DNA from: an uncultured Desulfosarcina sp.
GTDB lineage: Bacteria; Desulfobacterota; Desulfobacteria; Desulfobacterales; Desulfosarcinaceae
Direction of reading: 5' to 3'
Length of the DNA: 64,000 nucleotides
Assembly (NCBI GenBank): GCA_963674945.2
Contig: CAXXWQ010000003.1
Location: 1,760,001-1,824,000 of the forward strand
Part shown: one piece after another, positions 1-64,000 of the stretch
How positions within the stretch are numbered: position 1 is the stretch's first letter
Layout of the letters: every line of letters starts with the position of its first letter
Notes under the pieces: model-generated
Told to the model about the DNA's origin: nothing
Database searches by the model: none
The model's input: only the letters and a program-made list of their open reading frames with translations
Made by a program: the position numbers and the translations under genes

Positions 1-140
1 TCAAAGAGGTGATAACTAATTTCGAGGACCTAAGAAATACGCATCCGGCTCTATCGAATTGGTCCTTAAAAGGGTTGCTTACAGGACTCAGCGCTCCGAT
101 TCATCCCGGTGCGAAAAAGTTTTTTATGGAAGTTGAATAA
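1..140 (+). CDS. 3' end of a TAXI-family TRAP transporter solute-binding subunit (partial)
   Basis: Frame 3 reads KEVITNFEDLRNTHPALSNWSLKGLLTGLSAPIHPGAKKFFMEVE*. The HPA...P(I/L)HPGA tail is typical of TAXI receptors. Not in the ORF track because the start lies outside the window. Confidence 0.75.
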   Translation, partial: KEVITNFEDLRNTHPALSNWSLKGLLTGLSAPIHPGAKKFFMEVE

Positions 141-151
141 AACCGGCGATG

Positions 152-2110
152 CTAAGACCTGTTTTTACTTCGATCAAGGACGATTCTTACCGTTATCGCC
201 AATTTTTCAAGTGTGAATGGCTTATAAACAAACTCTTCGATACCGATCTCATCCGCTTTCTCCTTGCATATCCGATCGCTGTAGCCGGTACACAAAATAA
301 TCGGGATATCCGGTCGTATTTTCATGAGCTCCATGGCCAGCTTATCGCCGCTGATTTTCGGCATCGTCATGTCCGTGATGACCAGATCGAAATAGGCAGG
401 GTTGGATTTGAACTGCTCCAGCGCCTGCCGGCCGTCAATTTTTGTGGCCACCTCGTAACCCAACTTTTCCAACTGCGCCTTCCCCAGTTCAACAAGAATT
501 GTTTCATCGTCGACAAACAGAAGCCGTTCGTTACCGGTGGGTAGATTTTGTCTCTTTTCAACGTTTTCTTTTTTGTTTGTATGTTCAATTCTCGGAAAAT
601 AGACGGTAAACACACTCCCTTCATTTACTGTACTTTCCACCATGACCGCCCCAAAGTGACTTCTTACGATCCCATGAACGACGGAAAGCCCGAGCCCCGT
701 ACCTTCGCCTTTTTCTTTTGTGGTATAATAGGGTTCGAAGATCCGTTCTACCACAGACTCTTTGATGCCGTGCCCGGTATCGGCCACGACAAGCTTCATC
801 GCGGGGCCTGCATTCAGCTCTGCATGCGACAGTGCCATTTGTTCATCCACATCGACGGCGAAAAGGGATATGGTAAGAACCCCTCCATCCGCGCGCATGG
901 AATGGTACGCATTGGTGCAAAGGTTCATGACCACCTGATGGATCTGGGTCGGATCTCCCATAATGATACCATTTTCCAGGTGCTCTTTTATTTCGATCGA
1001 CGATGGTATGGATGAACGCAGCAAACCCAATGCTTCCATGACCACTGTTTTAAGATCGATCGGAATGAACTCTGATTCGGAGCGCCGACTGAAAGCAAGT
1101 ATCCGCCGAACGAGATCTGCGGCCCTAGTACTGGCTTTGAGCACTTCCAAGAGTCCTATTTCCGCTTCGCTTCCTTTGAGTACCGAAGTTCTCGCCAATT
1201 CAGAGTAACCGATAATGGCGGAAAGGATGTTATTAAAATCGTGTGCAATCCCTCCGGCAAGATTTCCCAAAGATTCAAGTTTTTGCGCCTGACGCAGTTG
1301 GTTTGTCAGATCTTTTTCTAATTTTTCCGACGCTATCTTTTGGGTGATATCTTCCGATAGCCCCAGCAGAAACAAAGGAGTGCCTTCTTCGTTCAGAATC
1401 GGTATTTTCTTTGTATGCAGTATCCGCACCCCTTTCGTTTTTGTCTTGATCGTCTCCACTGGTATCTCTAAAAGTTGTCGTGTAACAAGGGTATCCCGGT
1501 CTGTGGCCGTAAAAAAGTCGGCCTCCTCTTCGGTGAAAAGATCATGATCGGATTTGCCGATCAACGCTTCCCTGGAGATTCCCAACAACTCCTCGACTGC
1601 CTTGTTGATCCGTACAAAATGTAAATTTTTAGCATCTTTGATAAAGATCATATGAGGAATGTTCTCGATGATTGCCGTGAGAAACTCTTCCCTTTCCTTG
1701 AGAAGGTTTAGGTTCTGGATACGTTCACGCCGGATCTTTGCTTCTCGCAATTCCCGGTTGACGGCGGGGATCAAACGTTCCAGCTTGTCTTTCATCAGGT
1801 AATCATGAGCGCCTTCTTTCATGGCCTCGACGGCGACATCTTCTCCAACGGTTCCGGAGACAATGATAAAAGGGATTTCCAGGGCGTATCGCTTATAGAT
1901 CTCAAGGGCCTGTAAACCAGTAAAACTTGGCATGGAATAATCGGAGAGAATCAGATCCCATTGTTTTTCATTGAGCGCTTGAATCATGACGTCCGCATTT
2001 TGAACCCGCTCCCAGGTCAAATCAAAACCGCCCTTTCTCAGTTTTCGGATCAGGAAAACGGCGTCTTCTTCCGAGTCCTCCACCAGCAGAACGTTCAATG
2101 TCGGCTTCAT
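152..2110 (-). CDS. Hybrid sensor histidine kinase (REC-PAS-HisKA-HATPase-REC)
   Basis: N-terminal REC (LLVEDS, ILSDYSMP), PAS, H-box IAHDFNNIL, N-box VVMNLCTNA, G-boxes DTGHG and GTGLGLS, C-terminal REC (LFVDD, ITDMTMP). Confidence 0.93.
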   Translation of the reverse strand: MKPTLNVLLVEDSEEDAVFLIRKLRKGGFDLTWERVQNADVMIQALNEKQWDLILSDYSMPSFTGLQALEIYKRYALEIPFIIVSGTVGEDVAVEAMKEGAHDYLMKDKLERLIPAVNRELREAKIRRERIQNLNLLKEREEFLTAIIENIPHMIFIKDAKNLHFVRINKAVEELLGISREALIGKSDHDLFTEEEADFFTATDRDTLVTRQLLEIPVETIKTKTKGVRILHTKKIPILNEEGTPLFLLGLSEDITQKIASEKLEKDLTNQLRQAQKLESLGNLAGGIAHDFNNILSAIIGYSELARTSVLKGSEAEIGLLEVLKASTRAADLVRRILAFSRRSESEFIPIDLKTVVMEALGLLRSSIPSSIEIKEHLENGIIMGDPTQIHQVVMNLCTNAYHSMRADGGVLTISLFAVDVDEQMALSHAELNAGPAMKLVVADTGHGIKESVVERIFEPYYTTKEKGEGTGLGLSVVHGIVRSHFGAVMVESTVNEGSVFTVYFPRIEHTNKKENVEKRQNLPTGNERLLFVDDETILVELGKAQLEKLGYEVATKIDGRQALEQFKSNPAYFDLVITDMTMPKISGDKLAMELMKIRPDIPIILCTGYSDRICKEKADEIGIEEFVYKPFTLEKLAITVRIVLDRSKNRS

Positions 2111-2562
2111 CGTTTTATCTCCAGATGATCCGGCGTTTCATTCAATATCAGCCAGTAAAGCCCGAGCTTCCCGACGGTATCGATGAATTGCCCGAAATCC
2201 ACCGGCTTTTGAATGAAGCTGTTTGCACCCAGACGATAACTTTTGACAATATCGATTTCTTCCTTTGATGTGGTCAATACCACCACAGGCAAAATGGCGG
2301 TTCGCTGATTGGCCCGGATCTCCCGTAACACCTCATGACCGTCCAGTTTTGGCAATTTGAGATCGAGCAGAACAAGCTGGGGAAGATCGGGAAGGCCGCT
2401 GCCTTCAAATTCGCCACGGCCGAATAGGATATCCAAGGCCTCCACACCGTCCCTGGCCACCACGATATGGTTGCCGATCTTATTCTTCTTGAGCGCTCTA
2501 ATGGTCAGCGCTTCATCATTGGGATCATCTTCAACCAATAGAATCGTCTTTTCCTTCAACAT
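2107..2562 (-). CDS. Single-domain response regulator (Rcp1-like)
   Basis: ILLVEDD, LLDLKLPKLDG, LTTS, SYRLGANSFIQKPVDF. 4 bp overlap with the downstream kinase. Confidence 0.92.
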   Translation of the reverse strand: MLKEKTILLVEDDPNDEALTIRALKKNKIGNHIVVARDGVEALDILFGRGEFEGSGLPDLPQLVLLDLKLPKLDGHEVLREIRANQRTAILPVVVLTTSKEEIDIVKSYRLGANSFIQKPVDFGQFIDTVGKLGLYWLILNETPDHLEIKR

Positions 2563-2601
2563 CTTTCCCCCCTTGGAGATCGAACGGAATATGGTAAATG
2601 A

Positions 2602-4476
2602 TTATTCAATGATAATATAAAATGTGGCTCCTTTATCGATTTCACTTTCCGCCCATATGGTTCCGCCATGTCTGTTGACGATACGTTGCACGGTCGCAAG
2701 CCCGATCCCGGTTCCTTCGAATTCATCCTTGCCATGCAAACGCTGGAAGGCGCCGAATAGTTTATCCGCGTAGGCCATGTCGAACCCGGTACCGTTATCT
2801 TTGACAAAGAACACGGTTTTTCCCTTATGCCCCAATTTTTCAGCCGATACCGGGTCTACACAGTTGATCTCAATTTCCGCTCGATTACGAATACGGCTGA
2901 ACTTCCAAGCATTTCTCATGAGATTGTCCAGAACGATATGCAACAACCGCTGATCTGCCCGGACAAAAAGGTCGGGTGCGATGGTGAATATCACGTGGCG
3001 TTCCGGTTCGCCCTGGGTCAGATCGTCCGCGATTTCCCGGGCCATCATGGTCACGTCAACCGTGGTACGACGAAGTTCCCGGCGGCCGATTCTGGAGAGC
3101 ATGAGTATATCATCGATAAGACGGCCCATCAGCGAGCAGGCATTCCTGATCCGTTCGAGGTATGATTTGGCATCTGGATCCAATTGATCTTGGTAATCTT
3201 CCGCCAGAGCAAGACTGAATCCGTCGATGTGCCGTAAGGGAGCCCTGAGGTCATGGGATACGGAATAGGAGAAGGCTTCGAGTTCCTTGTTGGCATTTTC
3301 CAGTTGTGAAGTTCGTTGGCGGACACGCTGTTCCAGCTCTTCGTTCAGTTTTTGTATTTTTTCCTGGGCCTGTTTGTATTCGGTAATATCTTGAAAGATT
3401 GCAACCCTGCCGTAGAACTCGTGATTTTTTCCAATCATGGGACTGGAGTATCGTTGAAATGTCCGACCGTCCTTGAGACTGATCTGGTCACGGATCGTCA
3501 TACTGGAACTTGGGCGAAGTTTCTTCAGTTGCGCAGGGGAAACTTCCGTTGTAGCCATTTTGTCGTTTAGGGATTGCATATATTGTTCGCCTGACTTTGA
3601 GGCAACCACGTCGGCTGGTATCTCCCACATCTCGATAAAACGCCGGTTGACGGAAAGGATATTGTACCATTTGTCCAGCACGATAATGCCGTCAGGGGAA
3701 GTTTCCTGTTGGGTTTGAAGCCTGACATTCAACTCCATCAGCCCTTTGGTGTAATCATGGATTCGCATGAAAAGATCGTCCATTGCCGTTTTCACCGACC
3801 CGACCTCGCTGCTGATCCAGCCTTTGAGCACCGGCAATACCGCAATATCACCCGCCTCTTTATCGCGTAACGCTGTTGCCAATTGATGTAACGGTCGTAA
3901 CAGATGGATCAGAAGGCACCAGCAGATAAACAACATGACCATGATGGCTGCCGTAGCCATAAAAAAGCTGTTCATGACATCCGATTTTAATTGTTGATAA
4001 AAAGCCTTGCTTCCATAAAATTTGGCGATACCCAACAGCTCCTTGGAGGATCTATGGTACAAGGGGATTTCAACATCCAAATGACGATCTTCTCCATAAC
4101 CATCCCCGGATATTTGCCAACGAGCCACATCGAGCGAGCCTTTTTCCACCCGAAGGACGTCATAGTCGATGAAAAGCTCCACCCCTCGTAAGAGATGAGA
4201 TTGCGTGGCAGGATCGGTAAGCAGCAATACATCATCTATCATATGGATGATCGCACTGCGCTGAACGGTCGTTTCAGACAGTGCATTTGCAAGGCTCAGG
4301 GAGTGGGCCTGGGCCAGGGAATTAAGGTCGGACACCATTTCCATTTCAAGGCGCGGAGAGAGCACCATCAGCCAGAAAGAGACAAACACACCTTCAACAA
4401 GAAAGGCGGATAACACAAACATCAGTGTGATCCGGCCCCTCAGAGAGGAAAGGTTTTTATTCTCACTCTTCTTCAT
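2602..4476 (-). CDS. Membrane sensor histidine kinase (2 TM, periplasmic domain, PAS, HisKA, HATPase)
   Basis: Two hydrophobic helices, PAS (TSPDGIIVLD), H-box FSYSVSHDLRAPLR, and DNGTGF...FGAFQRLH...GTGIGLA, the kinase subfamily that pairs with Rcp1-like regulators. Confidence 0.92.
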   Translation of the reverse strand: MKKSENKNLSSLRGRITLMFVLSAFLVEGVFVSFWLMVLSPRLEMEMVSDLNSLAQAHSLSLANALSETTVQRSAIIHMIDDVLLLTDPATQSHLLRGVELFIDYDVLRVEKGSLDVARWQISGDGYGEDRHLDVEIPLYHRSSKELLGIAKFYGSKAFYQQLKSDVMNSFFMATAAIMVMLFICWCLLIHLLRPLHQLATALRDKEAGDIAVLPVLKGWISSEVGSVKTAMDDLFMRIHDYTKGLMELNVRLQTQQETSPDGIIVLDKWYNILSVNRRFIEMWEIPADVVASKSGEQYMQSLNDKMATTEVSPAQLKKLRPSSSMTIRDQISLKDGRTFQRYSSPMIGKNHEFYGRVAIFQDITEYKQAQEKIQKLNEELEQRVRQRTSQLENANKELEAFSYSVSHDLRAPLRHIDGFSLALAEDYQDQLDPDAKSYLERIRNACSLMGRLIDDILMLSRIGRRELRRTTVDVTMMAREIADDLTQGEPERHVIFTIAPDLFVRADQRLLHIVLDNLMRNAWKFSRIRNRAEIEINCVDPVSAEKLGHKGKTVFFVKDNGTGFDMAYADKLFGAFQRLHGKDEFEGTGIGLATVQRIVNRHGGTIWAESEIDKGATFYIIIE

Positions 4477-5101
4477 GGCGCATCGAAACTCTTAAAAAGA
4501 AAGATTTAATCTGAATATTGGCCGCTTTCAGCGCAGAAATATTCAGATAGGGTAGAACCCTGTCACTGATGTGCATGCCCCCCGAAACACCCCGTTCCAC
4601 ATCCCCCTCAAAAGGCGAAAACAAGATGCATCGATGCTCCCTGGCAAAAGCAATAATGGAATTGAGCCTATGGGACAACGGTTGCGTCAGAAAGATACCG
4701 GCGATCGTCTGGTCCTTGTAATATTGATCAAAAGACTGTTCGACTGCGATATCCACGCGTATGGGCAGTCCACGGATTCGTCCCACGGATGTAAGATGCG
4801 CAGCGAATTCTTTTGCCTTCTCCGGATTGTTCGCATGCAACAGAAGCAGGCACAGCTTGCCGTCCCGGCCTGTCTTATTCCGGATGTTCAAGTCTGCCGC
4901 CAATAGGCTGGGAAACAGGTCCAGCCCGGCCCTGCAACGCACCGCTTCACGTTCCGCACCATGGGAAAAATCACCGAACGGATGAAGGGTAAGAATGGAC
5001 GCCAACAAAAGGAGAATGGCAAACGACAATCTGTCATTTCGGGTTTGAACGCGCATCCTGTTCACCTTCTCAATTCCTGCATTTTCGGTCTCAAGGTTCA
5101 A
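4463..5101 (-). CDS. YfiR/HmsC (DUF4154)-like periplasmic protein
   Basis: Signal-like hydrophobic stretch, about 170 aa mature part, C-terminal YLNISALKAANIQIKSFFLRVS resembling the YfiR tail, and position between a TonB receptor and a sensor kinase with overlaps on both sides. Confidence 0.65.
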   Translation of the reverse strand: MNLETENAGIEKVNRMRVQTRNDRLSFAILLLLASILTLHPFGDFSHGAEREAVRCRAGLDLFPSLLAADLNIRNKTGRDGKLCLLLLHANNPEKAKEFAAHLTSVGRIRGLPIRVDIAVEQSFDQYYKDQTIAGIFLTQPLSHRLNSIIAFAREHRCILFSPFEGDVERGVSGGMHISDRVLPYLNISALKAANIQIKSFFLRVSMRHEEE

Positions 5102-7224
5102 AAATCATATGAAAGCTCGGCCCACCATGTTCTTCCCGGTTGGGGATAGTCCTCCGGATATGTGTTTATCGGCGCAGCATACCGTACGTCTTCATTAAAC
5201 ACGTTCTGTATGCCGGCTCTCAGTGCAAGTTTTTTTATAAAAAGATTGAATACGCTGCCGGTCACATCAATCGTATGGGATGCATCCGCTTTGCCTCTGG
5301 CGTCCTGCGGGTCCCTGTTCTGCTTTCCCACATATCGATAGTGTGCATTGAGAATCAGATTTCTGTGGGCCTGATAGGAAAGGCCAAGGTTGGCCAACCA
5401 GTTAGCCGTTCTCGGTATGGGTTCATCCGTGTCCTCGTCTTCGGTGTGTGAATAGGAAACATTGCCGTCCAGCTTCAGTGTGGAAAGAAGCGATTGTTCA
5501 AGTTCCAGTTCGGCGCCGGTTAGCCGGGCTCCGCCGGAATTAACCCAAATGTCACCCTCACGGACGATCACATCGTTCAGATTTGAATGAAAAAGAGTAA
5601 TTCGGCCCATGGTTGCAGTTCTGCGGTAGATATAGCCCAGTTCGAAATTCTCGCTGGTTTGTGGTTTGAGTTGCGTGTTGCCAAAATTGAAAACAGATCC
5701 GAGTTGATGATACAACTGCTGGAAGGATGGCGGCATGTAGGCCTGGGCGTATTGCACCTTGAAGATATGTGCGTCGGAGAGTCGCCATACCCCGGCCAGC
5801 CTGGGGCTGAGGCTGTCGTCCGTATCGTTGTAGCCGTCGAATCTCAAGCCGGCGGTGATATCAAAGGTGTCGGTTGCGGAAAACTCCTCCTGAACGACAA
5901 TGCTGTTAATGCGTCTTTCCCGGTCCTTTCCGATCAGGGCGCCGTCAAAATGTTGCATGCTGTTTGTCGGGCTTGGTTCGGTGGTGTCGATATCGAAATT
6001 GGCCTCCCGCCAGGTGTCGTCACCCTGGTATGTCTGGGAGATGGACCACTCGGCAAAAATTCTGTGCCGATTCCATCCCTCCCATGTCATGTTGATGGCC
6101 CCTTGATACCGATCCTCATCGTAGCTGAATGCCAAATCCATGCCGTTCGGGTAGGTGAAAGCCGGTGTCGTAAAACCGGGTGGATACAAGGTGACCCGAT
6201 CTGCGCTACTCTGATCATAGGACATATAGCCCAGCTTTGCATTGAACCATAGTGCGGAGCTGACGTTGACACGCTGATTGAGTTCAAGAATCCAGTATTT
6301 GCTTTCAAAAGCAATGCTATCTCTGTCCGGCGGCAAGGCATTGTCCCCACCGAAATAATCCCCATGGCCTGCATTCAGATACTGCGCGATGAACGAGAAA
6401 TTCTTAAAAGCCAGATCCATGATGGCAGCGTTCGTAAAACGGTCTTCATTGGCCGGACCGGGTGCGTTGGAGATATCTCCCTGGCCGATACAATACAATT
6501 TGTCCGTCCCGGACTGGGTGTCGGCGCCATCGGTGTCCCTGCCGCTCAGGTTCAGGCTCGCCCGAAAATCCTTGTCCGGCTTCGACCAGGAGGCAATCCC
6601 GCCCGCCCCATAGGTTTCATATCTTCCCGCCTCACCGTAAATGGAATTGCCTTCGGTTCGCGTAACGACATTGATTACACCGGTATTGGCATAACCACCA
6701 TGCACCGCAGACCCCGGCCCGCGGATTACCTCGATGCGCTCCACCTGCGCGATGGGAATACCGAGAAATGGGTAGAAGTTACCAGAAAATACATTGTTGA
6801 CCAGAACACCATTGAGCATGAACTGGTTGCTGGCATATCCAAAGGTCTCCGAAAGGCCTCTCACACTCACGGATATGGCGCCGTGACCTCCCGTGGTCAC
6901 CGCTATGCCCGGCACCAGGGATAGCGCTTGGGCCACATCCCTCATACCGCGGGTCAACAAATCCCTTCCCTCAAGCACGGTGACCATGCCGGGGACGTAA
7001 TCCGCGTTTAACTTTGATTTGGTGGCGATCTCGGTGTGTTTGTCCAGAACGGAAAGCAAACGGGCCAATTCGGCCTCGTCCTCCGAATTGTCAACCTGGG
7101 CTCGGTGCAAATTGGTATTATCTGCCAAGGCGGGTATAATGGAGAAAAACAAGATCAGCAGGACAAGGGATGACCGATGAAAAACATATCGTATTGATCT
7201 ATTTATCATTTTTTTGCTTACCAA
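5098..7224 (-). CDS. TonB-dependent outer membrane receptor
   Basis: Signal peptide, plug motifs (LSLVPG, VERIEVIRGPGSAVHG, GVINVVT), beta-barrel pattern, NVFN...PGRT...LSYDF with terminal Phe. The start may be the ATG at 7209. Confidence 0.93.
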   Translation of the reverse strand: MVSKKMINRSIRYVFHRSSLVLLILFFSIIPALADNTNLHRAQVDNSEDEAELARLLSVLDKHTEIATKSKLNADYVPGMVTVLEGRDLLTRGMRDVAQALSLVPGIAVTTGGHGAISVSVRGLSETFGYASNQFMLNGVLVNNVFSGNFYPFLGIPIAQVERIEVIRGPGSAVHGGYANTGVINVVTRTEGNSIYGEAGRYETYGAGGIASWSKPDKDFRASLNLSGRDTDGADTQSGTDKLYCIGQGDISNAPGPANEDRFTNAAIMDLAFKNFSFIAQYLNAGHGDYFGGDNALPPDRDSIAFESKYWILELNQRVNVSSALWFNAKLGYMSYDQSSADRVTLYPPGFTTPAFTYPNGMDLAFSYDEDRYQGAINMTWEGWNRHRIFAEWSISQTYQGDDTWREANFDIDTTEPSPTNSMQHFDGALIGKDRERRINSIVVQEEFSATDTFDITAGLRFDGYNDTDDSLSPRLAGVWRLSDAHIFKVQYAQAYMPPSFQQLYHQLGSVFNFGNTQLKPQTSENFELGYIYRRTATMGRITLFHSNLNDVIVREGDIWVNSGGARLTGAELELEQSLLSTLKLDGNVSYSHTEDEDTDEPIPRTANWLANLGLSYQAHRNLILNAHYRYVGKQNRDPQDARGKADASHTIDVTGSVFNLFIKKLALRAGIQNVFNEDVRYAAPINTYPEDYPQPGRTWWAELSYDF

Positions 7225-7618
7225 GCCTTGTTTTCTGTTTTTGGATAAATATTGCCGGCGAGCATGAAGATTGGACCGTACAAGAGCAAAAGGGCAGGAA
7301 GAGAAGGCGCGGTTGCCGAATTAGAAAAACCAAATTGCGCAGGAACAAGAAAAGCAGCCTGCCGGTAATTTGTGCAATGCGAGACGATTACAATGTTAAA
7401 TCGGTAAAATATCGTACCATACTTCCGTTGTGATGTTAACAGCAATGATGTATGTTGGGGTTCGTCACCGAATTTTTTCTGCTGTGACAGATCACGGCCG
7501 TCTTATGTAACGGGGCTTGTCCATTTTTCGTCGACAAATTAACTCTTGACTCTTTTTTCCATATGGTGATATTTGCCTTAGTTTTTATCGATCCATTTGG
7601 TTGGACCACTTGGGATCC

Positions 7619-7670
7619 ACTATCCTTGCTCCGGCCGACGGTCGGGGCTATGAAGCCACAAGGAGGAATC
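7619..7670 (+). promoter_or_regulatory. S6:S18 ribosomal protein autoregulatory leader RNA
   Basis: TCCTTG pairs with CAAGGA, which overlaps the rpsF SD (AGGAGG). Two internal hairpins, and GCCACAAGGAGG puts the CC just before the SD, as in S6:S18 leaders. Confidence 0.7.
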
Positions 7671-8177
7671 ATGAAGCGGTACGAAACAATTGTCATTATC
7701 GACCCTGACCTGTCCAAGGAGGCCGAAGCACCGATCCTTGAGCGGGTCAACGATTTGATCCCCCAGTACCAGGGAGTTCTCATCGAAACGGATGATTGGG
7801 GAACCAAGAAACTGGCCTACGACATTAAGAAAAAAAATCGGGGGCATTATGTCAGACTGGATTTTTGTGGTGATGGTGCACTGATCCAGGAGATGGAACG
7901 TTTTTTTCGGATCGACGATAAAATCATGAAATTCATGACGGTCCTTCTGGATGAAGATGCGGATATCGAGGCGATCCAGGCCGAGGTAGCCCAAAAAGAG
8001 GCCGAAGCGGTAACTTTGCCGGCCCAGGAAACGGAAGAAACCGTCGAGACCCAAGAGGACGCAGCGGCCAAGGAGGCCGACACCCAATCCCGGGAGACGG
8101 AAAAGGCCCCAGAGAAAGAGACATCCGTAGCGTCGACCGAAGAAGACACCCCCAACCGAGCCGATAAAGAGGAGTAA
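7671..8177 (+). CDS. rpsF: 30S ribosomal protein S6
   Basis: MKRYETIVIIDPDL...WGTKKLAYDIKK..RGHY. AGGAGG SD places the start at 7671 rather than 7563. Confidence 0.97.
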   Translation: MKRYETIVIIDPDLSKEAEAPILERVNDLIPQYQGVLIETDDWGTKKLAYDIKKKNRGHYVRLDFCGDGALIQEMERFFRIDDKIMKFMTVLLDEDADIEAIQAEVAQKEAEAVTLPAQETEETVETQEDAAAKEADTQSRETEKAPEKETSVASTEEDTPNRADKEE

Positions 8178-8180
8178 GAC

Positions 8181-8444
8181 ATGGCTATTACCAATAACCG
8201 TCCCCGAAAACGCAAAAGAAGAGTCTTCCACCGGCGTAAAGTATGCCGATTCTGTGCAGACCAAAGCCTCGCCATCGATTACAAAGATCCCAAAACCCTC
8301 AAGTACTTCATCACGGAGAGGGGAAAAATCATCCCGCGGAGAATTTCGGGAACCTGCGCCAAACATCAGCGGGCCTTGACCCATGCCATCAAACGGGCAC
8401 GAACCATTGCCCTTTTGCCCTATGTCGGGACCCATGACCTATAA
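8181..8444 (+). CDS. rpsR: 30S ribosomal protein S18 (Zn-binding form)
   Basis: [34 protein letters not shown]. Confidence 0.98.
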
Positions 8445-8496
8445 GCCTTTTAGGTACTGCGGGCAAAGTCGTGCGCCCCATCGTTAGGAGAGACGG

Positions 8497-9468
8497 ATGG
8501 TACCGTTGCCATTACAAAGTCGAGTATCGAAAGATATCGCTACGGGCGTAATGGCCACGTTGGCCATCTATTCCATGTCGATCTTCATGCCGGTAGTAGG
8601 CTTTTTCTTCGCCATCTTCACGCCCCTGCCCGTTCTTTTTTACCGAACCAAGCTGGGCAGGCGCCATGGCATGATCGTTCCAATTCTGGCCATCGCAGCA
8701 ATGGGCCTTTTATTGGGTGGCGTCACGGTGGATATGCTCTTTTTTTCCGGGCTCATGTTCCTGGGATTTGCCATGAGCGAGATGTTTGAAAAGGAGCTCT
8801 CCATAGAGTTTACCATTGCGGGTGCGTGTGCAATCGTTATCGGTGTCGGCCTGCTTGGCATTGTGCTGTACAGTATGATCAACCAAAAGGGGCTGTTCTC
8901 TCTGGTCTCCACCTACGTTGCAAACAATTTGGCGTTATCCCTGGAACTGTACAAGGAGATCGGTATGCCCCGGGAGACCATCGACGCCATATCCAATTCC
9001 CTGGATCGAATTCAATACGTTCTGGTCCGGATAATGCCCTCGATGGTGGTGGCATCCTTGCTCTTCGTCGCATGGACCAACCTGATCGCTGCAAAGCCGA
9101 TTATGCGGCGAAGAGGATTATCTTACCCGTCCTTCGGCCGTCTCAATCACTGGCGGGCACCGGAGTCGCTGGTGTGGGGCGTGATTGGCTGTGGCGTGAT
9201 CCTGCTTTTGCCCGTAACGGGCATCCGGCTGCTCGGCGTCAACGGACTGCTGGTGCTCCTCACCGTCTACTTCATCCAGGGCATTACCATCGTCTCCTTT
9301 TTTTTTGAAAAAAAAAAGGTACCGACCGTCGTTCGGGTGATACTGTACATGATCATCGCATTCCAGCAACTCATCCTGCTTGCCATCATATGCATGGGAC
9401 TTTTCGACATGTGGATTAATTTCAGAAAAATCAACGTCGATAAAAAAAAACCGGACCTGCCGTCATAA
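8497..9468 (+). CDS. DUF2232/YybS-family membrane protein
   Basis: Multi-TM protein between rpsR and rplI, with YFIQG and GLFDMWINFRK motifs. Confidence 0.85.
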   Translation: MVPLPLQSRVSKDIATGVMATLAIYSMSIFMPVVGFFFAIFTPLPVLFYRTKLGRRHGMIVPILAIAAMGLLLGGVTVDMLFFSGLMFLGFAMSEMFEKELSIEFTIAGACAIVIGVGLLGIVLYSMINQKGLFSLVSTYVANNLALSLELYKEIGMPRETIDAISNSLDRIQYVLVRIMPSMVVASLLFVAWTNLIAAKPIMRRRGLSYPSFGRLNHWRAPESLVWGVIGCGVILLLPVTGIRLLGVNGLLVLLTVYFIQGITIVSFFFEKKKVPTVVRVILYMIIAFQQLILLAIICMGLFDMWINFRKINVDKKKPDLPS

Positions 9469-9496
9469 TTTCCGGCGGGCCTTTGGGAGGATACAC

Positions 9497-9946
9497 ATGA
9501 AAGTGATTTTAAAGGAAACCATCAGTTCGTTGGGCATCATCGGAAGCGAAGTCAACGTGGCCAACGGGTATGCGCGCAACTACCTGCTCCCCCAGGGGAA
9601 GGCCGTTCCGGCCACGCCCCAGCAGCGAAAAATTCTCGAACAGGAAAAGGCGAAATTCGAGTTGCAGATCGCAAAGGAGAAAGAGTTTGCCCAAGAAATG
9701 GCCAACCGCCTGGAGGCGGTTACGGTCTCCATCGCATCCAAGGTACATGAGGCGGACAAACTCTACGGTTCCGTAACCGTGCGAGACATCATCGATGCGC
9801 TCGGCAAACAGGACGTCGAAATCGAAAAAAGAATGGTCCTTTTGAAAGAACCCATCAAGACCATCGGTACATTCAAGGTCCCCATCCGTGTGTATCAGGG
9901 CGTCGAGCCGGAAATTACCGTCGACGTGGTACCCGAAGAAGCGTAA
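9497..9946 (+). CDS. rplI: 50S ribosomal protein L9
   Basis: MKVILKE...LG..G..VNVANGYARNYLLP...KLYGSVT; GGAGG SD before the ATG at 9497. Confidence 0.97.
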   Translation: MKVILKETISSLGIIGSEVNVANGYARNYLLPQGKAVPATPQQRKILEQEKAKFELQIAKEKEFAQEMANRLEAVTVSIASKVHEADKLYGSVTVRDIIDALGKQDVEIEKRMVLLKEPIKTIGTFKVPIRVYQGVEPEITVDVVPEEA

Positions 9947-9998
9947 TCTTTCCGATCACGTTGCAATAACTTTCTTTGCCGGGAGTACACCGGCTATA

Positions 9999-10169
9999 TA
10001 GTGTCCGTCCGGAAATAGGCAAATTTGGTCGAGATCGAGGCGCACGAAAAATTTTACCGGAGGTGCCCGAAGGAAATGCCCTTGGGGTGCATATAGTTGA
10101 TATTCCGAGGATAAAATTTTTCGCGCAACGAAAATATCGGGCAAATCTGACATTTCCGGATGGGCACTC
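9999..10169. repeat. Palindromic MITE/REP-like element, family A, copy 1
   Basis: Terminal IR AGTGTCCGTCCGGAAAT / ATTTCCGGATGGGCACT plus nested inner IRs. A near-identical copy lies at 59700-59845. Confidence 0.85.
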
Positions 10170-10201
10170 AGTGTGTCCTCCCGGTTCATTAGGTGTAGCA
10201 T

Positions 10202-11563
10202 ATGCCCGAGCCCCCATTTCCGGCATCCGAGGGCCCCACGTATCACAGGATTCCGCCCCAAAACATCGAAGCGGAAGAATCGATCTTAAGCGCCATTTTA
10301 ATCGACAACAGCTCCATCGTGGACATCCTCGAAGTTCTCAGCTCCGAAGATTTTTACAAAACGGCACATAAATCGATCTTCACGGCCATCGAAACCCTCT
10401 ATGGGAAAAGTGAACCCATTGATCTGGTGACGCTCAGCAACGCGTTACGGGAAAATGGCGAACTGGAAAAAATCGGCGGTGCCGCCTATCTGGCCCGGTT
10501 GGTGGACACCGTACCACTGGCCGTGAATGCCCACCACTACGCGCGCATCATAAAGGACAAGTCGATCTTGCGCCACCTGATCGAACACGCCAACGCCATC
10601 TCCAACCGTTGCTTCGAAGACCGTGGTGAAGTGGAACGGGTCATTGAATTTGCCCAGAGCGCCATTTTCGAAATCTCCCAGGGCAAAAGCAACAAGGCAT
10701 TTTCACCTTTAAGCCAGATCATCGAATCCAACATCGATACCCTGGAAGAACGCCAGGGGAACCGTGCGTTGGTCACCGGGGTAACCACCGGCTTTTCGCA
10801 GCTGGACAAACTCACCTCCGGTTGGCAAAATTCAGACCTCATCATCCTGGCGGCCCGTCCGGCCATGGGAAAGACTGCCCTGGCCCTGAACATGGCCCGA
10901 AACGCAGCCGTCGATGCAGATGTGCCGGTGGCCATATTTTCCCTGGAAATGTCCAAGGAGCAACTCTCCCTGCGCATGCTCTGCGCCGAAGCACGCGTTG
11001 ACTCGTCCCGCATTCGAAGCGGTTTTTTAAACCAGGAGGATTGGAACCGCATCACCGATGCGGCCGACCGGCTCACCAATGCCCCTTTGTTTATCGACGA
11101 CTCGCCGGACATCTCCACCACCACCATCCGGACCAAATCCATGCGCCTGAAAATGGAAAAGGGCCTTGGCTTGATCATCATCGACTACCTCCAGCTCATG
11201 CGGGGAAATGCCAACATCGAAAGGCGAGACCTGGAAATCTCGGAAATTTCGCGATCGCTGAAGATTCTTGCCAAAGAGCTGAACGTGCCGGTGATCGCCC
11301 TTTCCCAGCTCAATCGGAAACTGGAGGAACGGAGCGACAAGCGTCCCCAGTTATCTGACCTACGGGAATCCGGTGCCCTGGAGCAGGATGCCGACCTCGT
11401 GGCATTCATCTACAGGGATGAGGTGTACCACCGGGAAGAAAACAATCCGAACAGCGGAACGGCTGAAATCATCCTGGCGAAACAACGAAACGGCCCCACG
11501 GGAATGGTCCCCATGGCCTTTTTGAAAGCCTATACCCGATTCGAGAATCTTGCCATCGAATGA
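10202..11563 (+). CDS. dnaB: Replicative DNA helicase
   Basis: PPQNIEAEESIL, AARPAMGKT, FSLEMS, DYLQLM, LSQLNR, DLRESGALEQDAD, KQRNGPTG. Confidence 0.98.
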   Translation: MPEPPFPASEGPTYHRIPPQNIEAEESILSAILIDNSSIVDILEVLSSEDFYKTAHKSIFTAIETLYGKSEPIDLVTLSNALRENGELEKIGGAAYLARLVDTVPLAVNAHHYARIIKDKSILRHLIEHANAISNRCFEDRGEVERVIEFAQSAIFEISQGKSNKAFSPLSQIIESNIDTLEERQGNRALVTGVTTGFSQLDKLTSGWQNSDLIILAARPAMGKTALALNMARNAAVDADVPVAIFSLEMSKEQLSLRMLCAEARVDSSRIRSGFLNQEDWNRITDAADRLTNAPLFIDDSPDISTTTIRTKSMRLKMEKGLGLIIIDYLQLMRGNANIERRDLEISEISRSLKILAKELNVPVIALSQLNRKLEERSDKRPQLSDLRESGALEQDADLVAFIYRDEVYHREENNPNSGTAEIILAKQRNGPTGMVPMAFLKAYTRFENLAIE

Positions 11564-13185
11564 AAGAGATTTTCGGCAACCTGTTGGGCCTCAAATCCAG
11601 CCAGATCAAGAGGTTGGAAAATCTCGGTCGGCGGCGCGTTCCCCCACAGGCCATCATCTCCTATGAACTTTGCCGGGATTTATGCCGATTGTCAGCTGAA
11701 ATCGGCCGGCAAATCGGGCTCCTCATCGAACGCAGCGGAAAAATCGCAAGGGTATTGGCCGGAGAGGTGGATCGGATCGTCATACCCGATCTTCGGGAAT
11801 ATCGTCTTGCCCCTGACCGTCTCCGCGGACTTCGGTGCGTTCACACCCACCTGACCGATACCCCCCTCACCCAGGACGACCTGACGGACCTCTCCCTGCT
11901 TCGGCTCGACCTCATGGCGGTCGTTACAATGGAGGCATCCGGAATACCGGACAAGATCCACTGGGCCCATATTCTTCCCGGTGAAAAAGAGGGATTGCCC
12001 TATCAAATCATGACACCGGTTCCCCCCTTTCGACCGGAAGTGGGCTGTGCGGATCTGATTCAGGCACTGGAAGCCGAATTAACCCGCAAGAAAAGAGACG
12101 ACAAAAGCACCGCCGCCGAACGTGCGCTTCTGGTTTCCGTCTTTACCGGAACCCGGAAAGATGCCATGGAATCGTTGGATGAATTGAAAGAGCTGGCGCG
12201 AACCGCCGATATTCACACCATCGATACGATTTTGCAAAAACGGAAAAAACCCGATCCTCGATTTCTCATGGGCCGTGGGAAACTGGACGAGCTGGCCATC
12301 TCGGCGCTCCATCAAGGAGCCAGTCTTATCGTCTTCGACCAGGAGCTGAACCCATCCCAAATTCGCTCCATCGCCGATCGAATCGAAATCAAGGTAATTG
12401 ACCGAACCCAGTTGATCCTGGACATTTTCGCGCTTCGGGCCAAAAGCCGCGAGGGAAAACTGCAGGTGGAGCTGGCACAGCTCAAATACATCCTTCCCCG
12501 ACTGGTTACCAAGGACACGGCCCTGTCCCGACTCACCGGTGGAATCGGCGGCCGCGGTCCGGGGGAAACGAAGCTGGAGATCAATCGCAGGCGCGCCAGG
12601 GACCGCATCCGGCAGTTGGAAAAGGCCGTGGCCATCGTCCAGAAAAACAGGGGCCAACAAAGAAGCCGGCGAAACAAGAAGGGCCTTCCCGTCATCTCCA
12701 TCATCGGTTATACCAACGCCGGCAAATCGACCCTTCTCAACCAGTTGACCCAAAGTCGCGTGTTGGCGGAAGACAAACTGTTTGCCACCTTGGATCCATC
12801 AAGCCGAAGACTTCGGTTTCCACAGGACGTAGAAGTAATCATCACTGATACGGTTGGATTTATCCGTAATCTGCCCGCGGCACTCATGGCCGCCTTCAAG
12901 GCCACGCTGGAGGAGCTGGAAAGTGCCGACCTCTTGTTGCACGTCATCGATATCAGCAATCCCCGTCATCCGGAGCAGATCCGTGCCGTGGAAAATATTC
13001 TCGATGAACTCAACTTATCTTCCATTCCGACCATCCGCGTACTCAATAAAATGGACCGTATCGATCCGCCAGGCCGGGAAATACTGGTCCGCCGCTTAAA
13101 CGGCGTTGCCATCAGTGCATTGAACCGTCCCTCGTTGAAACCCTTGTCCCGGCAAATGCAGGATGCCGTAGCGGATTTTTTGTAG
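11560..13185 (+). CDS. hflX: GTPase HflX (long form with N-terminal extension)
   Basis: RGPGETKLE, GYTNAGKSTL, LFATLD, DTVGF, NKMD. 4 bp overlap with dnaB. Confidence 0.95.
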   Translation: MKEIFGNLLGLKSSQIKRLENLGRRRVPPQAIISYELCRDLCRLSAEIGRQIGLLIERSGKIARVLAGEVDRIVIPDLREYRLAPDRLRGLRCVHTHLTDTPLTQDDLTDLSLLRLDLMAVVTMEASGIPDKIHWAHILPGEKEGLPYQIMTPVPPFRPEVGCADLIQALEAELTRKKRDDKSTAAERALLVSVFTGTRKDAMESLDELKELARTADIHTIDTILQKRKKPDPRFLMGRGKLDELAISALHQGASLIVFDQELNPSQIRSIADRIEIKVIDRTQLILDIFALRAKSREGKLQVELAQLKYILPRLVTKDTALSRLTGGIGGRGPGETKLEINRRRARDRIRQLEKAVAIVQKNRGQQRSRRNKKGLPVISIIGYTNAGKSTLLNQLTQSRVLAEDKLFATLDPSSRRLRFPQDVEVIITDTVGFIRNLPAALMAAFKATLEELESADLLLHVIDISNPRHPEQIRAVENILDELNLSSIPTIRVLNKMDRIDPPGREILVRRLNGVAISALNRPSLKPLSRQMQDAVADFL

Positions 13186-13282
13186 TCCGAAACAGACGAC
13201 GTATCTTCAGATAAAACAATGAGAACTTGATGAAGGTGTAACATGCATCATCTACAAATGCGGTCACCCTGGGATTCGAGGG

Positions 13283-14993
13283 CAGCAGTTTTGGCTGAAC
13301 GGGGTTCATCCCAGTTTTTGTGTGTTTGCTAGCGTATCGAAAATAAAATTTCGCGAAGCCAAACCCCCGCAAAATACGTAACAACTTGTTATAATTAGAG
13401 ATATTAAATCTAGACGCGTGCCGTTTTTATTGCTATAGATAACAGTAGGTTATACATGGCTATGAGGACGGCATGCACATCAAAAAACATCTGAGCTTCA
13501 GCACGATGAGAAAAGCCCTTTCGGCGATTTTCGAAAAGATCGATGATCCCCGGCAAAAGGGCAAGGTCGACTATTCGCTGCATGACTGTTTGATGAGTGC
13601 CCTGGCGATGATGTTTTTTCAAGACCCTTCCGTTCTCTCTTTTCAGCGGCGCATGCACGATCGCATGCAAGACAGTAATCTGAAAGCCATGTTTGCGGTT
13701 AAAGACATCCCCAGCGACAGTGCTTTGCGCCAGACGTTGGATAATATTCCAACCGAAGCGATTCATCCGGCATTTCCCTTTTTGCTACAATGCTTGCAGC
13801 GGGGCAAGTACCTGGATGCCTACAAGTTGGAAAGCGGGCACCATTTGATTGCATTGGACGGCTCACAGTATTTTTCTTCCGAAAAGATTCACTGTCCCAG
13901 TTGCCTGACTCATAAAGGCGCAAAAGGATCGACCCGTTACTCACATCAGATCTTACAGGCCGTTATGCTCAACCCGTACATGCGCCAGGTTTTGCCCCTG
14001 GCCCCGGAGCCCGTTGCCAATACCGACGGCACCACCAAGCAGGATTGCGAGATCAATGCGGGAAAACGGATCGTCGACAAAATCCGCCGTACTCACCCAA
14101 AACTGAAGATGATCATTACCGCCGATGGGCTATACTCCAAACAGCCCTTTATCGATGTGTTGAAAGATGCCCGCATGTCCTTTATCCTGGTGGCCAAACC
14201 CACCGATCACAAGTTGCTGTTCCAGTGGGTTGACGAAATCGATGGGCTCGGACAATGCGGTCACCTACAATTCACCGACGATAAAGGGCGCCGCCACGTT
14301 TATCGTTGGGTTAACCAGGTGCCTCTCAACGGTAGCCGCAATGCCGATCCGGTGAACTTTTTCGAGTATTGGCTGCACGTGGGGCAAAAGGCCACCTACC
14401 ACAACAGCTGGGTCACCGACCGTAAGGTGAGCAAGGCCAATGTCGTCGAATTGGTACGCGCCGGTCGGGCGCGCTGGAAAATCGAAAACGAAACGTTCAA
14501 CACTTTGAAGAATCAAGGCTACCATATCGAACACAACTTCGGTCACGGCCAACGTTATTTGTCGAACACCTTTTTTATTCTGAACCTGTTGGCTTTCTTC
14601 ATCCATCAAATCCTGGAACTGTGTGATCGTGGTTATCAGTATTGCCGGTCTAAATTCAGTTCCCGAAAAGAGTATTGGAACAACCTGCGTACTGGTATCC
14701 GGTTGATGCTCTTTCGTGACTTCGAACATCTTTTGCGCAATGTGGCCGACCCACCCGAAATCCGAGCACCGTAGCCATCTGTTCGCCCATTTGTCACCAC
14801 GGTTACCCACCACTGATCCCCAAACTTAGGCGGATAATGCCGACCTGTTGCCTTTTGGTAAATGGACTACCGCTATAACTCTGAGATAGTACCAATTTGT
14901 TGGAAAGCTATCCCAAAACCGCCTAAATAATGATAAGTCACAACCTGAAAAACCTACGAACCTGATCAAATGACTGTTCACACAGAATTACTG
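13283..14993 (+). mobile_element. Insertion sequence, 1711 bp, probably ISNCY (ISMae2-like group)
   Basis: Imperfect IRs CAGCAGTTTTGGCTGAAC / CAGTAATTCTGTGTGAAC (reverse complement), 9 bp TSD ATTCGAGGG at 13274-13282 and 14994-15002, and a second copy at 36470-38180. CAG ends, 9 bp DR and a single ORF fit my recollection of the ISMae2 group. Confidence 0.92.
13473..14774 (+). CDS. DDE transposase
   Basis: IALDGS, ITADGLY, GRARWKIENETFNTLK (D, D, E with R-W-x-I-E). Confidence 0.93.
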   Translation: MHIKKHLSFSTMRKALSAIFEKIDDPRQKGKVDYSLHDCLMSALAMMFFQDPSVLSFQRRMHDRMQDSNLKAMFAVKDIPSDSALRQTLDNIPTEAIHPAFPFLLQCLQRGKYLDAYKLESGHHLIALDGSQYFSSEKIHCPSCLTHKGAKGSTRYSHQILQAVMLNPYMRQVLPLAPEPVANTDGTTKQDCEINAGKRIVDKIRRTHPKLKMIITADGLYSKQPFIDVLKDARMSFILVAKPTDHKLLFQWVDEIDGLGQCGHLQFTDDKGRRHVYRWVNQVPLNGSRNADPVNFFEYWLHVGQKATYHNSWVTDRKVSKANVVELVRAGRARWKIENETFNTLKNQGYHIEHNFGHGQRYLSNTFFILNLLAFFIHQILELCDRGYQYCRSKFSSRKEYWNNLRTGIRLMLFRDFEHLLRNVADPPEIRAP

Positions 14994-15185
14994 ATTCGAG
15001 GGCTGGAACCTTGACACACCACATCAAATAGGATAACTGATTTGGTTTGCGATTTTGTCCTGATTCCGGCGAAGCAGACGCAAACGACTGGAACGGATAT
15101 ATGAAACGTTTTTAGATAGTTGCGTCGCTTATGGACTGCAGCGACGTTGCGAAATGAATGCGAAGGGAACAAAAGCGGTGTCAAC

Positions 15186-16664
15186 ATGGACAATGCCAAA
15201 GACGTGCTAAGCAAGCGGAAAGAAAAAGCGGACGGGCTGAAAGCCAGTGGTGTCAACCTGTTTCCCAATGGCGTTACCGTCAGCCACACGATCAAAGATA
15301 TTGACGATTATATTCGAAACCTGCCGGAAACACAAAAGGAGGATTCGACAGAATTCACCGTGGCGGGACGGATAATGGCCATCAACAGCTTTGGCAAATC
15401 GGCCTTTATTCGGTTCAAGGATCGCACGGGCATTGTTCAGGCCTACGTGCGAATGGATAAGGTCGGTGATCGCAGCTATAATCTTTTCAAACGGTTTGAT
15501 GTGGGTGATTTTATCTGCGTTTCCGGTACCTTATTTCGAACCCGGACCGGTGAATGGACGATCCTCAGCACCCATATCGAATTGGTCTGCAAATCCACGA
15601 GGCCTCTTCCGGAAAAGTTCCATGGACTAAAAGACCCGGAAAAACGCTACCGGCAGCGTTACATTGACCTGATCATGAATTCGGAGGTGAAGGAGATCTT
15701 CATCAAGCGAAGCCAGATCATCCAGGCCATGCGCGCCTTTTTTCTGGCCCGGGATTTTCTCGAGGTGGAAACGCCCATGATGCAGCCGATTCCCGGTGGC
15801 GCGGAAGCGACCCCTTTCAAGACCCACCACAATGCGTTAAACATGGAGTTATATCTCCGTATCGCACCGGAACTTTATTTGAAACGCCTGGTCGTGGGAG
15901 GACTGGAACGGGTCTTCGAAATCAACCGAAACTTTCGAAACGAGGGCATCTCCACACAGCACAACCCTGAATTCACCATGGTAGAATTTTACATGGCCTA
16001 CGCCACCTATGTAGACCTGATGAACCTGACCGAACAGATGTTCGCCGAGATTGCCAAATCGGTCACCGGCGGCACCATCGTCAACTACCAGGGCAATGAA
16101 ATCGATCTGGGGGGAACCTGGAAACGAATTCCTCTTTACGAGGCACTGGAAACCATTGGGGGAATCGATCCGGATTTGCTTTCCCATAAGGACCGCCTGC
16201 TGGAATTCGCCAGCGCCAAAGGGATTACCGTCACGAAAACCGGTCGATTGGGAAAGATCATCACCAAATTGTTCGACGTCCTCGTGGAGCCCAAGCTGAT
16301 TCAGCCCACCTTTATCACCGAGTACCCGGCAGAAGTATCACCGTTGTCGAGAAGAAGCGACACCCATCCGGACCTGACCGAAAGGTTCGAACTGTTCATT
16401 GCCGGACGGGAGATTGCAAACGGTTTCTCCGAACTCAACGACCCGGAAGATCAACGTGGCAGATTCATGCAGCAGGTGGAAGACCGAAATGCCGGTGACG
16501 ATGAAGCACACTTTATGGATGACGACTACATCGAGGCGCTGGAATACGGAATGCCACCAACCGCTGGCCAGGGGATCGGTATCGATCGTTTGGTAATGCT
16601 GCTCACCGATGCGGCGTCCATTCGAGAGGTCATCTTGTTCCCGCATATGAAACCAAAGGCATAG
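15186..16664 (+). CDS. lysS: Lysine--tRNA ligase (class II)
   Basis: RYRQRYIDL, EVETPMM, YLRIAPELYLKRL, FRNEG, HNPEF, YGMPPTAGQGIGIDRL. Start at ATG 15186 preferred. Confidence 0.97.
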   Translation: MDNAKDVLSKRKEKADGLKASGVNLFPNGVTVSHTIKDIDDYIRNLPETQKEDSTEFTVAGRIMAINSFGKSAFIRFKDRTGIVQAYVRMDKVGDRSYNLFKRFDVGDFICVSGTLFRTRTGEWTILSTHIELVCKSTRPLPEKFHGLKDPEKRYRQRYIDLIMNSEVKEIFIKRSQIIQAMRAFFLARDFLEVETPMMQPIPGGAEATPFKTHHNALNMELYLRIAPELYLKRLVVGGLERVFEINRNFRNEGISTQHNPEFTMVEFYMAYATYVDLMNLTEQMFAEIAKSVTGGTIVNYQGNEIDLGGTWKRIPLYEALETIGGIDPDLLSHKDRLLEFASAKGITVTKTGRLGKIITKLFDVLVEPKLIQPTFITEYPAEVSPLSRRSDTHPDLTERFELFIAGREIANGFSELNDPEDQRGRFMQQVEDRNAGDDEAHFMDDDYIEALEYGMPPTAGQGIGIDRLVMLLTDAASIREVILFPHMKPKA

Positions 16665-16785
16665 CGGCCGAGGAAAATCCCGAATTCCTTTCTCATGGTA
16701 CCAATGGGACCGTTGCATGAAGGCAGGACGTGTGGCGAAAAGATCGGCAAAATAGGACATAACCGTAACAAATACCGGCGAGATC

Positions 16786-18021
16786 ATGTCATTTGTCACC
16801 TTTGTATCGGGTCGTTACTTGAAAACGCGTCAAAAAAGAGCGTTTATCTCGCTGATTACCGGATTGTCCATCGCCGGGGTCACCGTTGGTGTAATGGCAC
16901 TCATCGTCGTCATCGCCGTCATGGCAGGATTTGAAACGGACCTGAAATCCCGGATCATGGGAATTCGACCGCATCTGCTGATCAACAAAAATAAGGGCAC
17001 CTATCCCGATTACGAAAAGACGCTAAAGCGATTGAAGACCATTGACGGAATCGAGTCCGCCTCTGCTTATATCACCTCCCAGGTCGTACTTCGGACGACC
17101 CTTCGCGCGACCGGGGCAATACTAAAGGGTGTTGATGCCAATATAGAAAAAAACGGAATACAAGGCGTACATATCGATCGCCTGACGGCAGGCAAGGACG
17201 GAAAAAGAGCACCTGAGACCGGTCAGCACCTGCCCGGTATTATCTTGGGCAAGGCATTGGCGGCAAACCTTGGCGTTATTACAGGAGATACGATATACAT
17301 GATCTCGCCTCGGGGGATGCTTTCACCGATCGGCCACATGCCGGCCATGATCAAATTTCGGGTCGTCGATCTCTTTGCATCGGGCATGTATGAATTTGAT
17401 GGCACCCTTGCATTCATCGATCTTTCTCAGGCCCAGAAAATGCTTCGAATGGACCATTGTGTCACCGGTATCGAAATCCGTCTTACGGACATGGATCGGG
17501 CAAAAATGGTCATGGCGGCCGTTAAAAGGGTGTTGCCGCCGGACGATCGGGTAAAGGACTGGAAACAGATCAATAAGAACCTGTTTTCCGCACTCCGGCT
17601 GGAAAAAACAGTCATGTTCATCATCCTGACCTTGATCATTCTGGTCGCGACTTTCAATATCGCCGGTTCCCTTGTCATGATGGTCATGGAAAAAAAGAAG
17701 GACATCGCCATTTTAAAGACCATGGGGGCAACCTCGAATACCATCGGCAAGATTTTCATTATCAAGGGATTGATCATCGGTCTGGTGGGAACAATGATTG
17801 GGACATTGGCAGGATTGGTATTGTGTAACCTATTGGAACGGTATCGATTCATTCACCTTCCGGCCGATGTGTTCACCATCACCACGCTTCCCGTGAATCC
17901 AAAAGCGGCAGATGTCTTGATCATCACCACGAGCGCATTGCTGATCTGTTTTTTGGCCACCATTTATCCCGCTCGAAAGGCAGCGGCAATCGATCCGGTG
18001 GAGGCCATCCGGCATGGATAA
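16786..18021 (+). CDS. lolE: Lipoprotein-releasing ABC transporter permease (LolC/E)
   Basis: GVTVGVMALIVVIAVMAGF, LFSALRLEK, EKKKDIAILKTMGA, YPARKAA..DPVEAIR; precedes lolD. Confidence 0.9.
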   Translation: MSFVTFVSGRYLKTRQKRAFISLITGLSIAGVTVGVMALIVVIAVMAGFETDLKSRIMGIRPHLLINKNKGTYPDYEKTLKRLKTIDGIESASAYITSQVVLRTTLRATGAILKGVDANIEKNGIQGVHIDRLTAGKDGKRAPETGQHLPGIILGKALAANLGVITGDTIYMISPRGMLSPIGHMPAMIKFRVVDLFASGMYEFDGTLAFIDLSQAQKMLRMDHCVTGIEIRLTDMDRAKMVMAAVKRVLPPDDRVKDWKQINKNLFSALRLEKTVMFIILTLIILVATFNIAGSLVMMVMEKKKDIAILKTMGATSNTIGKIFIIKGLIIGLVGTMIGTLAGLVLCNLLERYRFIHLPADVFTITTLPVNPKAADVLIITTSALLICFLATIYPARKAAAIDPVEAIRHG

Positions 18022-18760
18022 CGGTGAAAACAAGGACGTCATGGGATCAAGCCCTTCAAAGGCGGCCGGTCAACACGGGGACATACTCGTCACGGCTTCC
18101 GACATCAAAAAGGTCTATCGGCACAACGGCGGGAGCATCGTCGTTTTGGATCGGCTTTCATTTCGCCTCCATTTTGGAGAGACAGTGGGAATCGTCGGTG
18201 CCTCCGGCATCGGCAAATCAACCCTCCTACACGTTCTGGGAACACTGGACAGGCCCGATTCGGGCGTCTTGGAATATTCCGGAAAGAACGTGCTGCAATG
18301 GGATGACAATCGTTTGGCCCGATTCAGGAACCAAACCATCGGTTTCGTATTTCAATTCCACCACCTGCTGCCGGAGTTTTCGGCATTGGAGAACACCATG
18401 ATGCCTGCATTGATTGCAGGCGTGGAGAAAAAACAGGCCCTTCGTTCGGCGAAATCCGTGCTGGTCCGGGTGGGACTGGAAAACCGGCTTACCCATCGGG
18501 CCAGGGAATTATCGGGTGGAGAACAACAGCGTGTCGCCCTGGCGCGCGCCCTGGTACAGCGGCCGGCGATCCTGTTGGCCGATGAACCGACGGGCAACCT
18601 GGATCGAAAAAACAGCGATCACATTCACGAACTGTTGATGGATTTGAATCGAGAATTGCACATGGCAATGGTAATTGTGACGCACAACATGGAACTTGCC
18701 GCGCTGGTTTCCCGGCGCGCCACGATTGTAAATGGCGTTGCGCAAGAACTCAACCAGTGA
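18014..18760 (+). CDS. lolD: Lipoprotein-releasing ABC transporter ATPase
   Basis: GASGIGKST, GFVFQFHHLLPEF, LSGGEQQR, LADEPTGNLD. Confidence 0.92.
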   Translation: MDNGENKDVMGSSPSKAAGQHGDILVTASDIKKVYRHNGGSIVVLDRLSFRLHFGETVGIVGASGIGKSTLLHVLGTLDRPDSGVLEYSGKNVLQWDDNRLARFRNQTIGFVFQFHHLLPEFSALENTMMPALIAGVEKKQALRSAKSVLVRVGLENRLTHRARELSGGEQQRVALARALVQRPAILLADEPTGNLDRKNSDHIHELLMDLNRELHMAMVIVTHNMELAALVSRRATIVNGVAQELNQ

Positions 18761-18800
18761 TGAATCCATTTGAGAAAAAGCCCTTGTCGGTTTGGGAGAT

Positions 18801-21491
18801 ATGATCTTGAGGCGATACTTTGCGTTCCTGCTTCTTTTGTTTTTTGTTGTCCCGTCCAATACACTGGCCATTGAAACGGTTCGCGTATTGATATTTCCAT
18901 TTGAGATTCATGCCAGCCAAAACCTCTCTTATCTCGGTAAGGACATCCCACAGGCCATTCGAACCTATCTGGAGACAGAAGGGGCCGTGTTCATCGAATT
19001 GGATGATCCTGCTGCCGTCGGTTCGTCGGCCGCGGCAACGGCGATAGATGAATTGCGGCAAATCGGTCTTCGGGCCGGTGCCGACAATGTGATCTGGGGC
19101 AGCCTGACGCGAATTGGCGACCAAATGAGCCTGGATGTCCATATTCTGGAAACGGTGGGAGACAAGCCTGTTGTTACCATCTATCAGGCGGGTTCGGGGA
19201 TGGAAAACTTGAGAGCCATCGCAAATGAGACGGCAGAAAAAATTGCCAATCAATTGTTTCAAAGAAAAATCATAACCCAGGTCCGCATAACCGGAAACAA
19301 ACGCATCGAATCGGACGCCATCGAAAGAGTGATCCGGGTGAAAGCCGGTGATGTGTTGCGCGCCGGTGATCTGGCAAGAGATATGAAAAATATCTATAAA
19401 ATGGGATATTTCGAAGATATCCGAGTGGAAGCGGAAGAGAGGGACGGTGGAAAAGCGGTGATTTTTCACGTTCAGGAAAAGCCGACCATCCGGAAAATCT
19501 CCTTTTCGGGCAACCATGTTGTCAAAGATGAAAAACTTCGTGAAAATTTGAATATCAGTACCGGTTCGATATTGAATATATTCACGATCAAATCCAATAT
19601 CGAACAACTCGAAGCCATGTACAAGGAGAAGAACTATCACAATGTCAAAATCGATTATACCGTAGAAGAAAAAGAAAACAATCAGGGCGACATTCAATTT
19701 GTCATCGAAGAAGGGAAAAAGATCAAAATCAAAACGATCACCTTCCAGGGCAATACGAACTTTACGGACAAACAATTAAAGAAAGTGATCAGCACATCGG
19801 AAAAGGGTTTTTGGTCCTGGCTGACCTCTTCGGGAGAGTTGAACCGCGAGGACCTGAGCCAGGACGTCGCCCGCCTCATGGGCAACTATCACACCAAGGG
19901 ATTCATTCACGCCAAGGTCGCCGATCCTGTCGTCGAATTCAAGGACGACTGGATCTATATCACCTTTAAAATCGAAGAGGGCGAGCGATTCAAAGTGGGC
20001 ACCATCGACGTCGCCGGAGATCTCATACGACCCAAGGCAGAATTGATGCCCAGACTCCAAATCTTCACGGAACCCTATTTCAACAGAGAGACCGTTAGAA
20101 AGGACGTCCTTTCTCTGACCGATGTCTATGCCGACGAAGGGTATGCCTATGTGGAGATCTATCCGCTCACGAAAGAGGACACGGTAAACCATCTGGTGGA
20201 TATCACCTACTCCATCGACAAAAAAGAGAAGGTCTATTTCGAGAACATCGAGATTTCCGGAAATACAAAAACCCGTGACAAGGTAATTCGCCGGGAGCTT
20301 AGGATCTATGAACAGGAACTCTACAGCAGCAGTCGGCTCAAACGAAGTGTCCGAAATCTCCATCGCCTTGATTTTTTCGAAGATGTGAAAGTGGATACGC
20401 CCAAGGGAAGTGCCGAAGACAAGATGAATGTCAATATCGATGTCGTGGAAAAACCCACGGGCAGTTTCACCTTTGGAGCCGGTTACAGCACGGTGGATGA
20501 TTTTTTTATCACCGGTTCGGTCTCCCAGAGGAATCTCTTCGGCAGAGGGCAAATCCTGAAGTTTGGCGGGCAGATCGGGAGTGAATCGGATTATTACAGC
20601 CTGAGTTTTACAGAGCCATGGCTCTTCGACATCCCCCTTTCCGGAACCGCCAGTATCTATCGGAGCGGCCGTGAATATGACACATACGACAGGACCAGTA
20701 TGGGGGGAGGCGTCGGCGGCAGCTACCCCATCTTTGATTACACCCGACTCTCTCTGTCCTATCGATACGATATTACCGACGTCTTCAATATCCAGTCTGA
20801 CGCCTCCGACAATGTCAAGGATCTGGAAGGAAAAAACACGACGAGCAGCATCACCACGGCCGTCACCTATGATTCCCGAGACCGCGCATTCAATACGACG
20901 GAGGGTCAGCGACATCGGATCAGCTATACCTATGCGGGAATCGGCGGTGATATCGGATTCAATAAGATTGTAGGGGAACTCGGCTGGTACATCCCCGTTT
21001 TTAAAGGGCTGGTGACCTTTTTGCACGGCGAGTCCGGATATGTACGCGAAAAAAAGGGATATAAGCTACCGGACTATGAGAAGTTCTACTTGGGCGGTAT
21101 GAACTCCATGCGGGGCTTCGACTACCAGGGAATCAACATTCGGGGGACTTCCACCAGGATCGAAATTAATGATGACGGCGATGAAGAAGTTGTCGAGTAT
21201 GTTACCGAGGAGGGTGGTGAAAAGTATGTTTTGTTCAATGTGGAACTCACCTACCCGCTGTTAGAGGAGGTGGGAATCGTCGGCGTACTGTTTTACGACA
21301 CCGGAAATGTTTATGACAGCGATGAGGACATCGATTTTGGCAGCTTACGACAAAGCGCCGGATATGGTATAAGGTGGTATTCGCCCATCGGCCCCATCCG
21401 CATCGAAGGGGGACACATTTTGGATCCCAGGGGAGAGCTGGGAGAAGATTATGGCGTCAACTGGGAATTTTCCATGGGGGGTACATTCTAA
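18801..21491 (+). CDS. bamA: Outer membrane protein assembly factor BamA
   Basis: POTRA repeats (GN motifs, GNTKTRDKVIRRE), NLFGRG, MRGF, SPIGPIR, terminal F. Confidence 0.95.
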   Translation: MILRRYFAFLLLLFFVVPSNTLAIETVRVLIFPFEIHASQNLSYLGKDIPQAIRTYLETEGAVFIELDDPAAVGSSAAATAIDELRQIGLRAGADNVIWGSLTRIGDQMSLDVHILETVGDKPVVTIYQAGSGMENLRAIANETAEKIANQLFQRKIITQVRITGNKRIESDAIERVIRVKAGDVLRAGDLARDMKNIYKMGYFEDIRVEAEERDGGKAVIFHVQEKPTIRKISFSGNHVVKDEKLRENLNISTGSILNIFTIKSNIEQLEAMYKEKNYHNVKIDYTVEEKENNQGDIQFVIEEGKKIKIKTITFQGNTNFTDKQLKKVISTSEKGFWSWLTSSGELNREDLSQDVARLMGNYHTKGFIHAKVADPVVEFKDDWIYITFKIEEGERFKVGTIDVAGDLIRPKAELMPRLQIFTEPYFNRETVRKDVLSLTDVYADEGYAYVEIYPLTKEDTVNHLVDITYSIDKKEKVYFENIEISGNTKTRDKVIRRELRIYEQELYSSSRLKRSVRNLHRLDFFEDVKVDTPKGSAEDKMNVNIDVVEKPTGSFTFGAGYSTVDDFFITGSVSQRNLFGRGQILKFGGQIGSESDYYSLSFTEPWLFDIPLSGTASIYRSGREYDTYDRTSMGGGVGGSYPIFDYTRLSLSYRYDITDVFNIQSDASDNVKDLEGKNTTSSITTAVTYDSRDRAFNTTEGQRHRISYTYAGIGGDIGFNKIVGELGWYIPVFKGLVTFLHGESGYVREKKGYKLPDYEKFYLGGMNSMRGFDYQGINIRGTSTRIEINDDGDEEVVEYVTEEGGEKYVLFNVELTYPLLEEVGIVGVLFYDTGNVYDSDEDIDFGSLRQSAGYGIRWYSPIGPIRIEGGHILDPRGELGEDYGVNWEFSMGGTF

Positions 21492-21569
21492 CCATTTGAT
21501 CAAGGATACCGTTAGGTGATATGCTTGAGAACTTTAATTCAACGATAGTGACAAAAAAGGAGGACACAC

Positions 21570-22109
21570 ATGCGAACGGCAACCAAATGGACGATTTTGA
21601 CGATCCTTGTGGTCTTTGGCAGCGTGGAAATTGGTTTTTGCGCAGACGTTGCAAAAGTAGGCGTCGTCGAATTCCAGCGTCTGTTTGAAAATTCGGAAGC
21701 AGGAAAAGATATCAAGGAGGAAATTACCGCCCAGGGAAAGAAGATGGAGGCGGAACTCAAGGAAAAGGGCGCTGAAATCGAGGAACTGAAAAAACGTTTG
21801 GAACGGGAAGCGCTCGTGATGAGCAAGGAGATGCGAGAGGAAAAAGAGCGCGAGTTCAGAATTAAAGTAAATGATATCAAAACATTACAAAAAAAATACG
21901 AGGCTGAATTACAGGGCATGCAAAGAAAACTCATGGCCGGGATTCAGTCGGAGACCCTGGCGATCGTCGAAGAGATCGGAAAAGCGGGAGGATATCTTTT
22001 GATCATGGACAAACGCGGTGTTCTCTACTCACCAAGCACCATCGACATCACCGATGAGGTAATAAAAAAATACAATGCCCAGTACGTGAAGAACAAGAAA
22101 GACAAATAG
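21570..22109 (+). CDS. skp: Periplasmic chaperone Skp/OmpH
   Basis: Signal peptide, KVGVV, long coiled coil, DITDEVIK; between bamA and lpxD. Confidence 0.92.
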   Translation: MRTATKWTILTILVVFGSVEIGFCADVAKVGVVEFQRLFENSEAGKDIKEEITAQGKKMEAELKEKGAEIEELKKRLEREALVMSKEMREEKEREFRIKVNDIKTLQKKYEAELQGMQRKLMAGIQSETLAIVEEIGKAGGYLLIMDKRGVLYSPSTIDITDEVIKKYNAQYVKNKKDK

Positions 22110-22115
22110 GGGAAA

Positions 22116-23168
22116 TTGACGACCGTGCCCAATGAATACACCCTGAAAATCATTGCCGACACCCTCCATGGCGAACTCGCCGGAGATGAAACCAAGATTA
22201 TCAGCGGGGTCGCTCCTTTCGAAACCGCAGGTTCGAACCAAATCACGTTTGCCGGCGGCAAGAAATATTTGAAACGGATCGAAGCGTCGAAAGCCGGTGC
22301 CATCCTCGTCCCCCGGGAATTTGATGCCCCCGGAAAAAACCTGATCCACGTGGACAACCCCCAGCTTTCGTTCATTGATGTCGTGAGGCTGTTTCACCCC
22401 ATTGCGAATCCTTTGCCGGGTGTCGATGAACGCGCTTTCTTGGCAGACGATGCGTGCATCAAAGAAAGGGTCTTTGTCGGCGCGTTTGTAACCATTGGCA
22501 AACGCACCACCATCGGTTCCGGATCGATCATTCAAAACGGCGCCTATATTGGCGACGATGTGGTCATCGGTGAAGAGGTGGTCATCTTTCCCAATGTGAC
22601 CATACTGGACGGGTGTTGCATCGGCAACCGTGTTACGATTCATTCCGGTTCCGTGATCGGCAGCGATGGGTATGGATTCGTACAAGACGGCGGAAGCCAT
22701 CATAAGATACCACAGATTGGCATCGTCCAGATCGATGACGACGTCGAGATTGGCGCCTGCAACACCATCGATCGGGCAACCTTCGGTCGGACATGGATTC
22801 AGCAAGGCGTCAAGACCGACAATTTGGTCCATATCGCCCACAATGTGGTCGTCGGTGAATACTCCTTGCTCGTCGCCCAGGTGGGCATTGCCGGCAGCAC
22901 AACGGTCGGCCACCATGCCATCATCGCCGGACAAGCGGGTGTATCCGGTCACTTGAATATTGGTAACCATGTAATCATCGGCCCACAGACCGGCGTGGCA
23001 AAATCCATATCGGACGGAAACGTGGTCTCGTCGGGATCTCCGGCCATGCCCCACAAGACATGGTTGCGGGTTCAGCGCGTCGTTCCGGATCTTCCGGATA
23101 GGATGCGAAAGATCACCGAACTGGAGCAACGGGTTTGTGAACTGGAAGAAAAAGACAAGGCACGTTGA
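22116..23168 (+). CDS. lpxD: UDP-3-O-acyl-glucosamine N-acyltransferase
   Basis: Hexapeptide repeats, IGSDGYGF, KIPQIG, IDRA, KTDNLVHIAHN. Confidence 0.96.
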   Translation: MTTVPNEYTLKIIADTLHGELAGDETKIISGVAPFETAGSNQITFAGGKKYLKRIEASKAGAILVPREFDAPGKNLIHVDNPQLSFIDVVRLFHPIANPLPGVDERAFLADDACIKERVFVGAFVTIGKRTTIGSGSIIQNGAYIGDDVVIGEEVVIFPNVTILDGCCIGNRVTIHSGSVIGSDGYGFVQDGGSHHKIPQIGIVQIDDDVEIGACNTIDRATFGRTWIQQGVKTDNLVHIAHNVVVGEYSLLVAQVGIAGSTTVGHHAIIAGQAGVSGHLNIGNHVIIGPQTGVAKSISDGNVVSSGSPAMPHKTWLRVQRVVPDLPDRMRKITELEQRVCELEEKDKAR

Positions 23169-23186
23169 ATTTATCGGAGGTCTACC

Positions 23187-23621
23187 ATGGAAATTGATAT
23201 TGCATCGATCCTTACGCGTCTTCCCCACCGCTATCCGTTTTTGCTGGTGGATCGGGTGATCGAAGTGATTAAAGGCGAAAAAATCGTCGCGCTGAAAAAT
23301 GTCACGATCAACGAGCCATTTTTTCAAGGGCACTTTCCCGGAAAACCGATCATGCCTGGCGTTCTCATCGTCGAAGCAATGGGACAGGCAGGAGGGCTGC
23401 TCGTTTACCAATCGCTTGCACCGGAAAGTCAAAACCGATTGTTCTATTTCATGGGATTTGACAAGGTTCGATTTCGAAAGCCGGTTGTCCCGGGAGATCA
23501 GCTGATATTGGAAATAGAGATGCTGCGAATGCGATCCAATGCAATAAAAATGGCCGGCGTTGCCAAGGTCGACAAAAATATCGTTGCCGAAGGGCAGTTC
23601 ATGGCCGCATATGGAGAATAA
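23187..23621 (+). CDS. fabZ: 3-hydroxyacyl-ACP dehydratase
   Basis: LPHRYPFLLVDRV, KNVTINEPFFQGHFP, PGVLIVEAMGQ. Confidence 0.97.
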   Translation: MEIDIASILTRLPHRYPFLLVDRVIEVIKGEKIVALKNVTINEPFFQGHFPGKPIMPGVLIVEAMGQAGGLLVYQSLAPESQNRLFYFMGFDKVRFRKPVVPGDQLILEIEMLRMRSNAIKMAGVAKVDKNIVAEGQFMAAYGE

Positions 23622-23622
23622 A

Positions 23623-24393
23623 ATGATTCATCCCACCGCAATTGTCAGTCCCGATGCAAGTATCGGTGAAAATGTGGAAATCGGTGCATACACCGTTATT
23701 GGAGACGATGTAACCATCGGCGACGGCACAACAATCGGGCCCCATGTGGTCATCGACCCCCACGCCATCATTGGTCCGGAATGTCGCATCTTCCAGTATG
23801 CCGCCATTGGCGCCATCCCCCAGGACCTGAAATTCGGAGGAGAGAAAAGTTACGTCAAGATCGGCAAAAAAGTCACCATCAGGGAATTTGTCACCATCCA
23901 CCGCGGAACAAAGCCCGGTGGCGGAATCACACAAGTGGGAGACGAATCTTTTTTAATGGCCTATACCCATATTGCCCACGATTGCAAGGTGGGAACCAAC
24001 GTGGTCCTTGCCAACAACAGCACTCTTGCCGGCCACATCTCCATCGGCAACTTCGCAACCGTGGGCGGTCTGGTTGCCATTCATCAGTTCGTCCGCGTGG
24101 GAGATTATGCCTTCATCGGAGGAAAATCGGCAGTGGTAAAGGATGTACCGCCGTATGTCATCGCCGCCGGAGATCGTGCGACGCTCCACGGACTCAATCG
24201 TGTCGGCCTGAAACGTCGTGGATTCACAGACGAATCCTTGAGTGCCCTGAAAAAAACCTATCGCATCCTGTTTCGATACGGACTCACACTCAATGAGGCC
24301 ATCGAACGCGTGAATGCACAGGTGGAGATGGTCCCGGAGGTGGTAACCTTCATCGATTTTATCAAAGCCTCATCGCGGGGTGTTACCCGGTGA
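23623..24393 (+). CDS. lpxA: Acyl-ACP--UDP-N-acetylglucosamine acyltransferase
   Basis: IHPTAIV, PQDLKF, IREFVTIHRGT, HIAHDC, HQF, GLNRVGLKRRGF. Confidence 0.96.
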   Translation: MIHPTAIVSPDASIGENVEIGAYTVIGDDVTIGDGTTIGPHVVIDPHAIIGPECRIFQYAAIGAIPQDLKFGGEKSYVKIGKKVTIREFVTIHRGTKPGGGITQVGDESFLMAYTHIAHDCKVGTNVVLANNSTLAGHISIGNFATVGGLVAIHQFVRVGDYAFIGGKSAVVKDVPPYVIAAGDRATLHGLNRVGLKRRGFTDESLSALKKTYRILFRYGLTLNEAIERVNAQVEMVPEVVTFIDFIKASSRGVTR

Positions 24394-24450
24394 TGCTCCT
24401 CTTTCAGCATTCGTTCGCTGATAGGTAAGCTGCAGAAAAGACGCAATTCA

Positions 24451-25257
24451 ATGGAAGAAAAAATCGGCCTGATTGCTGGAAACGGTCAATTCCCCATTCT
24501 TTTCTCCAAAACCGCGGCCCGGAAAGGATTGCGGGTCTACACGGCCGCTTATGTCAATGAAGCGGAAAAGGCCCTCGATCACTTGTCGGAAGAGATCATA
24601 TGGCTTCATCTGGGACAGGTGAAACGCCTTATTAACTTTTTTAAGCGACATCAAATCCAGCGGGCCGTGATGTTGGGTGGCGTTCGCAAGACACGATTGT
24701 TCACCGATGTAAAACCCGACATGAAGGCCATTTCGATTATTGCGGGGATGCGGAACACACACGATGACGCCATCATGCGTGCCTTTGCCGACAGTTTGGA
24801 AAAAGAAGGCATCAAAGTCGAGGAGTCTACGTTTCTTCTGCCGGAACTGCTTGCAGCCGAGGGTATCTGGACAAATCGAAAACCGTCGAAATCGGAAAAA
24901 AAAGATATCGCATTGGGCCTTTCCGTCGCCCGTGAGATTGGCCGTCTGGACATCGGTCAGAGTGTCGTCGTCGGAGGCGGCTGCATCCTCGCCGTCGAGG
25001 CCATCGACGGTACGGACGCCACCATTGAAAGGGGGGGAAAGTTGGGAAAAGGGCAGGCGGTTGTGGTAAAGGTTTGCAAGCCCAACCAGGACTTTCGGTT
25101 CGATGTCCCTTCGGTGGGTCTGAAAACAATCGAGACCATGATCCAGTCCGATGTTCGCGTACTGGCAATCGAAGCGGAAAGGACCGTTGCCTTCGATCGC
25201 AAAGAAATGATACGCATGGCCAACGCGAACAACATTGCCATCGTCAGCGTAAAATGA
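24451..25257 (+). CDS. lpxI: UDP-2,3-diacylglucosamine diphosphatase LpxI
   Basis: GLIAGNGQFP, DIGQSVVV, AVEAIDGTD, KPNQDFRFDVPSVG. Confidence 0.93.
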   Translation: MEEKIGLIAGNGQFPILFSKTAARKGLRVYTAAYVNEAEKALDHLSEEIIWLHLGQVKRLINFFKRHQIQRAVMLGGVRKTRLFTDVKPDMKAISIIAGMRNTHDDAIMRAFADSLEKEGIKVEESTFLLPELLAAEGIWTNRKPSKSEKKDIALGLSVAREIGRLDIGQSVVVGGGCILAVEAIDGTDATIERGGKLGKGQAVVVKVCKPNQDFRFDVPSVGLKTIETMIQSDVRVLAIEAERTVAFDRKEMIRMANANNIAIVSVK

Positions 25258-25283
25258 TCGCCATCGAATAGGTGAAAAGGACA

Positions 25284-26240
25284 ATGGAGAAAATCAGAGT
25301 CGGTGTCGTGGGTGTTGGATACCTGGGAAAGTTTCATGCCCAAAAGTACCACCATATGCCGGATGTGGAATTGGTGGGAATCGTCGATACAAATCCGGAA
25401 CAGGGGAAAAAGATCGCCAAAGAGACAGAAACGATGTACTATGGCGATTACCAATCTTTGTATGGCAAGGTCGATGCCATCAGCATCGCCGCACCCACGC
25501 CCGTTCATCACACAATCGCAAAGAATTTTTTAACACATGACATCGATGTGCTGATCGAAAAACCGATCACCAGCGACCTTGCGGATGCAGATGAATTGAT
25601 CAAAATCGCAGCGTCCAGGAATTTGATCATTCAGGTTGGGCATTTGGAACGGTTTAACCCTGCAGTGGTCGCTTTGGAAGGGAAAATCGATCAACCGCGA
25701 TTCATTGAGTCCCACCGTCTTTCCATCTACCAAGGACGCTGCATAGACGTCAGCGTGGTCCTCGACCTGATGATCCATGACATCGATCTGATTTTAAACC
25801 TCGTGCGGTCTGAAATAAAAACCGTCAATGCTGCCGGCATTTCCGTTATTTCGGAGAATGTGGACATTGCCAATGCCCGGCTGGAGTTTGAAAACGGAGC
25901 GGTGGCCAATGTAACGGCAAGTCGTATCTCCGCAAAAAATGAGCGAAAATTGCGGTTTTTCCAGCAAGAGGCCTATATCTCCATCGATTTCGCCAACCAT
26001 AAGATCACGCTCGTACATCCGGATGAAAACGAATCGGAAGGCATCATTCCCGGAATGAAAATCGAAGAAATGCGCTTTGAAAAGGGTGACGCCCTGGACG
26101 ACGAATTAAAATCATTCGTGCATGCCGTCAAGAACCGGCAGGCGCCTCTGGTAACCGGCCAGATGGGACGGGATGCATTGAAAACGGCACTCATCATCAT
26201 GTCCCAAATCCAAGAAACGAGCAAACATCTCCTGTGTTAG
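25284..26240 (+). CDS. Gfo/Idh/MocA oxidoreductase, GnnA-like
   Basis: GVGYLG, EKP, GHLERFNP, DLMIHDID; located between lpxI and lpxB. Confidence 0.85.
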   Translation: MEKIRVGVVGVGYLGKFHAQKYHHMPDVELVGIVDTNPEQGKKIAKETETMYYGDYQSLYGKVDAISIAAPTPVHHTIAKNFLTHDIDVLIEKPITSDLADADELIKIAASRNLIIQVGHLERFNPAVVALEGKIDQPRFIESHRLSIYQGRCIDVSVVLDLMIHDIDLILNLVRSEIKTVNAAGISVISENVDIANARLEFENGAVANVTASRISAKNERKLRFFQQEAYISIDFANHKITLVHPDENESEGIIPGMKIEEMRFEKGDALDDELKSFVHAVKNRQAPLVTGQMGRDALKTALIIMSQIQETSKHLLC

Positions 26241-26259
26241 TCCGAGGTATCGAATGTAA

Positions 26260-27474
26260 ATGTCTATGAAACGCATAATGATTATCGCCGGTGAGGCGTC
26301 GGGCGACATGCATGGTGCCCATCTGGCCCGTGCAATAAAACAGCGTGACGATAAAACGTTTCTCTTCGGCGTCGGTGGAAAGGCCATGGCCCGTGAGGGG
26401 GTATCGCTGCTCGTCGACGCAGACACACTCTCCGTAGTGGGAATAACAGAAGTATTGACCCGGCTAAAGACCATCTACGGCGCCATGTCCACCGTAAAAA
26501 AGGCCATCGCCCGGCTTTCCCCGGACTTGTTGATCTGCATCGATTTTCCCGATTTCAACTTCCATGTCGCGGCGGCTGCGAAACGGCGCAACATTCCCGT
26601 ACTATACTATATCAGCCCGCAAATCTGGGCGTGGCGCCAAAACCGGGTAAAAAAAATCAAGCGACTGGTCGACCACATGGCGGTCATTTTCCCATTTGAA
26701 GCAAAGTTTTACGAAGAACACCATGTTCCGGTCACCTTCGTCGGCCATCCCTTCCTGGATATCATCTCCCCGCCAACCGACGAGACGCCTGGAACCGATG
26801 AAACGGCGATAACCATTGGCCTGGTTCCCGGATCAAGGGAAAAAGAGGTGACGACGCTGCTTCCCGTGATGCTGAAGGCGGCAAAAATCATAAATCGGAT
26901 GGGACCGGCTGTTCGGTTCGTTGTTTCCTGCGCCCAATCCGTTGACGAAACCTTGGTGTCGGACATCGTCACTTCTTTTAACACAGAACTCCCCATTGAG
27001 GTCATCAACGGTCCAGTGACAGGCGTCTTTAAAAAGTGTCGGCTGGTCGTTGCCGCTTCCGGCACCGTCACTTTGGAAGCAGCACTGCATGGCGTGGTTC
27101 CGGTGATCGTCTATAAGGTTTCGCCCATGAGCTACTGGTTGGGAAAACGGCTCATCAAAGTAAGACACATCGGCATTGTCAACCTTATCGTCCAAAGAGA
27201 ATTGCTTCCCGAATTGATCCAAGACGAGGCGTCACCTGAAAAGATCGCCGATACGGTCCATTCCGTCATCAGCGATCCACAGCGATTACAAGAGACGAGA
27301 AAGGAGATGCTGCGTATCAGAGAACTTCTCGGTGGTCCGGGCGCATCGGATCGGGTGGCCCGAATCGCATTGCATTTGTGTAAGGGAAAGGATGCCGGCC
27401 AGGATCGGAATAAAAAAAATGCCCCTGATGGCTACATCAGAGGCATTTTGGCAAGGGCTTTTAAAAAAGGATAA
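26260..27474 (+). CDS. lpxB: Lipid-A-disaccharide synthase
   Basis: AGEASGD, IDFPDFN, YISPQIWAWR, FVGHP, PGSR, ASGTVTLE, PELIQ. Confidence 0.96.
   Translation: MSMKRIMIIAGEASGDMHGAHLARAIKQRDDKTFLFGVGGKAMAREGVSLLVDADTLSVVGITEVLTRLKTIYGAMSTVKKAIARLSPDLLICIDFPDFNFHVAAAAKRRNIPVLYYISPQIWAWRQNRVKKIKRLVDHMAVIFPFEAKFYEEHHVPVTFVGHPFLDIISPPTDETPGTDETAITIGLVPGSREKEVTTLLPVMLKAAKIINRMGPAVRFVVSCAQSVDETLVSDIVTSFNTELPIEVINGPVTGVFKKCRLVVAASGTVTLEAALHGVVPVIVYKVSPMSYWLGKRLIKVRHIGIVNLIVQRELLPELIQDEASPEKIADTVHSVISDPQRLQETRKEMLRIRELLGGPGASDRVARIALHLCKGKDAGQDRNKKNAPDGYIRGILARAFKKG
27412..27449 (-). terminator. Intrinsic terminator of the minus-strand surface-protein gene
   Basis: Minus strand AAAATGCCTCTGATG-TAGC-CATCAGGGGCATTTTTTTT: hairpin plus T-run about 30 nt after the stop at 27480. 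Confidence 0.7.
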
Positions 27475-27479
27475 CCTGA

Positions 27480-29003
27480 CTATTTTTTCAGTCGAACGCG
27501 CTGAGGGATAAGTGCCGTCAAAAGAAGAAACATTGCCAATGTGGCCAGCATGATGATGATGGATTTGGCCGAAAAGCAAGAGGAGACACGAACCCCATCG
27601 GTGCCTGCATTGATAAAACACCCTCCGCCACCGGCTGCACCAACGTCACCCGTTGATATCATATCTGAAGAGGAGGAAATGGCTTCGATACCCGTGGGAT
27701 CTACAATCACGCCGTTTTGCACGCCGTCGTCGTCGCCCCGGCCACCGTCCTCAAGATCTATTGTGACACTCTTTCCGTCGGGTGAGAAAACCGCATTTGT
27801 AAACTCCTCCCAACCGGTATCGGTGAAGTATTTGTAAAGCTTTCCATCGCCATCGATCGCATCGGAGAAATGGATGGTTACGCTCGCAGACGTGACCCCC
27901 TCATCGAGGAATAGTTTGAAACCAACCAGGCCAAATCCCATTGTCACCGACTGATCCGAAAGATTTGCCGTTGGAATGGACGCAACGGCCATCAAGGTAG
28001 CTCCCTCGGATACGGTTTCAACACCGACGATGGCCTCTCCTTCCACCGAATGCAACGTCAGGATGTCGTCTTCCAATGAATCCGGTGTACCGTCTTCGTT
28101 AATATCCACGGAGTCATCCACCTCAAGGGCGTCCGGAATACCGTTGACATCCACATCAGCCGAAAGCTCTGCCGGAATCGTGGTAAAAGATCCGACTTCG
28201 GACCAATCCGATGCACCACCGCGGGAATCGATATACCGTACCCGCCAGTAATACTGCGTATCGACATCGAGGAACAGTTCACCAACGGCGTAGCTTGTCA
28301 GTTGTACTCCGCAGGTATTATCCAGCGTCAGCAGTGAAAAGTCCGATTCGGTGCTGATCTGCCAGCGGCTGTAGGCATGCTCGTCGCCATCGATATCGGA
28401 GAAGATGCCTGAAATAAGAACGGGTGTCAGCGATACCGGATCGACCGGAACGATCGTTTCGATTACCGGAGCATCCGGGACCTGATTGTCAGGACTGTTC
28501 ATTGGATCGGTATGATGTTCATACTCTTCCAGGTTCGTCATGCCATCGCCGTCTGAATCCATGTCGGCGTCGTCGACAAAAGGATCGAGGCCGTATTCAA
28601 TTTCCCAGGCATCGGGCATGCCATCATTGTCATCGTCTTGGTCCAGATCATCGGAGATTCCGTCACCGTCATTATCCGCGATGGCGCTCTCGGGGGTGTA
28701 GGAAACTTCAGCTGAATCTGCACTTTCCAGATCACCCTCAAAGGCGCGAACGACAAAATGATAGGTTACGCCCACCACGAGGCCCGATAATGAACACGTG
28801 GTGACGCTGTCTTCCCAAATGGGATGGTCATAGTCGTAATCTTGGCTGTTCTCCCGAACGAAGACCCGATATCCGTCGGGGGTGGGATCGTTGGCATCCC
28901 AGCGAAGCGATACGGAAGCACCGTATGCGTGTGTCACACCGATCATGATGATCGTGATGAAAATGAAAAAAAACCGAAAACTCTTTGTACCAAACTGTGT
29001 CAT
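27480..29003 (-). CDS. Secreted/surface protein: FN3, DxDxDG Ca-binding repeats, second FN3-like domain, choice-of-anchor U-like domain, GGGGCFI C-terminal anchor
   Basis: Signal peptide; LRWD..GYRV..YHFVVRAF..ES; DNDGDG/DDDNDGMPD/DSDGDG; YYWRVRY; DGGRGDDDG..NGVIVDP; GGGGCFI followed by a TM helix and RVRLKK. Start at 29003 with a GGGAGA SD. Confidence 0.8.
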   Translation of the reverse strand: MTQFGTKSFRFFFIFITIIMIGVTHAYGASVSLRWDANDPTPDGYRVFVRENSQDYDYDHPIWEDSVTTCSLSGLVVGVTYHFVVRAFEGDLESADSAEVSYTPESAIADNDGDGISDDLDQDDDNDGMPDAWEIEYGLDPFVDDADMDSDGDGMTNLEEYEHHTDPMNSPDNQVPDAPVIETIVPVDPVSLTPVLISGIFSDIDGDEHAYSRWQISTESDFSLLTLDNTCGVQLTSYAVGELFLDVDTQYYWRVRYIDSRGGASDWSEVGSFTTIPAELSADVDVNGIPDALEVDDSVDINEDGTPDSLEDDILTLHSVEGEAIVGVETVSEGATLMAVASIPTANLSDQSVTMGFGLVGFKLFLDEGVTSASVTIHFSDAIDGDGKLYKYFTDTGWEEFTNAVFSPDGKSVTIDLEDGGRGDDDGVQNGVIVDPTGIEAISSSSDMISTGDVGAAGGGGCFINAGTDGVRVSSCFSAKSIIIMLATLAMFLLLTALIPQRVRLKK

Positions 29004-29062
29004 AATGCATCTCCCTTGTTCTCTACCGTGCGACCAGCAGCGAATTTGAGAGATGCTGTGTT

Positions 29063-29155
29063 CGCTCGGCAACCCTGCCGCCATTTCCGGAGATACCGGA
29101 GGAAGGCCGTTGGCTTTGCGTCACACCCTTTCGGATGCTTTGCCCTTTTCAAGCG
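29063..29155 (-). ncRNA. Cyclic di-GMP-I (GEMM-I) riboswitch
   Basis: Minus strand CGCTTGAAAAGGGCAAAGCATCC-GAAA-GGGTGTGACGCAAAGCCAACGGCCT...ATGGCGGCAGGGTTGCCGAGCG. It has GGCAAA, a GAAA tetraloop, GACGCAAAGC, and P1 CGCTTG/CGAGCG. Confidence 0.93.
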
Positions 29156-29188
29156 TTAAAGATTTCAAAAAACGTCAACCAACTGTTA

Positions 29189-29204
29189 AGCATAATACAT
29201 GCCA
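29189..29204 (-). promoter_or_regulatory. Sigma54 -24/-12 promoter
   Basis: Minus strand TGGCATGTATTATGCT (GG-N10-GC), about 35 nt upstream of the riboswitch P1. Confidence 0.75.
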
Positions 29205-29433
29205 TAATTAGAAAAACTGTCGTACAACCGATGCAAGGCAGAACGCTAAACATATCAGGCAGTTTGGTTAAGTAGCGCTATTGTATCGGATCAATCGGAG
29301 TGATCGGTTCGTTTGCTGGATGCAAAAGTGAAAATGGATTGGTCCCGCGTGTGCATTAAAATGAACAGCTATTGGGGAAGGATTGGTTAAAAAAAACAGA
29401 CAATTCGGCTGAACAAAAAACTTCATGAACTCG

Positions 29434-30708
29434 TTAAAAAGTCGGATCACTCGTCTTGAAATAGATGGTGAAGGTACTTCCCGTTCCGGGTTTGCTTTTT
29501 ACGTCCAGGCGGGCGTCATAGGTCTCCAAGATTCGATAAACGATGGAAAGGCCGAGTCCACTTCCCTTTGCCTTTGTAGTGAAAAAAGGATTGAAAATCG
29601 TCGCCATCGTTTTTTCATCCATGCCGCACCCATTGTCTGCGACTTCGACCCTAACACGATCCCCTTTTCCTTTTTTCACTGAGATCATTATTTTCCCACG
29701 ATTCTCTATGGATTCGACGCTATTCACCAACAGGTTCCAGATCACTTGATGCAGCTGCCATGGATCGATCTCGATGAAAGCGCTGGAATTGACGTCCAAC
29801 GCGATGTCGATGCGTTGACGAACGGCTTCGTCCTTGACGAACAAAGTAACAATCTCGGTCAATGACTTTGCCAAATCCACACAGCTCACCTGCCCGACCG
29901 TGGGCCTGGCGAAAGAGAGAAAATTGTTGACGAGACTGCTCAACCGGTTCGTTTCCCGCAAAACGATGTGCATCAAACGCCCCTCGTCGGAATCCTTTTC
30001 AATTTCTCCGTTTAAAATCTGAACGGCGCCGGAAATGGATGCAAGGGGATTCTTGATTTCGTGGGCCAGCCCCGCAGCCATCTCACCGATCTGTGCCAGG
30101 TTTTGCACCCTGTTCAGATGCGCTTCCATGGCAACCAGTTCCGACTTTGACTTCCGTTCCTGATCGGCGAGATGACCACTTAAAAATGCGACCGAAAAAC
30201 ATGCAACGGATAGGGTCGAACCCTTCTGGAGAATCTGCATCGTGGTGATGGAAGAACCGCCAAGCGTTCCGACAAACGCATATGAAGAAAAAGCGCCATA
30301 TTTTTCCAGAATCAACAGCAAAATAAACTGCAGGCTGCACAAAAATGCCATCCATAGGCTTCCCCGTTTATACACAAACACACTCGAATAAATGATGACA
30401 ACGAGGAAAAGAAAAGGAAAAACACTCGCGTAGCCTCCGGTTACAAGTACAAACAGCGTAGCAAAGAAAGTATCAAGTATGATTTGACCATAAAGGTACA
30501 ATAGCTGGAACCGCTGTGCGACGGAAAGCAGGACACCATAGACCAACGATAGGAGAACGAGTGTGAAGGAAACGGTGTATAAGAAAAAGATGGGTGGGGT
30601 TACCGCGTAGATTTGGTTTCCCATCTGATATAAAATGGTTGAGCCCATCAGCAGCAAAGCAAAAAGCAACCGGATGAGAATCAACCATTTTAGCCTATGG
30701 ACGTTCAT
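29434..30708 (-). CDS. pilS: PilS-like membrane sensor histidine kinase
   Basis: LKWLILIRL N-terminus, about 6 TM with QIILD..VTGG, H-box AAGLAHEIKNPL, FFTTKAKGSGLGL; directly downstream of pilC. Confidence 0.78.
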   Translation of the reverse strand: MNVHRLKWLILIRLLFALLLMGSTILYQMGNQIYAVTPPIFFLYTVSFTLVLLSLVYGVLLSVAQRFQLLYLYGQIILDTFFATLFVLVTGGYASVFPFLFLVVIIYSSVFVYKRGSLWMAFLCSLQFILLLILEKYGAFSSYAFVGTLGGSSITTMQILQKGSTLSVACFSVAFLSGHLADQERKSKSELVAMEAHLNRVQNLAQIGEMAAGLAHEIKNPLASISGAVQILNGEIEKDSDEGRLMHIVLRETNRLSSLVNNFLSFARPTVGQVSCVDLAKSLTEIVTLFVKDEAVRQRIDIALDVNSSAFIEIDPWQLHQVIWNLLVNSVESIENRGKIMISVKKGKGDRVRVEVADNGCGMDEKTMATIFNPFFTTKAKGSGLGLSIVYRILETYDARLDVKSKPGTGSTFTIYFKTSDPTF

Positions 30709-30763
30709 CTCTTCCCTGGCAGATTCCGGGAGTTACAATTTCAAATTCATACTTTCATTTCGA

Positions 30764-31969
30764 TTAGAGATTTCCAGCCATCGTGAAAATCGGAAGATAC
30801 ATGGCAATGACGAGTCCGCCGATGACCACCCCCAAAAACATCATCATGAAAGGCTCGATAAGCGTCGTCAAGTTTTCCACGGCCTGATCCACTTCCTCCT
30901 CATAAAAATCGGCGATCTTTTGCAGCATGGCGTCCAACGCACCGGTAGATTCACCAACGGAAATCATCTGGCACACCATTGCCGGAAAAACGCCCGTTTC
31001 CATCAGCGGATCCGCCATCGTTCGCCCTTCGGCAATTCCGCTTCTTACCGTGTAGATGGACCGTTCCACGATTTTGTTCCCAGATGTTTTCGCCACGATA
31101 TCCAATGCTTCCAAGATGGCCACCCCACTGGCCAGCATGGTTCCCATGGTTTGGGTAAAATTGGCAACGGACACCTTGCGGACCAAAATCCCGAAAACCG
31201 GCAACTTGAGAATGGTTGCATCGACGGTAAGACGTCCTTTTTCCGTACTATAATACTTCTTAAAGGCAAACACGAAAAGGATGAGGCCAATGATGACCCA
31301 ATGAATATTGCCTTTCGCGAAATCACTCATCGCGACAACGATTTGCGTCGGCGCCGGCAGGGAACCTCCCATATCTGCAAACATCTCTTGGAATACGGGG
31401 ATGACAAAAACCAGTATAACACCGACACAGAGTCCTGCGATGGCCAAGGTTACGGCCGGGTAAGTCATGGCCCCTTTGACCTGACTTTTCAGTTTGCTTG
31501 CTTTCTCCATATGGGCGGACAGCCTTCTTAAAATCGCGTCCAGGATACCGCCCGCCTCGCCGGCAGCAACCATGTTTACGAAAAGATCATCGAAATGTTT
31601 CGGGTACTTTTTCAATGCATCCGCCAGGGTCGATCCGCTCTCCACCTGCTCTTTTATGGTCTTGAGCATCTTTTTGAAGGTCGCATTTTCCTGTTGCGCA
31701 TGCAAGATATCCATGCATTGAATGATGGGCAGACCCGCATCGATCATCGTGGAAAACTGCCTGTTAAAAAGGATGATATCTTTTTGTGTCACCTTTGGCT
31801 GAAGAAATGATACGTTTTCAAAAAGATCTTTCGGTTTTTTCTTGACCTTGGTCGGTATAATACGGAGCCGGTTGAGATTGGCGCGCACCACATCTTCACT
31901 GGATGCTTCCATCTCCCCTTTCTGAACAATGTTATTCCGGTTCTTCCCTTCCCATATATAGATCGGCAT
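30764..31969 (-). CDS. pilC: Type IV pilus inner-membrane platform protein
   Basis: RQFSTMIDAGLP, AGEAGGILD, AMTYP, GESTGALD, LIEP, AMYLPIF. Confidence 0.93.
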   Translation of the reverse strand: MPIYIWEGKNRNNIVQKGEMEASSEDVVRANLNRLRIIPTKVKKKPKDLFENVSFLQPKVTQKDIILFNRQFSTMIDAGLPIIQCMDILHAQQENATFKKMLKTIKEQVESGSTLADALKKYPKHFDDLFVNMVAAGEAGGILDAILRRLSAHMEKASKLKSQVKGAMTYPAVTLAIAGLCVGVILVFVIPVFQEMFADMGGSLPAPTQIVVAMSDFAKGNIHWVIIGLILFVFAFKKYYSTEKGRLTVDATILKLPVFGILVRKVSVANFTQTMGTMLASGVAILEALDIVAKTSGNKIVERSIYTVRSGIAEGRTMADPLMETGVFPAMVCQMISVGESTGALDAMLQKIADFYEEEVDQAVENLTTLIEPFMMMFLGVVIGGLVIAMYLPIFTMAGNL

Positions 31970-32228
31970 GAAATCCCCCTTGAGCCGTAAGTCGATAAGT
32001 ACCGTAGATGGCTGTGCAGTATCTCCGTTTTCACCGTAACGGATTTATATTTGACAATTTCGGCACATATAAGAAAATCTGAAATAATTTTCACGGAATC
32101 ATTAATGAACCGCACCAGCTTTTCTTGCAATATTGAAACCAACATCATAGTATCCAATTTCATATTCTGTCGTTTTATGGAGCACACATCCGCAGTCCAT
32201 CGTTGCACGGGAGCAAATTCACAGAAAA

Positions 32229-34907
32229 ATGAAAGATAAAAAAAAAGAACCCCTTACCATTATTACCAGCCATGTAAATTCAGACTTTGATGCCATGGCG
32301 TCCATGCTTGCCGCTCAGAAGCTTTACCCCAATTCCCAGGTGGTATTTCCCGGCTCCCAGGAAAAGAACCTGAAAAATTTTTTTATTCAGTCCATGGTTT
32401 ACCTCTATAATATCGTCGAACCGGGGGAAATCGATCATTTGACCGTGGATCGACTGGTGCTCGTGGACACAAAACGCCGAAACCGTATCGGTGATCTGAG
32501 TCGCCTTTTGGAAGACCCCGATTTGGAAATCCACATTTACGACCATCATCCGAAAAAAGAGGACGACATCCAGGCGGATAAAGAATATCATATGCTCACA
32601 GGCGCTACGGTAACAATCCTGACGAAAATCCTCCGAAAAAAAAGGATCCCCATTACACCGGAAGAGGCCACGATCATGTGCCTTGGCATCTATGAGGACA
32701 CCGGCTCCTTTTCTTTTCCGTCCACGACCGAACATGACTTTATGGCCGCTGCCTACCTTCTGTCAAAAGGTGCCAATCTGAATGTGATCGCCAGCATGAT
32801 CGCAAGGGAGTTCAGCCCTGAACAGATCAGCCTTCTAAACGACATGATTGAAGCTTCTCGGCGCTATACCATCAACGGCATCGATCTGGCCATCACCGGC
32901 GTGGCAACGGACAACTACTTTCCCGACTTTTCCTTTCTGGTGCAGAAGATGGCAAAAATGGAGAACATCGATGCGCTCTTTGCATTGGCATTGATGGAAA
33001 ACAAGGTGTACGTGATTGCCAGAAGCCGAACGGACGATGTGGACGTGGGAGACGTGCTGGACGCTTTGGGAGGAGGAGGTCATCCCTCGGCGGCGGCGGC
33101 CACCGTGAGGGGAAAAACCATTGCACAAACAGAACAGATGCTGATCAAAGCCCTGTACGCAAAAATCAACCCCAGGCGTCAGGCTCGGCATTTGATGTCG
33201 TCACCGGCGATCATGATCTCAGAAGAGACCACGTTCGAAAAGGCAAAAGAGCTTTTACATCGGTACAATGTAAATGCACTACTCGTTAAAAATGACGATA
33301 CGGCAGGGTCCAGCGTCACCGGCTACATAACACGTCAGGTCATTGAAAAGGCATTGTTCCACGACCTGCACGAAATCGAGGTCCGTGAATACATGAGTTC
33401 CGAACTCTCCCATGTTCGCCCGGATGCTGATATTGTCGAAATTCAGGACAAAATCATCGAAAACAAACAACGGATCCTGCCGGTGATTGAAAACAATCGT
33501 GTGCTGGGTGTAATTACGCGCACCGACCTGCTTACCATACTGGTGCAGCAACAAAGGCCGGCGAACGATGCGTCACCGACGCTCGAAGGCAAGTCTTTCA
33601 CCAAACGCTCACGCAACATATTGAATTTAATGAAAGAACGACTCTCCCACAACATCATGGGAACCCTCGCCCAATTGGGAGAGACCGCAAGCCATTTGGG
33701 CTGCAATGCATATGTTGTGGGAGGCTTTGTCCGGGATCTTTTTTTGTACCGGAACAATGAAGATATCGATGTGGTCATCGAAGGCAGTGGGATTGAATTT
33801 GCGAAAAAATTCGCACGATTACGTGACGCGAGGGTTCACACACATCAGAAATTCGGAACAGCCGTCATTATTTTCCCCGACGGTTTCAAAATCGATGTGG
33901 CATCGGCCCGAATGGAATATTATCAGTTTCCCGCGTCACTTCCCGTGGTCGAAATGAGTTCCATTAAGATGGACATGTATCGCAGGGATTTCACGATCAA
34001 CACCTTGGCCGTTCAACTCAATCCGGGAAAATTAGGACGATTGATCGATTTTTTCTCCGGACAGAAGGATCTGAAAGATAAAGTCTTACGGGTACTTCAC
34101 AACTTGAGTTTCGTGGAAGACCCGACCAGGGTCTTCCGTGCCCTTCGTTTCGAACAGCGATTCGGATTCACGATCGGCAAACTCACCTCCAGCCTGATTG
34201 ACAATGCCGTGAGAATGGATTTCTTTGCGCGTCTGGCCGGAAAACGGATTTTCACCGAGCTCAAATTGATCCTCAAGGAAGAAAATCCTGTACCCATCCT
34301 GCTGAGACTGAAAAGCTATAACCTTCTGACGGTCATACACCCGGAAATTAAAATCGAAGGAGACTTTATCAATTTACTGGATACCGCGAAAAAGGTAACC
34401 AACTGGCATGATCTGCTTTTTTTCGATCAGACATACGAACGGTGGGTGGTCTACTTTATGACGATAATCCGCCATTGCAATCTCGAGACGACGCGGAAAA
34501 TGTGTGAACATCTGAATATAGCGCCGAAATATGAATCGATGTTCGCAGAGACGCGTTGCAGTGTAGAGAGACCGCTGATGCAATTGGAAAAGGACGCCCC
34601 CATGACCAATGCCCAGGTGTACAACACCCTCAAAGTCTATCAGACGGAAATAATCCTTTACATGATGATCTGTACGACATCGAAAAGAGCGAAAAAACGG
34701 ATTTCCAACTATCATACACAAATGCGCAACGTGACCATCTCCATCAGCGGCAAAGATCTTATGTCAATGGGTCTTCCCCCCGGACCCGTCTATGGCAAAA
34801 TACTCCAGGCGACTTTGGAGGCGAAACTAAACGGAAAAGTCAAAACACGGGAAGATGAGTTTGCTTTTGCGACACAATTTATCAAAGAGGCTCGGAAAAG
34901 AGAATAA
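32229..34907 (+). CDS. tRNA nucleotidyltransferase with DHH/DHHA1 and CBS domains (probably A-adding type)
   Basis: SHVNSDFDA, DHH, GGGGH, CBS pair, VGGFVRD, DIDVV, RRDFTIN, EDPTR. Confidence 0.9.
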   Translation: MKDKKKEPLTIITSHVNSDFDAMASMLAAQKLYPNSQVVFPGSQEKNLKNFFIQSMVYLYNIVEPGEIDHLTVDRLVLVDTKRRNRIGDLSRLLEDPDLEIHIYDHHPKKEDDIQADKEYHMLTGATVTILTKILRKKRIPITPEEATIMCLGIYEDTGSFSFPSTTEHDFMAAAYLLSKGANLNVIASMIAREFSPEQISLLNDMIEASRRYTINGIDLAITGVATDNYFPDFSFLVQKMAKMENIDALFALALMENKVYVIARSRTDDVDVGDVLDALGGGGHPSAAAATVRGKTIAQTEQMLIKALYAKINPRRQARHLMSSPAIMISEETTFEKAKELLHRYNVNALLVKNDDTAGSSVTGYITRQVIEKALFHDLHEIEVREYMSSELSHVRPDADIVEIQDKIIENKQRILPVIENNRVLGVITRTDLLTILVQQQRPANDASPTLEGKSFTKRSRNILNLMKERLSHNIMGTLAQLGETASHLGCNAYVVGGFVRDLFLYRNNEDIDVVIEGSGIEFAKKFARLRDARVHTHQKFGTAVIIFPDGFKIDVASARMEYYQFPASLPVVEMSSIKMDMYRRDFTINTLAVQLNPGKLGRLIDFFSGQKDLKDKVLRVLHNLSFVEDPTRVFRALRFEQRFGFTIGKLTSSLIDNAVRMDFFARLAGKRIFTELKLILKEENPVPILLRLKSYNLLTVIHPEIKIEGDFINLLDTAKKVTNWHDLLFFDQTYERWVVYFMTIIRHCNLETTRKMCEHLNIAPKYESMFAETRCSVERPLMQLEKDAPMTNAQVYNTLKVYQTEIILYMMICTTSKRAKKRISNYHTQMRNVTISISGKDLMSMGLPPGPVYGKILQATLEAKLNGKVKTREDEFAFATQFIKEARKRE

Positions 34908-35115
34908 TTCCAACCGAATCATGAAGATTTTCAATGCCATGGCCCTTTCCAAAACCGTAAGCTGCAAAATGGGTCCAGGTGAGGTCACACAGATTGACAA
35001 AAGGGACTTCGAGATAATATGGTTGCCGCAAAAACATCAACTCCGATTATCGAGGCAACCTAGAATAGGCCCTGGTATGCATCCATATCTTAAATGAAAG
35101 CATGATAATAAAAAG

Positions 35116-35931
35116 ATGGACAGAAAGACAATCGAGGAAAAGGACAAACATCTCTTAAAAACGATACGAAGGATCGTTCGAACCAACCAGGGAAAGAAAA
35201 AGATCGCCAAACCCTTTTGGCAGATCCCCATTTTCTGGATGGCGGTCTTTTTTTTCGTAATCATAGGAATCGGTCTGACTGCTTTCAGGCAAAATCCGAT
35301 AACGATGGCTTCCAAAGATGAATCGTGCCCATCGGATATCTGTGTCCAGGAAGCGCCCTCCTCCACCGATAGAGTTTCTGCCAAACAATCTGATGCCACG
35401 GGTGTCGGATTCCAAACCCAGTTTGCCCGGAAAACGGAAAAAGAAGAGAACGTCGCAGCAGCACCACAAGATGAGGCGGTCGAGAATCCGCCCTCGCCCG
35501 TCAGGCCCGAAAAGGAACCGGCGACACCGCGAATAAGAAAAAAAACTGATACGGACACCCCGATACAAGCAGGGCAGCTTGCGACCACCCCACAATCTTA
35601 CGCCATTCGAATTAGAAAGATTGTAATCTGCACGGACGTTCATGAAAAGCAATACCTCCTGGAGAAATCCACTTTCTCATTGGCAGAAAAGGTGAAACCA
35701 ACGGTCTGGATGTCGGTACGGTCCGACACCCAACCCTTTACACTGATCCACGCCTATTTTCTCAACGATCAACCATATTGTGAAGTTCCCCTGGAAATAC
35801 GGTATCCACGAATGCGAACATGGAGCAATGTGACGCTATCCGACGAAAAACATTTGGGCCATTGGCGCGTCGAAGTGCTCACCGAGGATGGAGACCGGCT
35901 CACCCAGGTTGAATTTTCGGTTGTGCCGTAA
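35116..35931 (+). CDS. Membrane-anchored DUF2914-like protein
   Basis: TM helix, low-complexity linker, C-terminal RTWS...GHWRVEV...F-x-V domain. Confidence 0.7.
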   Translation: MDRKTIEEKDKHLLKTIRRIVRTNQGKKKIAKPFWQIPIFWMAVFFFVIIGIGLTAFRQNPITMASKDESCPSDICVQEAPSSTDRVSAKQSDATGVGFQTQFARKTEKEENVAAAPQDEAVENPPSPVRPEKEPATPRIRKKTDTDTPIQAGQLATTPQSYAIRIRKIVICTDVHEKQYLLEKSTFSLAEKVKPTVWMSVRSDTQPFTLIHAYFLNDQPYCEVPLEIRYPRMRTWSNVTLSDEKHLGHWRVEVLTEDGDRLTQVEFSVVP

Positions 35932-35990
35932 AAAAATGGGCCAATTGAAGATACTACATACCCAATTTGGACAACATCTTCATTATTGCG

Positions 35991-36245
35991 CTATCTTGAA
36001 GTGCCTTTCACGGCCCGTTTAAGGGCACCGGTAATTTTTTTCGCAGGCCAGGCCGAAACGGACCAGCCGATGGCCATAATCATGAGCCATACCATTGCCT
36101 CGCCTCCATGGCTCAGTCCACGCCCCTTGGTGACCATGGGGCCGAAAAAGACGGCGCAGACAAAACCGACGGCAATTCGCCAGGTGTCATCGGAAAGGAG
36201 TAGGTAGAAAAATAGATACGTCGGTGAAAGGCTGGATCTTCGCAT
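35991..36245 (-). CDS. Small membrane protein, hypothetical
   Basis: AGGAG SD before the ATG at 36245; two hydrophobic helices. Confidence 0.6.
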   Translation of the reverse strand: MRRSSLSPTYLFFYLLLSDDTWRIAVGFVCAVFFGPMVTKGRGLSHGGEAMVWLMIMAIGWSVSAWPAKKITGALKRAVKGTSR

Positions 36246-36469
36246 AACGACTCCTGAAGAAACAAAATGAGTGGCAATAAACATTGCCCAACGTCAAATT
36301 GGGTAATATAGTTCAGATACGATGAATGAAAATTCGTACTGAACATATCCGATTCATGTGTAAAGATGGCATCTTTCTGAAAAAGCAAGATATAAGACAA
36401 ACCGTTCCTTGTTGAACGGGAAATAGGTAATGGGTTTTCCAAACCGAGTCAAGCTTCCGGATTGTTGCC

Positions 36470-38180
36470 CAGTAATTCTGTGTGAACAGTCATTTGATCA
36501 GGTTCGTAGGTTTTTCAGGTTGTGACTTATCATTATTTAGGCGGTTTTGGGATAGCTTTCCAACAAATTGGTACTATCTCAGAGTTATAGCGGTAGTCCA
36601 TTTACCAAAAGGCAACAGGTCGGCATTATCCGCCTAAGTTTGGGGATCAGTGGTGGGTAACCGTGGTGACAAATGGGCGAACAGATGGCTACGGTGCTCG
36701 GATTTCGGGTGGGTCGGCCACATTGCGCAAAAGATGTTCGAAGTCACGAAAGAGCATCAACCGGATACCAGTACGCAGGTTGTTCCAATACTCTTTTCGG
36801 GAACTGAATTTAGACCGGCAATACTGATAACCACGATCACACAGTTCCAGGATTTGATGGATGAAGAAAGCCAACAGGTTCAGAATAAAAAAGGTGTTCG
36901 ACAAATAACGTTGGCCGTGACCGAAGTTGTGTTCGATATGGTAGCCTTGATTCTTCAAAGTGTTGAACGTTTCGTTTTCGATTTTCCAGCGCGCCCGACC
37001 GGCGCGTACCAATTCGACGACATTGGCCTTGCTCACCTTACGGTCGGTGACCCAGCTGTTGTGGTAGGTGGCCTTTTGCCCCACGTGCAGCCAATACTCG
37101 AAAAAGTTCACCGGATCGGCATTGCGGCTACCGTTGAGAGGCACCTGGTTAACCCAACGATAAACGTGGCGGCGCCCTTTATCGTCGGTGAATTGTAGGT
37201 GACCGCATTGTCCGAGCCCATCGATTTCGTCAACCCACTGGAACAGCAACTTGTGATCGGTGGGTTTGGCCACCAGGATAAAGGACATGCGGGCATCTTT
37301 CAACACATCGATAAAGGGCTGTTTGGAGTATAGCCCATCGGCGGTAATGATCATCTTCAGTTTTGGGTGAGTACGGCGGATTTTGTCGACGATCCGTTTT
37401 CCCGCATTGATCTCGCAATCCTGCTTGGTGGTGCCGTCGGTATTGGCAACGGGCTCCGGGGCCAGGGGCAAAACCTGGCGCATGTACGGGTTGAGCATAA
37501 CGGCCTGTAAGATCTGATGTGAGTAACGGGTCGATCCTTTTGCGCCTTTATGAGTCAGGCAACTGGGACAGTGAATCTTTTCGGAAGAAAAATACTGTGA
37601 GCCGTCCAATGCAATCAAATGGTGCCCGCTTTCCAACTTGTAGGCATCCAGGTACTTGCCCCGCTGCAAGCATTGTAGCAAAAAGGGAAATGCCGGATGA
37701 ATCGCTTCGGTTGGAATATTATCCAACGTCTGGCGCAAAGCACTGTCGCTGGGGATGTCTTTAACCGCAAACATGGCTTTCAGATTACTGTCTTGCATGC
37801 GATCGTGCATGCGCCGCTGAAAAGAGAGAACGGAAGGGTCTTGAAAAAACATCATCGCCAGGGCACTCATCAAACAGTCATGCAGCGAATAGTCGACCTT
37901 GCCCTTTTGCCGGGGATCATCGATCTTTTCGAAAATCGCCGAAAGGGCTTTTCTCATCGTGCTGAAGCTCAGATGTTTTTTGATGTGCATGCCGTCCTCA
38001 TAGCCATGTATAACCTACTGTTATCTATAGCAATAAAAACGGCACGCGTCTAGATTTAATATCTCTAATTATAACAAGTTGTTACGTATTTTGCGGGGGT
38101 TTGGCTTCGCGAAATTTTATTTTCGATACGCTAGCAAACACACAAAAACTGGGATGAACCCCGTTCAGCCAAAACTGCTG
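36470..38180 (-). mobile_element. Insertion sequence, second 1711 bp copy, inverted
   Basis: Same ends as copy 1; 9 bp TSD ATTGTTGCC at 36461-36469 and 38181-38189; the ORF track translations inside the element match copy 1. Confidence 0.93.
36689..37990 (-). CDS. DDE transposase (identical protein to 13473-14774)
   Basis: Identical 433 aa translation. Confidence 0.93.
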   Translation of the reverse strand: MHIKKHLSFSTMRKALSAIFEKIDDPRQKGKVDYSLHDCLMSALAMMFFQDPSVLSFQRRMHDRMQDSNLKAMFAVKDIPSDSALRQTLDNIPTEAIHPAFPFLLQCLQRGKYLDAYKLESGHHLIALDGSQYFSSEKIHCPSCLTHKGAKGSTRYSHQILQAVMLNPYMRQVLPLAPEPVANTDGTTKQDCEINAGKRIVDKIRRTHPKLKMIITADGLYSKQPFIDVLKDARMSFILVAKPTDHKLLFQWVDEIDGLGQCGHLQFTDDKGRRHVYRWVNQVPLNGSRNADPVNFFEYWLHVGQKATYHNSWVTDRKVSKANVVELVRAGRARWKIENETFNTLKNQGYHIEHNFGHGQRYLSNTFFILNLLAFFIHQILELCDRGYQYCRSKFSSRKEYWNNLRTGIRLMLFRDFEHLLRNVADPPEIRAP

Positions 38181-38236
38181 ATTGTTGCCGACGTTTCTAT
38201 TTCCGATTGGGCAAACCTTTTTAAAATTACCAAACG

Positions 38237-38863
38237 GTGGCAACCATGGATATCAACACCTGTTTTACGCTTCTGGATTTAGATCCGAATGCGACGATGA
38301 CGGAGGCGAAACTCGCATACAAAGCCCAGGTCCGTCGCTGGCATCCCGATCAGTTTCCCGCAGGTTCCGTCACGCAAATGGGGGCACAAGAGCAATTAAA
38401 ACGGATAAACATTGCCTACGACCGCATCAAGGCTCACATAACGAGCCGTCCACATCGCCCAACGGCTCCACAGAAACAGTCTTCCTCCCGGAATCGGGGC
38501 AGCGCAACCGGATCCCAGGACCAGCGAGCCCATTCGCGAGAAACAAAAAAACGTGGTTGGATCGATACCCTGTTCGACATGCTCAACACTTTTTCCGAAA
38601 ATCATACCGCCTCTTCCACCCCGTCAACGCAGGAAAAAGCGAACAGAAAAAAGCGGAAACGCTTCGACCAGATCCTCGGCGAAATGACCGGTGACACCAT
38701 CTCAAAAGATGCGCGTTCCGGCAAGAACGCGTTCGTCAGAAGTCCCATGCCAAATCGACACAGGAAAGGCCGTGGCAGCACCATTGGATCTGTGGAGGGG
38801 ATAAAAAGTCCAGACCCCATAAGGCCGATCGGCCGGGTCAGGGGAATCGGAAGAAGCCGATAG
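38237..38863 (+). CDS. J-domain (DnaJ-like) protein
   Basis: AKLAYK...WHPD...INIAY J-domain followed by a basic low-complexity tail. The start may be ATG 38246. Confidence 0.85.
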   Translation: MATMDINTCFTLLDLDPNATMTEAKLAYKAQVRRWHPDQFPAGSVTQMGAQEQLKRINIAYDRIKAHITSRPHRPTAPQKQSSSRNRGSATGSQDQRAHSRETKKRGWIDTLFDMLNTFSENHTASSTPSTQEKANRKKRKRFDQILGEMTGDTISKDARSGKNAFVRSPMPNRHRKGRGSTIGSVEGIKSPDPIRPIGRVRGIGRSR

Positions 38864-38869
38864 CCTATG

Positions 38870-38989
38870 GACGGTTTCGTAAAACGCTTTTCCCTCGTTT
38901 CCGTCTATCTGCAAAGAAAATAATAACGAGTTACTTGCATGCGATTGTTTGGCCATAGTTGGCCTGGAAAAACGTTTTATGAAACCGTC
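38870..38989. repeat. MITE-like element, family B termini
   Basis: IR GACGGTTTCGTAAAACGCTTTTCC / GGAAAAACGTTTTATGAAACCGTC (22/24), related to the ends at 54680 and 62435. Confidence 0.75.
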
Positions 38990-40446
38990 ATCTTTTCTTT
39001 CCCAAAAGAAGCCAACAAGGCTACCATCAATCGCCATACCTTCGCTATGGACGGTACATGAAGACGTTCCGCCGGTGAATGGGGATTTTCAATTGTGGGT
39101 CCAAGGGAGATCATGTCCATATTCGGGAAACGATTTCGGATCACCGCGCACTCAAGGCCTGCATGCATGATATGGGCAGTGGGCTCGGCATCGAACAGTT
39201 CCCGGTAAAGGCTGACGCAACGATCGAGCAGCATGGAGTTTCGGCTCCTGGGCCACGGGGGATAGCCGGTATCGGTAGTGACCGCAGCACCGGCAAGACG
39301 CCCCACCGCCTCCACCACCTGACAAATGGCATCGAGTCGGGAATTTGCCGAACTGCGCTGGCTGGAGGTGATCGTCAGTCCATTTGCACCCTTTTCCACC
39401 ATGGCCAAATTGACCGAGGTCTGCACCACGGAGGGGTCTTCCTCGGTCATTTCGACCAAACCACTGGGAAGCGCTTCCAGCAGATCCACGATCTTTTCCG
39501 TCTCCCTCTCTTCGATCCAAATGGTATCCGACGTCGAAACGCCCTTGTCCGTAAGTTCGATGGTCAATTCAGGGTCGGAGTTTCGGTACTCTTGCCGGAT
39601 CGTATCGGCAGCACGGCGCATGGCGGCTTTCAATTGTGGTGTGCTGTTCAAATGGCATGCAACGAGCCCTTTCCCGGTACGCGGTATCACATTCTGGGCG
39701 GTCCCCCCTTCCAAGTCAATGATTCCGAATGGCACTTCGTTCATACCGGCCCTTAAAATCCGGGCCAGTACCTTTATTGCATTGGCACGATGTTTGGCGA
39801 TGTCCACACCGCTGTGCCCGCCTTTTGCCCCTCCGACCGAAAGGGAAATGAGGCCAAACCCGTCGCCCATGGGTGAAGCGTTCACCGAAAGCGCCAACAG
39901 GGTCTTGCGCCCCCCGGCGCATCCGACGACAAACACGCCTTCATCCTCGGAATCGAGGTTAATCAGCAGGTTTCCGGTCAAAAAAGAGGCATCCATATTC
40001 TCCGCTCCGGTAAGGCCGGTCTCCTCTTCTGTGGTGAAAAACAATTCCAAAGGAGGATGGGACACCATTGGATCATCCACCAGGGCGAGGGACAAAGCGA
40101 TGGCAATCCCGTTGTCCGCCCCCAGTGTTGTTTCCTTAGCGATAAGCCATGGATCTTCATAAACCATGGAGATCGGATCCTTGGAAAAGTCGTGCCGGGA
40201 GTCAGTATGTTTTTCACATACCATGTCCATATGACCTTGAAGGATAATGACGGGCGTGGTGGCGAATCCGTCGGTCGCCGGGACGCGGACAACCAGATTG
40301 CCGGCCGGATCGGTTTTGGTCGTCAGGCTCCGATCCTTCGCCCAATCCATGATCCATTGTCGAATGCGCTGTTCCCTTCCGGAACATCGTGGAATCCGAT
40401 TGATCTGTTCAAAAATATCGAGAACGGTTCGACTATTCTTGTCCAT
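38977..40446 (-). CDS. pepD: Aminoacyl-histidine dipeptidase (M20)
   Basis: LQGHMDMVCEK, TTLGADNGI, EEETGL, INLDSE, GGHSG, HAGLEC, HSPAE. Confidence 0.93.
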   Translation of the reverse strand: MDKNSRTVLDIFEQINRIPRCSGREQRIRQWIMDWAKDRSLTTKTDPAGNLVVRVPATDGFATTPVIILQGHMDMVCEKHTDSRHDFSKDPISMVYEDPWLIAKETTLGADNGIAIALSLALVDDPMVSHPPLELFFTTEEETGLTGAENMDASFLTGNLLINLDSEDEGVFVVGCAGGRKTLLALSVNASPMGDGFGLISLSVGGAKGGHSGVDIAKHRANAIKVLARILRAGMNEVPFGIIDLEGGTAQNVIPRTGKGLVACHLNSTPQLKAAMRRAADTIRQEYRNSDPELTIELTDKGVSTSDTIWIEERETEKIVDLLEALPSGLVEMTEEDPSVVQTSVNLAMVEKGANGLTITSSQRSSANSRLDAICQVVEAVGRLAGAAVTTDTGYPPWPRSRNSMLLDRCVSLYRELFDAEPTAHIMHAGLECAVIRNRFPNMDMISLGPTIENPHSPAERLHVPSIAKVWRLMVALLASFGKEKMTVS

Positions 40447-40765
40447 CTATCCATTTCCGTGTATGGGACGGCCGTGACGCTTCATGATCGGTGTAAAGAT
40501 ATGGAGAAAATCGCCGATAAGAAGGTGTATTCGACAACATTCGCATTCGGACGCACCATGAGCACCAAATTGCTTCTTACCATCGCAATCTTGTTTTTTA
40601 TCTCCTGGCAAAAGACCACCGATGGTTTCCTTTTGTTCTGTGCCCTTTTTGCCTCGGGTCTTTTTGTCTGCGTCTTCCTGCACCGAATGGAAAACCCTCG
40701 TTCCATCGTCGACAAGGATGACGCGTAGTATCCTTTCACCCCGCTCGTCCGTTTCCTCGATCACA

Positions 40766-41566
40766 TTACGGGCGTTTTTCCAGCGTGTCTAATACAGCCT
40801 TGCACTGACCGGGCGCGCTAACCAATAGATGCTCTTCGATTCGCTCACCGTTTAAGTGTTCATTCAGGTAAAAACGCTCTCCACTTGTCTTATAGAGTCG
40901 CCCGCCGGCCGATTCGACGATCATTCGGGTGGCAGCCAGATCCTGGAATGATTCGTTGGCTGTGATGGCAGCATCCGCCCGCCCCATGGCCACGAAACAC
41001 AGATGCGCCCCTGTACAACCAAGATTTCTGACCTTACCGGGAAATCGCGAAAGATAATATTGGTGAAACCTCGAAAAAGTGAACAGAAGGCTTTCATCGT
41101 CGATGGTTCCGTCGGAGGGCATATGAATCCGTTTTTCCCCCCAATATGCGTCCCCACCTGCCCGTGCGTGAAACAGATCGCCGGTAGCCGGCATGTAATA
41201 GGCTCCAAACACCGGCCAGAAATTTTCTAAAAGCGCCAAAGACATACCCCAGATCGGAATTCCAGCCTGATAGTTGTCCACCCCATCGATGGGATCAAAA
41301 ATCCAAAGATATCGTCTGCTGTCGTGGGTGTAGTCGGTGTCGATTGTTCTGTTGGTAAATATCAAATGATCGGGATACCGGCTGTCCACTGCATCGCTGA
41401 ACCGCTCACTGATCTGAAGTTCCGCACGCGTCACCAGCCCTTCGTCGAATTTTACGGCCACCTTCCCCTTGCCGAAATGATCCATCGCCACTTTCCCGAC
41501 ACTTCGAATGGATTGGATGGCAAAGGTCACCAAGGTTTCGATACCATGGTTTGGATCCTGAGACAT
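40766..41566 (-). CDS. Inositol monophosphatase family protein
   Basis: WIFDPIDGVDNY, RNLG, VAMGRAD, DLAA...VESAGG. Confidence 0.85.
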   Translation of the reverse strand: MSQDPNHGIETLVTFAIQSIRSVGKVAMDHFGKGKVAVKFDEGLVTRAELQISERFSDAVDSRYPDHLIFTNRTIDTDYTHDSRRYLWIFDPIDGVDNYQAGIPIWGMSLALLENFWPVFGAYYMPATGDLFHARAGGDAYWGEKRIHMPSDGTIDDESLLFTFSRFHQYYLSRFPGKVRNLGCTGAHLCFVAMGRADAAITANESFQDLAATRMIVESAGGRLYKTSGERFYLNEHLNGERIEEHLLVSAPGQCKAVLDTLEKRP

Positions 41567-41615
41567 ACTACCTCCTGGTCGTCGGTTGTCGTTTTTTCAA
41601 TGTGGGGTCGAAACG

Positions 41616-41655
41616 AAAAGACCGGCTCATCCCGCACTGGGATGACCGGTCTTAC
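41616..41655 (-). terminator. Hairpin terminator, possibly bidirectional
   Basis: AAGACCGGCTCATCCC-GCACT-GGGATGACCGGTCTT, followed by T-rich sequence on both strands. Confidence 0.55.
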
Positions 41656-41777
41656 TTTATTCGGCGGATAAGGGACGCCTCGTAAAGCGAAACGATGATG
41701 AGTTCGGCAACGATTTCTACCCTACCGCAACAAAATTGGCAACGAAGGAATCATAATACTGATGAATGGCAGCCGAC

Positions 41778-41960
41778 CTATTTTTTTGACGATGAATATC
41801 CATCGGCGTACCACCCGCCACCTTTTAGTTCAAACGTACAGGTCGAAAGAATCTTCTTGGCTATTTTTTTACACTTGGGACACTCGATCTCCTTGGTATC
41901 CATCCGTACCAACTCTTCCGTAACATGTCCGCATTTGCACTCGAATTCGTAAACCGGCAT
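41778..41960 (-). CDS. FmdB-family zinc ribbon protein
   Basis: MPVYEFECKCG...CPKC...FELKGGGWYADGY. Confidence 0.9.
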   Translation of the reverse strand: MPVYEFECKCGHVTEELVRMDTKEIECPKCKKIAKKILSTCTFELKGGGWYADGYSSSKK

Positions 41961-42173
41961 TCCAATCTTCCTTTCTGGAAATAACAAATCTGAACGAAGA
42001 CAATTCCCCTATATCCTAACCGGGCCCGTCCAATTTTTCCCTACAGTAGTGCCAACACGCTGCCATGTCAACCCTGACAATTTGTGTGGGAAATGCGAGA
42101 CACGCCGCACATGGGCAGATTCGGCACAACATCCGCCGAATCTGCCACATCTGCAACACATAGAAGGCGAAGA

Positions 42174-43619
42174 TTATCGTTCGATGGTAACGACCAGGTA
42201 TCCGGCATTTCGACGTTTGATCAAGAACCGAAGGATCTTTTCGTCTTTGTTCTTACTAATTAGCTTTGCAAATTCTTTTCGATCCGTAACGGCTGTCCGG
42301 TTGATCTCCTTGATAATATCACCGGGGCGGATATCGGCCTTCTGGGCGTCACTTTCGTCGCTCACATCCGTAACCAGGACGCCGTCTTCCTTCCCGTCAA
42401 TGCCGAAACGTCGGGCAATATCCGAATCCAAATCCGTCACTTCAATGCCCAATTCATTGCTGCCTCTCTTTTCGGTGGCGACGATTTTTTCATCATCATC
42501 CCGTTTGGCCAAGGTTACCGTAACGGTTTTTCTCTTGCCATCTCGAATCAAAAGAATCTGGGTCTTGTGCCCCACGGGTGTATTGGCAATCATGGAAGAA
42601 AGTTCCCGCCCCGTAGAGACGCTTTTGTCGTCGACGGATAAAATAATGTCGTTGACCTGAATACCCGCCTTATCCGCCGGATCACCCTCGAAAACCTGGG
42701 TCACGAGGACGCCTTTTTCGACGCTAAGACCGTAATATTCAGCCAGTTCCGGCGTCAGGTCTTGGATTCCCACCCCTAACCAACCACGGGTGACCTCTCC
42801 TTTGTCCTTGAGTTGATCGATGATTCCCTTGGCAAGGTTGATGGGAATGGCAAAACCGATCCCCTGGCCACTGGCAATGATGGCGGTATTGATTCCCACC
42901 ACTTCACCATCCATGTTGAGAAGCGGTCCACCTGAATTTCCAGGGTTGATGGATGCGTCCGTCTGAATGAAATCATCGTAAGGACCCGAGCCGATGATTC
43001 TTCCTTTGGCACTGACGATACCGGCGGTAACGGTCTGTTCGAGTCCGAAGGGACTGCCAATGGCCACGACCCAGGTTCCCACCTTCAGTTTATCCGAATC
43101 GCCAATTTTCAGTGGGCGTATGTTTTCGGCACCCTTGATTTTGATCAAGGCCAGGTCCGTTTTGGGGTCACGCCCAATCAACTCGCCGTCAAACTCTTTG
43201 TCATCTGCAAGAATCACTTTTATTTGGTCGGCGTCTTCGATTACATGGTTATTGGTAACGATATACCCTTGTTCATCGATCAAAAATCCGGAGCCCAAAC
43301 TTCGCTGTTTGAAATCCCGCTGGGGACCGTTTCCTTGAAATGGACCAAAAAATTCGTCGAAGGGGTTTTGGTTCCCCCCAAACGGATTACCAAAAAAATG
43401 GCGGAAGACCGGACTGCCGCCTTTAATGATTTTCACCGTTCGAATGTTCACGACCCCCGGCTTTACCTCCTCGGCCAGTTCGGAAAAACTCTTTGGCGCC
43501 TCAAATGCATGTGAAATGCCGCCGGCAAACGGTATCCCACCTGCCATAAGGGTAACGGTAAAAACGATGATGGCTGCAAATATACCGCCACCACTTTTGT
43601 GAAACCTGAACATATGCAT
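42174..43619 (-). CDS. DegQ/HtrA serine endoprotease with two PDZ domains
   Basis: GSGF, TNNHV, DLAL, TDASINPGNSGG, GWLGVGIQ. Confidence 0.95.
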   Translation of the reverse strand: MHMFRFHKSGGGIFAAIIVFTVTLMAGGIPFAGGISHAFEAPKSFSELAEEVKPGVVNIRTVKIIKGGSPVFRHFFGNPFGGNQNPFDEFFGPFQGNGPQRDFKQRSLGSGFLIDEQGYIVTNNHVIEDADQIKVILADDKEFDGELIGRDPKTDLALIKIKGAENIRPLKIGDSDKLKVGTWVVAIGSPFGLEQTVTAGIVSAKGRIIGSGPYDDFIQTDASINPGNSGGPLLNMDGEVVGINTAIIASGQGIGFAIPINLAKGIIDQLKDKGEVTRGWLGVGIQDLTPELAEYYGLSVEKGVLVTQVFEGDPADKAGIQVNDIILSVDDKSVSTGRELSSMIANTPVGHKTQILLIRDGKRKTVTVTLAKRDDDEKIVATEKRGSNELGIEVTDLDSDIARRFGIDGKEDGVLVTDVSDESDAQKADIRPGDIIKEINRTAVTDRKEFAKLISKNKDEKILRFLIKRRNAGYLVVTIER

Positions 43620-43745
43620 CCTCCTTGAACTGATAAGTCATAATCACTCTAATCATTTTTCATTTTTGTCTACCATATATCCCTATTGTGACGGTAATAT
43701 TACACGAAAATTATCAAATGGTAATGTTCGAAACACGAACGGCGA

Positions 43746-46094
43746 TTAATTTTGCACGCCGATCAGAACATCAACAGACTCTCTGGCTAGTTGTTCCCGC
43801 ACCGCCATTCCGATCTGCTCCATTCGATACGGTTTTTTGATATATCTTCCAGCACCCAGTTTTTGCGCCTCGACGACCCGTTGGGATTCCGAGAAACCGC
43901 TTGTGATAATCGCCTTTTGTCCCGGAGCAATGGTCAAAATCTGTCGATAGGTCTCGAGGCCATCCATCTCCGGGGTCATGATCATATCCAGAATCAGGAT
44001 ATCCACGGCGTTCTTCCGTACGAATTCAACTGCCTCCATGCCGTTGGATACTGTCGAAACCTGGTAGTTCAAGCGCCTGAGCATGAATGCGGCCAAGTCA
44101 CACTGTTCTTTGATGTCATCGACGACGAGCACCTTCTCACCAGCACCCCGGTATTGGTCCAAGGGTATTTCTTCGATTTCTTTCTCAGCCTTCTGCCGCG
44201 TGATGGGAAAGAAAAGATCAAAAACAGTACCCTTTTCTTCGATACTTCGAACATCGATGAAGCCATGGTGGTCTTTCACGGTTCCCCACACCACAGCCAT
44301 TCCCAGACCGGTACCGCTTCTTCCCATCTTTTTTTTCGTGTAAAAGGGCTCAAATATCTTTTCCAGGTCCGAAGAGGGGATACCGATACCGGTGTCTGCC
44401 ACTCGTAATCGGACATATTCCCCCTCCGGTATCGTCTCGAAGCCCTGGATCGGACCGTCGAGGTAACGATTTTTCGTGCTTATGGTAACGGTTCCCCCAC
44501 CGGGCATGGCTTCGGCCGCGTTGGTCGCCAGATTCATGAGGGTCTTGCTCAAATGTATGGGAGAACCGACGATGTTAAACACGGATGACGTCAAATCAAT
44601 CGCAAAGGAAATATCCGGATGATTGGATTTGAGATTGGCAAGTTCCGGGCTATTGAGATAATCCTGAACGATCTGGTTCAATCCGACGATGTCTGTAACG
44701 GCTACCCCCCGGCGCGCCAGCGTAAGCATGTCCTGAACAATGGCGGCGGCTTTTTCACCGGATCGTTTTATGGTTTCGATGACGGTATATGTCTGGCTGC
44801 CTTCGGGTACGTCCATCAGCAGAAGTTCCGGATATCCCACCAAGCCGGAAAGAATATTGTTCAGGTCGTGCGCCACACCACCGGCAAGCGTTCCGATGGC
44901 CTCCATTTTTTCAGCCCGCTGAAGCCGGGCTTCCATCTGTTTCATGGCAGTAATGTCTTTCGCCACCTGAAGTTGCACCAGGCGGCCGTCCTCCCACGAG
45001 ATGGCGCGGGCATAAATAATATACCATCTGTCATTAATCGGGTTCTTCTCTTCCCAGGAATGGCCTTTCCCTGGATTTCCGTTTTCATCCAACAGCAGTT
45101 TCAGCTTACATGAACGGCAAGGGGTTGAGAACCCAAAAATCGCATCGTGACACTTTTTCCCCACGAGATACTCTCCGTAGGTCTCTTTCATATGATGATT
45201 TGCCAATAAAATTACACGGGTGTTGATATCTGTCACATAAATATCCGCATCGATGCTATCCAAAATGTGTGCAAGCTTTTCATGGCTGCTTCGAACTCTC
45301 GATTCGGCCTGCTTTCTTTCCAATATCTCTTTGTTCAGATCCCGGTTGATTCGCTGTAAGGCCGCCGTGCGTGCCTCCACCCGCTTTTCCAGATTTCGAT
45401 TAATGTCGTCGGTTTTTTTCTTCTCCTCTTCTAAAAGGTGGTTTAAAAAGAAGTTCTTTCGCTGTTGCTTTTCAATGGAATAGCAGATGATCATCCCCAA
45501 GACATTGATTCCAATAAGATGGGAACCCAGAATCAGCTGCACTACAGCTGAGGTCTCCCCGAGCAGAATTACGGCGACCTGGTAGCCGATAATGACAACA
45601 CTGCCGGCAATTGATGCGGTGAGAAAACGTGCGTGCACGAAGGTATAGCCGAAAAATATACAAAAAATTGTGCCAAGGCAGTAAAAATAGGATTCGGGGG
45701 CGGGAGTGATCATGACCATTACCACGTACGCCAAGCCGGTGACCATGATATACAGGGCATTGACCGGCTGCCAGATGTAACGGTACATCGGGGTGTAGGA
45801 GACAAATAGCCCAATGATGAAGACGGGACACACGACGACATATCGGATAAACCACAACTGCAATTTATGATTGGGAAACACCGCTGCATCGAGGATGCCG
45901 AAGATACTGAAAAAGAGAATGGCATATATTTTACAACGTCTTACATGCTCCAACGAATTCGAAAAAAAGGTATCTTGAAACGGTTTTTCCAGCGGCTTGT
46001 CGTTTCCCGAAAAGCCCAATGTAAAAGGATTGAGATGAACCCTCAACAGGCTGTACGGAATTGCCACATCGGCTTTATTTTTCGTTGGCGTCAT
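43746..46094 (-). CDS. Hybrid sensor kinase (6 TM-PAS-HisKA-HATPase-REC)
   Basis: Six TM helices, PAS, VAHDLNNIL, GTGLGMA, REC (VVDD, ILDMIM). Confidence 0.92.
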   Translation of the reverse strand: MTPTKNKADVAIPYSLLRVHLNPFTLGFSGNDKPLEKPFQDTFFSNSLEHVRRCKIYAILFFSIFGILDAAVFPNHKLQLWFIRYVVVCPVFIIGLFVSYTPMYRYIWQPVNALYIMVTGLAYVVMVMITPAPESYFYCLGTIFCIFFGYTFVHARFLTASIAGSVVIIGYQVAVILLGETSAVVQLILGSHLIGINVLGMIICYSIEKQQRKNFFLNHLLEEEKKKTDDINRNLEKRVEARTAALQRINRDLNKEILERKQAESRVRSSHEKLAHILDSIDADIYVTDINTRVILLANHHMKETYGEYLVGKKCHDAIFGFSTPCRSCKLKLLLDENGNPGKGHSWEEKNPINDRWYIIYARAISWEDGRLVQLQVAKDITAMKQMEARLQRAEKMEAIGTLAGGVAHDLNNILSGLVGYPELLLMDVPEGSQTYTVIETIKRSGEKAAAIVQDMLTLARRGVAVTDIVGLNQIVQDYLNSPELANLKSNHPDISFAIDLTSSVFNIVGSPIHLSKTLMNLATNAAEAMPGGGTVTISTKNRYLDGPIQGFETIPEGEYVRLRVADTGIGIPSSDLEKIFEPFYTKKKMGRSGTGLGMAVVWGTVKDHHGFIDVRSIEEKGTVFDLFFPITRQKAEKEIEEIPLDQYRGAGEKVLVVDDIKEQCDLAAFMLRRLNYQVSTVSNGMEAVEFVRKNAVDILILDMIMTPEMDGLETYRQILTIAPGQKAIITSGFSESQRVVEAQKLGAGRYIKKPYRMEQIGMAVREQLARESVDVLIGVQN

Positions 46095-46152
46095 GGCGCG
46101 TCTCTTACTTCATCCGAAATATCGAAGAGGTCCGAGAAGAGAGGATACAGAT

Positions 46153-47613
46153 TCAGAGGGTGTTTTCGGAATGATTTACCAATTCATCGCTGGATCGCAT
46201 GAGGGGCAATGTGAGGGTGAAAGTACTTCCTACTCCCGGCTTGCTTTCGACACGAAGCGTACCACCATGGGCATGAACCACGGATCTTACCAGACTCAAA
46301 CCGAGGCCTGAGCCCTCGGTCGCACGACTTTGGTCGCATCGAAAAAAACGGGTGAAAATTTTTGGTAGATCCTCGTCGCTGATACCGATACCGTTATCTG
46401 TGATCGATATATTAACTTTATGATCAAAATTATCACAATATGCACAAATGTCAATCTTTCCAGAAGCCGATGTATACTTGATGGCATTGTCGACGATGTT
46501 GGAAATAGCCCTTTGAAGAAGCTTGAGGTCTCCTCGAATGATTAACGGATCTGAAATGTTGCATTGAAATTGGATGCCCTTGTCTTCGGCCAGGGGTGCG
46601 AACAGTGCCACTGCGTTTTTCACCTCGGCAGCCAAGTTCACCGGTTCCATCGCAAGGTCCTGGACACCGGCATCGGTTTTTGAGATCATCAGCATGGTAT
46701 TGATCATCTCCAACAACCGATCACACTCTTCGATTGTCCTGCCCGCCAATGTCATATCTTCATCGGCATCTTCAGGCTCTACGGTGAGGCTGATTTCGGC
46801 CATTCCGCGGATCCGGGCCACCGGGCTTTTTAAATCATGTGCAATATTATCACCCATTTCACGAACACCGGCAACCAATTTTTCGATGCGGTCCAACATC
46901 TGATTGAACGTCACGGCCAACCGATCGATCTCTTCGTGCCGTGCCATGACCGGTACGCGCCGACTTAGGTCTGATTCGGAAATCTGGCGGGCGGTACGGG
47001 TCACCGCTTCGACACCGGAAAGTGCCCTCTTTGCCATAAACCAGCCGACGAGGCCGGCGGTTGCGATCAGGGCGATCATTGTAATGATAAAGATTTTTTT
47101 CAGGATGCGAATATAAGCGGAATCGTTTTCCATTGAGTAGCCCAGCTGCAACAGGACGCCTCTCCCGATTTTTCCATAGGCGATTCGAATCCGGTCCGGT
47201 CGCCCAGGAATGGAAAGGGTTTCGTACACTCGGGATCGGCCTTCCATCAACTGGCCGACTGCCTCGCGGTTCAGCCCGATCTCACGCCAATAGGACATGT
47301 TGGAAGATGAAAACGCAACGCCGCTGGCGTAAAGCAGACGGAAAAAAACCTTTTTCTCGCCGGCGGCCTGGGATTCCGTCAGCGCGGCGGTTTTCACCTC
47401 TTCTATTCCTTGAAGATTGTAGATCGCCTCGAATTCGGATATCTTTTCGGACAGGTGGTCGTCCAGACGCTGTCTCAAATCAGTAGTAATCAATACATAG
47501 AAAAAGACGAATGCCAGGCACGACAACAAGGAAAAGACGAGGCCATACCATAACGACAGTCGGAAAGAGAGTGTTCGTGAGAACCTACGCACCTTGTCGA
47601 AGGACATACCCAA
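46153..47613 (-). CDS. Sensor histidine kinase, CusS/heavy-metal-like (2 TM, HAMP)
   Basis: HAMP (EIDRLAVTFNQMLDRI), IAHDLKSP, NIVDNAIKY, GSGLGLS. Confidence 0.9.
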   Translation of the reverse strand: MGMSFDKVRRFSRTLSFRLSLWYGLVFSLLSCLAFVFFYVLITTDLRQRLDDHLSEKISEFEAIYNLQGIEEVKTAALTESQAAGEKKVFFRLLYASGVAFSSSNMSYWREIGLNREAVGQLMEGRSRVYETLSIPGRPDRIRIAYGKIGRGVLLQLGYSMENDSAYIRILKKIFIITMIALIATAGLVGWFMAKRALSGVEAVTRTARQISESDLSRRVPVMARHEEIDRLAVTFNQMLDRIEKLVAGVREMGDNIAHDLKSPVARIRGMAEISLTVEPEDADEDMTLAGRTIEECDRLLEMINTMLMISKTDAGVQDLAMEPVNLAAEVKNAVALFAPLAEDKGIQFQCNISDPLIIRGDLKLLQRAISNIVDNAIKYTSASGKIDICAYCDNFDHKVNISITDNGIGISDEDLPKIFTRFFRCDQSRATEGSGLGLSLVRSVVHAHGGTLRVESKPGVGSTFTLTLPLMRSSDELVNHSENTL

Positions 47614-48262
47614 CTCCGCGAACCGTATGGATCAGCTTCTTGTCAAATCCCTTGTCCACCTTGTCTCGAAGCCTGCAAATCCTGGCCTCTACAACGTTTG
47701 TCTGCGGATCGAAATGGTAATCCCAAACATGCTCCATGATCATCGTTTTGGATACCACCCGTTCCGCATTGCGCATCAGATACGCCAGCAAGGCGTATTC
47801 CAATGGCTGCAGATCGATCTTGGTTCCATCGCGGTGGACCTCTCGTGCCAGCATATCGATGGTCAAGCCGCCGTAGGAGAGACGGGTCGGTTCTTTTGCT
47901 CCGCTCGCCCTTCGGATCAACGCTTGAACACGTGCCAGCAATTCGGAAAAGGCAAAGGGTTTGCTTAGGTAATCGTCTCCGCCTGTATGAAGCCCCTTCA
48001 CGCGGTCATCGATGGAACCTTTCGCGCTGAGAATGATGACAGGCGTCATTATGTTTTCCCGGCGCATCCGGCCGATAATTGAAAAACCGTCAAGCCCCGG
48101 CAGCATGATATCCACGATGGCGGCATCGTATGGTTCGGCAAATGCCATGTCCAAGCCGCTTAGGCCATCGGCTGCGTGATCCACGGCAAACCCTTCCGCC
48201 TTAAAACCTTTTTTGATGAAGGAGGCGATCTTTTCATCGTCTTCAATTAACAATAATCGCAT
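47585..48262 (-). CDS. OmpR/CusR-family response regulator
   Basis: LLIEDD, DIMLP, GGDDYLSKPF, NVVEARICRLRDKVD, HTVRGVGY. Confidence 0.95.
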   Translation of the reverse strand: MRLLLIEDDEKIASFIKKGFKAEGFAVDHAADGLSGLDMAFAEPYDAAIVDIMLPGLDGFSIIGRMRRENIMTPVIILSAKGSIDDRVKGLHTGGDDYLSKPFAFSELLARVQALIRRASGAKEPTRLSYGGLTIDMLAREVHRDGTKIDLQPLEYALLAYLMRNAERVVSKTMIMEHVWDYHFDPQTNVVEARICRLRDKVDKGFDKKLIHTVRGVGYVLRQGA

Positions 48263-48426
48263 GGCTGTCGTATACCTTTTTGGATAGAGTCAGCTTGTAA
48301 AATAGGAAACATTTCCCTCGATATCAAGGCTTGCGATTTTTTCGAAAAAAGGTAAATAACGTCGTTGACGACCAGACAAGAAATCAGGCCGATTTTTTTC
48401 CCCCAAAGGCAGCACCGGAGGAGCCG

Positions 48427-49065
48427 ATGAAGCAGAATCTCAGCCTTACCTGGAAGGGGATCTTTTTTGAGTTATGTATGGCACGCGTCCAGCCGGGACA
48501 CAAAGATCTGCTCCAAGTGCATGTTACTGCTGCCGATGCCGATCATAAACAAATATGGTACGAAAATGCTCCATTTTTACAATCCCATTTCAATACAAAA
48601 AACTGGTGGGCCATCGATGACTTGGATCACGTAATGGGGCTGGTTTTCGAAGACCGATTGACCCTCGAAGAAAATTTGTCGTCAATCTCCTTTGCGATCG
48701 ACGGCCGTTCGGTTACCGTCGACCCCAAGGCGTTGCAGATGCATTTTTATGCGCCGGAGGCCCATCCCCCCTTGAAGGATGATGAGTGGATCCTTCGCCA
48801 TGGTACCAGTTGCCGGGCAGAACTTACCCTGAAAACGGAAATTAGGCCGCCTTTTGACCCTGAATTGCTGACGTTCTCTCTTATTCAATACCCGGATATG
48901 GGGTATGTGTTAATCGACCTCGATTACGACGGACACGATGAACTACAATTTACCTGGGGAGAAAAGACCTATCTACCACCCCGTATTACTGGAAAGGAAA
49001 ATCTTCATGGTACTTCAAACACAACTCAAGAAGGACCTGCAACTGGCCATGAAGGCCAAAGATGA
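48427..49065 (+). CDS. Hypothetical protein
   Basis: GGAGGAG SD before ATG 48427; protein-like composition; no motif recognised. Confidence 0.6.
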   Translation: MKQNLSLTWKGIFFELCMARVQPGHKDLLQVHVTAADADHKQIWYENAPFLQSHFNTKNWWAIDDLDHVMGLVFEDRLTLEENLSSISFAIDGRSVTVDPKALQMHFYAPEAHPPLKDDEWILRHGTSCRAELTLKTEIRPPFDPELLTFSLIQYPDMGYVLIDLDYDGHDELQFTWGEKTYLPPRITGKENLHGTSNTTQEGPATGHEGQR

Positions 49066-49411
49066 AGTAAAAAGGGATACACTTCGCGTTGTCATGGGGG
49101 AGATGGCACGGTCAGAGAAAAAGCAATTCACCGACGATGAAATCATTTCCATACTTAAAAAACTGATCAAATCGGAAAAGGAGATGCTGGAAAAAAGCGG
49201 CCAGGGAACGTCATCCGCTTTTATCGATATCATTTCGGCCTACTTGCCCGCATTGGCAACGGAAGACGAAATTCGCCACTGGATTTCCTCCAACGTCGAT
49301 TTCTCAAAATACAAAAACAAGATGCAGGCCATGGGACTCATCATGGGACATTTCAAAGCCTCTGCAGATGGCAGTATGGTTAAGAGAGTGTTGGAAGCGT
49401 ATAACCCGTAA
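49007..49411 (+). CDS. GatB/YqeY domain protein
   Basis: LKKDLQLAMKAKD..RDTLR, YLP, MGLIMG...ADG. Confidence 0.88.
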   Translation: MVLQTQLKKDLQLAMKAKDEVKRDTLRVVMGEMARSEKKQFTDDEIISILKKLIKSEKEMLEKSGQGTSSAFIDIISAYLPALATEDEIRHWISSNVDFSKYKNKMQAMGLIMGHFKASADGSMVKRVLEAYNP

Positions 49412-49432
49412 CATCGATTCCCGAAAAAGGAC

Positions 49433-50686
49433 TTATTTCATATGGACAGTAAGGAGTCCCACAATCGAACCGGTCATACAGGTAGCCAGGGTTCCCGCAA
49501 CGATCGACCGTAATCCCAAAGAGACGACCTCATTGCGGCGATCCGGTGCCATGGTCCCCAGGCCGCCGATCATGATCCCCAGGCTGCCTGGATTGGCAAA
49601 TCCACACATGGCGTAGGTCATGATCAGCATGCTTCGATGACCCAAGGTCCCAGGTGGCAGGCCGGATAGTTCCAGGTATGCCATGAGTTCGTTGAGGACG
49701 GTCTTTATGCCCATGAGGCTTCCGGCAGCCGGCGCCTCGGACCAGGGAACGCCCATCAGCCACACCAACGGTGCCATTACCCAACCCAAAAGCCGCTGGA
49801 GAGTGATCGGACGTCCTCCTGCATCGAAAAACAGCCCGAGCACCGTATTGGCAAGAGACACGAGCGCCACCAGCACAATGAGCATGGCAATGATATTGAT
49901 TAAAAGCTCAACACCCTGTAATGTGCCCCGGGTGATGGCATCCATACTCGTACCATCTTGTCCCTCAACATCCAGTTTTCCCTCAGTGGTGGTATCCGTT
50001 TCGGGGACCATCACCTTTGCCACGGTTACCGCTGCCGGGACGCTGATGATCGAGGCCGTCAGGATATGGCCCATCACTCCGGGAATGGCCCCTTCCAGAA
50101 TACTGGCATACAAAACCATTACCGTTCCTGCTATTGTGGCCATTCCGGCGGTCATGACGGTAAACAGTTCGCTACGGGTCATTTTCGACAGATACGGACG
50201 AATGAACAATGGGGACTCCACCATCCCCACGAAGACGTTGGCTGAGACGCCGAGACCTTCGACACCGCCCAACCCCATGGTTTTTCGCAGCACCCATGTA
50301 AACCCGCTGACCACCAAAGGCAGGATGCGCCAGTGAAATAACAGCGCTGACAGGGCACTCATCACCAAGACAAGCGGAAGCGATCGAAATGCCAAAATGA
50401 ACGTGGTGCCGGGATGGGTTTCCGCAAAGGGCAGTTGTGCCCCGCCGAGGTAGCCAAAAACGAGGGATGTACCGGCCGTCGTGGCCTTTTCCAATGCCAT
50501 GACGACATCGTTTAGAAGCAAAAAAAACTCCCTGAAAACCGGCACTCGCAATAAAATGAGACCGAGGATCAATTGCGTGATGATTCCCGCCGTAACCAGT
50601 TTTACGGAAACATGCCTGCGATTTTCTCCCATCAACCAGGCCAGTACAAGAAACACGAACAATCCGACCACTCCCCGCAGGACCAT
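49433..50686 (-). CDS. Concentrative nucleoside transporter (NupC/CNT family)
   Basis: ANVFVGMVESPL, SELF..MTAGMATIAG, KTVLNE, CGFAN.GS. Confidence 0.92.
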   Translation of the reverse strand: MVLRGVVGLFVFLVLAWLMGENRRHVSVKLVTAGIITQLILGLILLRVPVFREFFLLLNDVVMALEKATTAGTSLVFGYLGGAQLPFAETHPGTTFILAFRSLPLVLVMSALSALLFHWRILPLVVSGFTWVLRKTMGLGGVEGLGVSANVFVGMVESPLFIRPYLSKMTRSELFTVMTAGMATIAGTVMVLYASILEGAIPGVMGHILTASIISVPAAVTVAKVMVPETDTTTEGKLDVEGQDGTSMDAITRGTLQGVELLINIIAMLIVLVALVSLANTVLGLFFDAGGRPITLQRLLGWVMAPLVWLMGVPWSEAPAAGSLMGIKTVLNELMAYLELSGLPPGTLGHRSMLIMTYAMCGFANPGSLGIMIGGLGTMAPDRRNEVVSLGLRSIVAGTLATCMTGSIVGLLTVHMK

Positions 50687-50727
50687 TGATTTTACCCCTT
50701 ATTTTTTCAACTGCTCATTTTCCCGAT

Positions 50728-50985
50728 TCAACCGCCATCTCTGATCAGGACCGTTGCGACCTTGATGTCGTATGCCCGCTTGGGATCGAAGCCACTTCGG
50801 TTCTCGTAGAGAACCTGGGCTTGTTGAATTGCGCTGTAGGGAACCCAGCCGTGGTCATTCCAAATGCCGGGATCATCCTGATTTCTCATTCTGAATTCCA
50901 CCTCTCCATCTTTCTCCCTTACATACATGCGAACCCGTTTATTCTCAGGAAAAGGGTAGTAGTAAATTCCGACTTTGTCCTTCAT
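50728..50985 (-). CDS. Hypothetical protein, 85 aa
   Basis: AGGA SD before ATG 50985; GIYYYP...RMYVR...HGWVPY looks like a conserved globular protein; co-oriented with the transporter. Confidence 0.65.
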   Translation of the reverse strand: MKDKVGIYYYPFPENKRVRMYVREKDGEVEFRMRNQDDPGIWNDHGWVPYSAIQQAQVLYENRSGFDPKRAYDIKVATVLIRDGG

Positions 50986-51280
50986 GCTCTTTGTTCCTTT
51001 GCACCGAAAAAAGATCATTCTCCATATCAAACCTGACGTTGGTCTCTGGCTCTGATGCATAGACAGACACGAACGTTCTTGGGGGCTGTCTGGGAAAGCG
51101 CGTGCTGTTTTTTCCATCATCACATTTATCGAGTCGTCATCAGCGACAATCATATCTCTACCGAAAAATTTTTTATTTTCAAAGATTTTTCTTTTCAGAT
51201 CAATGGATCTAAGATAAATTCCCCGGTTAATCGGCCAACCACAATATTATCGAAGGTCCAATATTTCGGGGATTGTCTGA

Positions 51281-53320
51281 ATGAAAAACCGAAATCGACT
51301 AAAATATCTCGCCACGCCGGCCAAGGAGTGCCCATTCGAAGATTCCCAGCGTTACTTTTTCGAAACTGTCACAGACAGCCATCGAAGCCCAAAGGATGTC
51401 TTGAAGGAACGGGATTTTCAATTGTCTGCGATCATACAGGCATTCGACGGTTTCGTCTATGTATGCGACCAGGACTACCACCTGGAATTCATGAACAACA
51501 AGTTGATCGAACGAACCGGCTTCGACGGCACAGGACAAAACTGCTACAATGTGATTTATGGTCGAAACGCGGTCTGTGACTGGTGTCGAAATGACCGCGT
51601 CTTTAAAGGAGAGACCGTACACGGGGAAATGATGAATCCAATAGACCGGAAATGGTATTATTTCATCGACATCCCGATTTTTCACACAGACGGCACCATC
51701 TCCAAATCCGGTATTATCTTCGACATTCACAGACGAAAAGAAAACGAAAAAAAGAAGGAGAGCCACCGGCGTAAACTGGAAAGACGAGTCCGCGCCCGGA
51801 CCCGGGAACTCACCCTCATCAACAAGTATTTGCTAAACGAAATCGAAGAACGAAAAAAGATCGAAAAATCCCTTCGGGAAAGTCAGGATCGCCATCGTAT
51901 CATCTTCGATGGTTCCCGGGATGCCATTTTCATCACCGGCGCCAACGGATCCCTTCTGATTTTCAATCGAAGTGCCTGCCAGCTGACGGGATACGATTCG
52001 GATGAATTGAAAAATCTCAAACTCTCCGATCTATACATCAATATGGACGAGGATCAACATCACGATTACTATCACCGCATCTGTTCCGGCCAGGCCATTT
52101 CCGGCGAAGCGGAGATCCTTCGGAAAGATGGCAAGACCGTTTTCATCGAATTCAGCAGTCGAAAAATCGTCATCACGGGTGAAACCTGCACCCACACGAT
52201 TGCAAGGGACGTCACGGCCCGGAAAAAATCCGAGGATGCGCTTCGCAGGAGTGTGGCAAAATACCGTGAACTGGTTCAAAACACCAATAGCATCATTATT
52301 CGCTATGATCCATTGGGCCACATTACATTTTTCAATGAATACGCCCGAAAATTCTTTGGATTCTCCGAAAAGGAGATTCTCGGACTCAACATTTTGGGTA
52401 GCATCATACCTTGGCGGTCCTCTTCGGGAAGGGATTACCGCTCTCTGATGCGAGATTTTTTAAAACATCCGGAGCAATACCCCACATATGAGATCGAAAA
52501 CATACGGCGCGACGGGACACGCACCTGGGTCGCATGGACCAATAAAACGGTGTGGGATAACAGACACCGGATCGTCGAAATCATGAGCGTCGGCGTCGAT
52601 GTTACCCAGCGAAAACAGGCGCAGGATCAAGTTCAATTTCTAACCCACCAGCTGATCAAGGCCCAGGAAAACGAAAGACTGAAGATATCGCGGGACCTGC
52701 ACGACCACATCGCCCAGGACCTTTCCACCTTGAAAATTGGACTGGAAACCCTTTTCAAGGATCAATCCAATGACGTGAAACGAAAGTTGGATGGACTCTC
52801 CGATATCTTACAGCGATCCATTGCGGCGGTCAGAGACATGGCATACGATTTACGCCCACCAGGCCTGGATCAACTGGGACTTGTCAAGACCCTTTATCTG
52901 TATTGTGAAGATTTTTCCAAATCCGGTGGCGTGGAAATCGATTTTGCCGCTGCCGGTGTGGATGAGCTCCCAATGGAATATGAGATGGAGATCAACATCT
53001 ACCGGCTGATCCAGGAGGCCCTGAACAACATCAAGCGCCACGCCGGTGCCAGCCATGTGATGATTCGCTTGGTGGCGTCGTCACCGGATATCGTGATTCG
53101 AATCAAAGACGACGGTAAGGGGTTTAATGTGAAAGCCCGTCGAAAGCAGGCATTGGAAGAAAAACGGATGGGACTGCAGAGCATGGTGGAGCGTGTCCGC
53201 CTGTTGGACGGAAAGATTCAGTTCCAGTCAAAGCCCAACATGGGAACCTATATTCGAATTGAAATTCCCTTAAAGGAGAGAGCCAGTGGCTTCCAAAAAG
53301 AGTATCCTGATCATCGATGA
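51281..53320 (+). CDS. Cytoplasmic multi-PAS histidine kinase (HisKA_3/NarX class)
   Basis: Three PAS domains, ERLKISRDLHD, QEALNNIKRH, DDGKGF, GLQSMVER; no TM. Confidence 0.92.
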   Translation: MKNRNRLKYLATPAKECPFEDSQRYFFETVTDSHRSPKDVLKERDFQLSAIIQAFDGFVYVCDQDYHLEFMNNKLIERTGFDGTGQNCYNVIYGRNAVCDWCRNDRVFKGETVHGEMMNPIDRKWYYFIDIPIFHTDGTISKSGIIFDIHRRKENEKKKESHRRKLERRVRARTRELTLINKYLLNEIEERKKIEKSLRESQDRHRIIFDGSRDAIFITGANGSLLIFNRSACQLTGYDSDELKNLKLSDLYINMDEDQHHDYYHRICSGQAISGEAEILRKDGKTVFIEFSSRKIVITGETCTHTIARDVTARKKSEDALRRSVAKYRELVQNTNSIIIRYDPLGHITFFNEYARKFFGFSEKEILGLNILGSIIPWRSSSGRDYRSLMRDFLKHPEQYPTYEIENIRRDGTRTWVAWTNKTVWDNRHRIVEIMSVGVDVTQRKQAQDQVQFLTHQLIKAQENERLKISRDLHDHIAQDLSTLKIGLETLFKDQSNDVKRKLDGLSDILQRSIAAVRDMAYDLRPPGLDQLGLVKTLYLYCEDFSKSGGVEIDFAAAGVDELPMEYEMEINIYRLIQEALNNIKRHAGASHVMIRLVASSPDIVIRIKDDGKGFNVKARRKQALEEKRMGLQSMVERVRLLDGKIQFQSKPNMGTYIRIEIPLKERASGFQKEYPDHR

Positions 53321-53963
53321 TCACCCGCTATTCAGAGAAGGACTCAAGTCCATCATTGCCGCAGATCGGCAATTCGTAGTCGAAGGTGAGGCGGGAAATG
53401 CTCGAGAAGGCCTCAAAACGGCGCAGCATATCAAGCCCGACGTGGCCCTTGTGGACATCTCCTTGCCCGATGAAAGCGGAATGCAACTCACCCGGCGGAT
53501 CCGGGAGGCATTACCGAATACCCGCGTCATGATTATCAGCATGCATTCCAAAATAGACTATATCGTAGAGGCGTTCCAAGCCGGTGCCACGGGATATGTG
53601 GTAAAGGATTCCGCGGCAGGGAGGTTGATCCAGGGACTACATGCCGTCGTCGAAGGCGAATATTTTTTAGACAGCTCGATCAGCCACGAAGTCGTTTCAC
53701 GCCTCATGAAATCACCGGTTCGGGATGCACGCGTCAGCGATGCGGAATACGGACGCCTCACACCGAGGGAACAAGAAATCATGCGGATGCTGGCAGAGGG
53801 GCAGCAAAAATCGACAATTGCCGAACGCCTGTGTATCAGCATCAAGACTGTCGAGAATCACCGATCGAATATCATGCGAAAACTCGATTTGCACAGTGCC
53901 ATGGATTTGGTGCGCTACGCCGCCAAGTTGGGGCTGATCGACATCGATCTGTGGAAGGAATAA
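53286..53963 (+). CDS. NarL/LuxR-family response regulator
   Basis: IDDHPLFREG, DISLP, LTPREQEI, TVENHRSNIMRKL. Confidence 0.95.
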   Translation: MASKKSILIIDDHPLFREGLKSIIAADRQFVVEGEAGNAREGLKTAQHIKPDVALVDISLPDESGMQLTRRIREALPNTRVMIISMHSKIDYIVEAFQAGATGYVVKDSAAGRLIQGLHAVVEGEYFLDSSISHEVVSRLMKSPVRDARVSDAEYGRLTPREQEIMRMLAEGQQKSTIAERLCISIKTVENHRSNIMRKLDLHSAMDLVRYAAKLGLIDIDLWKE

Positions 53964-54109
53964 CTTTTCTCTCGTTCCCTTTTACGGGGCGCAACTCTTA
54001 TTTGCCATAAAAAATCGAACGAGATTGGGGTCTGGTTCGGGCGGCCTATTATTAATCGTTTTTCCAATGAGTTATCTCTTTATTCTCATCTCCTTTCTTC
54101 CGTATTGAT

Positions 54110-54140
54110 CCAATACCCGGGATTTTCTCCCGGGTATTGG
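54110..54140. promoter_or_regulatory. Perfect 13 bp inverted repeat (candidate operator or hairpin)
   Basis: CCAATACCCGGGA-TTTTC-TCCCGGGTATTGG, about 35 nt upstream of a TAGACA-N16-TATGAT promoter-like sequence (54175-54202). Confidence 0.5.
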
Positions 54141-54278
54141 TAATAAATCCTAAAAAAATGAACCCCTTGCCCTATAGACATTTTTTTTTATCTCGATATG
54201 ATGAGACCATAAAAAATATTTGATGGTTGTGTGGAACACTTAAAAATCGTGCAACGAAGACTGAGAAAGGAGAAAACC

Positions 54279-54479
54279 ATGATTTCTTCTCCATGCAAAA
54301 CCTGTGAAAGACGATACGATCCGAAGGATGAATGTCTCAAAGATTGCAAAATTCTGCACGATGTTCAAGAGTTTCATCTCATGACGGCAAAAGGTACAAC
54401 TTACAGCGCCATTGACTGCACAGAGGAAAGTCGCTACCATATCAAGACACCATCCGCAGCCATGGTGAGCTGCTACTAA
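54279..54479 (+). CDS. Small Cys-rich protein (C-x2-C-x9-C-x3-C)
   Basis: AGGAG SD; SPCKTCERRYDPKDECLKDC. Confidence 0.7.
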   Translation: MISSPCKTCERRYDPKDECLKDCKILHDVQEFHLMTAKGTTYSAIDCTEESRYHIKTPSAAMVSCY

Positions 54480-54679
54480 CAATCTGTTTTACCCAAAGAT
54501 CCAGTATCCCCAAGCCTGTTGTGCAGGGGGAAACCTTGCGATGTGCCCGCCTATCGCTTTTCTTCGCTGTTTGGTTGCCAAACGGCGAGAGGTGGTAGTT
54601 GTGGCCGTCGTTTTCTTGTTTCGTCTGTATCGTCAAATTACCGAAGTTGCAAGAGTGCAAAGCCATTGTTGGGTTTATC

Positions 54680-54788
54680 GATGAACTCGTAAAAAATCGT
54701 CAAAATGCGATTTATGCAATTTGCCAATGAATCGTTTCGAATGGTTTCAGCGTCGGGAAGCACGAAGTTACATTTTTACGAGACTATC
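54680..54788. repeat. MITE-like element, family B termini
   Basis: IR GATGAACTCGTAAAAA / TTTTTACGAGACTATC (13/16). Confidence 0.65.
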
Positions 54789-54822
54789 ATATTTCATCAA
54801 CCCCAAAAAGGTTCACCGAAAA

Positions 54823-55098
54823 ATGGGTCCACAAACACCTACCCTCACCGATAACCAGTCGACGTATCGATCCGCAAGCCAAACCGACAAGCCGATCGAT
54901 AAAGGTTACAGCAAAAAAGAGAGCCCATCCGTACATCTGGATATCATTGCCATGGTCCGAAGCCTGCAAAGAACAGCAGGGGTAATGGACTGCTTCAGAA
55001 GGGGCAACGCAGACTGCGACAGCATCGAATGTGACTGGCGTATCTATTGCCTTGGATCCCAAAACGATAAAAAGGATGGTTCGACACCCGAAAAATAG
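54823..55098 (+). CDS. Small protein with a C-terminal 4-Cys motif
   Basis: VRSLQRTAG..DCF......CD..ECDWR.YC resembles the IQxxEGxxxCF...CxWRxDC module of small deltaproteobacterial proteins. Start uncertain. Confidence 0.6.
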   Translation: MGPQTPTLTDNQSTYRSASQTDKPIDKGYSKKESPSVHLDIIAMVRSLQRTAGVMDCFRRGNADCDSIECDWRIYCLGSQNDKKDGSTPEK

Positions 55099-55160
55099 AT
55101 AATCCGCCGATCGTTTTCACCTTTTAAACCTTCAGGTAAGCGGTGTCACCTCCCAGCCTT

Positions 55161-57527
55161 TCAACGGCATGGTTGTCCTTTAACAGCAGACCAAAAGCGG
55201 TTCACCCGACGATGCACCTCCTTCTTTGAATGGACAAAAAACACGGGCCAGTGTTTCGGCAGGAGTTCTTTGTAGTCGTTCCTTCCAAATCGCTGGTCCA
55301 CGAGCAGTACCGTGCCACGATCTTGGTCCGTTCGAATCACCCGGCCGACAGCCTGAAGAACCCGAATGATTCCAGGGAACTTGTAGGCAAAATCGAAACC
55401 CGTCCCTCGTTTATCGAAATAGCTTCGGATCAACTCCCTTTCAGGATCAATTGCCGGCAGTCCGACTCCGACGATGATGGCACCGCTCAGTCTGTCACCA
55501 ACCAGATCGATCCCCTCACCAAAAATTCCCCCCATAACGGCGAACCCGACGATGGCATGCCGATTCTGTTCCGAAAAGTGGGATAGAAACGTCAAGCGCG
55601 CTTCTTCATCCATGCCGGGTGTCTGCACGACGGTTTGGACCCGTGGAACCTTGTCTTGGAAGCGCTCGGCCACCATGGTCATGTATGCGTAGGAAGGAAA
55701 AAAAGTCAGGTAGTTTCCCCTTTTTCCATGGATAAACGCATGCACCAATTCGACAATCGGCGCCACACTCGTTTCCCGCTGTGCATAATACGTGGAAATC
55801 TTGTGGGCGATGAGCACTTGCAAGTGCTTTTGGGGAAAAGGAGAAGGAATGGCGATTTTCATCGCGGTCGGTTCACATCCAAATACATCCTGGAAGTAGT
55901 GCGCCGGCATCATGGTGGCCGAAAAAAAGACGGTGGCGCGAGAGCGCTCCAAGGCCGATTTTATGTGTCGGGATGGATCCAGGCAGAACAATTTGACTGT
56001 GTAGTCTTTTTCAGAGTTCCGGTAGCAAGTCACATAGTGATCGTCGAATCGTTCCCATGCACGCAAGAAGCCTGCGGTTTCGAAATAGACTGTCAGTACG
56101 ATCTCCCGGTACGATGCCGGCTCGTTCTTGGACAACCACCGTCCTGCCACGCGAAGAAAATCGAATAACAAGTGTTCCAGACCTTCGGGTTTTTCGGTAT
56201 TGGAAGCAAAGTCCCCATACCCGGCCGAACCGGAAGCGGTGGATCTACGGACCTTGTTCATCCATGCGTTGATCTTACCGGATGTACGATAGACAGATGG
56301 CAGGTGCGACTTGACAGCTTTTCGTAACGACAAAAATGAGCTTTTTTTCAGTCGGGCGGAAAACATCTCGCGGGAGCGATCCACCAGATTGTGGGCCTCG
56401 TCCACCAAAAATGCGTATTCTCCATTCTCCTCGTCGAAAAACCGCCGCAGGTACACTCTGGGATCGAAGGCATAATTGTAATCACAAACAATACAATCTG
56501 ACCACTGGGCAAGTGCCAGGGACATTTCAAAGGGGCAGACGTCGTATGCGCGGGCCACGGTGGTGATGGTGTTTCGATCCAGATTGTCCCGGGCAAAGGC
56601 GACCTCCATGGCCGCCGGCAATCGATCGAAATGCCCCTTTGCATAGGGACACACATCGGGATTGCAAGTCGCCTCTGTGCAAAAGCAGATTTTTTCCTTT
56701 GCGGTCAGGGCGAGACGCTTTGTCCGCAGTCCCTTCTCCTCCAGAAAATTCAAGGTATCCAGGACGGCAAACTTTCCCGTATCCCTGGCCGTAAGAAAAA
56801 AGATTCGATCGACGCTGCCCCGGGCCATCGCTTTGAGTGCCGGGAAAAGGACCGCAACGGTCTTCCCGATCCCCGTAGAGGCCTGGATGAGTGCCTGCCG
56901 CCTGTCACGCAGGGCACGGTATACGGCAACGGCCATCTCCCGTTGACCCGTCCGATATCGGGCAAAGGGAAAGTCAAGGGAGTCAATGGATTCATCACGA
57001 AGGAGGTGCCATCGGGCGATTTTCGATATCCACGCCACATACCGTTGGATCAAGCCTTTAAAAAAGGTTTGTAATTCGTCGACGGTAAACCTCTCGACGA
57101 GCTCCAACACCTTTGCCGTATCCAATTGATAGTAGGTGAGTCGAACGGAGAGCTCGGGTACACGGCGGTCGCACGCAAGCAGGTATGCATAGACCTTGGC
57201 CTGCCCCCAATGACATGGATGAGGCGTCGATGCAAACCGGCTCAGATCACCCGTCGTGGTCTTGATCTCTTCGATTACGATGGTACCATCGGTTTCGAAA
57301 ACACCGTCGATACGCCCCCCCACAAGCAAGTTGACTTCCGCGGTCTCCACCTCCATGGAAACTGGAACTTCCGCCTCATACCCTTCCGGCCGATTTTTTT
57401 GGATTTGTCGATGGGCACGAATGCCCTCCACGGAACGCCCCGGCAAGGTGAACCGCACATCCAGGTCCCCGGCCCGCAAAACGGCCTCGACCAATGTCCG
57501 GACGGCAATTCGAAGTCGCTTTTTCAC
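55161..57527 (-). CDS. DinG/XPD-family Fe-S helicase with N-terminal PD-(D/E)xK nuclease domain
   Basis: GRIDG...IEEIKT; Q motif YRTGQ; ASTGIGKT; Cys cluster CFC..TCNPDVCPY...CPFE; DEAH; SAT; QAVGRVIR. GTG start 57527 with an AGGAGG SD. Confidence 0.9.
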   Translation of the reverse strand: MKKRLRIAVRTLVEAVLRAGDLDVRFTLPGRSVEGIRAHRQIQKNRPEGYEAEVPVSMEVETAEVNLLVGGRIDGVFETDGTIVIEEIKTTTGDLSRFASTPHPCHWGQAKVYAYLLACDRRVPELSVRLTYYQLDTAKVLELVERFTVDELQTFFKGLIQRYVAWISKIARWHLLRDESIDSLDFPFARYRTGQREMAVAVYRALRDRRQALIQASTGIGKTVAVLFPALKAMARGSVDRIFFLTARDTGKFAVLDTLNFLEEKGLRTKRLALTAKEKICFCTEATCNPDVCPYAKGHFDRLPAAMEVAFARDNLDRNTITTVARAYDVCPFEMSLALAQWSDCIVCDYNYAFDPRVYLRRFFDEENGEYAFLVDEAHNLVDRSREMFSARLKKSSFLSLRKAVKSHLPSVYRTSGKINAWMNKVRRSTASGSAGYGDFASNTEKPEGLEHLLFDFLRVAGRWLSKNEPASYREIVLTVYFETAGFLRAWERFDDHYVTCYRNSEKDYTVKLFCLDPSRHIKSALERSRATVFFSATMMPAHYFQDVFGCEPTAMKIAIPSPFPQKHLQVLIAHKISTYYAQRETSVAPIVELVHAFIHGKRGNYLTFFPSYAYMTMVAERFQDKVPRVQTVVQTPGMDEEARLTFLSHFSEQNRHAIVGFAVMGGIFGEGIDLVGDRLSGAIIVGVGLPAIDPERELIRSYFDKRGTGFDFAYKFPGIIRVLQAVGRVIRTDQDRGTVLLVDQRFGRNDYKELLPKHWPVFFVHSKKEVHRRVNRFWSAVKGQPCR

Positions 57528-57647
57528 CCAACCCCCTCCTTTTTCCCGTTTCGCCTTGCCTTTGGTGCAAACGCGCACTACTGTAATGGTCTACATTTTT
57601 TTGGTCAAGCAACCAATTCACCCCATGGGCAGACAATAGGAGTTGTG

Positions 57648-58607
57648 ATGAAATCGACGGTATTGGGAACAACAGACATCCATCTTTCGACAATCATCAT
57701 GGGAACCTGGCAGACGGGAAAATCCATGTGGACAGGAATCGATGATCGGCAAAGTGAAGATGCCATCCGGGCAGCCTTGGATTGCGGAATCACCACCTTC
57801 GATACCGCCGAGGCATATGGGAACGGCCACTCGGAAAGAATACTGGGACGGGCCATCGGTAGTCGCCGTGACGAGGCAAGGATCTTATCGAAGGTCTTTC
57901 CGAATCATTTGCAGTATGACCAGGTGATCAAGGCCTGCAACCGTTCATTGAAAAACTTGGGTACCGATTATCTTGACCTGTACCAGATTCACTGGCCACC
58001 GGGTTCATTCGGTTCGAAGAAGGTCCCCATGGAAGAAGCCATGGATGCGATGGTGTCGTTAAAAAACCAAGGTAAGATCGCCGCCATCGGCGTGTCCAAC
58101 TTTTCCTTCGACCAGCTTGTCGCCGTATCCCGCATCGGTCCTGTCGAGAGCGTTCAACCGCCCTATTCCCTCCTATGGCGACAGGCGAGTGACAAGATAC
58201 TACCATGGTGCAGGGAAAACCAGGTTTCTGTTCTGGCCTATTCCCCCATGGCCCAGGGCCTTCTCACCGGAAAATTCGGTCCTGCGCACCAGTTTGAAAA
58301 GGGAGACCATCGAAGCAAAAATCGGTTGTTTCAACCGGATCTGTACCCCCATGTACAGCGTGTCCTCCATGCGCTTCGCCCCATGGCCGAAGAGAAAGGC
58401 ATCTCCATGGCGCAGCTCGCCTTGGCCTGGGTAATTGCACAAAAAGGCGTTTGCGCCATTGCCGGAGCCCGAAATGAAAGTCAGGTAAAAGACAATGCAA
58501 AAGCTGCGGATGTCTGCCTTACCGAAACAGAAATCGGAGAAATGGATCGTATCAGCAGGTGGGTCACCGAAAAAATCGACGACAATCCGGTGCAATGGTC
58601 CTGGTAG
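57648..58607 (+). CDS. Aldo/keto reductase
   Basis: GTWQ, FDTAEAYG, DLYQIHWP, IGVSNF, YSPMAQGLLTGK; AGGAG SD before 57648. Confidence 0.93.
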   Translation: MKSTVLGTTDIHLSTIIMGTWQTGKSMWTGIDDRQSEDAIRAALDCGITTFDTAEAYGNGHSERILGRAIGSRRDEARILSKVFPNHLQYDQVIKACNRSLKNLGTDYLDLYQIHWPPGSFGSKKVPMEEAMDAMVSLKNQGKIAAIGVSNFSFDQLVAVSRIGPVESVQPPYSLLWRQASDKILPWCRENQVSVLAYSPMAQGLLTGKFGPAHQFEKGDHRSKNRLFQPDLYPHVQRVLHALRPMAEEKGISMAQLALAWVIAQKGVCAIAGARNESQVKDNAKAADVCLTETEIGEMDRISRWVTEKIDDNPVQWSW

Positions 58608-58702
58608 ACAGCGGACCAATATCACAAAGGCTATTGATTTTTTGATCCGTGCATACTACATCTTGTGCGTCAGGGTTGAATCGGAATCGTCAAGAGGAGG
58701 AA

Positions 58703-59002
58703 ATGATGGCAAAGGCGCCGCTGAAATACCAATTGATCAATCCGGTAAAAATCAGAACCGACGAATCGGACCTGGATTTCATGACCGCGCGAAGCATGGC
58801 CAACAAGAAAGTGAAATCCTTATGTCCGGATCCCAAATTGATCTCCTGGTACAATGCCACCACAGGTGAATCCTATCCTGGAAAAAAGTGCGGCTGTGCC
58901 GGCAAACCAGTATGGCTCAACCATGCGAAATCCTGCAAGTGTGATTTGACGGTCGATATCAATGACGAGCAATTTGTCTTCATCTACCTGACACAACCAT
59001 AA
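58703..59002 (+). CDS. AF1514-like small protein
   Basis: LDF..A...A...DPKLISWY...C...KP.W...DLTVDIND..FVFIY; GAGGAGG SD. Confidence 0.7.
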   Translation: MMAKAPLKYQLINPVKIRTDESDLDFMTARSMANKKVKSLCPDPKLISWYNATTGESYPGKKCGCAGKPVWLNHAKSCKCDLTVDINDEQFVFIYLTQP

Positions 59003-59020
59003 GTTCAATCGATAGCTTAC

Positions 59021-59698
59021 ATGTTCAGCCTAGAGCAATTTCATCAAACCTACGATACGGTCACGACGCCAGTTACCATCGGCGATCGAGCCATTCAGCT
59101 TTTTACCCCTGCATCCATTGACCGCTTCATCGATGCCGATGACGTGATGAACAACTTTCCCTTATGGGCCAAAATTTGGGAGGCATCAGGTGTTTTGGCC
59201 AGCTACCTGACCCGTCTCCCGCCGGATACGAACAAGAAAATGCTCGAAATCGGATGCGGGTTGGGTATGGTGGGCATCGCGGGTGCCAAGGCGGGCCACC
59301 GTGTCACCATGACCGAAATCAATGGCGACGCATTGAACTTCGCCCGGGCAAACGCTCTCGCCAATGATTGCCCGACGCTTACCATCGAAAGGTTGGACTG
59401 GAATGCGCCCCACCTCTCCGGTCGATTCGACTATATCATCGGATCCGAAACCGTTTACAAAGCAGATGACATCGACGGCCTAAAAAAGCTTTTCGATCGT
59501 TATCTCCACCCCGACGGGATTATCCTATTGGCGGAAGGGGTTCGCCGTACCGGCGTCGAATTTTGGGCGCGCATGAAAGATCGTTACGATGTCCAGGCCC
59601 GTCGCCACACCCTTCGATCAGGCACTGAGGAAAAACATGTGGTGTTGTTTCGATTGCGGCCAAAAGACATACATCCAATACAGGCAGACAAAAATTAG
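59021..59698 (+). CDS. Class I SAM-dependent methyltransferase (Methyltransf_16-like)
   Basis: PLWAKIWEAS, LEIGCGLG, LDW, IIGSETVY. Confidence 0.85.
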   Translation: MFSLEQFHQTYDTVTTPVTIGDRAIQLFTPASIDRFIDADDVMNNFPLWAKIWEASGVLASYLTRLPPDTNKKMLEIGCGLGMVGIAGAKAGHRVTMTEINGDALNFARANALANDCPTLTIERLDWNAPHLSGRFDYIIGSETVYKADDIDGLKKLFDRYLHPDGIILLAEGVRRTGVEFWARMKDRYDVQARRHTLRSGTEEKHVVLFRLRPKDIHPIQADKN

Positions 59699-59699
59699 T

Positions 59700-59845
59700 T
59701 AGTGTTCGTCCGGAAATAGGCAAATTTGGTCGAGATCAAGGCGCACGAAAAATTTTACCGGAGGTATATGGTTGATATTCCGAGGATACAATTTTTCGCG
59801 CAACGCCGATATCGGGCAAATTGGCCATTTCTGGATGTATAGTTA
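59700..59845. repeat. Palindromic MITE/REP-like element, family A, copy 2
   Basis: Aligns with 9999-10169 over nearly its whole length but lacks the 26 nt internal hairpin; right end degenerate. Confidence 0.85.
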
Positions 59846-59858
59846 GGCAGACCCTCCC

Positions 59859-61001
59859 ATGACCATATCATCCAAGTTGCCCGATGTGGGCACCACCATC
59901 TTTACCATAATGTCCACACTTTCCGCTCAGCACGATGCCATCAACCTCTCCCAGGGCTTTCCCGATTTCGACACCCCCCGGGCCTTGATCGACCGTGTCG
60001 CCTTTCATATGCGAAAGGGACGCAATCAATATGCACCCATGCAGGGCGTTGGGGCACTCAGGGAAAAGATCTCCTCGAAGGTGGCGAATCTTTACCAGAA
60101 TCCGGTGGATCCGGACAGGGAAATCACCGTCACATCGGGCGCCACAGAAGCCCTCTATGCCGCCATCACGGCCGTCGTACGTCCCGGCGACGAAGTCATC
60201 GTTTTCGAACCGGCTTTTGATTCCTATGCACCGGCCATCCGCCTCAATGGCGGGCGTCCGGTTTATCTCTCCATGAAGTTTCCCGACTATTGCATTGACT
60301 GGGACGAGGTGGCGGACACCGTCTGCGAAAAGACGCGTCTGATCATCCTCAATTCGCCCCACAATCCCACGGGCACGGTACTGTCGGAATCGGACATGGC
60401 AGCCATACGACAGATCGTATCCGGTCGGGATCTGTTTATCATCTCAGACGAAGTGTATGAACATATCATCTTCGACGATCTCACCCACCAAAGTGTATTG
60501 CGGGACCCGGCGCTGTATGCGAAAAGCTTCGTCATCAGTTCATTCGGGAAGACCTACCACACCACGGGGTGGAAAATTGGATACTGCATCGCGCCACCGG
60601 ACCTCACCCGTGAATTTCAACGGGTGCATCAGTTTCTCACCTTCGCCTCCAACACCCCCATTCAGTGGGCATATGCCGACATCATGGATGATCCTGCACG
60701 CTACCTTGGGTTATCGACCTTTTATCAAGAAAAAAGGGACCGATTTACAGGTCTGCTCGAAGAATCCCGGTTCAAACCACTTGCCTGCCGCGGGACCTAC
60801 TTCCAGATGATGGATTATTCGGCCATCAGCGATATGGATGATGTCTCTTTTGCCAAAATGATGACGACGAGATATAAAGTGGCGGCAATCCCACCATCGG
60901 TTTTTTACCATGATGGACAAGACAACCGGGTATTGCGGTTCTGTTTCGCCAAAAGGAACGACACCCTGACAAAGGCGGCGAAGATCCTATGCAAGATCTG
61001 A
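59859..61001 (+). CDS. ybdL: PLP-dependent methionine/glutamine aminotransferase (YbdL-like)
   Basis: SKLPDVGTTIF, INLSQGFPDF, NSPHNPTG, SDEVYEH, SSFGKTYHTTGWKIGY, RFCFAK. Confidence 0.88.
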   Translation: MTISSKLPDVGTTIFTIMSTLSAQHDAINLSQGFPDFDTPRALIDRVAFHMRKGRNQYAPMQGVGALREKISSKVANLYQNPVDPDREITVTSGATEALYAAITAVVRPGDEVIVFEPAFDSYAPAIRLNGGRPVYLSMKFPDYCIDWDEVADTVCEKTRLIILNSPHNPTGTVLSESDMAAIRQIVSGRDLFIISDEVYEHIIFDDLTHQSVLRDPALYAKSFVISSFGKTYHTTGWKIGYCIAPPDLTREFQRVHQFLTFASNTPIQWAYADIMDDPARYLGLSTFYQEKRDRFTGLLEESRFKPLACRGTYFQMMDYSAISDMDDVSFAKMMTTRYKVAAIPPSVFYHDGQDNRVLRFCFAKRNDTLTKAAKILCKI

Positions 61002-61768
61002 AGATCGCACTGATACAGGCAGACCTTGCCTGGGAAGCCGATGATGCCAATTGTGATCGGTTCCGGGAAAAAATCGACCGTGTCCCTTCCGGAACCCATT
61101 TAATCGTTTTGCCCGAAATGTTTTCCACCGGTTTTTCCATGGATGCCCGTCGTCTGGCCCAACCCATGGATGGAACGACGGTATCGTGGATGAAGGCTTG
61201 TTCCCGCCAAACCCAAGCTGATGTGGTGGGAAGCGTGATCATTTGCGATGAAGATCGCTACTACAACCGACTGATCTGGGCAAAACCCGATGATACGCTG
61301 CATGTCTACGACAAAAAGCATCTTTTTCGCTATGCGGGAGAAGATGCCGTCTACTCACCGGGAATACGGCATTTACAGGTGAAATGCAACGGATGGCGCA
61401 TTCGTCCCTTTATCTGTTACGATTTACGATTTCCCGTCTGGACGAGAAATATGGGTAACGTCTACGATGCTGCGATCTTTATTGCGAATTGGCCGCAGCG
61501 GCGCGCCGAACATTGGCGGACCTTGTTGCGGGCGAGGGCCATAGAGAATCAATGCTACGTGGCCGGCGTGAATCGGGTGGGCGTGGACGGAAACGGGTAT
61601 CGGTATTGCGGGGACACATCGATTGTCGATCCCATGGGACAGGTAATAAAGAGCGTGAGGGACGAGGAAGCAATCATCAACGGCACGTTTCGCGCGACCA
61701 CACTCAATGAATACCGAAGTAAATTTCCAGCCTTAATGGACGCCGATGAAGGGATGATTTCCATGTAG
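60989..61768 (+). CDS. yafV: Omega-amidase (nitrilase family, YafV-like)
   Basis: LPEMF, YDKKHLF, ICYDLRFP, RARAIENQ; overlaps the aminotransferase. Confidence 0.85.
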   Translation: MQDLKIALIQADLAWEADDANCDRFREKIDRVPSGTHLIVLPEMFSTGFSMDARRLAQPMDGTTVSWMKACSRQTQADVVGSVIICDEDRYYNRLIWAKPDDTLHVYDKKHLFRYAGEDAVYSPGIRHLQVKCNGWRIRPFICYDLRFPVWTRNMGNVYDAAIFIANWPQRRAEHWRTLLRARAIENQCYVAGVNRVGVDGNGYRYCGDTSIVDPMGQVIKSVRDEEAIINGTFRATTLNEYRSKFPALMDADEGMISM

Positions 61769-61830
61769 TCGGCAACAGCAAGGCAATGAACCCTGCTGGC
61801 AGAATTGCCAGCGGCCTCATCCGATCTGCG

Positions 61831-62370
61831 TTACCGCAACAGATACTGGCCGAGTTTCCCGTACCGGTCGGTGGAAGTGAACTCCAGTCCCACCATGTTC
61901 GATTCGATTCGCCGAACGACACCCTCTTCCCGCACCTTGGAGCGATCCGTGTCATCCAGGGATAATTCTATGGTTAAAAGGTCACCGACTTCAAAATGGG
62001 GGGGGGAATTCACCGAGAAACAGACACCCGACTGGGAGACGTTCCGCACCGTGATAATCCCTTTCAGCGGGGATTGGTCGTTCCCGCGATGTTGGATGTA
62101 CATCCCGATCAGATTTACATCTTTCCGAAAATATTGGCGTCTTTCCACCAAAACGCGGTAACTATGTCCACACGAACATTTGCATCGGATGCGCACAGCA
62201 GACGTGGACCGTGCAATTTCACTCAGATCTTTGATGACGCCCTTTTTGCAGGCAGGACAAATAAAACTCCCTTTGCCCTGATTGTTGAGAAAGACCCGCA
62301 TTACTTTATCATCGGATGCCGGTATCTCCCCGTGATCGGATGGAAGATGATCTTTTTTCGTTTTCGCCAT
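61831..62370 (-). CDS. PilZ-domain protein with N-terminal Cys-rich Zn ribbon
   Basis: CPAC...CKCSCG; RRQYFR (RxxxR); NVSQSG (NxSxxG). The longer track ORF runs through a repeat, so the start is placed at 62370. Confidence 0.85.
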   Translation of the reverse strand: MAKTKKDHLPSDHGEIPASDDKVMRVFLNNQGKGSFICPACKKGVIKDLSEIARSTSAVRIRCKCSCGHSYRVLVERRQYFRKDVNLIGMYIQHRGNDQSPLKGIITVRNVSQSGVCFSVNSPPHFEVGDLLTIELSLDDTDRSKVREEGVVRRIESNMVGLEFTSTDRYGKLGQYLLR

Positions 62371-62407
62371 GGTACAATGCCTTATCGTTTCACCAATTTC
62401 ACCAATT

Positions 62408-62559
62408 GATGAAATCGTGAAAAGTCGAACTTTGGACGGCTTTGTAAAGAGTTCGAGATCAAGGCTTGCGAATCCCGAGGAATGAGGCGTATGTACGAGT
62501 ACGTCGCGGCAACGAGGGATGAAGCGTAACGCAGATATCGGACTTTTTACAAAGCCGTC
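62408..62559. repeat. MITE-like element, family B termini, with doubled left end and 7 bp flanking direct repeat
   Basis: GATGAAATCGTGAAAAGTC (62408) and GACGGCTTTGTAAAGAGT (62435) versus ACTTTTTACAAAGCCGTC (ends 62559); ACCAATT on both sides. Confidence 0.8.
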
Positions 62560-62605
62560 ACCAATTGGTTCTACAAAGGAATTATCGCCATGTAATAATA
62601 GTACT

Positions 62606-63334
62606 TTAGAAAAAATCAGATTCATACCCCGCATCCGGCGGCAATGAACCTTTGGAGGCGGCACGGGTCGCCAGTTGGTCGCATCTTTCGTTTCCGTGGT
62701 TGCCCGCATGCCCCTTCACCCAGACAAAGGCAACGTCGTGCAAGTCACACAACCGTAGAAGACGTTCCCATAAATCGATGTTCAGGGCCTTCTCCCCATT
62801 GCTTTTTTTCCAACCACGGCGCCGCCAATTCCTCGCCCATCCTTTGGTGATGCCATCGACGACATACCGTGAATCGCTGTAAAGGGAAACACGCGAAGGT
62901 GACGAAAGGTACTCCAAACCGACGATGCAGGCCAATAGCTCCATGCGATTGTTTGTCGTTTTTCGAAATCCGCCGGACAATTCAACGGGACCGGCGGGTC
63001 TGGCAATCACCACGCCGTAGCCACCGGGCCCCGGGTTTCCCAGACTGGAGCCGTCGGTGTAGATGATCTCCCGATTCGCAAAAGGCCTTATGGACTCGTC
63101 GTCTGGTTTGGTCTTGGATCTTCCACCCGCCGATGGAGACGACCCTTGCGGTTTTGTTTGTTCCTTCCCATTACCCCGAACAAAGGTTTCGGCTTCCTTT
63201 CGCGTGGCAAATCCCTTGTACCGCGCACCCGGATATCCTTTTACCTGGACGTGGGCGCCTGCCTCGCCGAACCACTGGGTGTAGACCCCCGGCCGTCGGC
63301 CAACGGCAACACCGTAATATTTCTTACTGGCCAT
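62606..63334 (-). CDS. rnhA: Ribonuclease HI with N-terminal hybrid-binding (viroplasmin-like) domain
   Basis: [15 protein letters not shown]...YKGF; IYTDGS, TNNRMEL, SDSRY, WVKGHAG..GNERCD. Confidence 0.95.
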
Positions 63335-63503
63335 AATGCGCGTACCCCTTTCGGATCGTGGCCATCTTACCGGAAATCACCGACCACCCGCAAGTCGTGT
63401 GATTTCGGAATGTTATCCATCGGCCGCATATCCCGAAAGCACATCAGTGGCGTATCGACCGGGTTATCGCCGGGTGCAAAGCACCCGGTCTGGATACAAG
63501 GAA

Positions 63504-64000
63504 TCAATGGGGAACGCGGATGTCTTTAAAGGGTATATCTTCAGAACGCCAACTGTAGGTGCGGATAATGGAACGGGTGCCCACCGACGGAAGTAGATTC
63601 AGACGAGAGATGAGGGTGTTGGCCGGTAACGCTGCGTTGAATATCAGTTCCACGACTACAGTATCTCCAGGGTTCACAGGCACACCGCGATAGGCGTCGG
63701 CGGAAGCGGTTTTTTTCCTTCCCTGCCAGAAGTTGACACGGTAGACCTCACTGGTGGCAATGGCCGAACCGCTGATGGTTGACTTCCCATAGCCGCTCGT
63801 CTGATCAAAAAAAGCCAGATATTTCACATGTTGCGCCCGGTTGGTGGCCTTGACGAGAAAGGTGAGCGTTTTCGCACTCGTCACCACCTTGTCCAGTTCG
63901 AAGTGAAAGTCCAATGCACTGCCGGTCATCACAGGCTTGTCCGTGGTGGAGGGGGCACTCTTTTGCTGTACGGCGGCGATGGTCGCAGACGGTGTTTTCA
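63504..64000 (-). CDS. 3' part of a hypothetical protein (partial)
   Basis: The frame stays open to the window edge (KTPSATIAAVQQKSAPSTTDKPVMTGS...); linker followed by a beta-rich domain. Confidence 0.6.
   Translation of the reverse strand, partial: KTPSATIAAVQQKSAPSTTDKPVMTGSALDFHFELDKVVTSAKTLTFLVKATNRAQHVKYLAFFDQTSGYGKSTISGSAIATSEVYRVNFWQGRKKTASADAYRGVPVNPGDTVVVELIFNAALPANTLISRLNLLPSVGTRSIIRTYSWRSEDIPFKDIRVPH

Follow-up and report, generated by a model that had tools for sequence, protein, structure and literature searches.

Organization of the five-gene operon

When a gene for a TonB-dependent receptor is followed directly by genes for a YfiR-like periplasmic protein and a membrane sensor kinase, the question arises of whether the receptor signals across the cell envelope through the periplasmic protein, and by which part of the receptor such a contact would be made. 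The operon considered here lies in a stretch of 64,000 nucleotides (hereafter, the window) from an uncultured Desulfosarcina sp. According to the listing of open reading frames of the window, all five genes are carried by the minus strand in one co-oriented run (positions 152-7224), as follows.

5098..7224, minus strand: gene 1, TonB-dependent receptor, 708 amino acids, with Pfam Plug and TonB barrel domains
4463..5101, minus strand: gene 2, YfiR-like periplasmic protein of a divergent clade, 212 amino acids; likely signal peptide, residues 1 to ~48
2602..4476, minus strand: gene 3, membrane sensor histidine kinase, 624 amino acids, with a weak PAS, HisKA, and HATPase_c (Pfam)
2107..2562, minus strand: gene 4, single-domain receiver (REC), 151 amino acids, with D67 and K119; outside the conserved unit
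152..2110, minus strand: gene 5, cytoplasmic hybrid kinase (REC-PAS-HisKA-HATPase_c-REC), 652 amino acids, with D57, H290, and D580

Three pairs of neighbors overlap, by 4 nt (5098-5101), 14 nt (4463-4476), and 4 nt (2107-2110), and a gap of 39 nt separates the kinase gene from the REC gene. These coordinates and the Pfam matches confirm the preliminary description of the locus as five co-oriented genes with overlaps, and Pfam and inspection of the flanks agree with its statement that DNA-binding output, ECF sigma/FecR, and adjacent TonB or ABC genes are absent: none of the five gene products has a DNA-binding domain, and no TonB, ExbBD, FecR, ABC, or sigma gene adjoins the operon in the window and its flanks. 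The four TonB_C genes of the genome are all located away from the operon. None of the five genes matches an OmpA-type family, and a YfiB-type Pal/OmpA-like lipoprotein is absent from the operon. The flanking genes are a divergent rpsF (Pfam Ribosomal_S6) and a convergent ORF for a periplasmic binding-protein-like product of 324 amino acids (L001:14166-15140). Rfam gave no match at positions 1-9000, promoter and terminator scans gave about as many hits as chance (9 vs 8.4 and 12 vs 9.0, respectively), and a Fur-box scan using the E. coli consensus was uninformative, with the ordinary receptors of the genome also lacking matches.

Conservation of genes 1 to 3

Gene neighborhoods were surveyed at 80 loci anchored on gene 2. 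A TonB-dependent receptor is encoded upstream in 72 of them (directly in 60 and one gene away in 12). In 71, the next gene downstream encodes a sensor with a homologous N-terminus, i.e., the input half; the loci belong to Thermodesulfobacteriota, Pseudomonadota, and one Zixibacteria record. The gene arrangement is not due to chance, because receptor and sensor co-occur across the loci of gene 2. The conserved unit consists of genes 1-3 and does not include genes 4 and 5. Conservation holds for the receptor-YfiR-like-sensor synteny and fails for the five-gene unit, since no single-domain REC with at least 42% identity was found in the 80 loci (best match, 65 bits). The distance matrices of the three genes are correlated (Pearson 0.92-0.93, Spearman 0.58-0.69), but we do not count this toward binding, since relatives have such correlations in common.

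No receptor was found in the stretch examined at four of the 80 loci (L026, L034, L050, and L071), where the YfiR-like gene and the sensor are present, so this pair can exist without a receptor. The absence is what would be expected if there were no physical link, the YfiR-like protein and the sensor being a self-contained pair that responds to another periplasmic cue and controls an ordinary importer transcribed along with it. Malone 2012 (PMC3375315) predicted YfiR-sensor pairs functioning with no partner in the outer membrane, and a periplasmic CxxC, a possible independent input, is present in 38 of 50 sensors, although not in that of the window. On the other hand, the operon has no DNA-binding output by which the receptor gene could be regulated; the evidence from the receptors themselves is given below.

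Relationship to a catalogued trio

The architecture is not new. It is catalogued by NCBIfam as NF053590 (TOL_0244 receptor), NF053591 (TOL_0243 YfiR-like), and NF053592 (YfiR-like-associated sensor kinase), whose gene order is that of the window; canonical copies occur in the same genome (609-642, 113-126, and 176 bits, respectively), and YfiR plus kinase pairs without YfiB, with modular outputs, have been published (Malone 2012; PMC3375315). The YfiR-like proteins of the two groups are homologous by profile, whereas the window genes score below the cutoffs of the models (78 bits, no match, and no match against 645, 125, and 194 bits), which makes the receptor a nonmember of NF053590. The window copy also differs in its non-SLEEL helix, its barrel clade, and its non-CHASE8 sensor domain. 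In a literature search lacking most subscription journals, neither group turned up in an experimental study, and no paper on a receptor-YfiR pairing was returned. By its sequence, the window cassette is a divergent version of a catalogued, apparently untested trio, and this copy lies outside the models.

The YfiR-like protein

Gene 2 matches no Pfam family at E ≤ 0.1. In the comparison with YfiR/DUF4154 models, the protein itself does not reach the gathering cutoff of PF13689, whereas 47 of its 114 homologues match that family (E ≤ 0.01; best, 3.1e-9). Its family profile aligns with the canonical TOL_0243-like set (HHalign probability 95.1, E 3.3e-8, 127 columns), and its AlphaFold2 model (pLDDT 90.6) superimposes on Pseudomonas aeruginosa YfiR (4zhu) with a Foldseek TM of 0.73-0.76 by target length and a VIA Z of 12.6 (144 residues, rmsd 3.4). 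Gene 2 has the predicted fold of YfiR and is homologous to YfiR-like proteins at the level of profiles, in agreement with its first description. The four conserved cysteines of YfiR, a redox input, are not conserved in the clade of 114 homologues; Cys56, Cys84, and Cys158 of gene 2 are kept in only 1, 1, and 2 of these, respectively. In a sequence search of solved structures, neither gene 2 nor its profile found a match, weak ones to beta-lactamases being rejected.

The structural match to YfiR is tied with those to RmSBP of Rhodothermus marinus (PDB 5Z6V and 6K1X; Z 13.0) and to PF04392-type proteins (3lft, Z 12.9; 6hni, Z 12.7). RmSBP, the best structural match (Foldseek E 1.9e-6), is a single lobe like gene 2, with an identity of 13-15%; it is encoded near chemoreceptor (MCP) genes and has been described as of unknown function in a paper that mentions neither TonB receptors nor YfiR (PMC10805632). 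The YfiR-like profile showed no significant HHalign match to eight two-lobed binding proteins (probability 0.8), so the link between the two is a structural one.

A resemblance to one lobe of the PF04392 amino-acid-binding proteins would suit a system of import followed by sensing, in which a small ligand enters through the receptor and is bound by the periplasmic protein, which then either hands it to the sensor or frees the sensor, and the receptor helix described below merely tethers that protein near the pore. LuxP-LuxQ and the chitin-binding protein with ChiS are parallels. Sister receptors have complete two-lobed PF04392 proteins as partners, together with a kinase or an MCP, and such two-lobed proteins could bind an imported ligand. 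YfiR itself binds vitamin B6 and Trp, but with published affinities of only ~10 mM (PMC4655355, PMC4887326), and a single lobe cannot enclose a ligand in the way that two lobes can (PMC10805632). Moreover, the window has no adjoining genes for uptake across the inner membrane, the 80 loci contain only seven transport-type matches, all generic ABC ATPases, in six loci, and no TonB, ExbB, or ExbD was found in the 1.1 Mb around them. We consider this arrangement unlikely, even with the intact receptor described below in its favor.

The sensor and the downstream genes

The sensor consists, in order, of a TM segment, a periplasmic domain, a second TM segment, a weak HAMP (E 0.032), PAS, HisKA (H408), and HATPase.

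~3967-4365, minus strand: periplasmic domain of the sensor, putatively Cache/PAS-like, between two TM segments

A Cache/PAS-like fold is tentatively predicted for this domain from its model (pLDDT 72.8), for which the best Foldseek matches are WalK and TlpA (E 1e-4 to 7e-4, low TM), and its Atlas features give 0.97 to the CHASE8, LapD/MoxY, and CHASE5 clusters. None of 50 sensors matches CHASE8 (PF17152), however, HHalign detects no sequence homology to CHASE8 sensors (probability 5.6 and 0.3), and the AAVVF-type motif of YfiN occurs in none of the 50 sensors vs 17 of 30 canonical ones. With CHASE8 homology and the YfiN-type motif lacking, binding in the manner of YfiN is conjectural.

The output half is variable. 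A kinase is present in 23 of the 32 sensors scanned for output, and in the other nine the output is GGDEF, alone or with EAL, and a kinase is absent; the earlier proposal that a kinase replaces the cyclase is thus too simple. Members with GGDEF output include Thiocapsa (L054 and L076). In the closest relative, similarity is clearly lower over the kinase core than over the input half. The hybrid kinase of gene 5 is likely a local output that is not conserved.

The receptor and its N-terminal helix

The receptor has a likely signal peptide (residues ~1-34, judged by eye), an N-terminal helix, a putative TonB box, a plug (Pfam E 7.6e-18, 65 bits; cutoff 23.9), and a beta-barrel (E 2.1e-41, 144 bits; cutoff 27) that ends in Phe as its C-terminal residue, and thus has the plug and barrel of a TonB-dependent transporter. 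Since both appear intact, the receptor may still transport, a point in favor of import followed by sensing. It may act as a sensor rather than an importer. No folded FecA-type N-terminal signaling domain was matched in it by Pfam. The ~30 residues that precede the putative TonB box include a short amphipathic segment.

7042..7071, minus strand: amphipathic N-terminal helix of the receptor, residues 52-61, hydrophobic at i, i+3, i+4, and i+7
7018..7035, minus strand: putative TonB box, residues 64-69, directly after the helix

In an alignment of 50 receptors, the helix is conserved by column. Both its helicity and its role in docking the YfiR-like protein are proposed here from the sequence. 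Residues 64-69 are presumed to be the TonB box from their position and the general consensus; they align with the VVT-type segment of the ordinary receptors of the same genome and follow the pattern T-x-[IL]-A-T, with T64 in 50, A67 in 49, and T68 in 49 of the 50 receptors.

The short linker, which joins the helix almost directly to the plug, would also suit a static scaffold, in which a standing receptor-YfiR-like-sensor bridge reports outer-membrane integrity, spacing, or TonB energization instead of a ligand; YfiB signaling is likewise sensitive to the length of its linker and to the geometry of the envelope (PMC3375315). As described below, however, barrels appear to have been swapped or to have diverged while helix and partner stayed the same, which fits a change of ligand specificity better, and we hold such a gauge to be highly improbable.

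Helix type and periplasmic partner

In receptors of both the canonical and the divergent group, the putative TonB box is preceded by a short hydrophobic segment resembling a helix, and the helix is missing from nine ordinary receptors of the same genome. The strict helix pattern of this clade, which was defined on the same sequences in which it was counted, is present in 51 of 56 receptors adjoining the divergent YfiR-like clade and in none of 32 others. All four receptors beside canonical YfiR-like genes have the SLEEL helix. A third type, containing Trp, is found in 10 of 10 receptors near one subfamily of PF04392 binding proteins (four compared members are 44-60% identical to each other and 20-31% to other such proteins). 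All 11 genomes with a Trp-helix receptor encode that subfamily, vs 26 of 401 overall, and the subfamily is found in none of 10 genomes holding only the divergent-clade module; as the genomes are related, these helix counts overstate independence.

The Trp helix sits on barrels that are not monophyletic (AU p 1.4e-76; 9 vs 20 rows), in a test that left out the columns of the helix and box; these barrels form four groups with only 21-28% identity between them. In three of the first four loci, the binding protein is encoded upstream of the 5' end of the receptor gene, and linkage could have carried the helix along with it there. In five Trp-helix genomes, on the other hand, the binding-protein gene is absent from the stretch around the receptor and the subfamily is encoded elsewhere. 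Counting against the match, 13 of 19 further regions with this subfamily have no receptor in the stretch examined.

The new result, as judged from these comparisons, is that the type of receptor helix tracks the type of periplasmic partner, not the ancestry of the barrel, and the barrel appears to be exchangeable and would set ligand specificity. An ordinary importer without a physical link to the YfiR-like/sensor pair leaves the helix unexplained: the segment is absent from ordinary receptors and yet matches the partner across unrelated barrels, including in the five genomes where the subfamily is encoded away from the receptor. We therefore regard that explanation as improbable. The contact between receptor and YfiR-like protein supposed in the preliminary description has gained a candidate binding element in this conserved, partner-matched helix.

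Proposed mechanism

Genes 1-3 probably form a trans-envelope signaling relay based on partner switching, with the YfiR-like protein between the receptor helix and the sensor; direct binding is likely because the receptor helix varies with the type of partner. The YfiR-like protein would bind either the N-terminal helix or the periplasmic domain of the sensor, the two competing for it; in YfiR, one hydrophobic surface serves both YfiB and YfiN (PMC4655355, PMC4887326). An external ligand would bind the barrel and plug, TonB engaging the putative box beside the helix would alter exposure of the helix, and the YfiR-like protein would then shift between receptor and sensor and switch the kinase. 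If the system resembles YfiB-YfiR-YfiN in this respect, repression of the sensor would most likely be lifted by capture at the outer membrane. In this genome, phosphate from H408 of the kinase would reach the single-domain REC and the hybrid kinase's N-terminal REC, and the hybrid kinase would signal onward to targets encoded elsewhere.

The proposed relay shares with YfiBNR/HmsCDE (YfiB-YfiR-YfiN in P. aeruginosa) the YfiR fold, the outer-membrane/periplasm/inner-membrane layout, and modular outputs. It differs in having a TonB-dependent barrel in place of the Pal-like lipoprotein and a kinase as output, and in lacking the conserved YfiR cysteines, the AAVVF-type motif, and a CHASE8 match. 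TonB-dependent receptors signal inward mainly via the FecR/ECF-sigma route, and in FecA-FecR-FecI a periplasmic N-terminal extension of the receptor serves this purpose. The window receptor likewise has an N-terminal extension, but this is a putative helix of ~10 residues and not a folded signaling domain, and where the FecA system has an anti-sigma and an ECF sigma factor, the relay here would use a soluble protein of the periplasm with a kinase or cyclase.

More tentatively, and with a likelihood that we put a little short of even, a broad class of receptors may be dedicated to signaling, with the 10-residue helix as the address label of the adaptor and a TonB pull that toggles the grip and thereby controls kinases, cyclases, and chemoreceptors. 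The helix types would correspond to divergent YfiR-like, canonical YfiR-like, and two-lobed PF04392 adaptors, and barrels and outputs would be interchangeable around a helix-adaptor-sensor core, giving a sigma-independent route of TonB-dependent signaling. If true, a widespread, catalogued cassette would provide a second signaling route for TonB receptors, to phosphorelays, c-di-GMP, and chemotaxis, and would supply a YfiB substitute in the many YfiR-sensor pairs that lack YfiB (Malone 2012). The match between helix and partner makes what was a guess from gene neighborhood cheaply testable, three helix types against three adaptor families having specificity controls built in. Should the core prove modular, it could serve for building sensors of molecules that cannot get through the outer membrane on their own.

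A search for fusions among the best 8000 candidates returned eight longer proteins, six of which contain DUF3313; a seventh, P0121, matches these six in size and has no Pfam record. The eighth, P0128, an apparent receptor/YfiR-like fusion, was rejected as a likely frameshift artifact: it is a singleton with an internal signal peptide, and out-of-frame-looking sequence replaces the normal C-terminal strand of its barrel.

Organization of the operon

As claimed in the preliminary description, the window contains five co-oriented ORFs, all on the minus strand, and all three proposed overlaps are present. The junction from the kinase to the lone receiver is a gap of 39 nt.

Genes of the operon (domains from Pfam)
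5098-7224 (-), gene 1: TonB-dependent receptor, plug and barrel
4463-5101 (-), gene 2: 212-aa protein without Pfam assignment
2602-4476 (-), gene 3: PAS-HisKA-HATPase kinase
2107-2562 (-), gene 4: lone receiver
152-2110 (-), gene 5: REC-PAS-HisKA-HATPase-REC hybrid

The gene 3 kinase has two transmembrane segments according to its sequence and structure model. Phospho-sites are present in all three phosphorelay genes: H408 in gene 3, D67 in gene 4, and D57, H290, and D580 in gene 5. The operon is flanked by a divergent rpsF and a convergent binding-protein-like gene. Among the matches listed, the closest named relatives are Desulfobacterales. The protein convergent with the operon end (L001:14166-15140; window about 1-140, +) is a 324-aa periplasmic binding protein, TAXI/TRAP-like by eye. 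A 433-aa ORF, transposase-like by eye (13473-14774, +), follows an rpsF-rplI-dnaB-hflX-like block.

Identity of gene 2

Gene 2 itself has no match in Pfam or NCBIfam. Of its 234 homologues, 114 were aligned from the 120 matches listed, and 47 of these 114 weakly match PF13689, the Pfam family of YfiR. The family profile matches that of canonical (TOL_0243-like) YfiR-like proteins of the same phylum with a probability of 95.1 (E 3.3e-8, 127 columns; mismatched control pairs, <1). The AlphaFold2 model (pLDDT 90.6) has Foldseek matches to the single-domain binding protein of Rhodothermus (RmSBP) and to Pseudomonas aeruginosa YfiR, while VIA-align gives a four-chain tie at Z 12.6-13.0 between RmSBP, YfiR, and two two-lobed amino-acid-binding-type proteins, with the next chain at 8.9. 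The cysteines of YfiR are not conserved in this clade. The proposed YfiR-like identity is borne out by the family profile and the model; gene 2 is YfiR-like but divergent. The clade comprises 302 clusters at 50% identity with E<=1e-30 and is patchily distributed: within the class, 15 of 401 genomes have it, and it was not found in the 7 other genomes of the genus searched.

The conserved three-gene unit

At the best 80 of 164 confirmed relatives, the receptor gene immediately precedes the YfiR-like gene at 60 loci, precedes it with one gene in between at 12, and lies downstream of it at 1. Two further loci end at a contig edge, one (L021) is cut inside an inserted gene, and at four no receptor was found in the stretch examined, L034 among them with an upstream span of only 2.3 kb. 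A homologue of the N-terminal sensor half of the kinase is directly downstream in 71/80, whereas 5 loci lack room and 4 differ. The conserved unit is three genes: receptor, YfiR-like protein, and sensor co-occur in most of the 80 loci, but genes 4 and 5 of the five-gene system first described are not conserved with them. Because no close single-domain REC occurs across these loci, genes 4-5 are regarded as a local output. A His kinase had been proposed to replace the cyclase; this holds for 23 of 32 selected sensors (one with an added GGDEF), but the other 9 carry GGDEF with or without EAL. A rough motif count of all 71 sensors gave 47 kinase, 20 GGDEF, 1 both, and 3 unclassified. Compared with the nearest relative, identity is ~55% up to residue 250 and falls considerably in the kinase core. 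Queries with the TonB, ExbB, and ExbD proteins of the window's genome, which distant copies could escape, gave no match in the 1.1 Mb of the 80 loci; four TonB_C genes lie elsewhere in that genome.

In L020 (6891-8831) and 11 other Rhodocyclales loci, a ~646-aa gene sits between the receptor and YfiR-like genes; scanning of a single copy showed CrtC/lipocalin domains together with a carotenoid-biosynthesis membrane domain, a possible hint, from one lineage, at a lipophilic ligand. In receptor-less loci (L026:6667-9471, L034:3-2736; longer proteins P0121-P0127), a fusion places the YfiR-like domain after DUF3313, which may be an alternative input; a serpin gene lies upstream (Pfam run for L026).

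CHASE8 matched 0/50 sensors, HHalign of the sensor domain to canonical sensors gave 5.6 and 0.3, and the YfiN-type motif occurs in 0/50 sensors versus 17/30 canonical ones. Judged by sequence, the domain is not CHASE8. Its moderate model (pLDDT 72.8) resembles the Cache-type domains of WalK and TlpA at low TM, and its language-model neighbours include CHASE8, LapD/MoxY, and CHASE5 clusters; we read it as a probable Cache/PAS-like fold of a separate family. A periplasmic CxxC (alignment A4) is present in 38/50 sensors; neither the sensor of the window nor its nearest relatives have it.

Relation to known modules

Linked NCBIfam models (NF053590-92) already exist for a receptor, a YfiR-like protein, and an associated kinase; the window's genes fall far outside them. 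The same genome (G000) has three canonical YfiR-like genes, each right behind a receptor whose score comes close to the NF053590 cut-off. CHASE8 hybrid kinases come after two of these genes, and the copy on contig C1 has no sensor behind it.

Canonical receptor-YfiR-like modules of the same genome (L089-L091)
G000:C1:239418-241995
G000:C4:486322-494047
G000:C3:2210223-2216269

One of the three has two tandem receptors. Malone 2012 (PMC3375315) describes YfiR with kinase outputs and without YfiB, Desulfobacterium included; TonB is not mentioned in the parts searched. Excerpts of another report (PMC10805632) describe a single-lobe protein near MCP genes and mention neither TonB nor YfiR. A literature search returned nothing on a TonB receptor-YfiR pairing. 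The receptor-YfiR-like-sensor unit is real and conserved; its architecture is of a known, already catalogued kind that is apparently uncharacterized by experiment. This copy is distinguished by its divergent clade and by the match between receptor helix and partner described below.

Receptor helix and periplasmic partner

A hydrophobic pattern is conserved at receptor residues 53, 56, 57, and 60, just ahead of the putative TonB box, in 51/56 receptors adjoining this clade versus 0/32 others, including 9 ordinary receptors from the window's genome. All four receptors that adjoin canonical YfiR-like genes have an SLEEL segment instead, as does a fifth that lacks such a neighbour. In a receptor-anchored reverse search (30 loci; scoring limited to 2 candidates per genome), 12 loci have the window's type of N-terminus, and all 12 have a YfiR-like gene downstream; the window is one of them, and the group overlaps with the first locus set. 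In 11 others the helix contains Trp and the YfiR-like neighbour is absent.

The receptor tree was built from plug and barrel only (88 rows); six of the 30 loci were left out because they were the window itself or nearly duplicate entries, and a short receptor of the genome was dropped. Seven Trp-helix receptors fall within the window's barrel clade and others far outside. A single Trp-helix clade was rejected by an AU test (p 1.4e-76) that used 29 selected rows and a group delimited by its motif once a first tree had been seen. Where present, the neighbour of a Trp-helix receptor is one two-lobed PF04392 subfamily, accompanied by a related sensor of the HAMP type, either a kinase or an MCP. 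The four binding proteins compared share 44-60% identity versus 20-31% with other PF04392 neighbours, whereas the barrels of the two in-clade Trp-helix receptors show 38-42% identity with this clade but only 26-28% with the out-clade ones. The subfamily occurs in 26/401 genomes, including 11/11 with a Trp-helix receptor, and in 0/10 having only this clade's module. Among 19 further regions around it, 13 have no receptor within range; the receptors in the remaining 6 all have the Trp helix, with varying gene orders and barrels 21-26% identical between groups. Helix type thus goes with the partner in the periplasm rather than with the barrel. Kinship among the genomes and gene linkage lessen the force of this match without abolishing it. 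The match makes the mechanism directly testable.

According to sections of two reports (PMC4655355, PMC4887326), YfiR offers one conserved hydrophobic surface to YfiB and, by genetics, to YfiN; N-terminal residues of YfiB insert into the YfiR pocket, and small molecules are bound at ~10 mM. Import followed by sensing is a rather unlikely account. Partner switching between receptor helix and sensor is the account we moderately favour: the amphipathic helix, being short and next to the putative TonB box, is well positioned to take the YfiB-type role on the YfiR-like protein and to shift when TonB engages. It is improbable that the components have no physical link, and a static gauge is less probable still. 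Binding, ligand, sign of the signal, and phosphotransfer order are features that we infer.

A canonical-type receptor with a SLEDL segment and no adjacent YfiR-like gene (L152:4256-11295; G000:C3:289256-296295) faces, in convergent orientation, genes for a CHASE8 hybrid kinase and a REC-GGDEF-EAL-type protein; speculatively, the YfiR-like protein from C1, which has no sensor of its own, could serve it in trans.

A sister cassette (L153, L154, L161, L162, L165-L171, L177), which could stand as a separate finding, combines a TonB-dependent receptor, whose N-terminal helix is of another type, with a two-lobed PF04392 protein and a HAMP sensor that is either a kinase or an MCP; in some cases a second binding protein is encoded as well. 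Several receptors of the Trp-helix or a related type adjoin acyltransferase/condensation-like or PKS/NRPS-like genes (L158:10037-11362, called by a PapA_C match; L145 and L161:1-8666, called by eye).
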